DNA of 64,000 nucleotides from Asterias rubens (lineage: Eukaryota). The stretch is taken from NCBI RefSeq assembly GCF_902459465.1, contig NC_047063.1, positions 24,118,001 through 24,182,000 of the forward strand. Reading direction: 5' to 3'. The number at the start of each line of letters is the position of its first letter. The stretch's first letter is position 1. The position numbers were made by a program, and so were the translations under genes. Positions 1 through 64,000 of the stretch are shown here, piece by piece. The notes under the pieces were generated by a model. It did not search any database. It was not told the DNA's origin and saw only the letters and a program-made list of their open reading frames with translations.

Positions 1-3000
1 TCTTTACTAATAAATAATAATAATAATAAATAATATTTATAGGGCGCCTTTTACTAAGGAAGTTTTTATGACTTCGCAACTTCGACGATCAATCGAGCTC
101 AAATTTTCACAGGTTTGTTTTTATTTATGCATAATGTTGAGACAACAAGTGAGAAGACTGGTCTTTTAATAAATAAATACAAAATATCAGATCCAGATGG
201 GTTTCTGTTCCATGCAAAGGAAAGACTCTGCGAAGTGTCGAAAACGTGAGACAATCAATAATTTATGTTTGCTTTGTGTATGTATGTACCGGTAGTATTT
301 GTATTATTCCAACAACAAAACACATTGCACAATAGACCTACACAATGCTGTCTGTTTGACCAGCTGTGGTTACAAGTTTCATATAAATAAATTCTGTTAT
401 TAATTATTGTATGCATCAAGGAATTATGATTTAAAAGGCACTGGACACTATTGATAAGTACTAAAAAATAATTCAATTGTTAGCATAAACTTACTTGGTA
501 AGTTTCTATATAAATCACTCATGAATGCATTTATATGAAATGTAGAAACATTTTTAATTTTGGCCTGTATAATTTTGTACACTTAAGTTGTCATTAATCT
601 TTGAAGTTTTGATCAGAGATTAAAGAGTCATATAAGACTTTTATAATATCATGTCATTGTGCAGTTCATAATGATAAAGTATTTATTTTACATCACTGAT
701 GCATGTAATTAAAAATAAAAGAAAAATAAACATACAATAATAAGCTAACTCATTCACTTCTGACTTAATTTCAAGCGCAAAAATAGAACTTATTATAGAT
801 GTCAAAATTTGTATTTAATTAAACACGAGTACAGCGGTATGCCCACAGCTGTGGGATGGAAAAAGGAAAACAGCGCCCTGGTATTGTGCCAGTAAACTGG
901 GAAGAATTTGTTAAGCGTCGTTCGCGTAAATTAGCAGTCAGGTTTGTCTGTATAATTTTCTTCTTCTTAATTCCTCCTTACAGTCCCATGGCATGGTGCG
1001 TGCCAAATAAATGCTGATTTTAATTTTTTTTTTACCTAAAATTATACAAAGTAATTGTCATTGAAAACAATAACAACATACATTGACCATTTTGACACTG
1101 AGTGATAGTTTTTAAAGGATTATATAGGTACTTTTCGTAAACACAATGTTTACAGATTTACATTAAATTTACTCTGTTTGAAGATTTGATAGTAGAAAGC
1201 GTACCTTAAAATACTAGTTGCTGAGATGCTGTAGTTTTCAAGAAATGACCACTATAACAATTAGTTGCGATAACGTAACCCTCCTGTCGATGGCGTAGCC
1301 TCCCGCGGGAGGGTTACGTTATCGCAACTATGTAACAATGTAATGAAAATGCGTTTTTAGTTTACATGCTAAACAAATAATTTTCGTCTCATGATCTAGA
1401 TCTCTGACCTCAGCAAATTATTTTTTCAGGGAAGCTTTCTACCATCAATATCTTCAAACAAACTGTGTATAGTCATAGAGTATAGTTAAGCTAATGTTAA
1501 TTTGTGGACATGTGGGGTTTTTTTTCCTACAAAAAGAACATAATATTAATATATTAATATTATAATTTTATAATAGAATTAGAAATATATTTATAGAACC
1601 TTTAATTTAAAAAAACTTCTTATAAAAAAAGGAGCCATCGATTAAATTTATAAGAAATTGGAACCTGAGATATTATTATAAAGAATAAGTGGTTATAACA
1701 TGGAGCAATAAACTAGATTGCTTCATGGTTCTAAAAGGAACAAGAAATTAAAAGAGCATCCGAGTGAGTGACATGATCTACACGTTATATAAATCTAAGA
1801 AATAAGAGTAAGGCAAACCAAGTGACGTGGCTCACTTACACCATTAAATAAAATGTAAACAAAACTGACAACGTGTGTTTATCCTGCAAAGTTGGTGGAT
1901 AACCAAGGATAATTCTTCTAAAATTATTTTACAGACTAATATATTCATACCATTCATACTGTCAGGCTGTTGGTTGCTTCCAACTTCGTGCTCTTTTACG
2001 TTCACGGCAAATCCCCTCACTTTCTCCTTTGCTCCTGCCATGTCCGTTTGGTTAGAACATGGAGCAATGACCTTGTGGAATTGAACTCTTGACCCCACAT
2101 CCTCGTTCAATAGTATTCCAAAATGCCTCCGTAACAAAAATAGTAAAATTTTCAGGACAAAATTATATACGTACTTTTATTTGTAACATTTTATTTTCAC
2201 GTTAAAATAAATGACAAATTTATATCAATTACGTTTTTATTTTCAATTAGAAGGAACCGTCCACCCACTTGGGAAAAAGGCAACTGTTCATAAACTTGAC
2301 TAAGTCCTTTTGTTGTAATCAGAGTCGTGCGGTAAATTAATTTTATTTTTTGTAGGACGGAGTGTGGTGACCCGTATGTCCAATGCTAACTCGGGCCGCA
2401 GTTACATGTCTCTAGGGCTCAGCAGCCTCTATGGCCCTTTATAATACAGTGGTAACTTCCATACGAGAACCGAGGAGGGTTTTCTCAATTCCATTGGAGA
2501 GAACAGAGGGCGGCGTCGGTCTTTTAGACACCAAGAAAGAGGATACAGTGTAAAAAAAAAAAAAAAAAATGTTGCCAAAAATACGGTGACAGGGGGTGGG
2601 TTGGGGGGGGGGGGTGACTTCGTTTCCTGCGACATATACTCATCTTTCGAAATGCAACAAACTCAGTGAATAAAGTTTCACTTGGATGAGAAGCCCTGTA
2701 TGAATGGCCCCTGTTTGCTGCTGAGGAGAGGTGTGTGTAGTTTTTCAAGATTGATGCTCGGACGTGAAATGTTTTTTCTTTGGAGGGAGAATAACGGCAA
2801 CGGGTCCTATCCCTACGGCACTCACCGTCCCCCATAATCATGGAGCAAAAGATAAAAGTTCACTATATAGTCAAATAATATTTTAACAAAAGGAGTACTA
2901 GTAACTACAGAATACAGGGCCACACTCAGCGACATCCCTACCCTAACCCTAACCATAACCCTGGTGGGGTGGCCTGTATTCTATCTGTGAGACTTGTTAG

Positions 3001-3737
3001 TGTCGGATATTAGAGTTTTCGTGAATAGTGCGCCATAGTGGTGCCGCTCTTATACCCGGAAGAGCATACACCCGTACATACACCAGCTCCATGGTTCCAC
3101 TAATAACACGGGTACCGTAATCACGTTATGAGGACTTCAAAGGAAAAAAACACCGCCAAAAGAGGACGAACAAACACATTTTTTTATCTGATGATTTTGG
3201 TTTTACTTTCTACCATGGAGGCTACCTCCATGGAGGATTCGTTCATGCTTCTATACATAGGCCATACCCCCCATCGCATCTACTCACTCATTTCGATGAA
3301 AGATTTATAGTGTCCTTTACAGTCATAGCTGGGCTACTTCTTCACACCCCACACACTGAACTTGAAGGCAGTGGACACTATTGGTAATTGTCAAAGACTA
3401 GCCTTTACAGTTGGTGTATGAAAAAATGGAGATATGAAAAAATGACAGAGTGTACTGTTTATGGTTATACGCCACTGAGCGGTATGTCCTTTGATGGGGA
3501 CAGTGGTGCTTTATCCTCCATGTTATTGTTCACTGTGTGACAGTTTCCTTGCTCTATGGTTGAGTGCACATCTCTCTGTCAACCGGTGTGGCGGTTTCAA
3601 CTTTCCGCCGTGTTCAGTTTTCCGAATGACCAAATACGGTAATTACATTACGTCATGCGATGCCTGCGCACAGCAAGCGAAAGTAGTCTATTTTTAGTGC
3701 CGTATTGAGTCATCCGTGTTACTCTCCGGTAGCTGTC

Positions 3738-6700
3738 ATGGCGGCGTCCACGAGTACAACGAGCGGCGAACGCGTGGATCGTATGAGAGAATTTGGTGTG
3801 AACAAGCAAATTATCCTGTATTTATACCGAACGAGCGTCAGAGAATCAGAAGAATGTTTTATTATTCTGGTTTAGTTTATTAAATTGATTTATTACCGTT
3901 TTTTATTTTATTTTATTTGTTTAGTTATTTTTTTTATTTCACTGAGTACAGTACTTGCCAGGGTACTCGCGGCGGTATTTTTGTCTGGCTACGTCACCTG
4001 GAAAACTGAACACGCCGGAAAGCTAAAACCGTTCAAACAACGTGTTGAAATGTCCGGCTACGTCACCCGGAAAACTGAACACGGCGGAAGACTGAAACCG
4101 CCACACCGGCTTAATGTTGCGACCCGCGGTCTCCTATCCCCTCAGCTGGGGGACGGGACAAATTTGTTGCCCGATAGTGGTATAGTGATATACCATAGTA
4201 CATAAGAGCACTTGGTTCCTTGCTCATGGAGGAAGAATTTAAAATTAGATTTCTTCTCAGTTTTCTTCCTCCATGCTCTCTATGGATATACAATAGATAA
4301 CGTTAACCGCAGTCACCCTCTCACAAGTTTCTCTCTACCTATACACGGTATGCTGATATTGATAATGTGCTGCGGGGCTATAGCTCATGATGAGATATGT
4401 GTCAGACCATGGTCAGGCCTACACAATGATTGTTTGCATGTTAGACCTCTAACTTCAGTCCTTTTGTTATGTCTACCTGGACTAAAATGCCTCTATTCCA
4501 ACGAATTATGCAGTCAAAACTGCTCTGGGAACTCAAACAAAACCATCCTAACCATCCTACACAACGCAAAAATAATTTTCAGCCAGGGACTTTCGCGAAG
4601 AAAGAACATCCGACGGACTGTATGAAGTTTAATTGTGTACACACACGTGTGTTGGGTATTACTTTTAGTGTTACATCACATTATTACACCACAGAACCGC
4701 CGGCGAACGGAGAAAGATGGTGGCGGTTGTACACTAACTAAGGGAACTAAGTACGGTACGATTGAAGTTTTAAAAAAATGTCATATTGTAAGGAGGAAGG
4801 TAAGAATGCATAGCTTGTATCTATAATTACATGTGGAGGACAATTTTTGATTGTACATGAACTAAGCCCAAGTCCCATGAAGAATGAAAAGAGCTTCGTC
4901 ATTAATCCGGTTAAACTTATTTAATGTCTGATGTTTATTTTGATTTTGAATGTAAGACCATGGTCAGACAACTCGTTCGTTCGGTCGAGTTGTCCATGGA
5001 GGTAATTCTACCTCCATGAGTTGTCTGAACCGTCGAGCTGTCCGAACGGATAAGTTGTCCGACGGACGGGATCCCTAACTTTCCGTATGGCGCCACCACT
5101 TGTTCACTCATCTTTACAAAAAGGTATATATCAATCAGGTAAATTAGATACTATATTATTTTATTTCGAATGAAAAAGTGGTGGTGCCATACGTAAACTT
5201 TTCCGCAAATTTAAAAAAATGCTTGAATTGCAGATACGTAAATTTGTGAAACGTGTTAAGGTTTGGAGGCAAAATTTAGGAAAATGCTACAATACATTGC
5301 TATTACTTCCAGAAACTATAATTATAAAAAGGCTCCCTTGCTCACAGGGGAGCCTTATAGTTTTTAGAAGTACAATGCTATAGGGGTTATAGAGTACTTT
5401 TGCAATTTAATTATTTCATTGTAAAAAGAAAAATAAGAAGAAAAAAAACATCTTTTGACCCAATTCACCTGACGTCATCATCAGAATATTGGATGCGCAA
5501 TGTCACTGTGCATTATTCATTAAAGTGCGCTGCATTTTAGGTGACGCGACATTTGCACGTAAACTGATTGACCACCAAAATGGTGAGCGTGGCACAGTCA
5601 TCGCGTCTGACCTGTGTGCAAGGGGTCAATATATTTAATAATTAATAATTGTGGCTTCTTATATAGCGCACATGTCCGTCACTCAGTGACGCTCTAGCTC
5701 CTGGCACTGTAACATACAGTATTTCCTGCAAGATGTGGGACTACGTATTTTAATTTGGTTTGCAGTAACTGACATCATGTGTACTTACATCTTGCCAGGT
5801 AGAGTTTGTTCCTTAGAGAACTGTCTTGCTATATTCATCTCCCTAGTCCCGGCACGAGTAACATTGGTGTGCTAACTCGACATCCAGCATCGATTGGTTA
5901 AGGACGCAATGACTATCATTTATCAAGTTGTTAATTTATCCAACAATTTTCAAAGCAATGGGCCAGTTTACCTTAAGCATCTTCACTCTATTTGTTTTAC
6001 TAGTTGACTCTGAGTCTCAACAATATGTTTTTACTCATAAAACAAATTTTACCAAATATTTTAGTCTTGCTAGATGTTGTTCGCCATATACATGTACATC
6101 TACATGTATCCCAAACAAGCTATTGATTTTGGACTCGCTTAAGATTTTTTTTTCTTCTGAGTTTGTCATGTGTCGCAGCAAGTTATTTATGCTGGCACTT
6201 TTTGTTGGTTGATCTGATTACAATCAAATGCTGGTCACTCCGTTCTATCCAAGCATAGAGTAAGGATCCAAGTCATGGATGAAGTGTTTTTATAGAGACC
6301 CAGACAAGCTATTATTAGTCTTGATTTTACCCTTTTACATCAATGTGTATTAGCACTGTACACTCAGTACTTTTTGAGTTTGGTATATTACTCGTGTGGG
6401 ATTCAAACTCACAACCTTTGCAATTCTACAGACTAGCTAACAGGCCTGATGCTTGGCTTTTGAATAGTACACGACTCTGAGGAAATTTGAATTTTCTAAT
6501 TGCAACATTTTAGGGGGATCTAAGGCAATCACTCACTCACTCGATCGCCCACAGGTGGGCAACAAGGCAAAGACCAGAGGCAATGAAGGCAATGTCATCC
6601 AGTGCTCTCTTTTAAGTATCAGGGGTGGATTTCACAAAGAGTTAGGACTAGTCTTATCTCGAGTTAGGACGAGTTACTCGTCCTAACTTAGGACTATCCA

Positions 6701-8489
6701 TGCAATTTGAATATCTCCTAGGACTAGTCCTAACTCTTTGTGAAATCGACCCCCTGCCTACTAGTCTAGAGACTTTTTAACTTTTACAAGGCTTTACCTT
6801 TCGATTAAAACATGTCAAGGGGCTCCAAGGCAATAAACAGGCCCATTGGCACTGTAGCTGTGAACTGATTTTTTGTGTGTATGTTTTGTACTGAACTGTA
6901 TTTCTTTTATTTTATTGTTGATGAGTCTCTTTACTATTCTGCATCTATAAATGATGGTTTTGTAAATCAAATATTGATTTTTGTGAAACAGTTTAGATGT
7001 GTGGTTTATACTCATTTTTCTGAAACCATCTTTATAAAATACTCCCGAACACTTCTTTTTTGTTCTCCCAATGCTATGGTTGGACTAAATACATAATGTA
7101 GCAACATCCCGTTTGGTTTTTGTGCATGAAAACTACGTGAGGATGTCCTCGCTCTGTCTGAACAACCACTTTTGTTTTTGTTTTTTTATGTCTTTCAATC
7201 CTGGTTTGGGTTTTTTGGAGTTTTGAACAAAAAATGTCATGTTTTTTTAGGTTTGCAAATTCTGTAAAACAAAGCCTTATTGCTGATTTGTATTGCGTTG
7301 GAACATCCCAAAGTCAATAGAATTTCTTGTGTGATTATGCCCACTTGTGAAAATATGTAGCTCGTACATGTATGATTGGTGACCATTTTTGTACAATAAG
7401 AGCGCTTTGGTAAAACATAATAAAATAGATCGTAGATTTATAATAACAACCTTATTACTGAGATTGTACATTTATAATTACGACCTTGTTACTGAAGGAG
7501 TTCAGTCCTTGGTTCAATAGCTAGACACGCCTTACAAACACACAGTGGTGGAAACATCACTTTGCCTCTGTTAAGGGTCAGAAGATGATCACCCAAGACT
7601 AATAATTCTCTGTTGTTTTCCATTGATACCAGGAAAGGACAGGATTATCTTTGTGACCAAAGAGGACCAGGACGAGCCCATCCTGACGAAAGATGTCAAA
7701 GAGCTAGGGACAGAAGACTCTCCAGAGGAGGGAGAAGGTATAATTGTTGGCGTTTGGCCAGTGTTAAAATAATGTCATGGTTACAGCCCTTGAAATTTAT
7801 AAGCAAAAAATCCCTGAACCACCAGGGCTTGAATTATACACTGGACTGCATGGATCGCAATAATGGTGTTCTCTTGTGTGTCTTCATGTAGTGTATTCCG
7901 AAACCCCTCTCTGCTGATCAGAAACACCACAGCTTGAGGTCTATTGTGCTTGACTACTGAATTACAACACACCAAAAGATAATTAGTTTTGACTAAGATT
8001 TAACTTTGATTTCTCCCAACAGGTCTGATCCTTGAGAATGGTGAGATCAACTGGAACTGCCCCTGCCTTGGGGGAATGGCCAGCGGGCCGTGCGGAGTGG
8101 AGTTCAGGGATGCCTTCTCCTGTTTTCACTACAGTGAGGAAGATCCCAAAGGGTCGGATTGCATAGACAATTTCCGCACCATGCAAGAGTGTATGGTCAG
8201 TTATCCTGATCTGTACCCTGTTGGAGGAGAAGATAAGGCTGAAGATAAGAAGGAGAAGGAGGAGCTGGCAAAAGATGAAGCATCTTCATCAATACCGGAT
8301 GAAGATTCTCAAGTTAAGAGTGCTCCTACATCTGAGGAGAAGGAGGAGCTGCCGAATGAGGAGGCATCTTCATCATCACCGCATGCAGAATCTCCAGTGG
8401 AGACTGCTCCTCCATCATCTGTAGAACATAAAACTGATGAAATTGCAGAGGAGGCGAAGGTATCAGACCAGCCAGAGAGTAAATCTTGA
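3738..8489 (+). CDS. CHCHD4: Mitochondrial intermembrane space import oxidoreductase MIA40/CHCHD4, 3 coding exons, 204 aa
   Basis: Exons 3738-3780, 7633-7737 and 8023-8489, GT-AG with consistent phase 1. Translation has [11 protein letters not shown], the CPC redox motif ([15 protein letters not shown]) and twin CX9C ([11 protein letters not shown] / [11 protein letters not shown]), then an acidic tail. Exon 1 is assigned by ATG context, a gtatga donor and phase match, and is less certain than exons 2-3. Confidence 0.95.
6621..6755. mobile_element. Palindromic MITE family E (TIR GGGGTGGATTTCACAAAG)
   Basis: Clear inverted termini and an AGTTAGGAC-rich interior. Related copies at 11052-11114, 30952-31086, 48870-48963 and 55757-55901. 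Related ATTTCAY-TIR elements at 14891-15075, 21081-21317 and 42990-43079. Superfamily not determined. Confidence 0.75.
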
Positions 8490-10113
8490 TGTCTGTTCAT
8501 CATCATGTTAATACAGAGACTCTTTATAGAAAGTAGTTATTCAGTATTCACTAATAATGGTGATTATTTGATTTGTAAAGTGAATGATAAAATCAAGAAA
8601 TTTGCAGTTGGATATCTTTTGAAAAGTCAGAATTTTCAGGAGCCAGGTTTACAATTTTGTTTCTACCATGTACATACTTTTATCAATTCCACCTAAAAGT
8701 GAGTGCGTTTTTTTATCTTGAGAATGTATCGACCACCCTGTTCATAATTTGGACAGTTTTGGACCACTCAGTGTGTATTATCAGAACCAGTTATTAAAAT
8801 AACTAAGAACCTTTTGTTAAGCAAGTATTTGGAATAGCCTTTTATTAAATTCACATGAGGTTTAGAAATTCTGGTTAAGACCATCTGGATCTGTTTTTAT
8901 CAAGTTTCTTTCTCTCTCAATATCCCTTTAACGCTTCCATAGTTCTCAGCATCCCGATGCTATAACCGATGTTTTTAAACAGCTTGTAACGAATGCGATG
9001 TCTTGTGATGCTTGAGGAGATAGCAGCAGAAATGCCAGGTCCAAATAACATAAAGCTGTTGAAAACACTCGACACCTTTGTAATTGTCATAGACCAGTCT
9101 TTTCACTTGGTGTTTCTCAATATTTGCACATAATAACAAACCTGTGAAAGTTTGAACTCGATTGGTCGTTGAGGTTGCAAGATAATATAGGGTAGAAAAA
9201 ACTACTGTTACATGAAGTTCTTTCATGCTTGATAAATCAATTCAAATATTTTACGTAGAAATCACTAATTAAAAAAAACTATGTTACTTCAGAGGGAGCA
9301 GTTTCTCACTCAAAAGTTCTCCACTGCTTGTTACCAAGCCAGTTTTTATGCGAACAATTATTTTTGAGTAGTTACCAATGGTGTCCAGTGCCTTAAAGCA
9401 GAAATTACTGCTTGGGAATTTTCTTTGCTTTAAGCAAAAAAAATGAGTGGCCACCAGTTGCAACAATGTACATGCTTCATGGAATTTTTGGCTGGTAACT
9501 AGGTTCTATTAAGGAAGATTTTTCTGTGGTTAGCAAGTTTTTATGCTTACAGGCTTTATGAAATTTGGCCCAGGTAATTCACCAGTATTTGTATAGTTCT
9601 GAGCGAGGTTACTTTCCTTCCTCAATGTTAAAAGGTTGTACCATAGCTGGGGCTCGGTCATGTTGACATGACTTTGATACTTCTAGGATGCAGCCCGTTC
9701 AAATGATGTTACGAACATTACATCATTGGTTTTTGGTAATAAAACAGTTGTTGGCAGTGTAAGCACCTTATGTAAAGGCACCATATACATTAATTGACAA
9801 ACCTGTAGAATTTTTAGATCATTCGGGCATCTGGTTCACGAGAAAACAATGAAAAAAGGTTGCACATTTTGAATGACATCGATTAAAACAAAAATGAATA
9901 AAACTAGCGGAAAATTGGTTTTATTTATTGCTCAATATGACATTTCAGACATTCCAAGGCAACATGTTCCTTACACATTTTTGTGAGGACGTTCTGATTT
10001 TTTTAGTACAAAAAGCAAAGGATCAACACTGTTATTATTTTCAAATTGCAATAAAATAGAGCTATACAATGATACACATTTATTGATAGTTAAATCTTTC
10101 GTTCAAAGGAACA

Positions 10114-10724
10114 TTATTTTGATGTCAGGGGATGGACGCCCAGCCCAGTTGAGACGCTGAGTGCGCCATGCCAGAGACTCGAAACGAACCCTTTAGCTGT
10201 GATGACCTCTATGGGTGACCTCAACGAACTTATCAGGAATTTCGTGAGAACTAAACAGTGACACGTGTCTCGATGTAATGTCAACTCAAGTTCCGTTGAA
10301 GGTCAAAGCCAAGACTTTTTAAGCACATGGAGAGAACTGCTGATCACATTGTGGTATAATGTAAATGGCATTAAAACAAGAGATCGCAACAGGTTCATCG
10401 TGTATAATAAAATCACTTGCGGATGTTTTTCACTCGAGTCGCCTGCTATAAATTTAAAATATACACCATAACAACAGAATAAGTGATATATGACTATTTG
10501 TATGGTTACGTATTGTTGCATGAAAGAGCTCTGTGGAATGAGACGGACAATTATATAGATGTTTACATACCAACTTCAATCCCTTGACATCGAAGGTAAG
10601 CAGCATGCGCGTCATCGTCAGCGGGAGCCTCATCAGTTGGTGGTGGTGGGCTTGTTTTCCCCTCCGTCAACCCCTTCTCCTCCTCGGACTTTGCAGATTT
10701 TTTGACCGCACGACGCCTTGCCAT
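10114..10724 (-). CDS. Candidate orphan small-protein gene; exon 10724-10571, putative second exon 10250-10114 (about 96 aa)
   Basis: GC-rich, codon-like exon MARRRAVKKSAKSEEEKG...AYLRCQGIEV with a good start context (ATCATGG) and a G|gtatgt donor. A phase-compatible open frame follows after an AG at 10251-10252, with minus-strand AATAAA at 10079-10084. No homology recognised; the second exon has a weak acceptor. Confidence 0.3.
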
Positions 10725-11124
10725 GATTTGTCTGTGGTATTTTCGATACACAATACATGTATACACAGCAGAGAGACAGGCACAATCTGTGTACGTTTCA
10801 AAATTAACACGTCCGTCCCGCCGACACGGGTCACACTCAAAATCTGGTGTTAATTTTATGAGCACAGCAGGGCTAGGTTGCGCTGTTGATCTATTGGGGT
10901 TCCAGTTTAGATTTCTCTATGCACCAACTATATACCAGCATGATTGCTTAATAATGGACATTACAAGTCGGTCTGCATATTTTAAAGGATGTTTTCACTT
11001 TCTGCTGGTAGGGGTTATAACACATTTTTTAAACAAATCGCTATAAAAGATCAGGGGTGGATTTCACAAAGGTAGTCCTAGGCAATGCTAAGAGATTTGT
11101 GAAATCCACCCCTGCTAACTAACT

Positions 11125-11320
11125 GCCGCCATTCTGCGCCTTGAAAGCAAGCAACTGAATGTCTAACCTCGTTGTGGCACAGTTGCGAATGTTTTACATT
11201 TCAATCACTGTGAGAGGTTATAACACATTTTGTAAACAAACAGCTAAAAAAAACATAGGTCTTATAAAAGATCAGGCCAAACTAATATTATAATAATATT
11301 GCCTCAGTGCCGCCATTTTG
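11125..11320 (-). promoter_or_regulatory. Duplicated YY1-like motifs within a diverged tandem duplication
   Basis: GCCGCCATTTTG at 11309-11320 and GCCGCCATTCTG at 11125-11136. Each is followed by similar sequence (gaaagcaa...cctcgttgtggcacagttgc...ttttacatttcaat). Confidence 0.45.
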
Positions 11321-12216
11321 CGATTTGAAAGCAAAAGTGATCTGTTGAACCTCGTTGTGTGGCACAGTTGCAATGTTTTACATTTCAATTACTGTGAAGA
11401 CCAATTAATTAATAAGTGGGACAATCTCATTAGGATTATAATAGTAATCCCCAATTCTACCATGTGCCTGTCTTCGTGCAATCATCTGTTCCTTCCTGCA
11501 ACTGGTGCAATAAGGTAAGGATATAGAATGTCTCATTTTTAGTGCTAAAGAAGGGTACACATTCAAAACTGTCACCTCGGCTGTTACTTGTATCTCGTTG
11601 TGGTATTATATGAATGTCTCAGTCCAGGCTCGAAAAGCACATGTAAGGTTGCTCTTTTTTAAAACAAACGACTCATCACTGTCTCAACAAAACGCCCATA
11701 AAAAGTGCATGTCGTGTCCCCTCCCCCCCCCCCCTCCCCTATCTCTCTCTCTCTCTCAAAAAAAATAGGTTGTTATGATGAAACAACACCTGATTTTGAG
11801 GGATTTATTTTGTATATGAATCATTATACTCTAAATTGTTCAACTTTATAAATGTATGTCCCGTGCCCCCTCCCCCCCCCCCCCCCGGATTTAATTTCAT
11901 TACATGCACACAATGTTTGTTTGTTTGTTTGTGGATTTGTTTTCTTCGAGCCAAAAGACTAGAGTCCTACCTCCATGCTGCCTCTGTGAGCAAAAAAATA
12001 AAACCTTACCCCAAGCTGAAAACAAAATGTTCAGCCCCCCCCCCCCCCCCCTTACACTGACCATGGAGGAAGAATTTCTTCCTCCATATGCACTGACAGA
12101 ATACGGCAGCCGAGGTAGGTAGGATAGGTAGGGGAGCGAGAGCCGGGGCCGGGTTCGAGAAAGAGGTTGACTGCACAGCGCGAAAGTTTGAGGAGGAGTC
12201 TAAACTACTTACGAAA

Positions 12217-12255
12217 ATGACAACCAGGAGGAGCGAACTAAAAAGACCAAGTTAA
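12217..12255 (+). promoter_or_regulatory. 12-codon uORF in the putative non-coding first exon of CENPK
   Basis: ATG ACA ACC AGG AGG AGC GAA CTA AAA AGA CCA AGT TAA, 13 nt before the gtaagt donor at 12269. Assumes the TSS lies upstream of 12217. Confidence 0.4.
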
Positions 12256-13171
12256 AGACAGAATAAAAGTAAGTGTGTTAATTCTATAATTAAATTTATG
12301 TTTGAAGATTGACGAGTAACAAATTAAAGATTATTTAAACGGTAGGCTGGGGACTGAAGTGTAAAATTACGTGTGCGAGGTGTTCGGGTTCGGCATTGCC
12401 ATTTGCAAACGCATTTTATCTAATTCGTGAAAAATACCTTAGGCGTAGCCTGCCTACATAAAAAAAGACTTATTTTTATAAAATATCAAGCACAAATCAC
12501 AATCAATGGAAAACGGGCAATATTGCTGTCAGTGACTGTATAATTGTTAATTGTAACCAATACTTTTTGTAGTGACATACTTACTATACTATAGACAGGT
12601 GAGGTAGAAAACTTTTGAAAACCCCAAAGTATAATAAAAAATTAACACTACATTGTAGGTCACGGTGTTAGTGTTATTGTTACTAATGTGTTACTGTTGT
12701 TATGTTAGGGGTTTTTTCGGTTTTAAACTTAATTATTTTATTTTCATAAAAAATTATAATATTATGATAATTATAAATTATAATATATATAATATGTCAC
12801 GTTAGGGATAACTTTACGTTACTCCTCGAACTATTTCGGTTTCGTCCGGCTATCGTCTCCCGTTACGGGAGACGGACGAAACCGAAATAGTTCTAGGAGT
12901 AACTTTACGTATGGTGACACCACTTTTTCACTCATTTTGACAAAAAGGGATTTTTTTTGTATATCTCATAAATTAGATTAGATTCTAATCTAAGTACTAT
13001 TATTTCATATCGTTTGTGGCGTGGGTGGAGATGTGACAGGGTGGTAAGGAGTTAAATAAACAGTTCTAGACCTTGTTTGTTTTACAGTTTCAGAGCCATT
13101 CCTGAGTTCACGATGCTTTGTTTAAGACAGTGAGTGATCACTAACAAGCGCCCTGTCCTCACCATCACAAA

Positions 13172-16100
13172 ATGGCAGTAAACCCTGGACAAGGAAAGGA
13201 ACTATTGTCAGCTCAAAAACATCTTCACAATCAGTGTGAGAGAATATGGACGGAAATCAATCAGGTATGAGAAAGATTTTTTTTTTTAAATTATTTAAAG
13301 AGAGAGAGAAAATTAAATTACCCGGCGACTAGGCCTAGGCCTTAATTCTCAAGACGCATTGTGGCAATGTGTGCGGCAGGCTCAAAGGATTGAAGAATCT
13401 TGCAATTGGTTCATCAAACTATTTTTTAAGTCAGCTTGACCATTGTTGTAGTAGTCACAACTATTTTTGTAGTAGTCGTGGTAGCCTGGTTAACAGAGTA
13501 GTAGAAAAATGGTAGTCGCGACTACGACACTGGTCTGGATCTGGATATGGATCAATACTGCAATGTAGGGATGTATAGGTTGCAGGTGTGTGGTGCTGGG
13601 GATATTATTATTATAATGCGCTCTACTTTTGATAATTAAGCCCAGGCCTACCCAGGGACCTCATCTAGATCAACTACCATGGCCATGTCTGTGCTGTTTC
13701 ATTGTAATTCCTTCTTATGAAGCACATTTTACAAAGCGTATCAATGTACTTTCACAAGAATGTCATATCAATCCAACTCTAGTGAGGTTGTAGCAGGTAC
13801 TTACATGCAGCATCTCTACCCACAGCATTCGGGATGAGCAGAGCCGTCAACTCTCCCTCATTCTGCAGACAGTTCCCTGAATTTGCCTGAAAATAAACCA
13901 ATCTGTAAAGCTTCCATGTTCTGATAAACTAATCTGAAAAAATCTCCCTGAACATGGAAAGTTTGTCCCTATTAGATTGAATGTAATTCTCAGATTGTGC
14001 AAATTGTGCAAAATTTCCCTGATTGCAAGATGCAAATGGCTGGCAGCACAGGTCTGGATTAAACACCTCCCACAGAAATTTGATAAACTATTCATGCATG
14101 AAGTGTGTCTCAGATTCAAATTTTGGGGGTTGAAAAACTAGCCATGCCATGTACTTCAAATGGAATCCTTGTGATTCAATACAGTTTTAGCTGTATGCTT
14201 CTCACCAAGTAAGTTTTTAAACTATTGGAGTATTTACCAATCTATGACCCTACTAATAAATTCACAGTTAACTGGTCTGTCAATATTATGTAGAAATCAA
14301 AGTATGTCGTGATTGTCGAGTGACAACAATTTTGTTAGATATTTTTTTACACATTTATTATTAAGAATGGTCTCTAAAAAACGAGTGACCTGGAGGCCCT
14401 CACTCGTCAGACTGTGGTTTCACAGACATTTTTTCATGTTGACGTGTTGTATTTCATCACAGATTCACGTTGGCCTCTCAAAAGAACAACCGTTGGGAAG
14501 TCTAGGTGCTGCAGAAAATCAAGTAAGTCAGGCCAGGAATTTCAGATCTTTAAGTTAAAGGGCAAGGCCATTTTTTACTTTTTAAATGGAAAATCTTAAG
14601 GTCCATTGGACACTTTTGAAGAGGCTCCAAGGGCCAATACTATTGGGCAACAAAGGCTATGGCCTCCAGGTAACCCAGGCCTGATAGGTGCATCCAAGTA
14701 GTAGTTTTGTGGTTGAGTGGTCTGAAAAACCATATTCCCAGGTAAGACTCTGGGTTTGATTTCACAAAGCAATAAAATCCATCATCATAGTACAAATTGT
14801 CAGCATCACCATCGTGATTTACATTGTGACATCACACTTTACTAAGCAACTACGATCAATCTTAGCTCTTTGTGTAATCGGCCCCTGGTCCTGCAGCCGA
14901 TTTCACGAAACTCTAGGATAAATCCTATCTCGAGCTACGACGAGTAACTCGTCCTGATTTGGGATGGGTTCAATGCGTCCTAACGTCTTCGGATACGGAA
15001 CTGAAACTCGTCCTACATGTAAGTCCTAAGTTTAATCCTAAGTAAATAGGAAGAGTTTGGTGAAATCAACGGCTGGAATTGCCCAGGGTCCACAGAGATG
15101 AGTGGTATGGACCAAAACCACTGAGCAAACCTGTATGGTTTACTAGCACATAGCAGTTTTGACTGAACGTTGTACGAAGGGTTAGTGTTAAGGTGAGCTC
15201 TATCTTGGTAAATCTACTGCCACCTACATGTTGCTAAGTGTCTCTATTTAAAGGCAGTGGACACTATTGGTAATAACTATTAGCATAAAACCTTACTTGG
15301 TGTTGAGTAATGGGGACAGGTTGGTAGTAATGGGAAGAGGTTGGTAGTAATGGGAAGAGGTTGGTAGTAATGGGAAGAGGTTGGTAGTAATGGGAAGAGG
15401 TTGGTAGTAATGGGAAGAGGTTGGTAGTAATGGGAAGAGGTTGGTAGTAATGGGAAGAGGTTGGTAGTAATGGGAAGAGGTTGGTAGTAATGGGAGTATA
15501 AACCATTGTGAGAAATGGCTCCCTCTGAGACAATGTTGTTTGAGACCTCAGATTTAGAATTTGATGTCTCGAAATCAAACATCTGAAAGCACACAGCGTC
15601 GTGTAACAAGCGTGTTTTTTTCTTTCATTACTATCTTGCGTGTGATAAAGGCCCTCGACTTCGGCTCGGGCTTGTATATCACACGGCTATTTGACCATGC
15701 CTGTTTTAAACGACCGTGAAAGAACTAGTAGCTACCCTATTATTCCCTTATTGTTGTGTGTATTATCAGTAATGGAAATGCATCAATGCATGTTTGTGTC
15801 TATCCAATGAAGTCATGGGATTTCTGGTACTATTTACAACAACAACATTATTCAGCTTAAACACCAGCATGGCTTTGTGTAAAGGTTGACAAACTTACTT
15901 TCCATTTCTTTCTTGACTTCCTCTTTCAGATGCTGGAAGTGAGCAAAGCAAAGGAGAAACAACTGACAGGGGAGATTCACGCTTTGCAAAATGCACCAAT
16001 AGAAGGTACATAAATAAGCAGTGTCTCATCTCCATTTATGTTACATGTAGGGTCAAATTAAAGTGGGCCACAGAATGCTCTGAAATATATTACATTTTCC

Positions 16101-19100
16101 TAGTAGATGGAGTCCATAGAAAACAAGAACAAAATATAACGAGTCTCTTACCTCGTGTTAAAACAGGGTAAAAATGTTTTTTTCTCTGAAACACTCAAGA
16201 CCCAAATTCTGAAAACCGTGAGGTCAATTAAACCTGCGATTATCCTGTAGCCCCTGTTTAAAGTCAGCTACTGCCAGTAGTTAAAGATTAGTTTTATAGC
16301 TTTGTCTCCCATTTTTTTAATCATGTTTTAAAACTTGTTTTACGTGTGAGTTTGCAACTCTTCTTTTGTTTGTGTGTGTATTGATGTATGCCTTTGCCTG
16401 TTTATTGATAATCTCTATTCCTATAACTATGTTTTTGTGTGTTTGTATTTGATGCACAATTTATATTTTCTTAAAATGCTTTTTTGTGTGTGTATTGATC
16501 TAACCCTTTTATTGTTAATTTAAATTTTCTTAACTTTGTAAAAACTTTGTAAGTTTGAGTGGTGGAGCCTTTTGGTTGTTTTTTTATTCAAATGAAATAA
16601 ACCATTAACCACAAAGTTCAAAAATTGGACATGAGGAAATGTTTTAAATGTCGAGTTGAAATCAAGTTTTTTTTTTAAGAACCCCCCCCCAACTCATTTA
16701 GAGATAGACATTGCATGGTATTTCCACCATGCAAAGTTTCCTACTTAAATTGTACATTATTTGTACTTGTGTGTCATTCCACTCCAGCCTATCCAAATGA
16801 CCCCACAACTCTCAGGGCTATTCTACAGCGAGAGTTGGAGACTTCAGTAGTTCAGCTGGAACAGACGCTTGGTGTCGTACAAACACAGAGGAAAGAGCTG
16901 GAGGAAGAATTGAACAGGGAGAAACTGTTGCTGGAACAACACAAGGAGGTTCAGCAAAGTCTTCAAGAGAAACTTGAAGAAGCCAAGGGCATGGCCTTAC
17001 AACAACATAACAGGTAAATCAGGGGCTTCCCTTATAGTGAACCACGTTTTTTCACTTGCCCGCATGTGATACACAAACAAATTGAAATGGTAAAAGAAAA
17101 GAAAAAACATGGGAAGTGAAGTTCGCAAAATTAGTTGACTTGCGCGGCTGACTAGTGAAGGATTGTTTGGGTTTTGACTCCCCCCCCCCTGCGCTATTTT
17201 CACTCGCATTTGGCGACCAGGCAACCACTTATTTCGAACCATGTAAATATGCACTATTTTTTGTCCTTGGAGCTTTAATTTCTGGAATATTAGGATTTAG
17301 ACTAATTTTACAACAATTTGAACCAACTGAGCTATATATTTAGTAGCCTTAGGTCACCCTGTTTTGTCAATATCTTTGTTCAGTGAGAGCTCTGTCATGA
17401 CTTTGTATGAAGTATAATATTACTGGGTTTCAGTGAAGTCTCTCTCTTCTGTTCTCTAGTGATAAAGGTCTGAAGGAGTTATCAAAGAAGAGACTCCGTG
17501 CATTGGAGCTGCAGCAAGACTTGATGCGCAGATTGGCACACTTTGCCACTAAGCACTTTCCGCTACCCTCACTGGCAGATGTCAACAAAACAAGTAAAAG
17601 GGTATGTGAATGGGTACCCACTCATAGTGTGCATAAATGCGTTGCAAAGACCATCTCGACCAATCCAAGGCAACGTGTTCCTTTAAGTCTGATTTCCAAT
17701 TTCTTTTGCCATTGGAAAAAGTGATTCAATAGCCTGAAAGTCTATTAAAGCCTGCATAGAATGGCCAGCCGCTGTTTGACAGAGACTGAATCAAGCAATT
17801 TTGGCCATGACTGTGGCACATTGCGAGAGGTTTAGAGCGTCAGACTCAAGTTATTGTTGTCGGGGCCCCTACCATGACACTTGTTGAGCAAGTGACTGAA
17901 CTGTAATTGCTTCTCTTCATTCATAAGTAAATGGGTACCTGTGGGGGCAGAGATAGTTCCTGTGATTTTTGTTAGCTTGGTAGGCTACACATTATGCAGC
18001 ACAAGCTGTACAATCCCAAGGGAGCTGAGATGGTTTTGGGAATGACATGAATGGCCCATTTACCAGGGGTATAAACGTCCGAGGGCCATTAGCATCACTG
18101 AGTTATGGATTTGAGCGCTATCTAAGAAGCCACTTTTATTATTACAATTAAATTATCAGTGAAATTGGACCCAGATGCGAACATTTGATGTCATGAGTCA
18201 CATCGTCTATACCACTAGAAATAATTGATTAAAACTCTGCTTTACTTGTAACTCTATTTTCATTTATTTATATGTTGAATAGAGACGAAGCTCTGCAGAG
18301 TCAGATGACGAGCAGCATCGCTACATATCACTCCTCGAAATATTAGAGGTCAGAGTTCAATTACCGTTGTAAAAATCTTCTCTCCATTTATAATCGCGAC
18401 AGCCTACTCCGTAAACTGTACGACACAACAACACTTTACTCCCACCATCTGTAAGAAAGTGGTTGGTCAGGGTGCCTTTGGTTAAAGCGGCCCCAACCTA
18501 CGGAACAAACACTCCCTCCAGAAATCGGCCAGTCTGACTTGACCTAGTGCCTATAGATATAAGCACTAACGCTTTATAAGAACTTTGTATTATTATTAAG
18601 TGTTAGCCTCTTTCCTCTTTAAAAAGCAGCATGTATTTTTTGTTGAGCATTTCTTTAAAAGTGACAAAATATTCACAGACAGTGTTCATTTTTGTGTGCT
18701 TTTAAAAACCATATACATGAAACAACAAATCTGTGAAAGTTTGGGCTTTATTTATTGTACAGGTCAGGAGAAGTTAGTGGAAAACTTGCACAATTTTCTT
18801 CATACAACTTAATTGTCCTTAAATTTTGTCGTTTTTTACAACCGAAATCAGCTGTTGCATGTAGGTCTTCAGATACAGTTTTCTCGACTATGACTTCATT
18901 TCAGAGGGAAACATTTCACAGAATAAAATAGTTCAAGTATGAATTTCGTTATCAGTTAATCAGTAACTAAGACTGATTATTATCAGTTATTAAATTAATT
19001 ACTTAAGTAACTAAGCTTTCAGACTAAAGTTAAACAATGATGTACCCATTCTGTAAAATATCTTTTGAGTTTGTTGATATCATGGGACTATTCATTTGTT

Positions 19101-19279
19101 TTGTACTGTCGACATTTCAGGTTCTGATGAATAAGTGCACAGATGATGAGCCGGATCCCTACATCACACTGGATGAGTCTTTCTGGCCGCCATACATCGA
19201 GCTTCTGCTGAGATGTGGCATTGCACTGCGCCACCCGCAGGCCTGCCAACGCATCCGATTGGTCCCGTTTCACCTCTGA
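13172..19279 (+). CDS. CENPK: Centromere protein K, 7 coding exons, 273 aa
   Basis: Exons 13172-13264, 14463-14522, 15930-16005, 16788-17013, 17460-17601, 18283-18348 and 19121-19279; all GT-AG with consistent phases. Coiled-coil middle. The C-terminus DPYITLDESFWPPYIELLLRCGIALRHP...RIRLVPFHL matches the CENP-K signature as I recall it. Probable non-coding first exon ends at the gtaagt donor at 12269. Confidence 0.93.
15248..15640. mobile_element. Truncated family A MITE carrying an internal 20-bp minisatellite
   Basis: Left terminus TTAAAGGCAGTGGACAC; 8 perfect copies of TTGGTAGTAATGGGAAGAGG at 15321-15480. Confidence 0.8.
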
Positions 19280-19730
19280 TCTCTATGAATAAACATCGGA
19301 GGTGTGACTGGTCAGAGATTTGTAAGTTGTTAGGCTGAGTACTCTGGGATCGTGTTTTCTCTTCTCAGATTCGCTCATCATAAAGACATCATCGACACAT
19401 CCGATTGGTCCCGTTTCACCTCTGACCGCTATGAATAAACATTAAAGATCATGATGTGACTGGTCAGAGAATTATAAGTTGTTATGATGAGTGCTGTGGA
19501 ATGCACTCTGCTCTTCTCAGATATTATCAAGGCATTCTATTGGTCATCTGTCACCTCTGACCTCTATGAATAAACATTACAGATGTGAGTGGTCAGAGAA
19601 TTATAAGTTGTTATGATGAGTGCTATGGAATGCACTCTGCTCTTCTCAGATATTATCATCATCAAGACATTCTAATCTGTCACCTCTGACCTCTATGCAT
19701 CAACATTGCAGATGTGAGTGGTCAGGTTAC
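19252..19730 (+). repeat. Diverged 135-146 bp tandem repeat spanning the CENPK stop codon and poly(A) signal
   Basis: CATCCGATTGGTCCCGTTTCACCTCTGA recurs at 19252 and 19398. AATAAA at 19288, 19434 and 19569. Further decayed copies near 19905, 20365 and 20435. Confidence 0.85.
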
Positions 19731-19999
19731 GCGTCTGAGCCGAGTGGTCTTCGAGGTTAAGAAATGGCACCTAACACATTTTCACCTGTTCTCTGTTGAT
19801 AGCTAAAGCACTCTGAACTTAGTGAATTATAATTAGCCGAGTGATCTTGGAATGGAGGCAGGTAGCTCTTCTCTGATGTCGATCATCATTCATCAATGAA
19901 TTTGATTGGTTGTTTGTGATCTCTGACCTCTATGAGTACCGGTAAACAATACTGCTGTGGAAGAGATGTTCAATTTGCATCGGGATAAAAATATTATTT

Positions 20000-20230
20000 T
20001 TGGTTTTTACCGATACACCGATGTGTGTTAGCACTGTATACTCAGTACTTCCCCCCCGAGTACTGTGAACAAAATATCACAGGCATGTTACTCGGGTGGG
20101 ATTTGAACCCACGACCCTTGCAATTCTAGAGCAGTGTCTTACCAACTGGACTACCGAGGTTGCCCCGTAGCTAGAGGCAGTTTGAGTCCCATGTTTTGGC
20201 AGCGGGTACCGCAACGATATAAGAGATGAA
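20000..20230 (-). mobile_element. tRNA-derived SINE (family S2)
   Basis: Minus strand GGTAAGACACTGCTCTAGAATTGCAAGGGTCGTGGGTTCAAATCCC; related fragment at about 6320-6435. Confidence 0.6.
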
Positions 20231-21962
20231 TACTGCTGTGACCGACTGTTCAGTGAAGCAAGATGCTATTTGATTGCCAATTTGAACTGAGACCTCAATG
20301 AGTGTAAATTAGCCGAGTGATCTTGAAAACAATCTGCTCAGCTCAGTTGTAGAAATGGCATTCACTTGGTCACCTTTCACCCCTGACCTCTATGAATAAT
20401 CATTCAAAAATTCTCAAAATGTACAAGTGGCATCCATTTTCACCTTTGACCTGTGTGAATAACCATAAAGTCATTTTTATAAGAAAGAACTTTGGTCCCT
20501 GAGAGACTGTAGACCATGTTTTATGCATCTGGTTGGACACATTTTTACCTCAGATCAAATATTAAGTGATTTGAATAAGAAAGGATGGTTAGTGATCCAT
20601 GTTTCTAGCAGTACTCAGTTCCATGCGGTCATTATTTTTGTTCTGTATATTATGCAGCACCATGTAGAACTTGCAGAGTGGTCAAACTTGCATGAATTTT
20701 ATGTCAATTAATTTTACAGGGTCTTTCAGCCCCTATGTATATGGTTTTTGTTTGAAAGTGATCTGTGTACAAATGTGAATTATACAAATTAAAAAAAATA
20801 GTGGTTAGACCATAAAGGTTTTTAATCTCTTTATTGTGAATTATATAATAAAACCGGTTGGACAGAACTTCTCCACCTAAAGATGTTTTAAAAGGTCTTT
20901 ACTCTTTATTATATCAATTGAGGAAATAGAATTAGCTGTTGCAAACAGTTTACCAACCGAAAGGACCAGTCAGCATTTTTCTTTTTTTTCATATTAGATC
21001 TATCTTGGTAAACTGAGGGTGCTTTGTCCCAAAGGCGTTTGTGTGTTATGGATCTGAATATTTCACATGTCCAACATACAGGGCCCAATTTCATAAAGCC
21101 TGTAAGCACAAAAATTTGCTGAGCATGAAATTTCTTTCTTGATAAAATAAGGTTACCAACAAAATTTTAATTTGTTGCATATTGCTTGTTACTGGCATTC
21201 AGCTGTTGTTTGATGATTCTGAAAATCACCTGGAAATTTGGTTGGTAATCCTGTTTTGGAAGAAATTTCATGCTAAGCGAATTTGTTTTGCTTAGAGACT
21301 TTATGAAATTGGGCCCAGGCCTGATACTTGAAGCAATGAAGGTGATTGCCTCCATGCCCCCTGCTCATTGCCTTGATGTCTTAAAAAGGATCTTACAGTA
21401 GAAATTTACTGTAAAAATTTGGTGCCATTGCCCTTTTAAAAATGAAACAGGCCTGACCATAGACAAAATATGTTTAGGGGGAGCAAGGTAATACATTTTT
21501 TTAACGAAGGGGCACTCGCCACCACATCAATACTTTAGCATTCCCATTTCTTTATTTACGCAATGAATGGTATGCCTTTTGTTTTTTGTCGATATTCAGG
21601 AAGTGAGTTGACAACTAAACTTCAATTCAATGTTAATTTATTTACCACAGCATTAAACATTCAATTATGACAACATCAGAGAATATCAAATACAAGAAGA
21701 CAATTTTATTTAACAGATTTTAAGAATTTTTGATGCAAAACAGATGTGACACTGCAGAGGGATCCATTAACCTTGCAGGCAATTGTGGCGGTCCATGGCG
21801 GTGTCAAACAATTATCTACAAACTTCAGTAAAACTAAACATTCCTGCTACTTCTTTGTAGTAGCATGTAAACAATAGGAAGTTATATTGTTTTCTTGTAT
21901 TCATGAATGGATGGCCTGCTCTAAACCAACCCATTGGGGTAGACCTATACATACAGCCTCTC

Positions 21963-22386
21963 TTAAAGGCAGTGGACACTATTGGTAATCACTCAAAATA
22001 ATTATTTATTAGCATATACATCCTTACTTTGTAATGAGTAATGGGGAGAGGTTGATAGTATACAAAAGTAGAGTATAAAATGTGAGAAACGGCTCCCTCT
22101 AAAGTAAGGTAGTTTTAGAGTTTCCACGAATTTGATTTTGAGACCTCGGGTTTAGAATTTGACGTCTCGAAATCAAGCATCTGAAAGCATACAACTTCGT
22201 GTGACAAGGGTGTTTTTTCCTTTCATTATCTCGCAACCTCAACAATCCATTGAGCTCAAATTTTCACAGCCTGTGAAAATAACAAATCTGTGACAGGTTT
22301 TTTTTTTTTTTGCATGTTGAGATACATCAACTGTGAAGGCTAGCCTTTAACAATTACCAATACAATGTAGTTTCCACTGCCTTTAA
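21963..22386. mobile_element. TTAA-flanked non-autonomous DNA transposon, family A (Kolobok-like), full copy
   Basis: TTAA-AGGCAGTGGACACTATTGGTAA ... TTCCACTGCCT-TTAA. TTAA duplication plus AG...CT termini fits Kolobok better than piggyBac (inference). Partial copies near 60-170, 433-500, 3362-3420, 9030-9450, 26222-26400, 38680-38815 and 55420-55755. Confidence 0.8.
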
Positions 22387-22933
22387 GAGAGGTTTACTAA
22401 CCACTATACACATAGAGTCTGTCTACGCACAATCCATGCACACGTGACACACGGACCATTGATTCCACACATAAGTCTTTATCATCCAATCAGGGTTCTT
22501 CAGCCAATACACAAAACGGAAAAACTTGTTCTCTCTGTTTTCACAAAATACTAAGAAAAAATGATTGAATGCTCCTGACTGCTCTGTAGGACTTTAAAAA
22601 CCAAATACAATGTAGAAACATTCAGATGACCTTGTTCCAATTCTCAGTGTGCTTTGGGCCAATAATCCCAACATTTGAGTCCAGAATGCCCCACAGTTTT
22701 GAAAAAATCCTGATTGAGAACCTTGATACAGACTGTGTTTGTGTATCATAATATGTCAATGTAGGGTCATTTGGCAGAGTCCATGCAGTGTATTTATTGT
22801 ACTTAGGACTCGTGATAACAACCTTGTAATCACGGCTAAAGCCAGGCAGCTTCCCTTGAAATAATTGTCCTATACCATCCCTTGATAGCATTAATAATAC
22901 ATCAACAGTTCTCCATAGTTTCAATATTTGATG

Positions 22934-24222
22934 CTAGCTCTCTTCATTCGTCTTGATTTTGTCCTCTGCTGCTTTTCTTGCCTCATCTCGTGATCTTCCC
23001 AGCTCGCCTCTCTCAGGAGGAATCTCTGGTATCGTCTGCAAGAAAAAGAAACAATGTAAGAACTGAGAAAACGCTGCAGAGTAGGTGCAACTTTAACCGT
23101 GGAAATTTACTATGGCTGAATGAATTTTTTAGCTAAAATCCCGATAACAACTTGAATTTGATCATTCAAACTGAAACACATGGATATTGGGGAGCGATTC
23201 AAAATCCAAACAGTAGAATGTTCTAAAGGGATCGTTTTAATAACAGAACATTCCTACTGTTCTGCCTGCTGGAATACTTGAAACCGGGCAGACGTCTGTT
23301 GGAACATTCCATTGTTTGGCACAATGTCATGTTCCAGCAGAACATCCTTTTTGCCCGGAACTTGCCTGACTTTTTAGATTGTCCCTTCAGATAAGAGTCT
23401 TAACTTTTCTAAGAATTTTATATGAAGTACATGTATACTTCTTAGGCCTCCCCTTGAATGTAACTGATACAACTTCTATTTGGAAATTTACACTTATTTC
23501 TTGTTTTTTTTCTTCTTTTTTATGTGGTGGTGATTGTGGTGTTTTTGTTTGATGGAATTGGAAAACAAATGGACAGAACTTAAATTTTAACCTTTTTTTT
23601 TATTTTATTGTTTGTCCTGTCTTTCGAATGTTAAAGCCATTATACACTTTCGGAACAGGAAAAAACAAAAAAGTTCACAGATTTACAAATAACTTACTGG
23701 GTTTACAGAAGGTAATGGTGAAAGACTTCTCTTGAAATATTATTCCATGAAATGCTTTACTTTTTGAGAAAACATTAAAGCATATCAATTCTCGGTAGCG
23801 AGAATTACGGATTTATTTATTGAAACAAGGGTGGGTTTTCCCGTTATTTTCTCCCGACTCCAATGACCGATTGAGCCTATACTTTCACAGGTTTGTTATT
23901 TTATATAAGTTGTGATACACGAAGTGTGGGCCTTGGACAATACTGTTTACCGAAAGTGTCCAATGGCTTCAACCGTGTTGGTTTTTCTGTTGTTTTTATA
24001 TTTGTATCTCTTGCCAGTTGAACATTTTGTTGGTACTGTGTGAATGTTTTTATCTGTGTAATTAATAATAAATGAAATGAACATGAAAAACTGTGCCAGC
24101 ATCCTAGACATTACCATATCAGGCTTGTAGTAGGCATGTACAACTTGCGCTCCTGCCATCATGGACAACATGCTGGCCGTCAAGAATTTCAAATACGGAA
24201 ACAAGTCTATTCCAGCAGGCAT
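22934..24222 (-). CDS. UQCC6: Complex III assembly microprotein UQCC6/BRAWNIN (C12orf73), 2 exons, 69 aa
   Basis: Exons 24222-24115 and 23035-22934. Translation MPAGIDLFPYLKFLTASMLSMMAGAQVVHAYYKPDM|TIPEIPPERGELG... matches the BRAWNIN pattern (MPAG...AGAxVVHxYYxPDxTIPEIPP). Minus-strand AATAAA at 22793-22798. Confidence 0.93.
23631..23972. mobile_element. TTAA-flanked MITE family B in the UQCC6 intron
   Basis: TIRs AGCCATTATACACTTTCGG / CCGAAAGTGTCCAATGGCT; related to 33065-33493. Confidence 0.75.
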
Positions 24223-24466
24223 TTTCAACTCTTGATCTTTGTAGCACCCCAATTTGTCAGAAATGGACACAAATCAATTCCCTTTTCACGTCTGATGAAT
24301 GAATTTCCTTCCAAAAAGCGATGTTTCCAGACAGACAACTCTTTACATTCTTGTCAAATGAGATACATGTAAGACGCACACTGCACTAGTTTAACAAGAT
24401 GCTTCATCATCGCTCAGAATCAGGTTTTGAGTTATTCAAACAAACAGCTCATCATTGTACACTGGA

Positions 24467-24568
24467 GTCACTCCTACTAGCTTGACACACTTGACGTCTT
24501 CTCCTGATTCTCTGCTAGTCACTCCTACTAGCTTGACACACTTGACGTCTTCTCCTGATTCTCTGCTA
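24467..24568. repeat. Perfect 51-bp tandem duplication including the UQCC5 stop codon
   Basis: GTCACTCCTACTAGCTTGACACACTTGACGTCTTCTCCTGATTCTCTGCTA occurs twice. Confidence 0.95.
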
Positions 24569-25598
24569 GCGCTAGTTTGGTCGCATGGTTACGCTCAGAT
24601 TCCTTCCTACGATATACATCATCTGGAAATAAGTAACAAAGAAAATAATATACTTTTTTAAAAGGGAAAAACTTTATAAAAAAGTGTTGGCACTCATTTT
24701 TGTTTAAAGGGTTATTTATGGAGGTAGGATTTAACAAGAATCATTTTTAATAAAAAGAAAGATACACAACTAGCATGGGATGGATGGAGTTTTAACGTCT
24801 TTTCATAACCAAACCAAACTTTTTTATAGGAAAATGTTACCACAACTCACTGCCGAAAAGTAAATTTGATTAAATCGTAATTTTAAAAATTCAATCAAGA
24901 CTATTGAGTGAGTGTTTGTGACTGTTTCATGCTGCTGTTGCCAACGGTAACATTTATTAACAAGTGTATTGTTTGTTTTAAATGTAAGCTATTCTAGGCA
25001 AAAAATTTACCGGTTTAGTTATGCCAGTGCAATAACAGGAAAAGTTTCCGTATGGCGCCGTATGGCACCACTTTTTCATTCGATATGAATCTGAATCTGA
25101 ATCTGAATTATATAGTCGGCAAAGCACCCTTTCAGTTTCGGAAACGTCACACTCACACATTATAATTAATAGTATCAGATTTACCTTAATGAGATATCCT
25201 TTTTTGTAAAATTTAGTGAAAAAGGGATGGCGCCATCCGGAAAGTTATCCCAATCAATAACAAAATCAAAATTTACATTAAATAATAAAATATTACTTCA
25301 CTTTGACTCCCCTTTCATTTTGCCATAAACCACGCCCATATTATCATAACCCTTCAGCTGTATGGTACCCGTTTTCGCTGAGCACAAAAACAACATACTA
25401 CACACGGCGTAGCCAGACTGACATTGGCCAGAAACGAAACTTACAAAATGTTTCTCTGCCGGGTGCAATTCGGGCGTTGATCATCACCCATTCCAGCGAA
25501 GCCCCGAAGCCGAAAAACAGAGGCAGGAACCTGTACAACCCTAGCCTCTTCCCGGGCCACAGATTGAGGATTTGGCGAAGAGTTTTACTGTAAAACAT
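24528..25598 (-). CDS. UQCC5: Complex III assembly microprotein UQCC5/SMIM4, 2 exons, 82 aa
   Basis: Exons 25598-25445 (T|gtaagt) and 24622-24528 (ccag|AT). Translation MFYSKTLRQILNLWPGKRLGLYRFLPLFFGFGASLEWVMINARIAPGRETF|YDVYRRKESER matches SMIM4 (PGK..G.YRFLP.FF..G...EW.MI......ETFYDVYRRK.SER). Confidence 0.93.
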
Positions 25599-27301
25599 TG
25601 ATATATTGGTGAGTTATTTAAGGTTTGTTGTATTGCATTTGCAAACACACACGAAATGGTATGCGCCCTCTATTGTTATTACAATGTAAGGTTTTGTGCA
25701 TGTGTCAGAATGTGGTGCAACATAAAACAAAAACAACACAATAGTTATCTTTTGCTAACATAAGATCTTACTGATTGTTTGGTGCACTTGGTATTTTCAA
25801 CAAAGGAGGCATAAAATAAAGTGTTTTAATTTACAATTGAGTGAGTACACTAACTAAACCTCAATAATTAAATTGACTTAATAAATAAAATCATGAAAAT
25901 TGCTAATTTTGTTTTTAGTTTTAAATTTATCCAGGCGCGCGCCTTGTTATTATGTTAATGCATGTTTGTTTGTTTGTTTGTTTGTTTAGATGATCTTTCC
26001 ATCAAGGGAACTCGGTAGGGAAAGGGATATAACGAGGCTGGCAACAACCACTAAAGTAAAGTGAATTGAATTAATTGAATTGAATTGTATCTCTCTGATC
26101 TCATACAAACATTGCCGGTCTAATGTCTATGAGTATGACGATACGATACGAATTGCACATCAAGATATTGGAATACAACAACTTAACAAGTGACAATTAT
26201 TTTACCAAATGTGTCAAGTGCCTTTAAAGGCAGTGATGGACACTATTGGTAATTACTCAAAATAATTTTCCGCATTACCCCACTTGAGTAACTAATGGGG
26301 AGAGGTTGATAGAATAAAACATTGTTAGAAACGGCTCTCTCTGAAGTGACATAGTTTTCGAGATTTTAAAAAGTAGTTTTCCACGAATTTTATTTCCCGA
26401 TAGTCCTAGAATTCTTTTGAACTATGACTTTTGTTGTATGGGTTTTGTTCCAATTGACCGCCGAGCGTCTATCAAGAAGGAGACGGTAGTCAAACGAATC
26501 TCAAGCCTAGTTGTGTATTCTTCTTCCTTCCTGGGTTCGTCAACCAGAAACATACAATTCACCAAAATTCAATCAGTCTTTTTCAAATCTATTGTTTATA
26601 AATTGATACAGCCTTTGTTTAACTTTGTTTAAACATGGAGGAAGGAATGGTTTAAAGGAGAGTTGAGTTTAAAATGGGGCCTACCCCTACATGTATACAT
26701 TTATTAAGCTTGAACTTGAAGTCTGAAGAGACCCACTCCAACATTCTTTAAAAAGTCATCACTTAAAAATGTAGCTAAGTGGAATAGCCCAATCCATTAT
26801 AAGTGGGTTGGCATTCTATATACAATTTATTAAAATAGGCTATTTAAAGCTAGGCCTAGATTAGTTTCGATAACGTACGTAACCCTCCTCTACATTATCG
26901 CAACTACTAACTAGGCCTATATTTGACTACATTCTTTGGAGCAGATTAGTTTTGTTTGTATGGGGGAAAAGTATAAATCAATACCCTGCAACTTGGTTAT
27001 AGCAAATAAGCATGACACGGACGCTCATCAATACACCCACGGATGTTCACACCCACTGCTATGGCTACGCACCAGACAGAGACTAGAGTTGCAGGGTCCA
27101 CTGACATCAAGTCATTGACATGTATTTCGTATTTCCCACTGTTGTGCAATAATGAGACTGTTGTGTAAGTTCTCAGCTCCAGGTGAAGTACATTACATTA
27201 TTACTTGATCTTAAAGTGACGGTGTGGTCGATAACATTTTCAGAGTAACAAACTTTGAAGGAGCTGAGGAAGAGTCAAGAGTGACGTGATAACAGAATAA
27301 G

Positions 27302-30300
27302 ATGGCAGGCGTACGGACGTACACCCAGGAGTTGGAGTATCTTCATCAGCTTTCCCCAAACATATGGCAGATCAAGAAAGGATTTGTTCCAAACATGAAG
27401 GTTAGTTTAATTACTAAACTGTGAATTATTCTACTGGAAAATAATCAAAGAAATTCGTTAATATTGTGAGTACTGTTTATTAAGATTCTGAAAAGGTGTT
27501 CAAAATTTAACCCTCGTACCATAAACCGTGTTTCTCAAGACAATCCATCTATAGAGTGGAGCCATACCCAAAAGGCTTCAATGAGACTGAACGAGACCAA
27601 TTTAAGTGGTGGACAATAAATCGAAGGGCGAGCGGTTAAACACAATTATTCATGTTTAATTATGGGGCCATCATTGCTGAAGTGCAAGCTTCAGACATGA
27701 TGCCAGGTCTCTGTGCAGTGGGGCCATGCAATAAGATGAATGGGGATTTTGACTGTGTTCTTTCTTTGTGACATTTACTTTGGACGATATGCACTGTGGG
27801 CAGTGTAGATTGCTTACCAGAGTGCTGGGCGAAAATATTGTTGAATTCTGGGCAGGCCTGCCCAGTGTTACCCACCGTGGCTACGACCCTTGTCATTTGG
27901 ATTTGGTGATCAAGATCTGTGGCACCAATCGACCAACCTTACAACTTTACAGTATAAAATATCAGGAACAATACTAGTACAGAGTATTAGATGAAGAACT
28001 TTTAATAAAGAAATTGCAAATTCAATGGCTGGAAAGTGTGTCATGTCTTACTTCACCATTATGTGCATTTAGCACTGCACCCCATAAGGATTTTAAGACA
28101 TCTTGAAGTATGCCCTATATCCATATGTGGGAGAGATTAGTGAAATAAATGCTATTTAGTGTGCGAGTTCCAGATGCATAAAAATGTTGAGGTACATGTA
28201 TAGTTCTTGATTCTTTAATTTCCAGGTTGAGGGAAGATTTTATGTCAACAGTAACTTGGAGAAGCTGATGTTTGAAGAGCTGAGGAACTCTTGTGCCAAC
28301 AAAGGTACATTATTTAATAATACTCGGTTTTTATATAGCGCTTTATAATATGTTATTTTTAAAATAATACTTGGTTCTTTATAGCTCTTTATAATATGTT
28401 ATTTAATAATACTTGGTTCTTTATAGCGCTTTATAATATGTTATTTAATAATACTTGGTTCTTTATAGCGCTTTATAATATGTTATTTAATAATACTTGG
28501 TTCTTATATAGCACTTTATAACATCCCTATAAGGGGCGTATCCAAGCGCACAGTATTTTTACCTGTAAGGTTTATGGAGCTACGATTTGAAGTATGAGAC
28601 CTATTCCTTTAAAGCACTCATTGGTTTACAAGCTTGGGCTGTGGCCCAACATGCAGCCAATTAAAACAGGAACAATAACAATAATAATAACAGTATTTAT
28701 AAAGCGCCAAATTGCCAAAGGATACAAGGTGCTGAGAAGGAAAGAAGAGGGAAAAAAAGCGGAACAAAGATAAAGACGACCAGCTACGAAGAGGCAAAAA
28801 GGTGGGTTTTAGAGCACGTTTGAAGGCTGTGACACTGTTTGAGCTTCTGGTAAGGGTAGGTAGAGAATTCCATAGTCGGGGAGCAGCAATTGAAAATGCC
28901 CTATCACCTGCAAGTTTATGGGTTTTGTGAACTGAAAGGGATTTACCAGTAGTAGAGCGAAGAGAGTACGAAGATGTCTGGAGTGAAAGGAGAGAGGAGA
29001 GATAATCCAGGGCATAGTGATTGAGGGATTTATATGTGTGGACCATTTTACGGAATTGAATGCGTTGGGCAACTGGAAGCCAGTGTAATTGCTTGAGAAG
29101 TGGAGATGAGTGAGTGAATTTGGGCAGCTTAAAGATAAGTCTGGCACAGCGGTTTTGGAGCCGTTAAAGGCGGGAAACATCTTTCTGTGAAACACCATTC
29201 AGGAGGCAGCAGCCATAGTCCAGCTTGGACAGAATTAAGGCACGAACAGCATTATGGCAGGCGCTGAAATCAAGAAACCTCCTGATACGGCTTAGGTTGC
29301 GTATATGCCAGTTAAGAGAGCGACAGAGCTGAGTAATGTAAGCAGACATGGACATGTTGCGATCAAAAACAACACCTAAGTTTCTGACAGATGGAGAAGG
29401 ATGAATTTGAGTGCCATTTAGATTAAAGGTGAGGTGATCCAGATTTTTGAGGTGAGTGGAAGAGGCTGCAACGAAGAATTCCGTCTTATCCGGGTTCATC
29501 TTGAGCTTATTGGTGACCAACCAGGATTGATTGAACACCAGGGTGAACCCCCTTTACTTTTTGGTAAGTGCACTTGGTTCTTTTAAAGGCGTTACACAAC
29601 ACACGGGACCCAACGGCTTTATGTCCCATCTGAAAGGCGAAGCAATAGTAAAGTGTCTTGCTTAAGAACACAAGTGTCACGACTGGGACTCGAACCCACA
29701 CTCAGCTCTGAAAAGAAACACCAGAGTTTGAATTCGGTGCTCTTCACCGCTCGGCAGCGACACTTCCCTTTAAAAACACATTTTGGCGAAATATGATGTA
29801 CAAACTAAATGACTTATACAAGAGAGGTTTGCAGTAACACCATGTGAATATCTTTTTTTTATTTTATCCATTGTCCCTGTAGCCATGGGTGGTTTTTTAC
29901 CAGGAGTAAAGCAGATCGCCAACGTTGCAGCCCTACCGGGTATAGTTGGCTACTCAGTGGGCCTACCGGACCTCCATTCTGGCTATGGATTTGCAATAGG
30001 TAAGTGAATACGTACATCTCCAAATAACCCACTGCACCCACAGCTATTGCCGCGGTGCCCTGTGCTTTTGCTGAGGTGCCCTGTGCAAGAGTCCAATACA
30101 AACTTACTGTGTCCCTACAAGTAAATTGCTGATCAAGGGGGAAGTTCAAGGCCTGTGACTGCATGCAAACCTTGCAGTGGTTGGGACTTATTTGGTTGCA
30201 ATGCTATGTTCCTCCAGAAGGAGCCCATTCTCACAATGTTTTATACTCCTTTGTTGGCTAACAAGTAGGTTTTTATGCTATTAATTCTTTCTTTTTTAGT

Positions 30301-33300
30301 AATTACCAATAGGTCCAGTGCCTTTAGTTAGTTCTTCAAGTTTGTCTTGCTTATTCGTTTTTTCCCGAATGCGCAGGTAACATGGCTGCATTCGACATGT
30401 CAGATCCAAATGCTGTTGTCTCGCCAGGGGGTGTAGGCTTTGATATCAACTGCGGCGTGAGACTCTTAAGAACAAATCTAGAAGAGAAAGATGTTCAACC
30501 GGTAAAAGAACAGCTAGCTCAAGCAATGTTTGATCACATACCAGTGGGGGTAGGGTCAAAAGGTGTAATACCAATGGGAGCCAGGTATGTTGGACAAAGT
30601 TAAAAACAATAACAACTGTAATGAGTGTGCACAACATTTGAAAATATTCAAAGATTTGAATGTAACTTAAATGCAGGCCTGGAATTTCATCTTTGTCAGG
30701 GCAAGGCCATTTTTGAAAAGGGCTATTGAAAAAACTCAAAGTCTATTGGAAACGGATGCCAATGGCCATGGCCTCTTTGAAATTCCAGGTCTTTAATTTA
30801 GAAAGGGCACTTCCATTAGGAAAATATAAAGTCTATGGGTAACCTTTGGAAGGGGCACCAAGGCCAAGACCAGGGCAACGGAGGCCATTCCATTTCCGAA
30901 ATTGTGCTTCAACTTTTGCAAAATTATTTGTTGGGTCAAAAACTGCGGGTACAGGGGTTGATTTCACAAAGAGTTAGGACTAGTCCTAGGAGATATAAAA
31001 AATGCATGGCTAGTCTTAAGTTAGGACGAGTAACTCATCTGAACTCGAGATAAGACTAGTCCTAACTCTGTGTGAAATCCACCATGGTTTTTGGACAATT
31101 ACCAGTATTGGCTGCATGCTTTAAAGCGACCAAATTGGTTTTCCTAGTGCTCATCATTATGCTCAGTTTTTAGTCTCAAACTTGAAGTTGTTTGTTAGCA
31201 GCACTGTTTCAATTATGACTTATGTTTGTATGATTTAATGCCAATATTCAGTAAGCAATGCAGTTATTTTGATGTGTTCCAAAAAACTTATTGAGTGTGA
31301 ATACTTCTGTATGAAAAGTTTTGATATGAATTAAGATGCTAATGTATTTAGCAATTTCCGTTCTTGATCCTGGCAGAGATCTTGAAGAAGCCTTGGAGAT
31401 GGGAATGGACTGGTCTCTAAGAGAAGGTAAGTGTGGAAGAAAACAACAAGGGTACATGAATTACTAACGAAAAGTGTGCTGTGGAGATAATGAAATTCAA
31501 TCCTGGTTTATTTCTGCGACAGACATTTAACGACTTGTCAACAAGTGTACCCTCTTTGAAGCTACCCTTGTATATCACCTGGCACACTTATGTCAGTGAG
31601 ATTAATTTTTTTAAATTATTATTCATAAATACCTAAGACAGTTTATCCACTCTGATTGGTCGAGAGGGCATCACGAGGGGTCGTTTGAACGGATGATATA
31701 CCATTTCATAGCTGGAGGGGTGTTGTGTTTAAAGAAATCATTGAAGAACTATAATTTTTGCATTTATTTTACCGTTTGACCAAGAAGTGTTTTTTGGCCG
31801 AAAAGGTATTTATGAATGGGACTCAAAGTGTGTTGAATCGGTTTTCAACTAGTGGTTTAAACCCGCCGAGGCCTGGTTTACCCGCCGAGGCCTTTTCCTC
31901 TCGGTAAAATTATCAAATCCAGGCCTCGGCGCAGGTTTAAACCACTAGTTGAAAACCTCTTGACCACACATTGATTCCCTTATTATCGTTACAAAGCAAG
32001 TTTGTTTTTCTCTCTCTTAACTATTCAGGTTATGCCTGGGCCGAGGACAAGGAACATTGTGAGGAGTACGGGAGAATGCTCCAAGCTGACCCCAGTAAGG
32101 TCAGCTCCCGTGCAAAGAAAAGAGGGCTCCCTCAGCTGGGGACGCTCGGTGCGGGCAATCACTACGCGGAAATACAGGTTGTGGATGAGATATACAACGA
32201 GCATGCCTCCAAGAAGATGGGAATCGATCACGTAGGACAGGTCAGTCAGGTCTAAAATTTTACACTGGACCACAGGCCCGAGGCCAGTAGTTTTAGTGTT
32301 GAGTGTTTTGTGAGTTTCTTTTTTTAGTTGAATATTAAAAGAGTTATACCTCACTGTTTAACGTCTCAAAAAAAAAAAAATATGTTAAAATGTTGACTTT
32401 GAATCTGATAGAATACCTTTCAATTCTACTGAGTAATGACATAATGAAGTCTACTCTCTAAAAAAAATGTGTAACTAAAATACATGTTAATAAACTGGTT
32501 CAGGTTTTTTTATTCTTTCTCATTTTGATTCTGGTCCTTTAGAAAGAATTCTGGTCCTGTAAACGTTTTGAGCCACAAGCCGTGTAAGTCTTGTGGATTT
32601 TCCACACCATTTCAAGCCCTGTCAGAGATTTTATAGTTAGTCAGAAAAGAAACAAGAAGTCCAATTTAAAAGTGGTGTGTTGTGACAGAGCGGTCAAGTT
32701 CACCAAACCCAAGCAAATCCCGGTCATAACACTTGTGCTCTTGAGCAATGCGTTTAACCACAATTACTTTTGAAATTCTGCTCTACCAACCAGGCCCTAA
32801 AACACAAATTGAAATAAATTATTATTTTTTTATTTATTTATTATATATATTTTTTTGGGGGGAGACAAACTCTTAAAGGAGAAAATAACAGGAAAACCCA
32901 CCCTTGTTTCCGCACGTTTCGCCATGTCATGACATGTGTTTACTATAAATCCGTAGTTCTCATTGTCGACAATTGATAATTGTTTCATGTTTTCTCAAAA
33001 AGTAAAGCATTTCATGGAAAAATGTTTTAAGAGAAGTCTTTTACCTTTACCTTCTATAAACCCTTTAAAGCCATTATACACTTTCGGTAAACAGTATTGT
33101 TTAAGTCCCACACTTCGTGTATCACAACTTATATATAAAACAACAAACCTGTGAAAATTTAGGCTCAATCGGTCATCGGAGTCGGGAGAAAATAACGGGA
33201 AAACCCACTCTTGTTTCCGCGCATTTCGCCGTGTCATGACATGTGTTTAAAACAAATCCGTAATTCTCGCTAACAAGGAATTATATTGTTTTACCATTTT

Positions 33301-36300
33301 CTCAAAAAGTAAAGTATTTCATGGACTAATATTTCAAGAGAAGTCTTTAACCATTACCTTCTGTAAACCCTGTAAATTATTTGTAAATCTGTGAACTTTT
33401 TTTGTTTTTTCTGTACCGAAAGTGGCTTTAAGTTATTTGTAAATCTGTGAACTTTTGTTTTATTTTTTGTTCGGAAAGTGTATATTGGCTTTAAAGAAAT
33501 GGAGATATAACCATATAATAACGCCCCAGATTGCAGAAAAGGGGTTTTAAAACTAAGATAATTTTCGAGCTTGCATGCTTTCGCAATTCATTTTTTTCTC
33601 TCAACAGCCTATCACATCCCTGTAATTGGTTTCCTTCCCCCCCCCCCTTCAAACAGGTGTGTGTGATGATACACAGTGGCAGTCGAGGATTAGGTCACCA
33701 GGTCGCGACCGATGCTCTTGTTGCCATGGAGAAAGCCATGAAGAGAGACAAGATTGACGTCAACGACCGTCAGCTAGCATGTGCTAGAATTCATTCACCT
33801 GAGGGTCAAGACTACCTGAAGGGAATGGCGGCAGCGGCAAACTATGCTTGGGTCAACAGAACGAGCATGACGTTCCTCACTAGACAGGTTAGCTCATAAG
33901 ACCACTGGGCTTGCAGTCACTGGACTAAACAATACTTACCAGGTCCTTCGTAATTGTTATAGCCTGAATTACATGTTGTATAATATAAATATAACAATAA
34001 GACTTGTAATGTGGTGGTATCCATCCTGCTTGGTGTTCAAGGCACAGACAAACGAAAAACAAAGAAAAAACAGGCACAACAAAATTAGTCCTTGAAAACC
34101 TGTGACATAAAATACGTAAAGACAAGATCTGAGATTAAGTGGTAGAGAGTTCCAGATGCATGGCCGGCTGAAGAAAAAGACCTGACACCCCATGAGTGTC
34201 GAGACTTGGGTTCAATGAGAAGAAGCATGGAACTTGATCGAAGATTCCTTGATGGAGTTTAAACTTGAAGTATATCAGAAATATAGTGGGGAGCCCTGCC
34301 ATTAAGAGCTTTGTGGACAATGAGCATCAGCTTGAAGATGATTCGTTGAGAGATAGGGAGCTGTAGTTGTTTCAGAATGGGGGTGATAGAACAGAATTTC
34401 CTAGACAGTGTCACAATGCGGGCAGTGTATTTTGGAGGCGTTGTTGTATAATTATGTGTTTGTACATTGGTAGGGAAAAACACTACCAAACTTGACTTGT
34501 GTGACTGGCCCTGTGCTACAGCAAAATACTTGAGGAGTTACTAAAAAAACCTCTGAGTGAATGGTCTCTAATCATGTTATACGACCAAGAAAATTATGCA
34601 ATTATTAAGTTTAATATGATTATGTTTTGTTTACATTTTAGGCATTTGCCAAGCAGTTCAAAGAAACACCGGATGAACTGGACATGCATGTCATTTATGA
34701 CGTATCACACAACATCGCTAAGGTGGAGGAGCACATATCCTTTGTCATTATTTATGTTTTCAACTTTATAATATTTCATGAGAAAAATTTATCTGGCAGT
34801 TAAACTCACTGGACACTATTGGTAATTGTCAAAGAAAAGTTTTCTCACTTTGTGTATCTCAACATATGCATAAAATAACAAACCTTTGAAAATTTGAGCT
34901 CAAATCGGTTGTCAAAGTTGCGAGATAACTATGAAAGAAAAACACCATTGTCACATGAAGTTATGTGCTTTCAGTACTTGATTTTGAGACCTCAAAATCT
35001 AATTCTGAGGTCTCAAATTAAAATTTGTGGCAAAATTACCTCTTTCTTGAAAACTACGTTACTTCAGAGGGAGCCGTTTCTCACAATGTTTTATACTATC
35101 AATCATTCCCCATTACTTTTTACCAAGTAAGGTTTTATGCTAATATTTATTTTGAGTAATTACCAATAGTGTCCACTGCCAGTTGTCTTCAGGTTGTGAC
35201 AGAGCAGTCGGGGACTGACATTTCATTATGATCAGGCAGGCCCTGAATTTCATTCTGGAAAGGGCACAACACAAAAGTACATGGCACCACGGCACTTGCT
35301 GTGTGTGTCGTGGGTTATTTCGGCGCCTGAATGATGCTGCGCCTGAGTTTAGCCTGTTGCAAAAAAAACACATGTTAGAAACCAGGGTTGCAACATCCTT
35401 TGATGTGTAAAGGGAACAAAGGGAAGTGGCCGAGCGGCTGAGAGCACCAAATTCAAACTCTGGTGTTTCTGATCAGCAGAGTGTTGTTGGGTCCCCAGCC
35501 GTCACACTTGTGTCCTTAAGCAAGACACTTAACCATTGCTTCGGATGGGACGTAAAGCTGTTGGTCCCATGTCTTGTGTAACGCATGTAAAATAACCCAG
35601 TGCACTTATCGAAAAGAGAAGGGGTTCGCCCCGGTGTTCCTGGCTGTGGCTGCTGTATGCGCCATGCACCTTGTAAACCCTTATAAAGTACTAAATAATT
35701 GGAATCAGAATTCATCACTGCAATAACCTATCTTTCTAAAAGGTTATATACTCAGCGCCTTGAGTACCTTGTTTGGTAGATGGGTGCGCTATATAAGACT
35801 TCGATATTATTTTTATTATTATTAACAAAGTTCCACAATGCAATGGTTCCTAATAATCAAATACACACCACAAGACCCTAAATTCTTTCGGAGATAAATC
35901 CTTGACTGATCCTCACATCTTAGACGGAAAGCAGAAGACGCTTCTTGTCCATCGTAAGGGATCAACGAGAGCCTTCCCTCCACATCACCCTCTCATCCCT
36001 GTGGATTATCAGGTCAGTAGTTTAAGCTCATCCCTAAATTGCAAGTGAGGCGGTACTAGCTTAGCTACAAGAAGGGGAAATCTTAAGTTTAGTTATGCTA
36101 ATTTCTTGCCACCATTTACAAAGTCTAAGTAAGTAAGTATTAAAAATTTAATTAGGTATTTGTATCAGTGTACAAGTGCAAAAAATGCCATCTTGATTTT
36201 GCAAGTAAAATGTGTCTCACGCATAAAAATGCTCCAGGCAAAAGCATTGTCTGGTGGCATGTACTTGTTTTAGGTTTACCTCAGTAAAACAAGACAAAAT

Positions 36301-38142
36301 TAATGAATGAATGAATAAATAGATTGTATTGTTGAGGAAAGGTTTTTTGTCTCCCTCAGATGACTGGCCAACCCGTTCTGATCGGGGGTACCATGGGAAC
36401 CTGTAGCTACGTGCTGACTGGAACAGAAAACGGAATGAAAGAGACATTCGGGACAACGTGCCATGGAGCTGTGAGTATTAAATAGAATTTGGATGTGAAT
36501 AAAGGAAAATAGACTACAACAGGATTTGAACCTGCGTCATTTGGATTAACGAGCTGGCACTCTACCAACAGAACCATCTAGCACAATGTTGGCATTCCAC
36601 CTTTTATGAATTATATGGTGGGGGGGGTCGGAGAGGTTCAGCACATACAGGTACACTCTCAGCCAAAACTGGTCTAGTACAAAATTATCTGTTTAAATTT
36701 TAACTGTGAGAAAACAGAATTAGCTGTTTCAAACTGCTTATCAACCTATGGTACAACTTTTTTTTTTAAATGGGTAATAGCTTGATGTGCTGACCCTATC
36801 TACTAGCAGTAGAGTCTTCCTTGAAGGCTAAATGACAACACAACAAACATGAATTGGTAACTAAGTTACAGGACATAACAAAGTTAACTACAAGGCTAAA
36901 TGACACACAACAAACATGAATTGGTAACTAAGTTACAGGACATAACAAAGTTAACTACTATTCAAGAAAGACTCTGCTAGGGCCATGAACTGATTTTTAC
37001 ATATTGATAATTAATCTACATTTTGTCTGCTTTTTATGCCTAGGGACGTGCCTGGTCTCGGTCTAAATCACGACGTAATCTTGACTACCATCAAGTGTTG
37101 AGCAAACTTCAGTCTCAAGGAATCTCTATCAGGGTGGCATCACCAAAGCTCGTCATGGAAGAGGTAATAATAATAACAATTTATTGACTTATATTTTGTC
37201 TATTCTGTAAAATGTACACAAGTGCATAACAAAATAAATAGACAATGATTTAAAAGCTAACAACTGGTAAAAAGCAAGGAAATACCACAATCCAAAAATA
37301 TGGGGAAAAAACAAGACTCCCCAACAGTTTTGGCTGAGGTTGAATGTGCTAAACCTCTCCCCCAAAATTGTTTCTTTTGTTATAGTTGTAGTTTTTTCTT
37401 TTGAGTTTTATCCCAATGATGATGGATTCCAAGGCCGAGTTCGAGCGGTTTATTTTTGGATAGTCAAGAACAAGTCAAGAATATTGTTTGAACTTTTGCA
37501 TGGTGTAGGATCGCTGTTCTTGTTTCATCCGCTCAACAATGATGTGATATAGCGCACGAAAAGTGACTGGTACTGGTCAAATGTGACTACGTGGTGGGTC
37601 AGTCAAATAGGCTGATGGGTAGAAACTTTCAAACTTTTTTGGGGCGATATCTGTTATTAGTCTAATGTATTATATTCAACTTATCAAAATAAACAATCTA
37701 TTTGAGCACACCAAAATTTTAGTTTTATCTCAGGAACACACAAATTTGCTTACCAGAATAAGGTTTCAAACCAAAGTACAATTTTTACCTGTACAAAATG
37801 TGACTGGTGTCCTGTTTATTTTTGCTTAGCAGACAAAAATTGCTAAGCATAATTCTCTGCTTAAGCATCTCTGTGAAATCTACATTTATATCTGATTAAA
37901 ACAATGAAACAGTTCCATTAATGGCATGTTAATGGAATGTTGATAGTAACTTGTTATCCTTTGGATAAAAAGTTTTATTTATTTATATCCTCATAATTGT
38001 TTGTTTTGCCTCCCTCTCTTTCTCTCTTTCTCAGGCACCCGAGTCCTACAAAAATGTCACTGATGTCGTAGACACTTGTCACGCAGCGAACATAAGCAAG
38101 AGGGCAATTAAGCTCAGACCCATCGCAGTTATCAAAGGATAG
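27302..38142 (+). CDS. RTCB: RNA-splicing ligase RtcB (tRNA ligase catalytic subunit), 12 coding exons, 507 aa
   Basis: Exons 27302-27400, 28226-28304, 29883-29999, 30377-30584, 31377-31426, 32029-32240, 33657-33887, 34642-34734, 35917-36012, 36360-36470, 37044-37163 and 38035-38142. Motifs GFDINCG, GAGNHY, IHSGSRG, VHRKG, TCHGAGR and C-terminal LRPIAVIKG. The frame is continuous only if intron 8 is spliced AT-AC. Confidence 0.97.
28313..28520. repeat. 42-bp minisatellite, about 5 copies, directly after the RTCB exon 2 donor
   Basis: Unit ATTTAATAATACTTGGTTCTTTATAGCGCTTTATAATATGTT at 28401, 28443 and 28485 (last copy diverges), plus flanking variants. Confidence 0.9.
28670..29535 (-). mobile_element. 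5'-truncated L2/CR1-type LINE (RT C-terminal region and 3' tail), RTCB intron 2
   Basis: Frameshifted ORFs [12 protein letters not shown]...VRNLGVVFD...ILSKLDYG and [17 protein letters not shown]...FKRALK are typical L2-clade ORF2 ends; TTA-rich tail at about 28670-28690. Confidence 0.88.
29527..29765 (-). mobile_element. tRNA-derived SINE (family S1), RTCB intron 2
   Basis: The minus strand has A-box-like GCCGAGCGG and B-box GGTTCGAGTCC, followed by a body matching 35425-35815. Confidence 0.75.
32873..33493. mobile_element. MITE family B, one complete copy (33065-33493) plus an upstream partial copy
   Basis: TTAAAGCCATTATACACTTTCGG ... CGGAAAGTGTATATTGGCTTTAA; orientation opposite to the 23631 copy; the right end is duplicated. 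Confidence 0.7.
33960..34450 (-). mobile_element. Degenerate L2-like LINE 3' fragment, RTCB intron 7
   Basis: Remnants [39 protein letters not shown] and [11 protein letters not shown]. Confidence 0.75.
34810..35180. mobile_element. Family A MITE inside the U12 intron of RTCB
   Basis: TGGACACTATTGGTAATTG ... TTACCAATAGTGTCCACTGCC; orientation reversed relative to the 49442 copy. Confidence 0.75.
35425..35815 (+). mobile_element. tRNA-derived SINE (family S1), near full length, inside the RTCB U12 intron
   Basis: GTGGCCGAGCGG head, body cacttgtgtccttaagcaagacactt, and an L2-like tail gcgctatataagact...attatt. Confidence 0.75.
36824..36959. repeat. About 68-bp tandem duplication, RTCB intron 10
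   Basis: AAGGCTAAATGAC...AAAGTTAACTAC at 36824 and 36892. Confidence 0.9.
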
Positions 38143-40440
38143 ACCTTGACTGGAGACTTTTGCAATGATGCTTCCATATTGGTCTTGTTCCCTGTGTGCA
38201 ACAATGACATATCAATGCTTATCATCTACAAAATTGGGGGCAGACTATTTCCATTTTGAAGGAAGAAGAACGCTGAGCACGACTTTCAGTATGTGCCCTG
38301 CTTTACGTGGACGCTGTGTATCAATTAACTATCGATACTACACGACACAAATGTAAAGCACATTGATTGCAGTTGAAACTGTCAATATTTGTTTAACTTA
38401 GTGGTCCGTCTACGTGACAGTAGCTAAATGGCAAGAGTTGCCACAAACACTTGTGACGTGATATTACTTTACTAAACATGCGCAAAAATACAATATAATA
38501 AACTGGGCAACATGTGTTTATAAAGTCAGGCATGATATTCCAACTGATGTTAAATTTTCCTGAGTTTTTTTTTCCCCAGAAAAATCAGCAAAATTGGTAT
38601 TACTCACACACTCACTCAGTCAACCCAAATTGTCCATTGCTGCACGTTAGAGACGGGTATTAAATAGCCTGTAAAATCTGTTAAAGGCAACGGACACTAT
38701 TGGTAATTACTCAAAATAATTGTTAGCAAAAAAAAACTTACTTGGTATCGAGCAATGGAGAGTTGTTGATAATGTAAAACATTGTGAGAGACGGTTTCTT
38801 CTTTAGTAACCTAGTTTTTTACATATTTTTACTTTTTTTGCTAATATCAATGTGGTCTCACAACTGATGTCTCATGACTCATTCAGTGTTGTCAAGGTTC
38901 ACTAGGTTACTCCATGGGGCAAAAATAATATGGCTGTGTTATGTTTTACTTTAGGCAAGAGAATTCCTCATACTTACAAGAGAGTTTCTCGTACTTTCTT
39001 TGTAAATTATTGTACAGATGTTAAGGCCTGAGAAGTGCTGGAATTAACTCGGGAAAAGGGAAAGTTCTAAGGAATCTGTTTTGTTTTCGTTTTCATTTCT
39101 GGGTTTTTTTAAATTTGGGGTTGAACAAGGAAAATTTACTAGAGTGGGACTCAAACCAAAAGACCTTTTGGAGTACCGAGTCGGCATTCTACCAACTGAG
39201 CTATCTTGTTTTTGTTTCGTTACTTTGTTTTTTTCGGGCACTATTTAGTGCTGTTTTAGCATGATGGTCTCCTTTGGTAGGCATCATTTCAAACTTGTTC
39301 TCATTATATTTTGTTAACATTATTTGTTCTCGTCAGATTTTGAACAACCAATTATGATTTATTTTTTCCAATTAAAAATTTTTCTTAAACTCCTTGAGCC
39401 TTTCAAATTATTTTGAACAGGTAAAGCAGTCACCTTATTCCTAAACCTCATATTTCTTTGAATAAGGTGTTTGATGTCGCCACCACTTGGCGGAAACCAT
39501 TAGACACACATGCATGACATGTTAGATTGTGCCACAATTATTTTAAAGAAATTTTACCACATTTTCAGACTGAATGCTATGTTTATTTACTTCTAAAGTT
39601 TAAAAATACTGTCCGCACAATATTATAACATTGCTTGCTACTGAGTCACAGTGTGACTTTATAGAGTGAAGATGAAAGACTTTAAGTCAATAAACTGTAT
39701 CTTTAGTACATTTATGAAATGAAAATAGATTATATAAGACTGGGCAGCCAAAGCCATTTGACAAAAAATTAATGTTGAAGACATCTCACCCCTGTGTAGT
39801 TTCTGGTCAGAACCAGTTTCCTTTCTTTAGTTATTTTGTTTGACAACCAGGGCTCAAATTAAGTACAGAGCTGTGAAAGTAAAAGTACATAACAATTTTG
39901 GCTGGTAATCTGTTTCTGCTAAGCAGTACTATTCTGCGCTTTGCAAGTGTTTGCCTACATGCAGGTAGTTTTGTTTTTAGTGAAGATATAAAAACAGATT
40001 ACAGGCTGATATTTATTTCAAATGCAAATCTACCCTTAATTGTGTTTTCTTGTAAAATATTTTGTTAATTTGTATTTCACAATAATTAAAACAAAAGTGA
40101 TGTTAAGAAAAACAAGTGATTTGTTCTTTCCAATCATGTATTTCTTAAAAAATTAATAAATAAATGCTGAATAATGTTCAGTTATATTGACCAAATAATT
40201 GGTTCTTTGTTTATTTTTGTAAAGATATAAACAACAAAATTATGACAACTGAGAATTTTACTCTAAAATAAAATAATTGTATTCAACATATATATCAATA
40301 TATAGCGCCCTCAGTTGACGAGTAAACACCAATAAAAACATGACAAAAAGTCGTCTACATCATTTGCACGCAGCAGGTTGAGTGAGGTCCGTAAAGTTGA
40401 TTCTTTCTAACTTCTAAACGTTCCCATTATTTGCATTAAA

Positions 40441-43400
40441 ATGAGTGGAGGACTTGCACCTAGTAAGACGACGTGTTATGTCTCAAATCTACCATTTTCA
40501 CTGACGAACAACGATCTGCATAAAGTGAGTGAAGATTAAAAAAAAATTGCTTTCATTTTGTGCTTTACTTTTCCCCTTAACCAGTAACGATATGGTTCTG
40601 AATACGATGCAATGTGGTGGCCAAAGAACTTAGTGTGTGTTGCGCAAGATAACGCATAAACCACTAACAATCATGCTATAGTCTACTACCTACTACTAGG
40701 TATGTGTGTAGAGGACAATGTTGAAAATATGTTATGGAGTTCAGTTGTACGTATATGAATATATATAAATATGATGGTTACATTTAATTTAAAACTTAAA
40801 TTTCTATCATTTATGATTTAGTCTTAAATTTTTTAGAATTAGACTAGAATTAGACTTATTTACTAATACTAGGTTAGTTAGACTAGAGTAGTTGCGATAA
40901 TTGTAATCCTCCCCCACTGACGGCAGCGGAGGGAGGAGGGTTACGATTATTGAAACTTATTCTGAGTCGTAGTTGCTTGCCCCGCCCTAGCCCCACTTGT
41001 GTGGCCAAGATTCAGCTATCCTTGGCCACACAAGTGGGGCTAGCCCGGCCCATGCACACTACATGCATTGTCCAGGTGGATATCATGTCGGCTGAACTGA
41101 AGGTGGATATATTCAGGTTTGCTGCCAGCAAACTTAAACCTAATGTAGTTGCACATCTGATAATAATACTATAGTGGCGAGCCAATGGCAAGAGGTTGTT
41201 TTGCACATTTACTGAGTTTTGGAGGAAAACAACCTCAAAAGACCTGTAGTGACTTTAGGGGTGTCGGAACATAGGAGTGTCGGAATATAGGGGTTTCGGA
41301 ACATAGGGGTGTCGGAAAATATGTTCAATTGTCGGAACATAGGGGTGTCGTAATATAGGGGTGTCAGAACATAGGGGTGTCGGAATATAGGCCGAGTTGT
41401 CGGAACATATGTGTCGGAAAATAGGGGTGTCGGAATATAGGTGTGTAACTAAAGTGATCAGCATAAAAACTGAAACTAGTAAACGTCTCTGTTTTGTTGT
41501 CTTTGATGTTATCACAATAAGGTTTTTTTGCCAATAGCAAAATATCAAGAGAGGGCGCTGTTGAACCTACACAAAGGTATTGCGTGTGCGAGTCGTAGAA
41601 ACTGCATAGAAACCGCCCCATATTCCTTCCCACAACGCATTGCGGTGCTGAATCGCGATAAACCTTATTAGGGGTCATTTGGGGTAGGGTATTTTATTAC
41701 ATTAGTCACTTTTTTGCATTTTGGTTGTTGGTAAAAATATCTTTCTTTGGTTCCTTTTTATTTCAGATCTTTGAAAAATATGGCAAAGTTGTGAAGTAAG
41801 TAAAGTACCTAATGACAATTTACACTGTGCATTGAATCAGTAACATTACTTAGTGTTTTATTATAATGTACTGTACTCAAGTTTCAAGGTTCGATCGGAA
41901 CCTGAGCACGATTTGGGTCATCGAGTTGGCGTAGTGGTATCTTCCCTCGCTTCCACCTCTGGGACGCTGGTTTGCATTCAGTGAGGGCACTTATGAGGAA
42001 AATTGGGTTTCCCTGCCCTTCCTTGTCTTCTCTTCATTGTGTTATTGGCTAGTACTCAACAGTGATAAGGTCCCCTTTCTGAGAATTCTAGGCTTCCCAA
42101 CCATATTCATGTACATTTAAATGAAAAATTTACTTGTTTTTGAACTGAGCTACCTTCCGATGTTCCCTAATCCCTCCATTTAAACAGTAGTGTTTTGTAG
42201 GTTCCTTCGTAATACAAAATAAAACCTAGATAAGAATGTGGTTCTTAGTACAACTTACTTGAGTATTTTAAGATTTGTTCTTGTTGGATGAAAACTAACA
42301 ACAAACTACAGTGTAGTCATTGCAAACTGGCTATTTTCAGAAATTCCCAAGTAAAGAACGAACACACATTCCGTCTTATGTACGTCAGCATTCAACTCAC
42401 AAGTTATTGATATGAATTTCTCCCACCTGTTGCAGGGTGACCATTTCAAAGGACAAGGAGACAAGGAGGAGTACAGGCGTGGCATTTGTTTTATTCCTTC
42501 AAAAAGATTCCTGTTTCAAGGCAATCAAGGGTCTTAACGGTAGAGAGGTAAGTATTAAGCTTGGGCGATATCGATTTATTTTATTCACGATATATCGCCG
42601 ACAATATATCGCGATATTCGATATAATCGCGATTAATTAAATTTGACATCATCAGTCTTCAAACTCCCAGTGAAAGTTGTAGAAGATACAGTCATAGCAT
42701 AAGAGAGGTGTTCTAATGACCTATTTTTTTGGTTTTACTCCAAACCTATGGGTTGCAAGATGTCTCAGCTAGGAAATACATCGCGATATTGCGATACTTG
42801 ATTGATATCGCGATATATCGCGATATATCGATATTTCGATTAAAACCAATTCGATCCGATATCGAAATCGTTTCCAAATTAATATCACGATATTCGATAA
42901 TATCGTGGTATCGCCCAAGTTTAGCAAGTATACTATAATATGGACTGGCATTGCTAATCATTCAATGGATGACATTTAACGGTCGGACAGCTGCAGCCGA
43001 TTTCACGAAACTTTACGCAACTGCGTAAGTCCAACTCGGATTTACGTAGTTTGGTAAAGTTTCGTGAAATCAGCTGCAGGAGGCTTAAAAAGTTATTTGA
43101 AAGTTCACTTAATAAAACAAAGTACCCATCAGTCACAGAAATATGTTTATGCTTTTGGGTTTTATTAGTCAACAAGTTTTGATTCAGTAACTCTCTCATC
43201 CAAAATATTCAAATTATCAGTCATTCACTTTGAGATATTTTATTATGTATTTTTGTAGCTGTTTGGAAGAAAGTGGAAGGTATCCATAGCAGCAGACAAT
43301 GGACGAGCGGCAGAATTCATCAAAAAGAAGAATTATCCAGACAAAACGAGATGCTATGAATGTGGTGTGAGTAAAAGCATTGTAATATTACGATGCTCCA

Positions 43401-46400
43401 TATGTGGTTCAGCCTCCGTTGTCTCATTTGGAAACACTACTACAATACAAATACAGCCTGTATCATTTAGATCAGATCATTTTGGGGGGTGTTCAAATGA
43501 ACGGCTTGTGCAGTGGATGTCCTTTGATAGATCACTGCGTCACACAAGTGCGTATCCGCTGCATGCCCAAGGTTTTCACTACTCTCGGCTTCAAAGCTGG
43601 CATACAAGGTGGCAGAACCAGACATTTTCATTCAGGGGGGAGGGGGCAGAAGCAAATACTTAATTTAGGGTGCTGTTAAAATTATCAAAAGAAAATATAA
43701 AATAGTTCATAATGTCAGACTGTTAAAAGGTATTTATTTCACTTTTAAAATCAAAATATGCAGGAGTTTGGTCACCTGAGTTACAACTGCCCTAAGAACT
43801 CCCTCGGTGACAGGGAACCCCCCAAGAAGAAAGAGAAGAAGAAGAGGAAACGGGAGGATGAGATAGAGGAGGAGTACAAAGATTCAGAGTAAGATTTTCC
43901 CTCTCCCCCCTTTATTCCCTACCTTCTATCTGTTCTTTGTCTATAATTCCTTCTCATCTGTCTCCTTCTCCTTCTTGGTCTACATTCTTCTCCTTCTTTG
44001 TCTACAGCTAGGCCTTCTTCCCTTCTTTTCGCTAAATGTTCTCCTTCATCTCCTGGTCTACTCGATCATCCCCTCCCCTGCCTAGCCTTCTCCTCCGTCT
44101 CTCCTCCCCTTCTTGGTCTGTAGCTATAGAGAAAAGGCTTCAGACGAAGAAAGAGGAGATGTGAGAAAGATGTAGACAAAGAAAGAAAGGAGATTAAGGA
44201 AAATGCTAGGAGACGGAGGAGAGAAGGTTATAGCGAAGAAGGAAAAAAGAGGGGAAGGGGCTCCCCTTCTATGTCTTCCCTTCTCTCTCCCCTTCCCTTC
44301 TTCGTCTATTACCTTTTTCTCTCATACAGGTCTTACTGTTTGAAATGCTCCTTCTTTCCTTACATCAGGTTTCCAATTTGTCCCTATTTGAGAATCATTT
44401 AAGTCATTATTTATTTAACGTTAAAGAGGTTCTTGTCTGTGTTCAATGATTTTGTCCATTTTGGCCAGTACTTCCAACTTCATACATTGTGTTTCTTAAT
44501 ATATATAATAACTATCGATTTTATCCTTCAATGGCAACTTATGTCCAAGTACTTCCAATGCTTACACTGTGTTTCTTTGTTTGCATTTGTTCTGCTCAAT
44601 GACTTTTTTAACACATTTTAAAATGTCTGCTATTGTTGTTTAAGTGTTGTTGCTTTATTATTGTTGTGGCTGTTCAATATTCTCAGTCAAAATAGTTGGC
44701 ATAAAATAGTTTCTGATGCTAACATCAATTACTATAAAAAGCATAGATAATGGTTTATACATTATTAATGTATAAACCATTATTTATCATCTTCTTTTCA
44801 ATTGTTTTAAAGATATATTGTAATCACTTGTTTACTTTCAGACTTGCCATACCAGGACACCAATCTGCCAATGTCAGCTTCTCTTTTGCAGGCTTATCTT
44901 GTCCTCTGTATTTCTCCTTCAATACAATTTATATCCGTATCTCTTTTTCAGGATGTACACTAGACTTATCTGTAATTCCTCTAGGTACTCTTGATGTTAT
45001 CCATTGTAAAATAAGTTACACTGGTTACCGTCTCGATAAAGAACAAGAGCTTTAAAAAGCTCTTTTATTATTTTATTAAGTTAAGAAGCCATTCATGGTT
45101 TAGCAACAAGATCTCATAACCCGAAATCACTCAAACAACTTACCGTCTCAGGAGTTTGCAATACCACACATTGTTGTCTTACCCAATCAGAAAAAAAATC
45201 AAGCATGTTGTGTTAGCTGCTCCAAAACTATGGCATAATCTACCTCCTTGTGTTTAGTAATCATATTCACTTGAATGAAGTTCTGTTTGTGTATTTGTAT
45301 TTCTTTCTCTGCATTTATTTACTTCTTGAAATGCGCAATAGAGTATGTTACTGAATATAAATGTCTGTTGTTATTATTTCTTCTGATGAAATACCCAAAG
45401 TCAGAAAAACACTATATATAAAGGTTGAGTAGTTACATTGCTGTATTTTGTAGATAAGCATGACACATCTCTTTAGAGAAGCATTTTTAACTTAAATGTT
45501 ATTTTCAATTATCTTGTTGCCCTTACTGTTTTACAGCATAGTTGTGGTTTTTATTGGATGGTTCTAACAGTTACTGGTTTCATCTTAAATATTTTTCTGT
45601 TGTGAATCTTAGAGTAACTTTTTCAGGATCTTTATATTGTACCAGGTTTTTACTGTTGTGTTTGATTGCTTTGATATATCTGTATACTTTTACGTTTATT
45701 GTTTTTAGGATCAGATTTTGTGGATCTTACTTTTGCCCTTTTAATGATTTTACTTTTGTGGTTTTACAGTGTATGTTTTAGTTTTTTTTTGTTTTAACGA
45801 AAAGTGCCTGGTAGCATTTTTAAATTTAGATTATATAAATGTATTTTATAATTTAAATTCCTCTTTTAAATTGGCTAGATCGGTTATAATTGCTTGGAAT
45901 ACAAACAAAACTTAAAAGTAAGTTGAGTAATTTGAAATATTATGAATGATGCATTTGTGCACAAATGCAATCATGACTAGTACTTTATTATTGTCATCAT
46001 TTTGGGCAATACTCGTTCGTAATATTTATTTGTTGACTTTTGTTTCCTCCAGGGAGGAGGAATCTGAGGGAGAGGATCCAGCACTAGAGAGCCTTGGAGC
46101 AGCCATCAGCTTCCAGGTCAGACCCTTGAAGAAACACTGTACATGATTAATAATAACAGTCTTGCAAGACTGGGTCCCTGTCTTTATCCGCAAGGATAAA
46201 GACAGGTACCTACTTCTTTTATAAGGGAATGCTGTGCGCGTCGCGCACATAGCGTGATGTGGCACACATCGTGTGATGTGGCACAACTGTCCCGGCCATT
46301 GCTCTCGACCAATAGGAATTAAGAAACTCTCTGATAAGCACAGGTGCAAGCTTGCGTGTCACGCCCATGTTTCAACACGTTAACAAAGGTTTATAAACAC

Positions 46401-47899
46401 CCACGTGACGCCCTCTCCACCAATAGGAATAGCGAAACTGTCCGAGGTATTTATGTATAAGAAACAATTTTCAGTAGCCTATCACCCCTTTGTGTGTAAT
46501 TTTACCCCAAATCATCTAGTCTACCAGTCAGAGGTATTATCTTATGCCAGACACTTTTTTTCTGAGAAGACCTTTGAAATTTGCATTCTGCAGATTTCAT
46601 CTTTTTTCTTTTCCTTTTTTTATGTCATCATCTTCATCTTTTGTTATTAAAATTTCAGTGCAGTTTTTTATTTTGTATTTATCGTTTGATGTTTCTTAGG
46701 CGTTAGACAGGAACAAGAAAATTGTCACGACTGTATAATCAAGAATTAGACAATCAATGTCTTTGTTTTATTTCAAAATGTACATTTGCTGTGGATGTAA
46801 AAAAGAACTTCCTTTGCAAATTTAAGAAATATAAAAATACAAACAATTTTATATTTTGCTGTTTGCTCTTCTGAAGAACTTGGTACGATTTTAGCTTTAG
46901 ATCATCAGTTTGAAATATTCATAAGAAAAAGACATGCTGTAACAACCATTAATTTTATACAACTCTATTGGGAGAAGTTTTGGTTCTGAGAACTCCCAGT
47001 GTGGTCTTGTGGTGTTGAAAAGTATACTCATTACGTGCCGACCAACTTAACTTCTTGAAACCATGTTCCTGCTATTATGGTGCATGTATAATCCATACTT
47101 AAATGGATTGAAACACACACTGGGCAGTTTGGGACCGCAACCAATTATGCTAGCTCATTAAAACTGGAGTCAACTGTACAATGAGAAAGATAAACTTGCT
47201 GCAACAGGACGCTGTGGCAAACACTCTTCACAGAATCATTTCACAGGACGCTGTGGCATACACTCTTCACAGAATCATTTAACAGGACGCTGTGGCATAC
47301 ACTCTTCACAGAATCATTTAACAGGACGCTGTGGCATACACTCTTCACAGAATCATTTAACAGGACGCTTTGGCATACACTCTTCACAGAATCATTTAAC
47401 AGGACGCTGTGGCATACACTCTTCACAGAATCATTTAACAGGACGCTGTGGCATACACTCTTCACAGAATCATTTATCAGGACGCTGTGGCATACACTCT
47501 TCACAGAATCATTTATCAGGACGCTGTGGCATACACTCTTCACAGAATCATTTAACAGGATGCTGTGGCATACACTCTTCACAGAATCATTTATCAGGAC
47601 GCTGTGGCATACACTCTTCACAAAATCATTTCACACTCTACACAGTGGCATTTAAAATGAGTTCATTTTCTCCACGGAAACATGATACAAAATAAGTTTC
47701 TCACTTGTACATTTCTTATCTCCGCTTCTAATAGAGGGCGAAAGAAGAGGAAGATGTCTACAGAGACACTGTGGCACGAGGAGCCTACAATGAGTTTGCC
47801 TCATTCTCCTCTTCATCAGTCCAAGGACCTCCCTCAAAGAAGCTCAAATTGAAGCAGAGCTCCTACTTCAGTGATGAGGAGGAAATTGACGGGGACTGA
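40441..47899 (+). CDS. ZCRB1: U11/U12 di-snRNP 31 kDa protein (RRM plus CCHC zinc knuckle), 7 coding exons, 228 aa
   Basis: Exons 40441-40524, 41767-41795, 42436-42547, 43259-43366, 43764-43888, 46053-46116 and 47735-47899; phases consistent. Motifs [60 protein letters not shown] and C-terminal SYFSDEEE. Confidence 0.96.
41256..41443. repeat. 17-bp minisatellite TAGGGGTGTCGGAACAT, about 11 degenerate copies
   Basis: Directly visible in ZCRB1 intron 1. Confidence 0.85.
42556..42923. mobile_element. hAT-like MITE with 8-bp target-site duplication at the ZCRB1 intron 3 donor
   Basis: TIRs TAAGCTTGGGCGATAT / GTATCGCCCAAGTTTA; ATCG-rich subterminal repeats; flanks GTAAGTAT (42548-42555) and GCAAGTAT (42924-42931). 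Confidence 0.8.
45060..45370 (+). mobile_element. Highly degenerate L2-like 3' end, ZCRB1 intron 5
   Basis: gctgctccaaaactatggcataatctacct ([10 protein letters not shown]) and a tail with gcgcaatagagtat...gttgttattatt. Confidence 0.5.
47205..47632. repeat. 39-bp minisatellite, about 11 copies, ZCRB1 intron 6
   Basis: Unit CAGGACGCTGTGGCATACACTCTTCACAGAATCATTTAA; explains the 13-aa periodic ORF 47241-47621. Confidence 0.95.
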
Positions 47900-48191
47900 G
47901 TCGGCTTTGAGGGGATACTTCTCTCCTAAGTGGTCATACATTGACGTTGATATCGAAGTCAACAGCTTTTAGACCCCGATGGATAAACCGCAAGAACTTG
48001 AAGTCGATGCTCTAAAGTACTCCGCCATGACACTCCAATTGTATCCTCAGTTGGTCATATCCAAAGTGTGATATGAAAGAGGTACAACCTCGGAGGTACA
48101 ACCTCGGAGGGTCAACCTGTCGCAGTCAGGCTAGTCACAGTGAGTCCTCAGCAGTACAAGGCTCAAGTTCTGGAGGTTCCTGGTCGGTAGA

Positions 48192-50478
48192 TCATATGTC
48201 CTGGTAGAGCAACTCGTACTGTGTGATGTTTTGGGGATCAATGGGGGAGGTGACCATGACCTTTCCCTTCATAGCTCCACGGTAGATGACCTCGACAAGA
48301 TCGATGAAGTCTTGCTTCGTCTTAAAGCTCCCAATAAACTTTGTGTGATCAGGAGTCCTGAAATTAGAATTTTAAACAGTTTTTGTTGGGTTTTTTTAAG
48401 TATAAAAACTACAGTCAATTCTTAGCTTTTCAAGTTTACTTGTTTGAATCCAGGCCTCGGCTCCAAGAGCGAAGTTATTTTGAGACAGGCTTGTGACTTT
48501 ATGTAAACCAAATAGCTTGGATAAGGGTTGTGTCACAGTTTGGTTGGACAAAACCTCCAACACAACCCTGTGAACAACAAATTTTAGGATCACACATACA
48601 AAATAAACTGCAATTTGTACAATTGGTTCAATGTTTTATGTCTTCTTTATCTTGTTATTTTTTAGTGTGTACAGCCAAGGCAAAATTTCATAGAGCTGCT
48701 TAAGTTGCTTAAACATTTTCTGCTTAGCACAAATCAGCAAGAAACCAGTCATAAATTGTACATGTGGCATGGTATTTGGGTTGGTAACCCTGCTCTGGTA
48801 AGCACTCTGCTTAGCTACTTGTGTTTAAGCAGCTCTATGAAATCGGGCCCTTGGGAAGATTTCAAAAAGAGGTTAGACTGGTCTTATCTCAAGTACGGGC
48901 GAGTTACTCGTCCTAACTTAGGACTTGCCTTAAAAGTAGTCCTAAGTTAGGAATTCAACCCCAGTTCACTTTGGAAGTTGATTTAAACTTTATGCATACC
49001 CATAGTCCACCTTCATGTGTTGTCCATTGAAGAAGAAAACAGTTGCTGGTATAAGTGTGATGTCAAAGTATTGCAAATAGATTGGCACACTGTCTGCGTC
49101 AACGCAGTAGATGGCAGCCATCTTGGACAGATCATGGGCAGTCTTGGCAAGCTGTTTGGGAAAAATATTATTTGACTTGATCAAATTTATGTTTGTCTAT
49201 TAATACCATTATTATGTTGCATAATTTATTAAGTTTTGATTGACAAAGTTATCCTGGGTCAAGTTGATTGACAAAGTAATCTCAGGTCAAGTTAGCAAGA
49301 CAAGTCCAGTGGTATTGTGTTTTTTTTTTTTCTTTCTTAATTAAACATCTTTGTCTCAAAAGAATGATGATCAAATGTTGAGTCTCACAAATATCGCCCA
49401 TTAAACAGACAGAAGAGATCAATCTTCTCTTGGGGTTTTGTTTAAAGGCAGTGGACACTATTGGTAAGTACTCAAAATAATTATTAGCATAAAACCGTAC
49501 ATGGTAAAGAGTAATGGGGATAGGTTGATAGTATAAAACATTGTGAGAAATGGCTCCTTCGGTAGTGATGTAGTTTTCGAGAAAGAAGTAATTTTCCACG
49601 AATTTGATTTAGAATTTGAGGTCTCGAAATCAAGCATCTGAAAGCACACAACTTTGTGTGACAAGGGTGTTTTTTCTTCATAGTTATCTCGCAACTTAGA
49701 CGACTAATTGAGCTGAAATTTTCACAGGTTGGCTATTTTATGCATATGTTGAGATACACCAAGTGAGAAGACTGGTCTTTGATAATTACCAATAGTGTCC
49801 ACTGTCTTTAAAGGAAAAGGGTTATAAAAATGTTTTCTCGTTTTGATTCTAGTCTCTGGTATTTTGATTCTAGTCTCTTCTCATTTTGATTCTAGTCTCT
49901 TCTCATTTTGATTCTAGTCTCTTCTCATTTTGATTCTAGTCTCTTCTCATTTTGATCCTAGTCTCTTCTCATTTTGATTCTAGTCTCATCTCATTTTGAT
50001 TCTAGTCTCTTCTCAGTTTGATTCTAGTCTCTTCTCATTGTGATTCTAGTCTCTTCTCATTTTGATTCTAGTCTTGTAAATAGAATCCAGGTCCAGTAAA
50101 GATTCTTAGTTACAAGTCTTGCAGTCTTGCGTGTGACCTCAGCTTACCTGTAGCAGTTATGCAAGGGGGAGCTATTGACTTCTTACACAATATAGAACAC
50201 GCCTCCAAACTGCGCGTAATTTTTGGTGTCAACTTGCTTTTGTGCATGTTTGTATACGATTTTGAAACCAAAAATTACACCCAGGATAGGCACATACGCT
50301 GTGCGTATTGCAAGGGGTCTTTATAACCACAAGCCTGTTTACTTACAATTTCATCGAGCTGAAGGCATGTTAGATCGGTATTGCGTCCAAACCGAAGGAC
50401 AAGGACCAAGTCTTGTGTCGTCTTAATTACTTGATCTATCTCCTTCTTACTTGCCAGCTTGGGAAGGAGGAAACTCAT
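48192..50478 (-). CDS. TXNL4B: Thioredoxin-like protein 4B (DIM2), 3 coding exons, 149 aa
   Basis: Exons 50478-50347, 49151-49000 and 48357-48192. MSFLLPKL..., [38 protein letters not shown] and C-terminal LLYQDI are DIM2-type rather than DIM1-type (MSYMLPHL). Confidence 0.95.
49442..49811. mobile_element. Family A Kolobok-like MITE, full copy in TXNL4B intron 1
   Basis: TTAAAGGCAGTGGACACTATTGG ... CCAATAGTGTCCACTGTCTTTAA; interior similar to 21963-22386. Confidence 0.8.
49842..50074. repeat. 22-bp minisatellite, about 10 copies, TXNL4B intron 1
   Basis: Unit CATTTTGATTCTAGTCTCTTCT. Confidence 0.95.
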
Positions 50479-50599
50479 CCTGACTGTCTCATCCTTATCA
50501 AATTATGTCTTCAAACTGTAAAACAAAGAAAATGCTGAATTTAGTTTTAGTCATAATACCCCTAAAACTAATAGTACTCTCTAGTCCAAGAGATTATGA

Positions 50600-51030
50600 A
50601 GTTTGTTTCGCTATCGTCTCAAATAGGGGAACAACCCTCGTCGTTGTAATCATTATTATGGAACAAACTTTGTAGTTGTAGACGATATAACAGAACAAAC
50701 CTTGTGTCGTAGTTGTAAAATATCGCGGAACAAACCTTGTATTGTAGTTGTAGACAATCATTATTATTATGGAACTAACTTTGCAGTTGTAGATGATATT
50801 TAGCGGAACAAACCTTGTATTTGTAAACCATAAAGTGGAACAAACTTCGTAGTTTTGTAGATGGTATAGCGGAAAACCTTGTAGTTGTAGACAAAATTTT
50901 ATAATTATGGACGGAACAAACTTCGCAGTTGTACTTGTACGTAGATTATGTAGTTGATTGATAGTGGAACAAACCTCATCAATATTGTTATCATGCATAC
51001 AAAAAAGTTGTGAACAATATAGCGGAACGA
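50600..51030. repeat. Degenerate minisatellite built on GGAACAAACCTTGTAGTTGTAGA
   Basis: About 10 diverged recurrences of GAACAAAC and GTAGTTGTAG. Confidence 0.7.
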
Positions 51031-51168
51031 CCTTCAGTTCCACCCCCCCCCCCCCTCCTTATCTAGAAACCAATACCTAAATGAAAAGATATTTACAATT
51101 CTATGGCTGAATCACACCTCCATGATCACAGTGGGTGAACTTTTTCTCTACCGTACCTGTGAAGGGGG

Positions 51169-51704
51169 GCTGGTCATCTCGCCACCTAGCAAGCTCGCCA
51201 CCAACAAAGTCGCCCCCTGCAAAGTCGCCCACTAACCGGCTCGCCCCGAGTTGTTACAAAGTCGCCCCATGACAATGTCGCCCCCAAACAATGTCGCCCC
51301 CCTAGCAAAGTCGCCCCCTGACAATGTCGCCCCCAGCCAATGGCGCCCCCTAGCAAAGTCGCCCCCAGAAAATAATTAAGGGTTAGGGTTAGGGTTAGGG
51401 AATAGGGTTAGGGTTAGATCTTCCACAAGCACATTACTTCAGATGGAGATTTTTCTGAAAATGTTTTAACTATATTTTTTTACCATAACTATTGTAGCCT
51501 TAATTATTTTCCGAACTACATCTGGGGGCGGCTTTGCTAGGGGGCGACATTGGCTGGGGGCGACATTGTCAGGGGGCAACTTTGCTAGGGGGCGACATTG
51601 TTTGGGGGCGATATTGCCAGGGGGCGACTTTGTTTCAACTCGGGGCGAGCCGGGTAGGGGGCGACTTTGTTGGTGGCGAGCCTGCAGGTGGCGAGATGAC
51701 CAGC
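51169..51704. mobile_element. Foldback-type element with GTCGCCCC subrepeats and an internal (TTAGGG)n tract
   Basis: Left arm GCTGGTCATCTCGCCACC...AAAGTCGCCCCC mirrors right arm GGGGGCGACTTTG...GGTGGCGAGATGACCAGC; AGGGTT repeats at 51379-51417. Confidence 0.75.
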
Positions 51705-52819
51705 ATTCCTATGAAGGTAGAAAATAGACTCCATGCTCTACCTGCCCCCGCCCGCCCCTACTCTGTCTAAAATACTATATGGTTTAAAATTATTGTTTGC
51801 ACTAATTTTAACATCTTTATTTTTGCGTATAAAATACGAATTTATTTCATGTTGAATTAAAATGTGGGAAAAGTTTCCGTATGGCGCCACCACTAATTCA
51901 TTCGATATGAATAATATTATAGTATCTAATTTACCTCCTCATCAATCTTGTCAATGAGATATCCCTTTTTGTAAAATTTGTGAAAAAGTGGTGGCGCCAT
52001 ACGGAAATTTATCCAAAAAGTGGACTGCCCGAGGTCACACTATTTATAAAACATGTGGTTTGTCTTATATTGCCTATTTTACTTCCTGTATATCGTATAA
52101 AAACGTTCTTAATCTTACCAAGCGCAGCTGCGATCGGCCGGTTCAAAGCAGCATAATAATTATAGACTTTTTTGTAAACAATGCGTAAACAAAAGTTATA
52201 CGGGGTCCTACTACGCCCTCTGTTGTTGCTCGTTGATGCCGGCCCGGTGTGGGGGGTGCGTGGGTGGCGACGACACTGGTCCCCTGTCTTTATCTTGGTC
52301 CCCTGTGTTCTGCGTCACTGGTACACGGTGTGCATCCTAGCCGGCCGGTTGTGGAAAGGTTTTGGAAGGGTAATTTTCGTGTCTACCTCACTTTTGTAAT
52401 CGATTATATCTTAAAAATGGTGAGTAAAATTGTTAATTGATATAGATTTGAAACGGTGTTGATTTTAAGTGTATAACTAAGATCCTCCATGGATTGAATG
52501 AGCTAATAGCATGATTAGTCTACTAACTATCATCATATTTATAGGCTATCTAATCTAGCCCCACTTGACTTTCTAATTACTTGTGTGGCCAAGGATAGCT
52601 GAATCCTTAGTAGCCACACGTCCACACCATTTCCTCATGCAGCAAAAAATAAAAATTCTGGCGCCTTATCTACGAGCCACCCAGCAATATAAACCGGCAG
52701 AATGTGTTCACCTAACTCTTAGCTTGCTTTGTGTGTAGTTAAAAGTGAAACAAATATAAAAAAATTAAAAAAAATTTAACGATAACTTTGCTACCCCTTT
52801 CGCCGACTCTAATTTGGGT

Positions 52820-52945
52820 AACTTTCCGTATGGCGCCACCACTTTTTCACTCATTTTTACAAAAAGGGATATATCAATGAGGTAAATATTAGATACTATA
52901 TTATTTCATATCGAATGAAAAAGTGGTGGCGCCATGCGGAAACTT
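52820..52945. mobile_element. About 125-bp MITE family D (TIR core TTCCGTATGGCGCCACCACT)
   Basis: TIRs about 24 bp long. Further copies at 5077-5200, 12901-13020 (degenerate right end), 25042-25246 and 51871-52010. Confidence 0.8.
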
Positions 52946-52949
52946 TTCC

Positions 52950-53035
52950 TCTAATTTTATCGTTTCGTACATGGCGCAGCCATCTTGGAATATGCGAATC
53001 AACATGACGTCATTCGCCTGCTGAGCTGTGGGCCG
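52950..53035. promoter_or_regulatory. Probable shared promoter and first-exon region of TRMT10C and TXNL4B
   Basis: Head-to-head gene arrangement. YY1-like GCCATCTTG at about 52979-52987, CRE palindrome TGACGTCA at 53005-53012, and a donor CCG|gtgagg at 53035/53036. Confidence 0.5.
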
Positions 53036-53429
53036 GTGAGGGCGCAAACACAAATCAACGGCTGTTTTATGTAAACTAAGCTTGTGTGCTTTTTCGTGAA
53101 CTACGTAGAACGTGCTACGAATTTCGTTTTTAATAATGTTTGTTCATCTCATTTCTGCTTTTTTTTTTCGTGAGGATATTCATTCAGATTTCAGATCCAT
53201 TTTGGTTTCTTTGGCACCCCCAAGTGATGCCCTCTCGACCAATCAGAGTGGATAAACTGTCGTTGGTATTCATCAATGGTTGATTGATGTATCCTCTCTG
53301 CTCACAGTCCGTCCAATTATTTCACATGAATTAACATTAATATTTCCAACGTGCCTATGATTGGTATATTTTTATTTTTCATTTATTTAGGAAAGGTTGC
53401 CACTCGGGTCAAACTAACTCGTCATTATT

Positions 53430-54767
53430 ATGATAAGCTTAAAGCATTTGAGAACGCCCATGCAAGCCATTCGGAGGGGTCAGGCAAAAATCATCATTCG
53501 TAGCCGTCGAAATGTAAAGCCATCATCAGAATTTTTCCAAATACTCCCAGATTTCATCGAGATCTATGAAGATTCTCACCAAGAAAGGCCCACTCAGAGG
53601 CAAAGACGACAACTGCTTCTGGGGCACTTGTTTCAAGGTTTAAACTTCCACAAGCAATTCAGAAATTGTCAACTTTCTCCACTGAGCAAATGTTTCAGTA
53701 CACATGCACATCAGTTTGAAGAGATCCACCTACAGAATGCAGAGCGCCGAGAACCAAGTTGGGAGTTAACTGAGGTTTCAAGAAATTCTCCTGGACTGTT
53801 TGCAGGCTTCCTTTCTCTGGAGCAAGAGATTCTGAGAAGGTTAAAAAACAATGAGGACTCGGCGAAAACTCATATGCAAAATAATATCAAGAATGTAGCC
53901 TGTGCAATCCAGCTGAGACAGCAGTATAAGAAACCAGTTCCTGAAAGAATTCATCCCATGGATCTGGATTATCTTCTGAGCCTCAAAACGAAATCAAGCA
54001 GAAATAAACAGTTGAGTTTCTTGGCGAGAAAGGAACATTTAAAACACAAACAGGCTGAAGAGAAACTTATAAAACACAATCTCAAAACACTTGAGAAAAA
54101 TTCCTCAGTTGAGACAAGGTTGATGACTGTGAGGAATTGTTTCCTCCGACATGGGGTATCTGTCTCTGAAGCGACTGCTCATCAGTGGAACCTGGTCAGG
54201 GGTTTGATGTTCGGTCAGCCCATCATGTTTGATCTGAGCTACGAGGGCTTCATGGATCGCCGCGAGGTTGTCAACACTATCATGCAGCTCGGCCTCATTG
54301 TCAAAATCAACAAAACACTGCCAGATCCTTTTCACATCCACTTTGCAAACATACCGCAGGATGGCTTGATTGAGAAGGAGTTTAAGCGAGTCTACGGTGA
54401 CCAGGTCGACAGTTTGATGGTCAGCATTTCAAATAAAAGTCCTCAGCGTCTATTCGGGGATGAAGATCTCGTCTATCTCTCAGCCAACTCGCCAAATATA
54501 CTCACAGAGTATGACTCGAGCAAAGTGTACATCATTGGTGGGTTTGTCGACAGGAGAGTGAAAAGTAACATTTCTCTCGGCAAAGCTGAAGAGAGTGGCA
54601 TCCCTCATGCTAGACTTCCATTGGACGAGCACCTTATATGGCACAAGAGCACAAAGAACTTAACATTGGACCAGATGATGTGTATCTTGAGTGAGCTCAA
54701 GTTGTCTGGTAACTGGCACAGTGCCTTGAAGCATGTACCTCAGAGAAAGCATCTTGGCAGTAGATGA
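53430..54767 (+). CDS. TRMT10C: Mitochondrial tRNA m1R9 methyltransferase / RNase P subunit MRPP1, single coding exon, 445 aa
   Basis: Uninterrupted ORF with a basic N-terminus resembling a mitochondrial presequence and a Trm10-type SPOUT domain (QPIMFDLSY, DPFHIHFAN, VYLSANSPN, VYIIGGFVDR, ARLPLDEHL, KNLTLDQMMCIL). Putative 5' UTR intron 53036-53390. Confidence 0.92.
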   Translation: MISLKHLRTPMQAIRRGQAKIIIRSRRNVKPSSEFFQILPDFIEIYEDSHQERPTQRQRRQLLLGHLFQGLNFHKQFRNCQLSPLSKCFSTHAHQFEEIHLQNAERREPSWELTEVSRNSPGLFAGFLSLEQEILRRLKNNEDSAKTHMQNNIKNVACAIQLRQQYKKPVPERIHPMDLDYLLSLKTKSSRNKQLSFLARKEHLKHKQAEEKLIKHNLKTLEKNSSVETRLMTVRNCFLRHGVSVSEATAHQWNLVRGLMFGQPIMFDLSYEGFMDRREVVNTIMQLGLIVKINKTLPDPFHIHFANIPQDGLIEKEFKRVYGDQVDSLMVSISNKSPQRLFGDEDLVYLSANSPNILTEYDSSKVYIIGGFVDRRVKSNISLGKAEESGIPHARLPLDEHLIWHKSTKNLTLDQMMCILSELKLSGNWHSALKHVPQRKHLGSR

Positions 54768-56667
54768 GTAGAGTCTACAAAAAATCTTCTTTTTCAAACT
54801 TGATTCAACTTTTTGACATACATGTACTTAAAATATTGATTTCTAAGTCATTTTGCTGGATTTCAAATATAGATTTTAGATGTAATAATCACGCAAAGTA
54901 TTACATGTATGTGTATTCTACATAATATAGTACTTGTGGGTGTTTAAAGGCAGAATATATCTTTGGTTTTTGGTACTTTGGGAGTTATTTAATCCTATAA
55001 ATGAGTATAAAATTAAAATAACCTGTGTAAATTTCATTTCAAAAGATGGTCAGGTTTTGAAATAATCACCAAATAATATACAGGGCAAATATTTCCTTGC
55101 GGGAAGTATTATCCCTATTATGGGAATATTACACAATCTGATACAAACTTTGAGGGATAAAAACTGACATCTTTTTACAAACCAAAGTGAAGAAATGTTC
55201 CTCAAAATGTTATTACGTTTATACTTGTACTATCAAAAGCTGCTGTAGGCTTCTTGCCAAAAGTTGTTACCGCCATTAATTTTTAGAGTGGTTACCAAAG
55301 TTTACTTCCCTTTTGAGTTTATGAGTTTGTTTTGTATAATTAAATAGTATAATGCAATGATGTCATGAATTTAATTTACTTGGCATTTATGTTTAAATAG
55401 CTGGTTTGGTTGGTTATTGTCAAAGACAAGTACATGTACATGTATTCTCACTTGGTGTATCCCAACATAAAATAACAAATCTGTGACAATTTGGACTCAA
55501 TTGGACATTTAAGTTGCAAGAGAATAACGAATGAAAATATTCCCTTGTTGCACAAGTTTGTGTGCTTTGATATGCCTATAAAAGAGCTCAGGCCTGAAGT
55601 GTTTTAACATTTTTGAGTGAGAAATTACCTCTTTCTCAAAAACTACATCTACATTACTTCAGAGTGAATGTTTTATACAAACAACAGCTTTCATAGCTCA
55701 TTTTTACCAAATAAGTTTTTTTCTAATAATTATTTTGAGGGAGTTACCAATAGTGACTTCACAAAGAGTTAGGACTATAGTCCTAACTTAGGACCAGTTC
55801 TTTAGTGATATTACAAACTTAAGGCCAGTCCTAAGTTAGGACGAGTAACCTGTCCTAACTCGAGATGAGACTGGTCCCAACTCTTTGTGAAATCCACCCC
55901 AGTGCCTTTTTAAACACTGCTTTCAAATCTCTCCAAAATAAGGCTGTTTGGAATTATCATTTTTTAAGAGTTATTCATGCACAAAACCATATACAGTGTG
56001 TTGTAATAATGAGTAGTGGTTTAAAAAACATAAACTTGCCTCTGGAAATACAACCATGGGAACATAAATGTAATTGTCTGCCATTTTGTGAAGTTTAAAA
56101 TTTTGTTCTACAAAACAGCAGACCTTGTTCCGTGTATATTGTGATATTCTACATTTAAATACATTGTTCCAACCTTATACATCTCATAACAAATGCTATT
56201 TAATAGCTCAAAGCGCCCAATCCAAACGCAATGTAAAGCATTCAACCTAAAGGCAACTATTTTTTTGTTGATTGTATTTACAGATTTTCTTTGAGGTTTC
56301 ATTTCTTTGAATTGAGAAAAAAAAACTATTGAGGTGTGTCACCTGATGTCCTTGGAAGCATTCCATGTTGGAAGTATGCCAACGAGAAGCTTTCATAACA
56401 GTTATGTGAAAGGTTTATCAAGCTTTTAAAATATTGTGTGACTGTCATCCCGGGGCCGATCTTTGACGCTTTCAATAGGGCCCCTATAAGCTTTTGTGAG
56501 ATATTTTTGGTGACACTTTACTGTGACACTTTCAGGTGTGGGTAAATTTGACTATTATACATCCAAACTAAACGGTGTTCTCCTGTGGTGTTTACCATAT
56601 CTCAAAAAAGGCTAAGGCTGGTCTGAATTTACGGCTATGGCTAGGCTAGATTTCTATGCATCATGTG

Positions 56668-57051
56668 TTAAAGGAACACGTTGCCTTGGATCGGTTGAGT
56701 TGATCTTTGAAACGCAATTGTAACTGTTTGTTATAAAATGCATATGGGTAGAAATATGTTCTAAAAGTAGAATACAATGATCCACACAAACATGCGTCGA
56801 CTAACACGGTCGGCCATTTATGGGAGTCAAATTGTTGACGGTCGGCCATTTATGGGAGTCAAATTGTTGACTCCCATAAATGGCCGACCGTGTTAGTTCG
56901 CAAAGTAAAAGGAAAACCACGCAATTTCGAGGCACATTTTGTGTGGATAATTGCGTTCTACTTTTAAAACATATTTCCAACCATTATGCATTACATAAAT
57001 AAAACGCTTTATAGACCAACTTGTCCGATCCAAAGCATAGTGTTCCTTTAA
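56668..57051. mobile_element. TTAA-flanked MITE family C with internal duplication and hairpin
   Basis: TTAA-AGGAACACGTTGCCTTGGATCGG ... CCGATCCAAAGCATAGTGTTCCT-TTAA. Internal ACGGTCGGCCATTTATGGGAGTCAA occurs twice, followed by its inverse. Confidence 0.75.
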
Positions 57052-58149
57052 GGTATAGGACGCCCCTTAGCAACACCCTTAGCAGTAGCCGTACCTTACG
57101 GTACCTATTCGAATGGTAACTACCTGTATATTGTAGTTGGGTGTGATCTGTGAGGAGTACATACGGTTTCCCAGTGATTCCATACATCATACATGGTTTA
57201 ATTGTCCGCAGTGACATGTGAGGCTACGCATCAACAGTTGTTTTTGTATATTATTACAAAGTAAATAATTATATTTTTATACTTAAAAAATTATCATAAT
57301 AGTGGTATGAAATAAATGTCTATTGAAACAACAACTATTTGTGTAATATTTCCTTGCTTTCAACTCTCAGCCATTTTTTTGTTTTTTTTATGTGTACTTA
57401 TGTTTCTAATTTGAATAAACATAAAACAAAAGGTCATAACGAATACATTTCAATTTAATAGCCTTCGAAACGTCAGGAAATAAAACTATTTTTCATTTGG
57501 TACAACGGTCCATTGGGTTGACAAGTTGTTTGCAACAACTAAATCTAATTTCTCACATTTGTAATTTTATTTCATTCTTAACACTCAAATATTGGAGCTG
57601 TACGTGTACATGAAATCACCGGTTCTGAAAATCAAGTGCCTGTCTTTTTCGCATAATACAGGGGACATGGTCTATTAAACAAACAACGAGAAAAACGCCT
57701 TTTCATGGGACGAATGGCAGAGGGCGCACTAACAAAAGACGCTCCATGCCATAGTCACCTGGAATTGGTATTTTTGTCAAAATAAAGCTTTTGTCACTAA
57801 AAAATGTCTTTTGAGTGGAATACGAATAAACAAATAACTAAGGTTTAAAAAAAATTAGTTTCCATTTTATTTACAAATTTGAAAATAAGCCCGACCCGAT
57901 AGGGCGCTGTTCGTGACGTCAATCGAGGGGCGATGAATCGCATGCAGTGCCAACGCAAGATCGTAGATGTTAGTTTCCAAACGCCAGGAGTCGATCGTTA
58001 CACGTGAAAAGGATCCGAAATAACCACACTGGTAAGAACGCTTTTAGACTTGACCAAGTCCGTCCAGAATTTGTCTTGTTGCGAGTCGATCGGACCCACT
58101 GCAGGGGTACATACGTATCACTCTCCACGTTGCAAAACTTCTCAACACG

Positions 58150-61100
58150 AACGTACGTTATCATTCAAGTTAAGGCCAATCAAAGACTGGTCTATTCCCT
58201 TTCAGTACACAAGAGATTCATCTAGTTCTGCTGATTTTATTATATTTTTATGAAGCTGTCTGGTATTTATTTCAGATTTTTAAATATTTAAGACCGAGAG
58301 TCCCCCTAAAATTGCTTCATATACTGTGACAAGTCACTGTGCCGTGCGTACAGTTTAAGATTTCATTTTATCATAATTTGATAAAGCTCCATTGTATTTA
58401 TTTTAGATTATTGAAAATTAAAGAGCACGCGAGTCCGTTTGCAGCATAGGCTACTGTGCGTGTGTAAACAACGTACACCGCTGTGTGCACAGTTTACGAT
58501 TTCATCAACGCCACGGGTCGATTTGTAAAACGGTTTATCAATACGATATTATTCAAATTAGACCAATCAAAGACTGGCATTACCTAAACAAAGCATTCAT
58601 GTAGCATTACTGATTTTATCATAATTCTAAAAAGCTCCGCTATATTTATTTCAGATTTTTGAAAATTACACACGACGAGTCCCTTTGCAGCATACTTTGC
58701 GTGTGTATACAACACCGCTGTGCGCACAGTTTAAGATTTCATCAACGCCACGGGTCGATTTGTAAAACAGTTTATCAACACGTTATCATTCAAACGAAGC
58801 CAATCAAAGACTGTCATTACCTAAACAAAGCATTCATGTAGCATTACTGATTTTATCATAATTTTATAAAGCTCCGTTATATTGATTTCAGATTTCTGAA
58901 AATTACACACCACGAGTCTCTTTGCAGCACACTGTGCGCGTGTACTACACTGCTGTGCGCACAGTTTAAGATTTCATCAACGCCACGGGTCGATTTGTAA
59001 AACGGTTTATCAATACGTTATCATTCGAACGAAGCCAATCAAAGACTGTCATTACCTAAACAAAGCATTCATGTAGCATTACTGAATTTATCATAATTTT
59101 ATAAAGCTCCGTTATATTTATTTCAGATTTCTGAAAATTACACACTACGAGTCCCTTTGCAGCATACTGTGCGCATGTACTACACTGCTGTGCGCACAGT
59201 TTTAAATTTCATCAACGCCACGGGTCGATTTGTAAAACAGTTTATCAACATGTTATCATTTAAACGAAGCCAATCCAAGACGGTCATTACCTAAACAAAG
59301 CATTCATGTAGCATTACTGATTTTATCATAATTTTATAAAGCTCCGTTATATTGATTTCAGATTTTTGAAAATTACTCACCACGAGTCCCTTTGCAGCAT
59401 AGTTTGCATGTGTACATCGCTGCTGTGCGTACAGTTAACGATTTCATCAACGCCACGGGTCGGTTTGTAAAACGGTTTATCAATACGTTTTTATTCAAAC
59501 AAAGCCAATCAATGACTGTCATTACCTAAACAAAGCATTCATGTAGCATTACTGTTTTTATCATAATTTTATAAAGCTCCGTTATATTTATTTCAGAGTT
59601 TTGAAAATTACACACGACGAGTCCCTTTGCAGCATACTGTGCGCGTGTACTACACTGCTGTGCGCACAGTTTAAGATTTCATCAACGCCACGGGTCGATT
59701 TGTAAAACAGTTTATCAATACGGTATCATTCAAATTATGCAAAACAAAGACTGGCATTAACCAAACAAAGGATTCATGTAGCATTACTGATTTTATCATA
59801 ATTTTATGCAGCTCCGTCATATTTATTTCCGATTTTTGAAAATTACACACCACGAGTCCCTTTGCAGCATACTGTGCGCGTGTACTACACTAACACTGCT
59901 ATGCGTACAGTTAACGATTTCATCAACGCCACGGGTCGATATGTAAATCGGTTTATCAATACGGTATCATTCAAATTAGACAATCAAAGACTGGCATTAC
60001 CTAAACAAAGCATTAATGTAGCATTACTGATTTTATCATAATTTTATAATGCTCCATTATATTTGTTTCAGTTTTTCGAAAATTACACACCACGAGTCCC
60101 TTTGCAGCATACTTTATGGTGTACATCACTGCTGTGCGTCAATTTACAATTTCATCAACGCCACGGGTCGATATGTAAATCGGTTTATCAATACGTTATC
60201 ATTCAAACGAAGCCAATCAAAGACTGCCAGTACCTAAACAAAACATTCATGTAGCATTACTGATTTTATTATAATTTTATAAAGCTCCGTTATAGATATT
60301 TCGGATTTCTGAAAATTACACACTACGAGTCCCTTTGCAGCATACTGTGCGTGTGTACTACACTGCTGTGCGCACAGTTTTAAATTTCATCAACGCCACG
60401 GGTCGATTTGTAAAACAGTTTATCAACATGTTATCATTTAAACGAAGCCAATCCAAGACTGTCATTACCTATACAAAGCATTCATATAGCATTACTGATT
60501 TTATCATAATTTTATAAAGCTCCGTTATATTTATTTTAGATTTTTGAAAATTACGCACCACGAGTCCCTTTGCAGCATACTTTGTACGTGTACTACACTG
60601 CTGTGTGCACAGTTTAATATTTCATCAACGCCACGGGTCGATTTGTAAAAAAACAGTTTATCAACACGTTATTGTACAAACGAAGCCAATCAAAGACTGC
60701 CAGTACTCAAACAAAGCATTTATGTAGCATTACTGATTTTATCATAATTTTATAAAGCTCCGTTATGTTCATTTCAGAGTTTTGAAAATTACACACGACG
60801 AGTCCCTTTGCAGCATACTTTGTACGTGTACTACACTGCTGTGCGTACAGTTTAAGATTTCATCAACGCCACGGGTCGATTTGTAAAACAGTTTATAAAC
60901 ACGTTATCATTCAAACGAAGCCAATCAAAGACTGTCATTACCTAAACAAAGCATTCATGTAGCATTACTGATTTTATCATAATTTTATAAAGCTCCGTTA
61001 TATTTATTTCAGATTTTTGAAAATTACACACCACGAGTCCCTTTGCAGCATACTTTGTACGTGTACTACACTGCTGTGCGTACAGTTTAAGATTTCATCA

Positions 61101-61575
61101 ACGCCACGGGTCGATTTATAAAACAGTTTATCAACATGTTATTGTTCAAACGAAGCCAATCCAAGACTGCCAGTACTCAAACAAAGCATTCATGTAGCAT
61201 TACTGATTTAATCATAATTTTATTAAGCTCTGTTATATTTATTTCAGATTTTTGAAAATTACACACCACGAGTCCCTTTGCAGCATACTTTGTACGTGTA
61301 CTACACTGCTGTGCGCACAGTTTAAGATTTCATCAACGCCACGGGCCGATTTGAAAAATCGATTTATCAACACAGTACTTTTCAAACGAAGCCAATCAAA
61401 TACTTTCATTCCCTTAACAAAGTATTCATGTAGCATTACTGATTTTATCATGTTTTTGTAAAGCTTCATTATATTTATGTCAGATTTTTGAAAATTAAAG
61501 ACCACGAGTCCCTTTGCAGCGTATTGTGCGTGTGTACAACACTGCTGTGCGCACAGTTTAAGATTTCACCAACGA
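58150..61575 (+). repeat. 235-bp satellite array, about 14 units
   Basis: The anchor CATCAACGCCACGGG starts at 58503, 58740, 58975, 59210, 59445, 59680, 59921, 60153, 60388, 60623, 60861, 61096 and 61331; both edges are degenerate. Confidence 0.95.
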
Positions 61576-63289
61576 TTTGTGGAACAGTTTATCGAAAGGA
61601 CCCGCCCTTTGATGGTCGTTCGCTGATCGTCCTACAACTTACACGAATGTAGAAAACGATTGCTGGTGATGGACTGGAAGCAATGGTTTGCATGTATTCA
61701 ATTCCAAATAATATGAAACAAACAACTTAACTTATATCTAAACTGAAGACACGCCGTTTTGTTTCTCTTGTGAATGGGAGTAAGACAACATTTATTGAAT
61801 TTAGCAAAACGAGTATAATGAAGTTTAAGAACAATCTGTTAATATAAAACAATAAAAGCAGTGAAAAGAGTTAACAACTGTTTTAAGCATTTGCAAGTTT
61901 CGACGAGTAACAAATATAATGGCAAGTTAATCCATTAATTTTGTTATGTGCATGGTGTTTATACTCGTAAAGTTCACCACTCAAAAACTTAACAATTCAT
62001 CCATTAGAGATAGCATTCAAGTTCGCTGGAGTTTCTTGAAGGGTGTGTCTTTTCATTTAAACTCATTTTTGGCCAGTCATTTTTTGGATTGTGCAATGTA
62101 AAACATAACACTTGGTTAAAAAGTTGCTTCCTTTATTATTTAGGTTTTTTGGTCAAATGTTGCAAATGAGCAGTCAATTTTATTTTCATGCGTTCGAATT
62201 CAAGCTGTTTTGCCTCTCCAGTTGTTACTGCGTTTCAAATTCAAAATTCGGCCATTCAATTTTGTTTTGAGTCGAGTCAAATTCCTGTAGCACTCTGTTC
62301 AATGTAGCGTACCGTCATTCTTGTTCGTGACACAACCACCTCAAGAAGCGTCTGCGAATTTGAATGCTGCTTTGATGAATTTTAAATTGAATGATTATTT
62401 TGTTAAATCGAATGCAACATTACCATTAGGCCAAAAATTACAGTTGAACAACATTTGCCAAGATACCTGTCGCACAATTTTTTTTTTTTAGGTAAGTCTT
62501 GGTCATTTTCCATTACATACACCTCCCCCCCCCCACCAACCCCCAAAATAAATACAAAATGAATGAATAAATATAGGATGGATTCTCCATTTCAAAAGGT
62601 TGCGCTCGATCTAAAATTGAATGCAGTACCTACCGTACCTACCAGTACTCGGAAAATGAGTAAATGACGCTGTCAAATTTGCTGCATTGTCTCCACGGTT
62701 ATTATTAGACCGTGGGATTCATCATCAAAAAGGGCGCTAGTTTTCGAGTTATCTGCAACTACCTAAACTTTTCCCCCAGATTTACTTATGGTAGACTTTC
62801 ATAAAATGTTAAAGTTGTCAAGGGTAAAACTTGCACAGTAATGAGTTGTTTTAGTTAGAAATTAATTACAAGAAAAAAGCGCCCTCTGTGGTCGAAACTG
62901 GAGAACGGTGCTCAAACTGTATGGGCAAATCAATACGGCACAAACGAATTGGGAAGTTACCGGATAATTTATTTTAGTGTCCTTTACAGGTTAACAGCTT
63001 TTTTCGCCAGATCTCAATTTAATTATTATAATTTACGAAAATATTAAAAGGTTTGTTATTCTGTACACCATTAATTTCCCCCAAAGTGTTTTTCAATTGT
63101 TTGAATTACTGTCACCCACAAACAGGCTTTAATTAAATCTAAATTAAATAGTAATTTGAAAGGAAATAGAAGGATATTGTATATACAAGAGATACACATT
63201 TTTATTTTCTCACCATTTTTTGGTGTATTTCTTTCTTCTCTTCAGATGCCACATTTGTGGTATAAAAATCATAAATAAATCTGACGGAG

Positions 63290-64000
63290 CGTTAACAGAA
63301 ATACATTATAAAATCAGTAATGCTACAAGATTGCTTTGTTAAGGTAATGGCAGTCTTTGATTGGCTTCGTTTGAACAATAACTGTTTTATCTATCGACCC
63401 GTGGCGTTGATGAAATCTTAAAGTGTACGCACAGCAGTGTGGTACACATACAAAGTATGCTGCAAAGGGACTCGAGGTGTGTAATTTTCAAAAATCTGAA
63501 ATAAATATAACGGAGCTTTATAAAATTATGATAAAATCAGTAATGCTACATGAATGCTTTGTTTAGGTAATGACAGTCTTTGATTGGCTTCGTTTGAATG
63601 ATAACGTGTTTATAAACTGTTTTACAAATCGACCCGTGGCGTTGATGAAATCTTAAACTGTACGCACAGCAGTGTAGTACACGTACAAAGTATGCTGCAA
63701 AGGGACTCGTGGTGTGTAATTTTCAAAAATTTGAAATAAATATAACGGAGCTTTATAAAATTATGATTAAATCAGTAATGCTACATGAATGCTTTGTTTG
63801 AGTACTGGCAGTCTTGGATTGGCTTCGTTTGAACAATAACATGTTGATAAACTGTTTTATAAATCGACCCGTGGCGTTGATGAAATCTTAAACTGTACGC
63901 ACAGCAGTGTAGTACACGTACAAAGTATGCTGCAAAGGGACTCGTGGTGTGTAATTTTCAAAAATCTGAAATAAATACAACGGAGCTTTATAAAATTATG
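63290..64000 (-). repeat. Same 235-bp satellite in inverted orientation, at least 3 units, running off the window
   Basis: CCCGTGGCGTTGATGAAAT recurs at about 235-bp spacing; reverse complement of the left array. Confidence 0.95.

Follow-up and report, generated by a model that had tools for sequence, protein, structure and literature searches.

Here we report that the window, the whole 64,000-nucleotide stretch of DNA analysed, carries on its minus strand the genes for the small proteins UQCC5 (SMIM4) and UQCC6 (BRAWNIN), which probably represent an ancestral linked pair of the sloth1-sloth2 type expressed as one bicistronic mRNA, with UQCC6 translated by leaky scanning combined with reinitiation. 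A reading of the sequence alone had proposed such an operon-like mRNA. Of this proposal, the co-transcription of UQCC5 and UQCC6 is now well supported by a spacer that is colinear in RNA contigs at exon depth, by a spanning contig from a sister species, and by the lack of a poly(A) signal between the two open reading frames (ORFs). Because the contigs are short-read k-mer assemblies, the single RNA molecule carrying both ORFs is what we infer from them, and the translation of both ORFs from one RNA is likewise a prediction.

Organization of the UQCC5-UQCC6 locus

The two genes share a strand, UQCC5 lying upstream of UQCC6 without another gene in between, and the tandem arrangement and 305-nt gap at 24223-24527 that had been described from the sequence were reproduced at every coordinate. 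The features of the unit are as follows.

25445-25608, minus strand: first exon of the unit, with at least 10 nt of 5' UTR followed by UQCC5 coding exon 1
25598-25445 and 24622-24528, minus strand: UQCC5/SMIM4 ORF in two exons, 82 aa
24623-25444, minus strand: UQCC5 intron, GT..AG, phase 1, after ..ETF
24115-24622, minus strand: single middle exon of 508 nt, comprising UQCC5 exon 2 (24622-24528), the spacer (24527-24223) and UQCC6 coding exon 1 (24222-24115)
24466-24567, no strand assigned: perfect 51-nt tandem duplication (24466-24516 and 24517-24567), from the final 12 codons of UQCC5 through its stop and a further 12 nt
24223-24527, minus strand: inter-ORF spacer, 305 nt, six ATGs
24222-24115 and 23035-22934, minus strand: UQCC6/BRAWNIN ORF in two exons, 69 aa
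23036-24114, minus strand: UQCC6 intron, GT..AG, phase 0, after ..KPDM
22934-23035, minus strand: UQCC6 coding exon 2, stop TAG at 22936-22934
22314-22933, minus strand: 3' UTR of the unit, at least 620 nt; RNA contigs stop where a high-copy repeat starts

The UQCC5 ORF begins with the ATG at 25598, runs for 51 codons and one base to the donor GTAAGT at 25444, and ends with the TAG at 24530-24528; its phase-1 intron matches the published lamprey and fly sequences in position. UQCC6 begins with the ATG at 24222, and its exon 1 is followed by the donor GTAATG. Both proteins score far above the curated Pfam cut-off of 27 bits that applies to either family: UQCC5 residues 3-67 match positions 2-65 of 67 in PF15114 (UPF0640; E = 2.7e-27, 94.9 bits), and UQCC6 residues 1-44 match positions 1-44 of 46 in PF14990 (DUF4516; E = 1e-21, 76.7 bits). 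The top 17-residue hydropathy window of UQCC5 (1.61, residues 24-40) fits a small protein with one hydrophobic helix. An exhaustive search with UQCC5 exon 1 as query returned 145 relatives. In the word-index homology search UQCC5 matched only the unspliced exon-1 ORF and UQCC6 gave no matches, and the exact protein look-up with UQCC6 found no record. The fly and human orthologues reside in the mitochondrial inner membrane and act in complex III (cytochrome b) assembly (PMC9681215, PMC8719881); by analogy with them, both products are predicted to be single-pass inner-membrane complex III assembly factors.

Comparison of the window's own species (organism A) with its sister species (organism B) gives a coding divergence of 0-2% versus ~9% in the spacer, the fastest-changing of all transcribed parts, a pattern by which both ORFs appear to be under purifying selection. 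UQCC5 exon 1 has no differences in 164 nt, and all three listed differences in the UQCC6 coding sequence, a small sample, are synonymous. The first copy of the 51-nt tandem duplication provides the real UQCC5 stop and the second accounts for 51 of the 305 spacer bases. In the sister species a single copy is indicated by record arithmetic, with 95 nt observed against 98 nt expected for one copy and 149 nt for two.

Transcription of the locus

The RNA evidence consists of strand-blind k-mer contigs (k=31) assembled from short reads of four runs (X1, X2, X3 and X5) in the two species; such contigs can merge overlapping RNAs, and one that crosses two genes is no proof of a single transcript. In all four runs both introns are spliced out, the spacer is retained colinear with the genome, and first-exon pieces show the exact bounds 25445 and 25608. 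The UQCC5 intron has RNA depth near zero across 24628-25015. The depth seen further into this intron, at 25016-25403, was considered as an alternative exon and was assigned to a dispersed repeat that also occurs at ~51.9 and ~52.9 kb. The UQCC6 intron is removed by the join 23035/24115 in contigs of the four runs, with zero depth over 23076-23463; it also holds a very high-copy dispersed repeat at ~23630-23970.

Across the spacer the RNA depth equals that of the exons. One X1 contig is colinear over 24115-24495 with a single mismatch and no gaps, and X1 contains 0.90 of the words of the middle exon versus 0.33 for the whole locus. The contig that joins the two genes comes from the sister species (X5 record 23, 908 nt) and extends from UQCC5 exon 1 through UQCC6 exon 2, covering 22758-23035, 24115-24473, ~95 nt fitting UQCC5 exon 2, and 25445-25608. 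In the window's own species the contigs are interrupted 30 nt inside the tandem duplication (24465+30), an assembly effect of k=31. Contig ends at 24469-24495 were examined as possible transcript ends within the spacer, an explanation ruled out for X1, where 24495 lies k-1 bases into the duplication.

As had been stated from the sequence, the spacer contains neither AATAAA nor ATTAAA and no good splice acceptor; 12 further variant hexamers are absent as well, and none of the 14 hexamer kinds occurs anywhere from the start of UQCC5 exon 2 to the end of the spacer (24622-24223). The AATAAA at 22798-22793 is indeed the first such signal past UQCC6, as had been noted, but the transcript does not end there: contigs run past it to ~22314 with their depth kept, even across 22494-23075, and terminate at 22314-22375; the next AATAAA lies further on, at 22010. 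A spacer devoid of poly(A) hexamers and contigs that pass through it colinearly do not correspond to an SL trans-spliced operon of the nematode or tunicate type. Ciona resolves operons by SL trans-splicing. No foreign leader was found on the 5' side of UQCC6 among the contigs listed, and the locus shows no sign of a third cistron or leader sequence.

On the opposite strand the 5' end of the unit overlaps the RTCB gene.

25578-25608, plus strand: 3' end of the RTCB non-coding first exon, with donor TTG/GTGAGT at 25608/25609, overlapping the UQCC5 start codon antisense
27244-27403, plus strand: RTCB exon with its ATG, 33 protein letters followed by a gt donor; not a UQCC5 exon

The antisense overlap of the RTCB first exon with UQCC5 exon 1 is at least 30 nt. 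Contigs of 1747-2354 nt run on into the RTCB mRNA, and the same contigs carry the minus-strand splice 24622/25445 and the plus-strand splice 25608/27244; therefore, they comprise two antisense RNAs overlapping by at least k-1 bases. The join from 25608 to 27246 was rejected as an upstream 5' exon of UQCC5, given that its GT..AG lies on the plus strand and that 27244-27403 encodes the RTCB N-terminus. Strand-blind transcript assemblies thus merge the UQCC5-UQCC6 pair with the antisense 5' exon of RTCB.

Translation of UQCC6 and alternative explanations

The start contexts at this locus are as had been described, weak for UQCC5 (atcaATGt, with T at -3 and T at +4) and strong for UQCC6 (gaaaATGc, with A at -3), but this contrast is not conserved in three other linked loci. 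Altogether 12 AUGs precede the UQCC6 AUG; between the two starts there are ten, four out-of-frame within UQCC5 and six in the spacer, plus one in-frame internal AUG. The strong out-of-frame AUG within UQCC5 (ggaATGg, opening a 16-codon ORF) and the several spacer AUGs, both anticipated by the sequence-only reading as complications, are present. Pure leaky scanning would combine a weak first Kozak context with no AUG in between; here the contexts fit, yet ten AUGs intervene. Simple leaky scanning is therefore unlikely, because of the 305-nt spacer with its six AUGs and the four out-of-frame AUGs in UQCC5.

The spacer as a whole is not depleted of ATGs (six versus 7.9 expected). The short ORFs that these ATGs open are 7/6, 18/17, 4 and 1 codons long, and none ends less than 120 nt ahead of the UQCC6 ATG; the final 125 nt contain no ATG versus 3.0 expected (P=0.014, post hoc).

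In the mechanism that we favor, a single promoter that this unit shares with the head-to-head RTCB gene would drive an mRNA of three exons (25608-25445, 24622-24115, and 23035 to 22314 or beyond) and no less than 1.4 kb, with the UQCC5 ORF on exons 1-2, the UQCC6 ORF on exons 2-3, and the 305-nt exonic spacer between them. The weak UQCC5 AUG would let part of the ribosomes scan past, and ribosomes that end UQCC5 or a short out-of-frame ORF would resume scanning, regain reinitiation competence over the final AUG-free 120-125 nt, and use the UQCC6 AUG with its A at -3. An internal start site possibly helps UQCC6 expression. One RNA would in this way couple the supply of both complex III assembly factors. 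At 82 codons, UQCC5 is long for efficient reinitiation, a point against that step.

A possible though less probable explanation is that UQCC6 is made mainly from its own shorter mRNA, initiated at an internal promoter in the spacer whose ATG-free last 125 nt would most plausibly serve as the 5' UTR, while the UQCC5 RNA merely reads through for want of a poly(A) signal; in that case there would be bicistronic RNA, but it would not serve as the functional template for UQCC6. Consistent with such a promoter, X2 and X3 show the contig with UQCC6 and the spacer at a depth 2-3 times that of the UQCC5 contigs (59 versus 18.9 and 32 versus 14), an excess that could come from extra UQCC6-only RNA or from 3' bias; moreover, the six spacer AUGs and the four out-of-frame AUGs in UQCC5 would strongly hinder scanning, the end of the spacer is free of ATGs, and the spacer sequence is unconstrained. 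On the other hand, X1 and X5 show either equal depths or one contig across the whole unit, and depth is a weak argument, since the mean depth of a contig is flat and 3' bias is frequent. Comparison with relative L002 reveals no conserved block in the spacer, promoter-like or other, and none of the contigs listed ends, or has a loose end, close to the UQCC6 ATG.

Within the favored bicistronic reading, a more specific and rather doubtful version is that delayed reinitiation of the GCN4 type makes UQCC6 in the long-spacer, intron-bearing loci, i.e. in this echinoderm-type locus and in L002. After translating UQCC5 or a short out-of-frame ORF, ribosomes would pass over the first AUGs of the spacer and would not reinitiate until they had crossed its final 120-165 nt, which are free of ATGs. 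If so, the UQCC5:UQCC6 ratio would respond to eIF2 availability, i.e. to cellular or mitochondrial stress, and the coupling would differ from both the leaky scanning of the fly and the overlapping stop/start of a mite.

It is improbable that the spanning contig is an assembly merge of two separate overlapping mRNAs, with the UQCC5 RNA ending in the spacer and the UQCC6 RNA starting upstream of that end. The strand-blind assembler demonstrably joined RNAs of RTCB and UQCC5 in this same region, but the 14 poly(A) hexamer kinds are missing where the UQCC5 RNA would have to end, the depth is even across the spacer, where X1 contains 0.90 of the words of the middle exon, and single transcripts carry this layout in fly, in sea squirt and in a choanoflagellate transcriptome contig. 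Least probable is a cryptic intron or alternative splice removing the spacer or UQCC5 exon 2 so as to bring the UQCC6 AUG near the cap, or an IRES-like spacer structure: its one attraction is the difficulty of scanning past 12 AUGs, and against it stand contigs colinear through the spacer in four of four runs, the absence from the spacer of any GTRAG donor or good acceptor, a spacer fold no more stable than shuffled sequences (z = +1.0), and the fast divergence of the spacer without a conserved block. The spacer intron, offered as an option by the sequence-only reading, is thus rejected for the main isoform on the basis of the colinear contigs and the missing GTRAG donor.

Comparison with known systems

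The linkage of the two families outside Drosophila, which had been presented by implication as new, was published in 2022: Bosch et al. (eLife, PMC9681215) found the two genes linked, or as a candidate bicistronic unit, in the fly, a choanoflagellate, the sea squirt and the lamprey, the last with the same exon and spacer plan. The present locus is a further example of this layout, not a new kind. In Drosophila, sloth1-sloth2 (CG32736-CG42308) likewise represent the same two families with the UQCC5 type first, on the same strand and with RNA across both; a weak first AUG is followed by a strong second one, and the UQCC5 intron has the equivalent position. The fly spacer is only 5 nt, in contrast to 305 nt with six AUGs here, where UQCC6 also has an intron. 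For the fly pair, reporter assays have been used to test translation by leaky scanning (PMC9681215).

The SMIM4/C12orf73-homolog locus of the lamprey Petromyzon marinus (Supplementary file 1, PMC9681215) has a plan identical to that described here: the two UQCC5 exons are separated by a phase-1 intron after ..ETF, a spacer of ~200 nt follows, and the two UQCC6 exons are separated by an intron after ..PDL. The lamprey spacer, read by eye from the printed sequence, is GC-rich and without ATG, unlike the six ATGs here, and the authors left open whether the locus yields one transcript or two adjacent ones (PMC9681215). Both ORFs are found on one RNA in Ciona intestinalis (XM_018812254.2) and in a transcriptome contig of Salpingoeca urceolata (PMC9681215 supplement), with spacers of ~330 and ~84 nt, respectively, that by eye also lack ATG. 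The Ciona mRNA has a third long ORF downstream; none was seen here.

Three loci are added to the known linked set. In the mite Dinothrombium tinctorium (L001) the genes have the same order and strand, are intronless and overlap in the stop/start TAATG, the geometry of termination-reinitiation; in the wasp Orussus abietinus (L004) they are again intronless, in the same order and strand, with a 97-nt spacer without ATG. Each of these pairs clearly forms one unit, and neither has an out-of-frame ATG inside UQCC5. The third, relative L002, has the same order and linkage with a 223-nt spacer. Two other loci were not informative on linkage, since the L003 contig stops 63 nt past UQCC5 and the L005 sequence is too short. 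The 138-aa UQCC5-UQCC6 'fusion' protein of the mite (P0139) was recognized as a gene-model artefact, an example of how easily such pairs are mis-modelled in annotation.

In human, the orthologous single-pass complex III assembly factors SMIM4 (UQCC5, chromosome 3) and C12orf73 (UQCC6/BRAWNIN, chromosome 12) are unlinked, unlike the pair here, as the two genes are in jawed vertebrates (PMC9681215); at two vertebrate loci (L006 and L007) we found no UQCC6 within 6 kb of UQCC5. An ambulacrarian-type deuterostome, with RNA support, joins the lineages that keep both microproteins on one unit, which strengthens the published view that the two genes were linked ancestrally and became separated only in jawed vertebrates. 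The linkage is conserved and the translational geometry is not, ranging from the 5-nt gap of the fly and the TAATG of the mite, through the ATG-free spacers of several lineages, to the AUG-rich 305 nt described here. As a natural test case for second-cistron translation in animals, this locus is therefore useful.

Structure of the UQCC5-UQCC6 locus

The best reading of the locus is a single three-exon transcription unit that carries both ORFs, an ancestral linked pair, and that shares a divergent, overlapping promoter region with RTCB. Its principal features are as follows.

25598-25445 (donor GTAAGT) and 24622-24528, minus strand: UQCC5 ORF, two exons, 82 aa, stop TAG at 24530-24528
24222-24115 (donor GTAATG) and 23035-22934, minus strand: UQCC6 ORF, two exons, 69 aa, stop TAG at 22936-22934
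24527-24223, minus strand: inter-ORF spacer, 305 nt
24466-24516 and 24517-24567: perfect 51-nt tandem duplication spanning the UQCC5 stop codon

Pfam assigns UQCC5 to PF15114/UPF0640 (E 2.7e-27, 94.9 bits) and UQCC6 to PF14990/DUF4516 (E 1e-21, 76.7 bits), each against a cut-off of 27 bits, and each protein has one hydrophobic stretch. All sequence statements on the locus made in the sequence-only reading were reproduced, including the start contexts and a 305-nt spacer devoid of AATAAA and ATTAAA; a search of the spacer for these and 12 further variant hexamers returned none. The duplication had been overlooked. Its unit comprises the final 12 codons of UQCC5, the stop codon and the next 12 nt, and a recent copy thus accounts for 51 of the 305 nt of spacer. 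The UQCC5 protein is unaltered by it, but the spacer is longer and k-mer assemblies are interrupted.

RNA evidence for a probable single transcription unit

Public runs were examined as Logan contigs for A. rubens (runs X1 and X2) and a close relative, its sister species (X3 and X5). The run type is recorded only as a guess ('RNA?'); the contigs derive from RNA, since both GT..AG introns are spliced out and unique intron sequence is at zero depth. The 23035|24115 join is present in all four runs. In X1, contig sequence follows the genome colinearly over 24115-24495 (one mismatch, no gap), thus the spacer is exonic and intronless. Searched alone, the middle exon (24115-24622) has 0.90 of its words in X1, and the whole 3-kb locus 0.33, about the exon fraction.

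A 908-nt contig of the sister species (X5 record 23) contains 22758-23035, 24115-24473, about 95 more bases, and 25445-25608. These 95 bases match UQCC5 exon 2 with a single 51-nt unit (98 expected) and are incompatible with two copies (149) or with the unspliced 822-nt intron; the unit is apparently single-copy in this species. The A. rubens contigs end at 24495 (24465+30), an assembly break, because a k=31 graph is forced to branch at the tandem repeat; they indicate that A. rubens RNA carries the duplication. Co-transcription of the two ORFs, as proposed from sequence, is supported by the exonic, colinear spacer, the lack of an inter-ORF poly(A) signal and the spanning contig of the sister species; that single RNA molecules carry both ORFs is an inference.

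When the two species are compared, UQCC5 exon 1 is identical over 164 nt, and each of the three listed differences within the UQCC6 coding sequence is synonymous. In the spacer, roughly 22 of 251 nt differ. Constraint acts on both ORFs and not on the spacer.

Antisense overlap with RTCB and transcript ends

Contigs link UQCC5 exon 1 (25445-25608) to 27246-27403 and continue into records of 1.7-2.4 kb. The latter segment was rejected as an upstream UQCC5 exon, because on the plus strand it belongs to RTCB.

25578-25608, plus strand: 3' part of the main RTCB 5' non-coding exon, donor GTGAGT, spliced over 1.6 kb to 27244
27244-27403, plus strand: RTCB ATG exon, encoding the RTCB N-terminus, with a GT donor at its end

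The plus strand has further RTCB exons from 30382 onward, and its junctions read TTG|GTGAGT at 25608|25609 and ttttcag|AG at 27243|27244. One contig holds both the minus-strand splice 24622|25445 and the plus-strand splice 25608|27244, which is impossible in a single RNA; therefore, the RTCB non-coding first exon overlaps UQCC5 exon 1 antisense, and a strand-blind assembler merged the two RNAs, as happened in all four runs. The overlap measures at least k-1 bases and takes in the UQCC5 start codon, with RTCB lying head-to-head with the UQCC5-UQCC6 unit. RTCB also shows a weaker, proximal 5' end, at 26883-27272 (X1 record 6, depth 5). Given the low depth upstream of 25608 (0.9-10.9), the UQCC5 5' UTR is probably short.

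At the other end, the first AATAAA after UQCC6 (22798-22793, minus strand) is read through with undiminished RNA depth. The contigs end at 22314-22375, at the start of a dispersed repeat with very high copy number, so the UQCC6 3' UTR is at least 620 nt.

Dispersed repeats at 23630-23970, 26180-26373 and approximately 22300-22380 have RNA-contig depths that sum to between 1e5 and 1e6 in all runs; copies related to them occur near 33.0-33.5 kb, 35.0 kb and 49.4-49.8 kb. These elements are probably SINE- or MITE-like and expressed from many loci.

Proposed translation of UQCC6

UQCC6 would be translated from RNAs carrying both ORFs, in which 12 AUGs precede its own. The favoured route is that the weak UQCC5 AUG would be leaky, letting some ribosomes scan on, and that reinitiation after UQCC5 or short ORFs would use the ATG-free final 120-125 nt to reach the UQCC6 AUG. 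None of the short ORFs from the upstream AUGs comes closer to it than 120 nt. The spacer has six ATGs, matching shuffled sequences (7.9); its last 125 nt, a segment chosen post hoc, has none against 3.0 expected (P=0.014).

An additional internal start site for UQCC6 RNA is a serious and non-exclusive alternative, hinted at by a 2-3-fold higher depth of UQCC6 contigs in X2 and X3. An IRES in the spacer is unsupported, as spacer folding shows no excess over shuffles (z = +1.0) and comparison with the related locus L002 revealed no conserved block. The cryptic spacer intron that had been raised as a possibility likewise finds no support: contigs run colinearly through the spacer, and a search there for a GTRAG donor found none.

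Linked pairs in other species

Searching exhaustively with UQCC5 exon 1 gave 145 matches, from which further loci were drawn. L002 (GCA_013332995.1; 60-67% identity) has the four-exon plan of the A. rubens pair and a 223-nt spacer with two ATGs versus 6.5 expected (P=0.009). It lacks AATAAA, and its UQCC5 start has A at -3. The pair is intronless in the velvet mite Dinothrombium tinctorium (NCKU01000040.1; L001:5001-5455), with a stop/start overlap TAATG, and in the wasp Orussus abietinus (L004), with a 97-nt ATG-free spacer; neither has an out-of-frame ATG between the two starts. The annotated 138-aa mite protein with PF15114 and PF14990 (P0139) is a gene-model artefact, in which a 38-nt predicted intron fuses the two ORFs. 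The weak-then-strong Kozak pattern was not found in L001, L002 or L004. At the two loci from vertebrates, L006 and L007 (L007 adjoins a PBRM1-like gene), no UQCC6 was found within 6 kb. Another matched protein, P0003 (452 aa), aligns seven separate, tandemly repeated stretches with UQCC5 residues 8-48 at 32% identity, a possibly spurious match.

The result is sound yet modest. It adds a further lineage with linked UQCC5-UQCC6, co-transcription backed by RNA in two species, the RTCB antisense overlap, and a distinction between linkage, which is conserved, and translational geometry, which is not. This kind of linked pair is already published. For fly sloth1-sloth2, one transcript and leaky scanning were shown, 'similar bicistronic gene architecture' was reported in choanoflagellate, sea squirt and lamprey, and the genes were found unlinked only in jawed vertebrates (Bosch et al. 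2022, PMC9681215). The Ciona mRNA printed in Supplementary file 1 of that paper (XM_018812254.2) continues past the sloth2 homolog into a third long ORF; the Ciona pair may thus lie in a three-cistron unit, a point absent from the paper's discussion. The lamprey locus in the same file has an exon/spacer plan identical to that of the A. rubens unit. Judged by eye rather than computed, the spacers of lamprey, sea squirt and choanoflagellate have no ATG.

What the first reader, a model, noticed from the sequence alone, without database searches (positions are those of the whole stretch)
34735..35916. RTCB depends on a U12-type AT-AC intron just upstream of catalytic motifs
Seen: a perfect ATATCCTTT donor, a TCCTTGAC branch site 10 nt from the terminal AC, and exact restoration of the conserved protein. 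Retention reads 22 codons into a TAA, removing the VHRKG and TCHGAG motifs. The nearest GT-AG alternative (GT at 34723, AG at 35922-35923) deletes 19 nt and frameshifts, so GT-AG-only gene finders would mis-annotate the gene. Known: RtcB ligates spliced tRNAs and XBP1 mRNA, and minor introns are often rate-limiting. Inference: tRNA and XBP1 ligation capacity is gated by the minor spliceosome in this animal. I do not know whether this intron is shared with vertebrate RTCB.
Basis: partly seen in the sequence, partly recalled or inferred. Interest (0 to 1): 0.72.

Follow-up and report, generated by a model that had tools for sequence, protein, structure and literature searches.

The report
Ancient minor-spliceosome intron in starfish RTCB

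Summary
Observation confirmed. Intron 8 of RTCB (34735-35916, + strand, phase 0) starts with ATATCCTTT. It has TCCTTGAC with the branch A 11 nt before the terminal AC. The other ten introns are GT-AG.

Joining 34734 to 35917 gives a 507-aa protein identical to the RefSeq RtcB homolog of Asterias rubens, so the public annotation already uses this junction. Two spliced transcript contigs with no mismatches carry exactly this join and exclude the GT-AG alternative. Exons 8 and 9 abut without gap or overlap on solved human RTCB.

The intron is ancient. At the same codon and phase:
- a hemichordate, a crinoid and amphioxus have an AT-AC U12-type intron;
- Nematostella has a GT-AG U12-type intron;
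- the sponge Oscarella has a short U2-type intron.

It is precisely absent, with both flanking introns kept, in Ciona, a teleost, a bird, Lingula, a scallop and Daphnia. RTCB is not in a published human/mouse minor-intron list. So it is not shared with the vertebrates examined.

Productive RTCB mRNA therefore needs this splice. That the minor spliceosome does it follows from the motifs and was not tested. That it limits or gates ligase supply is untested. This is a new member of a known kind, of low interest. The scan reached the same verdict for an AT-AC intron in AMD1 of this genome.

The parts
27302..38142 (+). RTCB (RNA-splicing ligase RtcB homolog) coding region: 12 exons, 11 introns, 507 codons plus TAG
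   Evidence: Exon map and translation; product 100% identical to the RefSeq Asterias rubens protein P0343; exons match solved RTCB structures
34642..34734 (+). Exon 8 (31 codons, ends ...NIAKVEEH)
   Evidence: Aligns to 7p3b_A residues 333-363, E 3e-11; preceded by ttttag acceptor
34735..35916 (+). Intron 8, 1182 nt, phase 0, AT-AC termini, U12-type
   Evidence: removed in transcript contigs of runs X1 and X2; present in a DNA-like contig of X9 that spans the 3' splice site unspliced (35792-35941)
34735..34743 (+). U12-type 5' splice site ATATCCTTT
   Evidence: the same 9-mer is the donor in Ptychodera and Antedon, ATATCCTTC in Branchiostoma, GTATCCTTT in Nematostella
34801..34803 (+). In-frame TAA reached if intron 8 is retained (22 codons into the intron)
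35899..35906 (+). U12-type branch-point sequence TCCTTGAC (branch A at 35905, 11 nt before the intron's last base)
   Evidence: orthologues have TCCTTAAC, CCTTAAC or TCCTTGAC at similar distances from the 3' end
35915..35916 (+). Terminal AC of the intron
35917..36012 (+). Exon 9 (32 codons, [32 protein letters not shown])
   Evidence: Aligns to 7p3b_A residues 364-395, E 2.7e-14; followed by gtcagt donor
34798..35265 (.). High-copy interspersed repeat inside intron 8
   Evidence: Summed contig word depth of 1e5-1e6 in all four runs
35422..35889 (.). Second high-copy repeat inside intron 8 (SINE-like)
   Evidence: Depth 1e4-1e6 in all four runs; no tRNA or Rfam call

Best explanation
Intron 8 of the Asterias rubens RTCB gene is a genuine, constitutively removed U12-type (minor-spliceosome) intron of the AT-AC subtype. 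Inferred mechanism, from established knowledge of this intron class: U11 snRNA pairs with the ATATCCTTT donor, U12 snRNA pairs with TCCTTGAC and bulges the branch A, and U4atac/U6atac-U5 catalyse removal, joining 34734 to 35917. This is the only join that gives full-length RTCB. Retention would stop translation 22 codons into the intron, before the VHRKG and TCHGAG segments. The intron is inherited: it was already U12-type at this codon in the cnidarian-bilaterian ancestor, and an intron stood at this position in the metazoan ancestor. It was cleanly deleted in the tunicate+vertebrate lineage and in the protostomes sampled, and it is U2-type in one sponge. Shown here: the motifs, the excision at the predicted junction, the identity with the annotated protein, and the cross-phylum conservation and losses. 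Inferred: that the minor spliceosome performs the excision.
For: Motifs and positions. All ten other introns are GT-AG and none has a TATCCTT donor. Transcripts: in X2 a 1747-nt contig with no mismatches maps 33653-33885, then 92 unlisted nt, then 35914-36008, 36356-36470, 37044-37161 and 38033-38200. The 92 nt equal 34640-34731, i.e. exon 8 with 2 ambiguous nt gained and 3 lost. In X1 a 1735-nt contig leaves exactly 187 nt (92 + 95) between the exon 7 and exon 10 pieces. Both contigs contain 35917-35923, which the GT-AG alternative would delete. Protein: contiguous on human RTCB structures and on an archaeal RtcB; 100% identical to RefSeq A. rubens RTCB and 99.6% to A. amurensis. Conservation at the same codon and phase: AT-AC U12-type in Ptychodera, Antedon and Branchiostoma; GT-AG U12-type in Nematostella; U2-type in Oscarella; absent, with neighbouring introns kept, in Ciona, icefish, dove, Lingula, scallop and Daphnia. 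Three further metagenome contigs of eukaryotic origin carry a U12 donor at this codon. Minor-spliceosome capacity: the window encodes a ZCRB1 (U11/U12-31K) homologue, and other AT-AC introns were noted in this genome.
Against: Dependence on U11/U12/U6atac was not and cannot be tested here. The runs are labelled 'RNA?' (a guess) and are assembled contigs, so minor isoforms and retention are invisible. The exon 8 piece of the contigs was not printed and its presence is deduced from record arithmetic. The 3-nt CAC microhomology leaves the junction formally ambiguous at RNA level. Phase 0 is the less common phase for U12-type introns (PMC7367187).
Confidence: 0.93

Rival explanations
1. One reading: the intron is a regulatory gate. 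Slow or signal-dependent minor splicing, with retention leading to a premature stop and decay, would set RTCB supply and hence tRNA and XBP1 ligation capacity in this animal.
For: Retention gives an early TAA upstream of three further exon junctions, so decay is plausible. Some minor introns are spliced slowly or depend on U6atac level (own knowledge of the literature, not tested here). The unique middle of intron 8 (35266-35421) shows low non-zero contig depth in the RNA-labelled runs, 10.9 and 3.3 against exon contig depths of 44.7 and 29.9.
Against: There are no retention data. Contig depths are sums over all contigs and repeat edges, and other introns also show low depth. Six animals from several lineages deleted the intron precisely without visible change to the gene, which argues against an indispensable control role.
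Confidence: 0.12
2. It is a U2-type AT-AC intron removed by the major spliceosome.
For: Rare U2-type AT-AC introns exist (own knowledge; PMC7367187 lists AT-AC among the U2-type terminal dinucleotides).
Against: The donor is the full U12 consensus, and a U12 branch motif lies 11 nt from the 3' end with no polypyrimidine tract. The Nematostella orthologue changed its termini to GT-AG yet kept TATCCTTT and TCCTTGAC, which points to selection on U11/U12 pairing. AT-AC introns are poorly recognised by the U2-type spliceosome (PMC7367187).
Confidence: 0.03
3. The junction is wrong, or the locus is an artefact or pseudogene, and the real mRNA uses another in-frame splice.
For: 32 in-frame, stop-free GT/GC-AG pairs exist within 60 nt of the two splice sites.
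Against: Every one of them deletes or replaces conserved residues. The transcript contigs carry the AT-AC join. The product equals the RefSeq protein. The complete 507-codon frame is intact.
Confidence: 0.01

Closest known systems
Orthologous RTCB introns of Ptychodera flava (L091), Antedon mediterranea (L082) and Branchiostoma belcheri (L085)
   Same: Same codon (after ...NIAKxEEH), phase 0, AT-AC termini, ATATCCTT[TC] donor, a CCTTAAC-type branch motif about 10-17 nt from the 3' end; lengths 418-1091 nt
   Different: Branch motif TCCTTAAC, or GCCTTAAC in Antedon, rather than TCCTTGAC; intron bodies unrelated
Nematostella vectensis RTCB intron (L081)
   Same: Same position and phase; TATCCTTT donor core and the identical TCCTTGAC branch motif; 1052 nt
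   Different: GT-AG termini, the other U12 subtype, showing a subtype switch within one orthologous intron
Human and mouse minor introns catalogued in MIDB (Olthof et al. 2019, PMC6717393)
   Same: Same motif class: the donor 9-mer ATATCCTTT is listed for SRSF12 and CACNA2D3, and TCCTTGAC for CFAP74
   Different: RTCB itself is not in those lists. A bird and a teleost have exons 8 and 9 fused.
Oscarella lobularis RTCB intron (L088)
   Same: An intron at the same codon and phase
   Different: 59 nt, GTATGT...AG, no U12 motifs, so U2-type. This fits the published U12-to-U2 conversion model (PMC7367187), but the direction was not tested here.

Membership tests
U12-type (minor-spliceosome) intron | 5' splice site matching /[AG]TATCCTT | tested here: met
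   ATATCCTTT at 34735-34743
U12-type (minor-spliceosome) intron | Branch-point sequence TCCTTRAC close to the 3' splice site, without a polypyrimidine tract | tested here: met
   TCCTTGAC at 35899-35906, branch A 11 nt from the 3' end; the bases between are TGATCCTCAC
U12-type (minor-spliceosome) intron | AT-AC or GT-AG termini | tested here: met
   AT at 34735-34736, AC at 35915-35916
U12-type (minor-spliceosome) intron | Excised in vivo at the predicted junction | tested here: met
   Spliced contigs in runs X1 and X2, by piece coordinates and record arithmetic; identical RefSeq protein
U12-type (minor-spliceosome) intron | Motifs conserved at the orthologous position in other lineages | tested here: met
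   Ptychodera, Antedon, Branchiostoma and Nematostella; three metagenome contigs
U12-type (minor-spliceosome) intron | Removal depends on U11, U12, U4atac and U6atac snRNPs | not testable with these tools
   Only indirect support: a ZCRB1 (U11/U12-31K) homologue in the window and other AT-AC introns noted in this genome
U12-type (minor-spliceosome) intron | Classifier score (intronIC or MIDB position-weight matrices) above threshold | not tested
   No such tool was available; only a consensus comparison was made
RtcB / RTCB 3'-phosphate RNA ligase (Pfam PF01139) | Full-length sequence homology including the VHRKG and TCHGAG segments | tested here: met
   507-aa product; PDB RTCB hits for exons 8 and 9; 83-88% identity to named animal RTCB proteins that carry PF01139
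RtcB / RTCB 3'-phosphate RNA ligase (Pfam PF01139) | Ligase activity on tRNA exon halves and XBP1 mRNA | not testable with these tools
   Inferred from orthology only

The most novel reading that the evidence does not exclude
In non-vertebrate deuterostomes and cnidarians the retained U12 intron could serve as a tunable switch: the level of the minor spliceosome, for example of unstable U6atac under stress signalling, would set RTCB supply and so the XBP1 branch of the unfolded-protein response and tRNA maturation. The clean loss of the intron in tunicates and vertebrates would then have uncoupled the ligase from that control.
Probability: 0.06. Interest if true: 0.55.

Novelty: new member of a known kind. 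Interest (0 to 1): 0.2.

Why it matters
It adds RTCB to the genes that carried a U12-type intron in early animals and lost it on the way to vertebrates. One orthologous intron shows all three known fates side by side: kept as AT-AC, switched to the GT-AG U12 subtype, and either replaced by a U2-type intron or deleted precisely. That makes it a tidy teaching and benchmark case for intron-class evolution and for gene finders. It does not change what is known about RTCB or about minor splicing. In starfish, amphioxus, hemichordates and sea anemones, perturbing the minor spliceosome should hit RTCB, which is worth remembering when such knockdowns are interpreted.

Tried and rejected
(1) I used an alignment of the 12 exon peptides on an archaeal RtcB scaffold as a profile query. 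The profile collapsed to 5 columns, found nothing, and cost one search.
(2) The joints table of read laying was swamped by high-copy repeats inside the intron. The junction had to be read from the contig-piece table, and intron retention could not be measured.
(3) The shark RTCB locus gave no DNA because the file was too large, so an icefish and a dove stood in for vertebrates. No mammalian locus was read. The mammalian statement rests on the MIDB lists only, and those files may have been cut when stored.
(4) Paper searches for RTCB with 'minor intron', 'U12' or 'U12-type' gave no relevant paper. The supplements of PMC7367187 hold no gene list, and those of PMC7507305 and PMC11347168 are not held.
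(5) ARAGORN and Rfam found no RNA gene in the intron, so a hosted snoRNA or tRNA was rejected.
(6) A PDB search with the exon I took for ZCRB1's zinc-knuckle exon gave nothing. An ORF stretch that contains the N-terminal exon gave ZCRB1 as its only hit.
(7) In-frame GT/GC-AG alternatives were listed and rejected, because each damages conserved sequence and none fits the transcripts.

Full report
**What is in the sequence**

The + strand between 27302 and 38142 carries a complete 12-exon RTCB gene of 507 codons. Ten of its eleven introns are GT-AG. Intron 8 (34735-35916, 1182 nt, phase 0) is the exception.
- It begins with ATATCCTTT and ends with AC.
- TCCTTGAC lies at 35899-35906. The branch A at 35905 is 11 nt before the intron's last base, and 10 nt separate the motif from exon 9.
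- No pyrimidine tract lies between the motif and the 3' end.

- Read-through gives 22 codons and then TAA at 34801-34803.
- The nearest GT (34723) and AG (35922-35923) would remove 19 nt of mRNA.

Across both strands of the window the donor 9-mer occurs twice (0.94 expected). TCCTTRAC also occurs twice (4.6 expected). Their joint placement at the one pair of sites that restores the protein is not a chance event.

**Does the join restore the protein?**

Exon 8 aligns to residues 333-363 of solved human RTCB (7p3b_A) and exon 9 to residues 364-395, so the two abut without gap or overlap. An archaeal RtcB fetched as a scaffold is also continuous across this point.

The spliced product is 100% identical over 507 residues to the RefSeq protein 'tRNA-splicing ligase RtcB homolog [Asterias rubens]'. 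It is 99.6% identical to the Asterias amurensis protein. So the window is starfish DNA, and the public annotation already uses this AT-AC junction. The concern about GT-AG-only gene finders is hypothetical.

**Is it spliced in vivo?**

I laid the contigs of three RNA-labelled runs and one DNA-like run on 33550-38200. The joints table was swamped by high-copy repeats inside the intron, but the table of contig pieces is decisive.

In run X2 a 1747-nt contig with no mismatches maps as follows:
- exon 7 (33653-33885) at record positions 821-1053;
- 35914-36008 at record positions 1146-1240;
- then exons 10, 11 and 12 back to back.

The 92 unlisted record positions equal 34640-34731. That is exon 8 shifted by the 2 nt (AG) it shares with the end of intron 7 and the 3 nt (CAC) it shares with the end of intron 8.

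In run X1 a 1735-nt contig leaves exactly 187 nt (92 + 95) between its exon 7 and exon 10 pieces. Both contigs contain 35917-35923, which the GT-AG alternative would delete.

A contig of the DNA-like run X9 crosses the 3' splice site unspliced (35792-35941), so the intron is genomic.

Caveats:
- The exon 8 piece itself was not printed, so its presence is deduced from arithmetic.
- The run type is a guess.
- Contigs cannot show rare isoforms or retention.
- The CAC microhomology means that only the AT-AC placement has recognised termini.

I also listed all 32 in-frame, stop-free GT/GC-AG pairs within 60 nt of the two sites. Each deletes or replaces conserved residues, and none fits the contigs.

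**Is it shared with other animals?**

An exon-7 search of the representative library gave a chimeric nematode RTCB model. Searching with its RTCB part, and then with a shark RTCB, gave named animal RTCB proteins. I fetched eleven gene loci. Ten proteins threaded exactly through their DNA from end to end. The icefish model failed at residue 177, and its junction was read by direct peptide matching.

State at the codon after ...NIAKxE[EQ]H, phase 0:

| Species | Group | State at this codon |
|---|---|---|
| Ptychodera flava | hemichordate | ATATCCTTT ... TTCCTTAAC ... AC |
| Antedon mediterranea | crinoid | ATATCCTTT ... GCCTTAAC ... AC |
| Branchiostoma belcheri | cephalochordate | ATATCCTTC ... 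ATCCTTAAC ... AC |
| Nematostella vectensis | cnidarian | GTATCCTTT ... TTCCTTGAC ... AG (the GT-AG U12 subtype) |
| Oscarella lobularis | sponge | 59-nt GTATGT...AG intron, U2-type |
| Ciona intestinalis | tunicate | no intron |
| Chaenocephalus aceratus | teleost | no intron |
| Columbina picui | bird | no intron |
| Lingula anatina | brachiopod | no intron |
| Mizuhopecten yessoensis | mollusc | no intron |
| Daphnia magna | crustacean | no intron |

Where there is no intron, the coding DNA is continuous across this codon. In Ciona, the dove, Lingula and the scallop both flanking introns (after residues 332 and 395 in window numbering) are kept, so the loss was a precise deletion of this one intron. 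Daphnia keeps only the upstream one. The icefish flanks could not be read.

The human and mouse minor-intron tables of Olthof et al. 2019 (PMC6717393) contain MAPK8, RABL2A, SRSF12 and others, but not RTCB, Rtcb or C22orf28.

A pattern scan of metagenome contigs found three more eukaryotic contigs with a U12 donor at this codon: one AT-AC and two of the GT subtype. Their source organisms are not known. The AT-AC contig's nearest named RTCB is from the demosponge Halichondria, at about 75% identity.

The simplest history has four parts:
- An intron stood at this codon in the metazoan ancestor.
- It was U12-type by the cnidarian-bilaterian ancestor at the latest.
- It was kept in ambulacrarians, amphioxus and cnidarians.
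- It was deleted in the tunicate+vertebrate stem and in the sampled protostomes.

The sponge's U2-type intron fits the published one-way U12-to-U2 conversion model (Moyer et al. 2020, PMC7367187). That direction is inference.

**How it most likely works**

From established knowledge of this intron class, U11 pairs with the donor, U12 pairs with the branch motif, and U4atac/U6atac-U5 catalyse removal. I did not test this.

Nematostella changed its termini while keeping both internal motifs. AT-AC introns are poorly used by the major spliceosome (PMC7367187). Both points argue against major-spliceosome removal.

The animal has the machinery:
- An ORF stretch at 40411-40494 that contains the first coding exon of a downstream gene (ATG at 40441) gives human ZCRB1, the U11/U12-31K protein, as its only PDB hit.
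- Other AT-AC introns were noted elsewhere in this genome.

Productive RTCB mRNA therefore depends on this splice, which by its motifs is minor-spliceosome work. That the step is limiting or regulated is untested. The repeated clean loss of the intron in other lineages argues against an indispensable control role.

**Comparison and verdict**

This is an ordinary U12-type intron in a gene that is not a minor-intron gene in human or mouse. I found no paper naming RTCB as such. I file it as a new member of a known kind, already captured implicitly by RefSeq, and of low interest. An earlier follow-up in this scan reached the same kind of verdict for an AT-AC intron in starfish AMD1.

Noticed in passing
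window 40441 to about 47900, + strand: A ZCRB1 (U11/U12-31K, a minor-spliceosome-specific protein) homologue lies about 2.3 kb downstream of RTCB on the same strand, so a minor-intron gene sits next to a minor-spliceosome gene. An ORF stretch containing its first coding exon gives human ZCRB1 (2e5h_A) as its only PDB hit, E 2e-4. The later exons were recognised by eye only.
   Followed up: partly
window 34798-35265 and 35422-35889 (inside intron 8); also 34018-34485, 36670-36981 and 37606-37917: These stretches have summed contig depths of 1e3 to 1e6 in all four runs (RNA-labelled and DNA-like alike), so they are very high-copy interspersed repeats filling the RTCB introns. The one at about 35420 looked tRNA-derived and SINE-like by eye, but neither ARAGORN nor Rfam calls it.
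   Followed up: partly
window 20088-20160, - strand: A tRNA gene, the only Rfam match at gathering score in the whole window (43.3 bits).
   Followed up: no
window 28363-28518 (RTCB intron 2) and about 47160-47690: Tandem repeats show up as repeated peptides in the ORF listing: a 42-nt unit at least three times in intron 2, and a 39-nt unit about a dozen times near 47.2-47.7 kb.
   Followed up: no
window RTCB exon map compared with L082, L085 and L091: The starfish gene lacks the introns after residues 220 and 273 that Antedon, Ptychodera and Branchiostoma keep. It retains one after residue 255 that Antedon and Ptychodera lack but Branchiostoma, Nematostella and Oscarella have. Intron loss within echinoderms is therefore mosaic.
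   Followed up: partly
protein P0271 (Magallana gigas, 740 aa) and P0024 (Rhabditophanes, 396 aa): Two public gene models look wrong. The oyster model repeats the central RTCB segment twice (duplicate tblastn alignments at residues 273-338 and 507-572). The nematode model appears to fuse an unrelated N-terminal part (precomputed Pfam PF00456 and PF00676) to the C-terminal two thirds of RTCB.
   Followed up: no
L092 (metagenome contig VSKX01018057.1): A eukaryotic contig of unknown source with an AT-AC U12-type intron at the same RTCB codon. Its nearest named RTCB is from the demosponge Halichondria (about 75% identity). If it is a sponge, the U12 state reaches the base of animals.
   Followed up: partly
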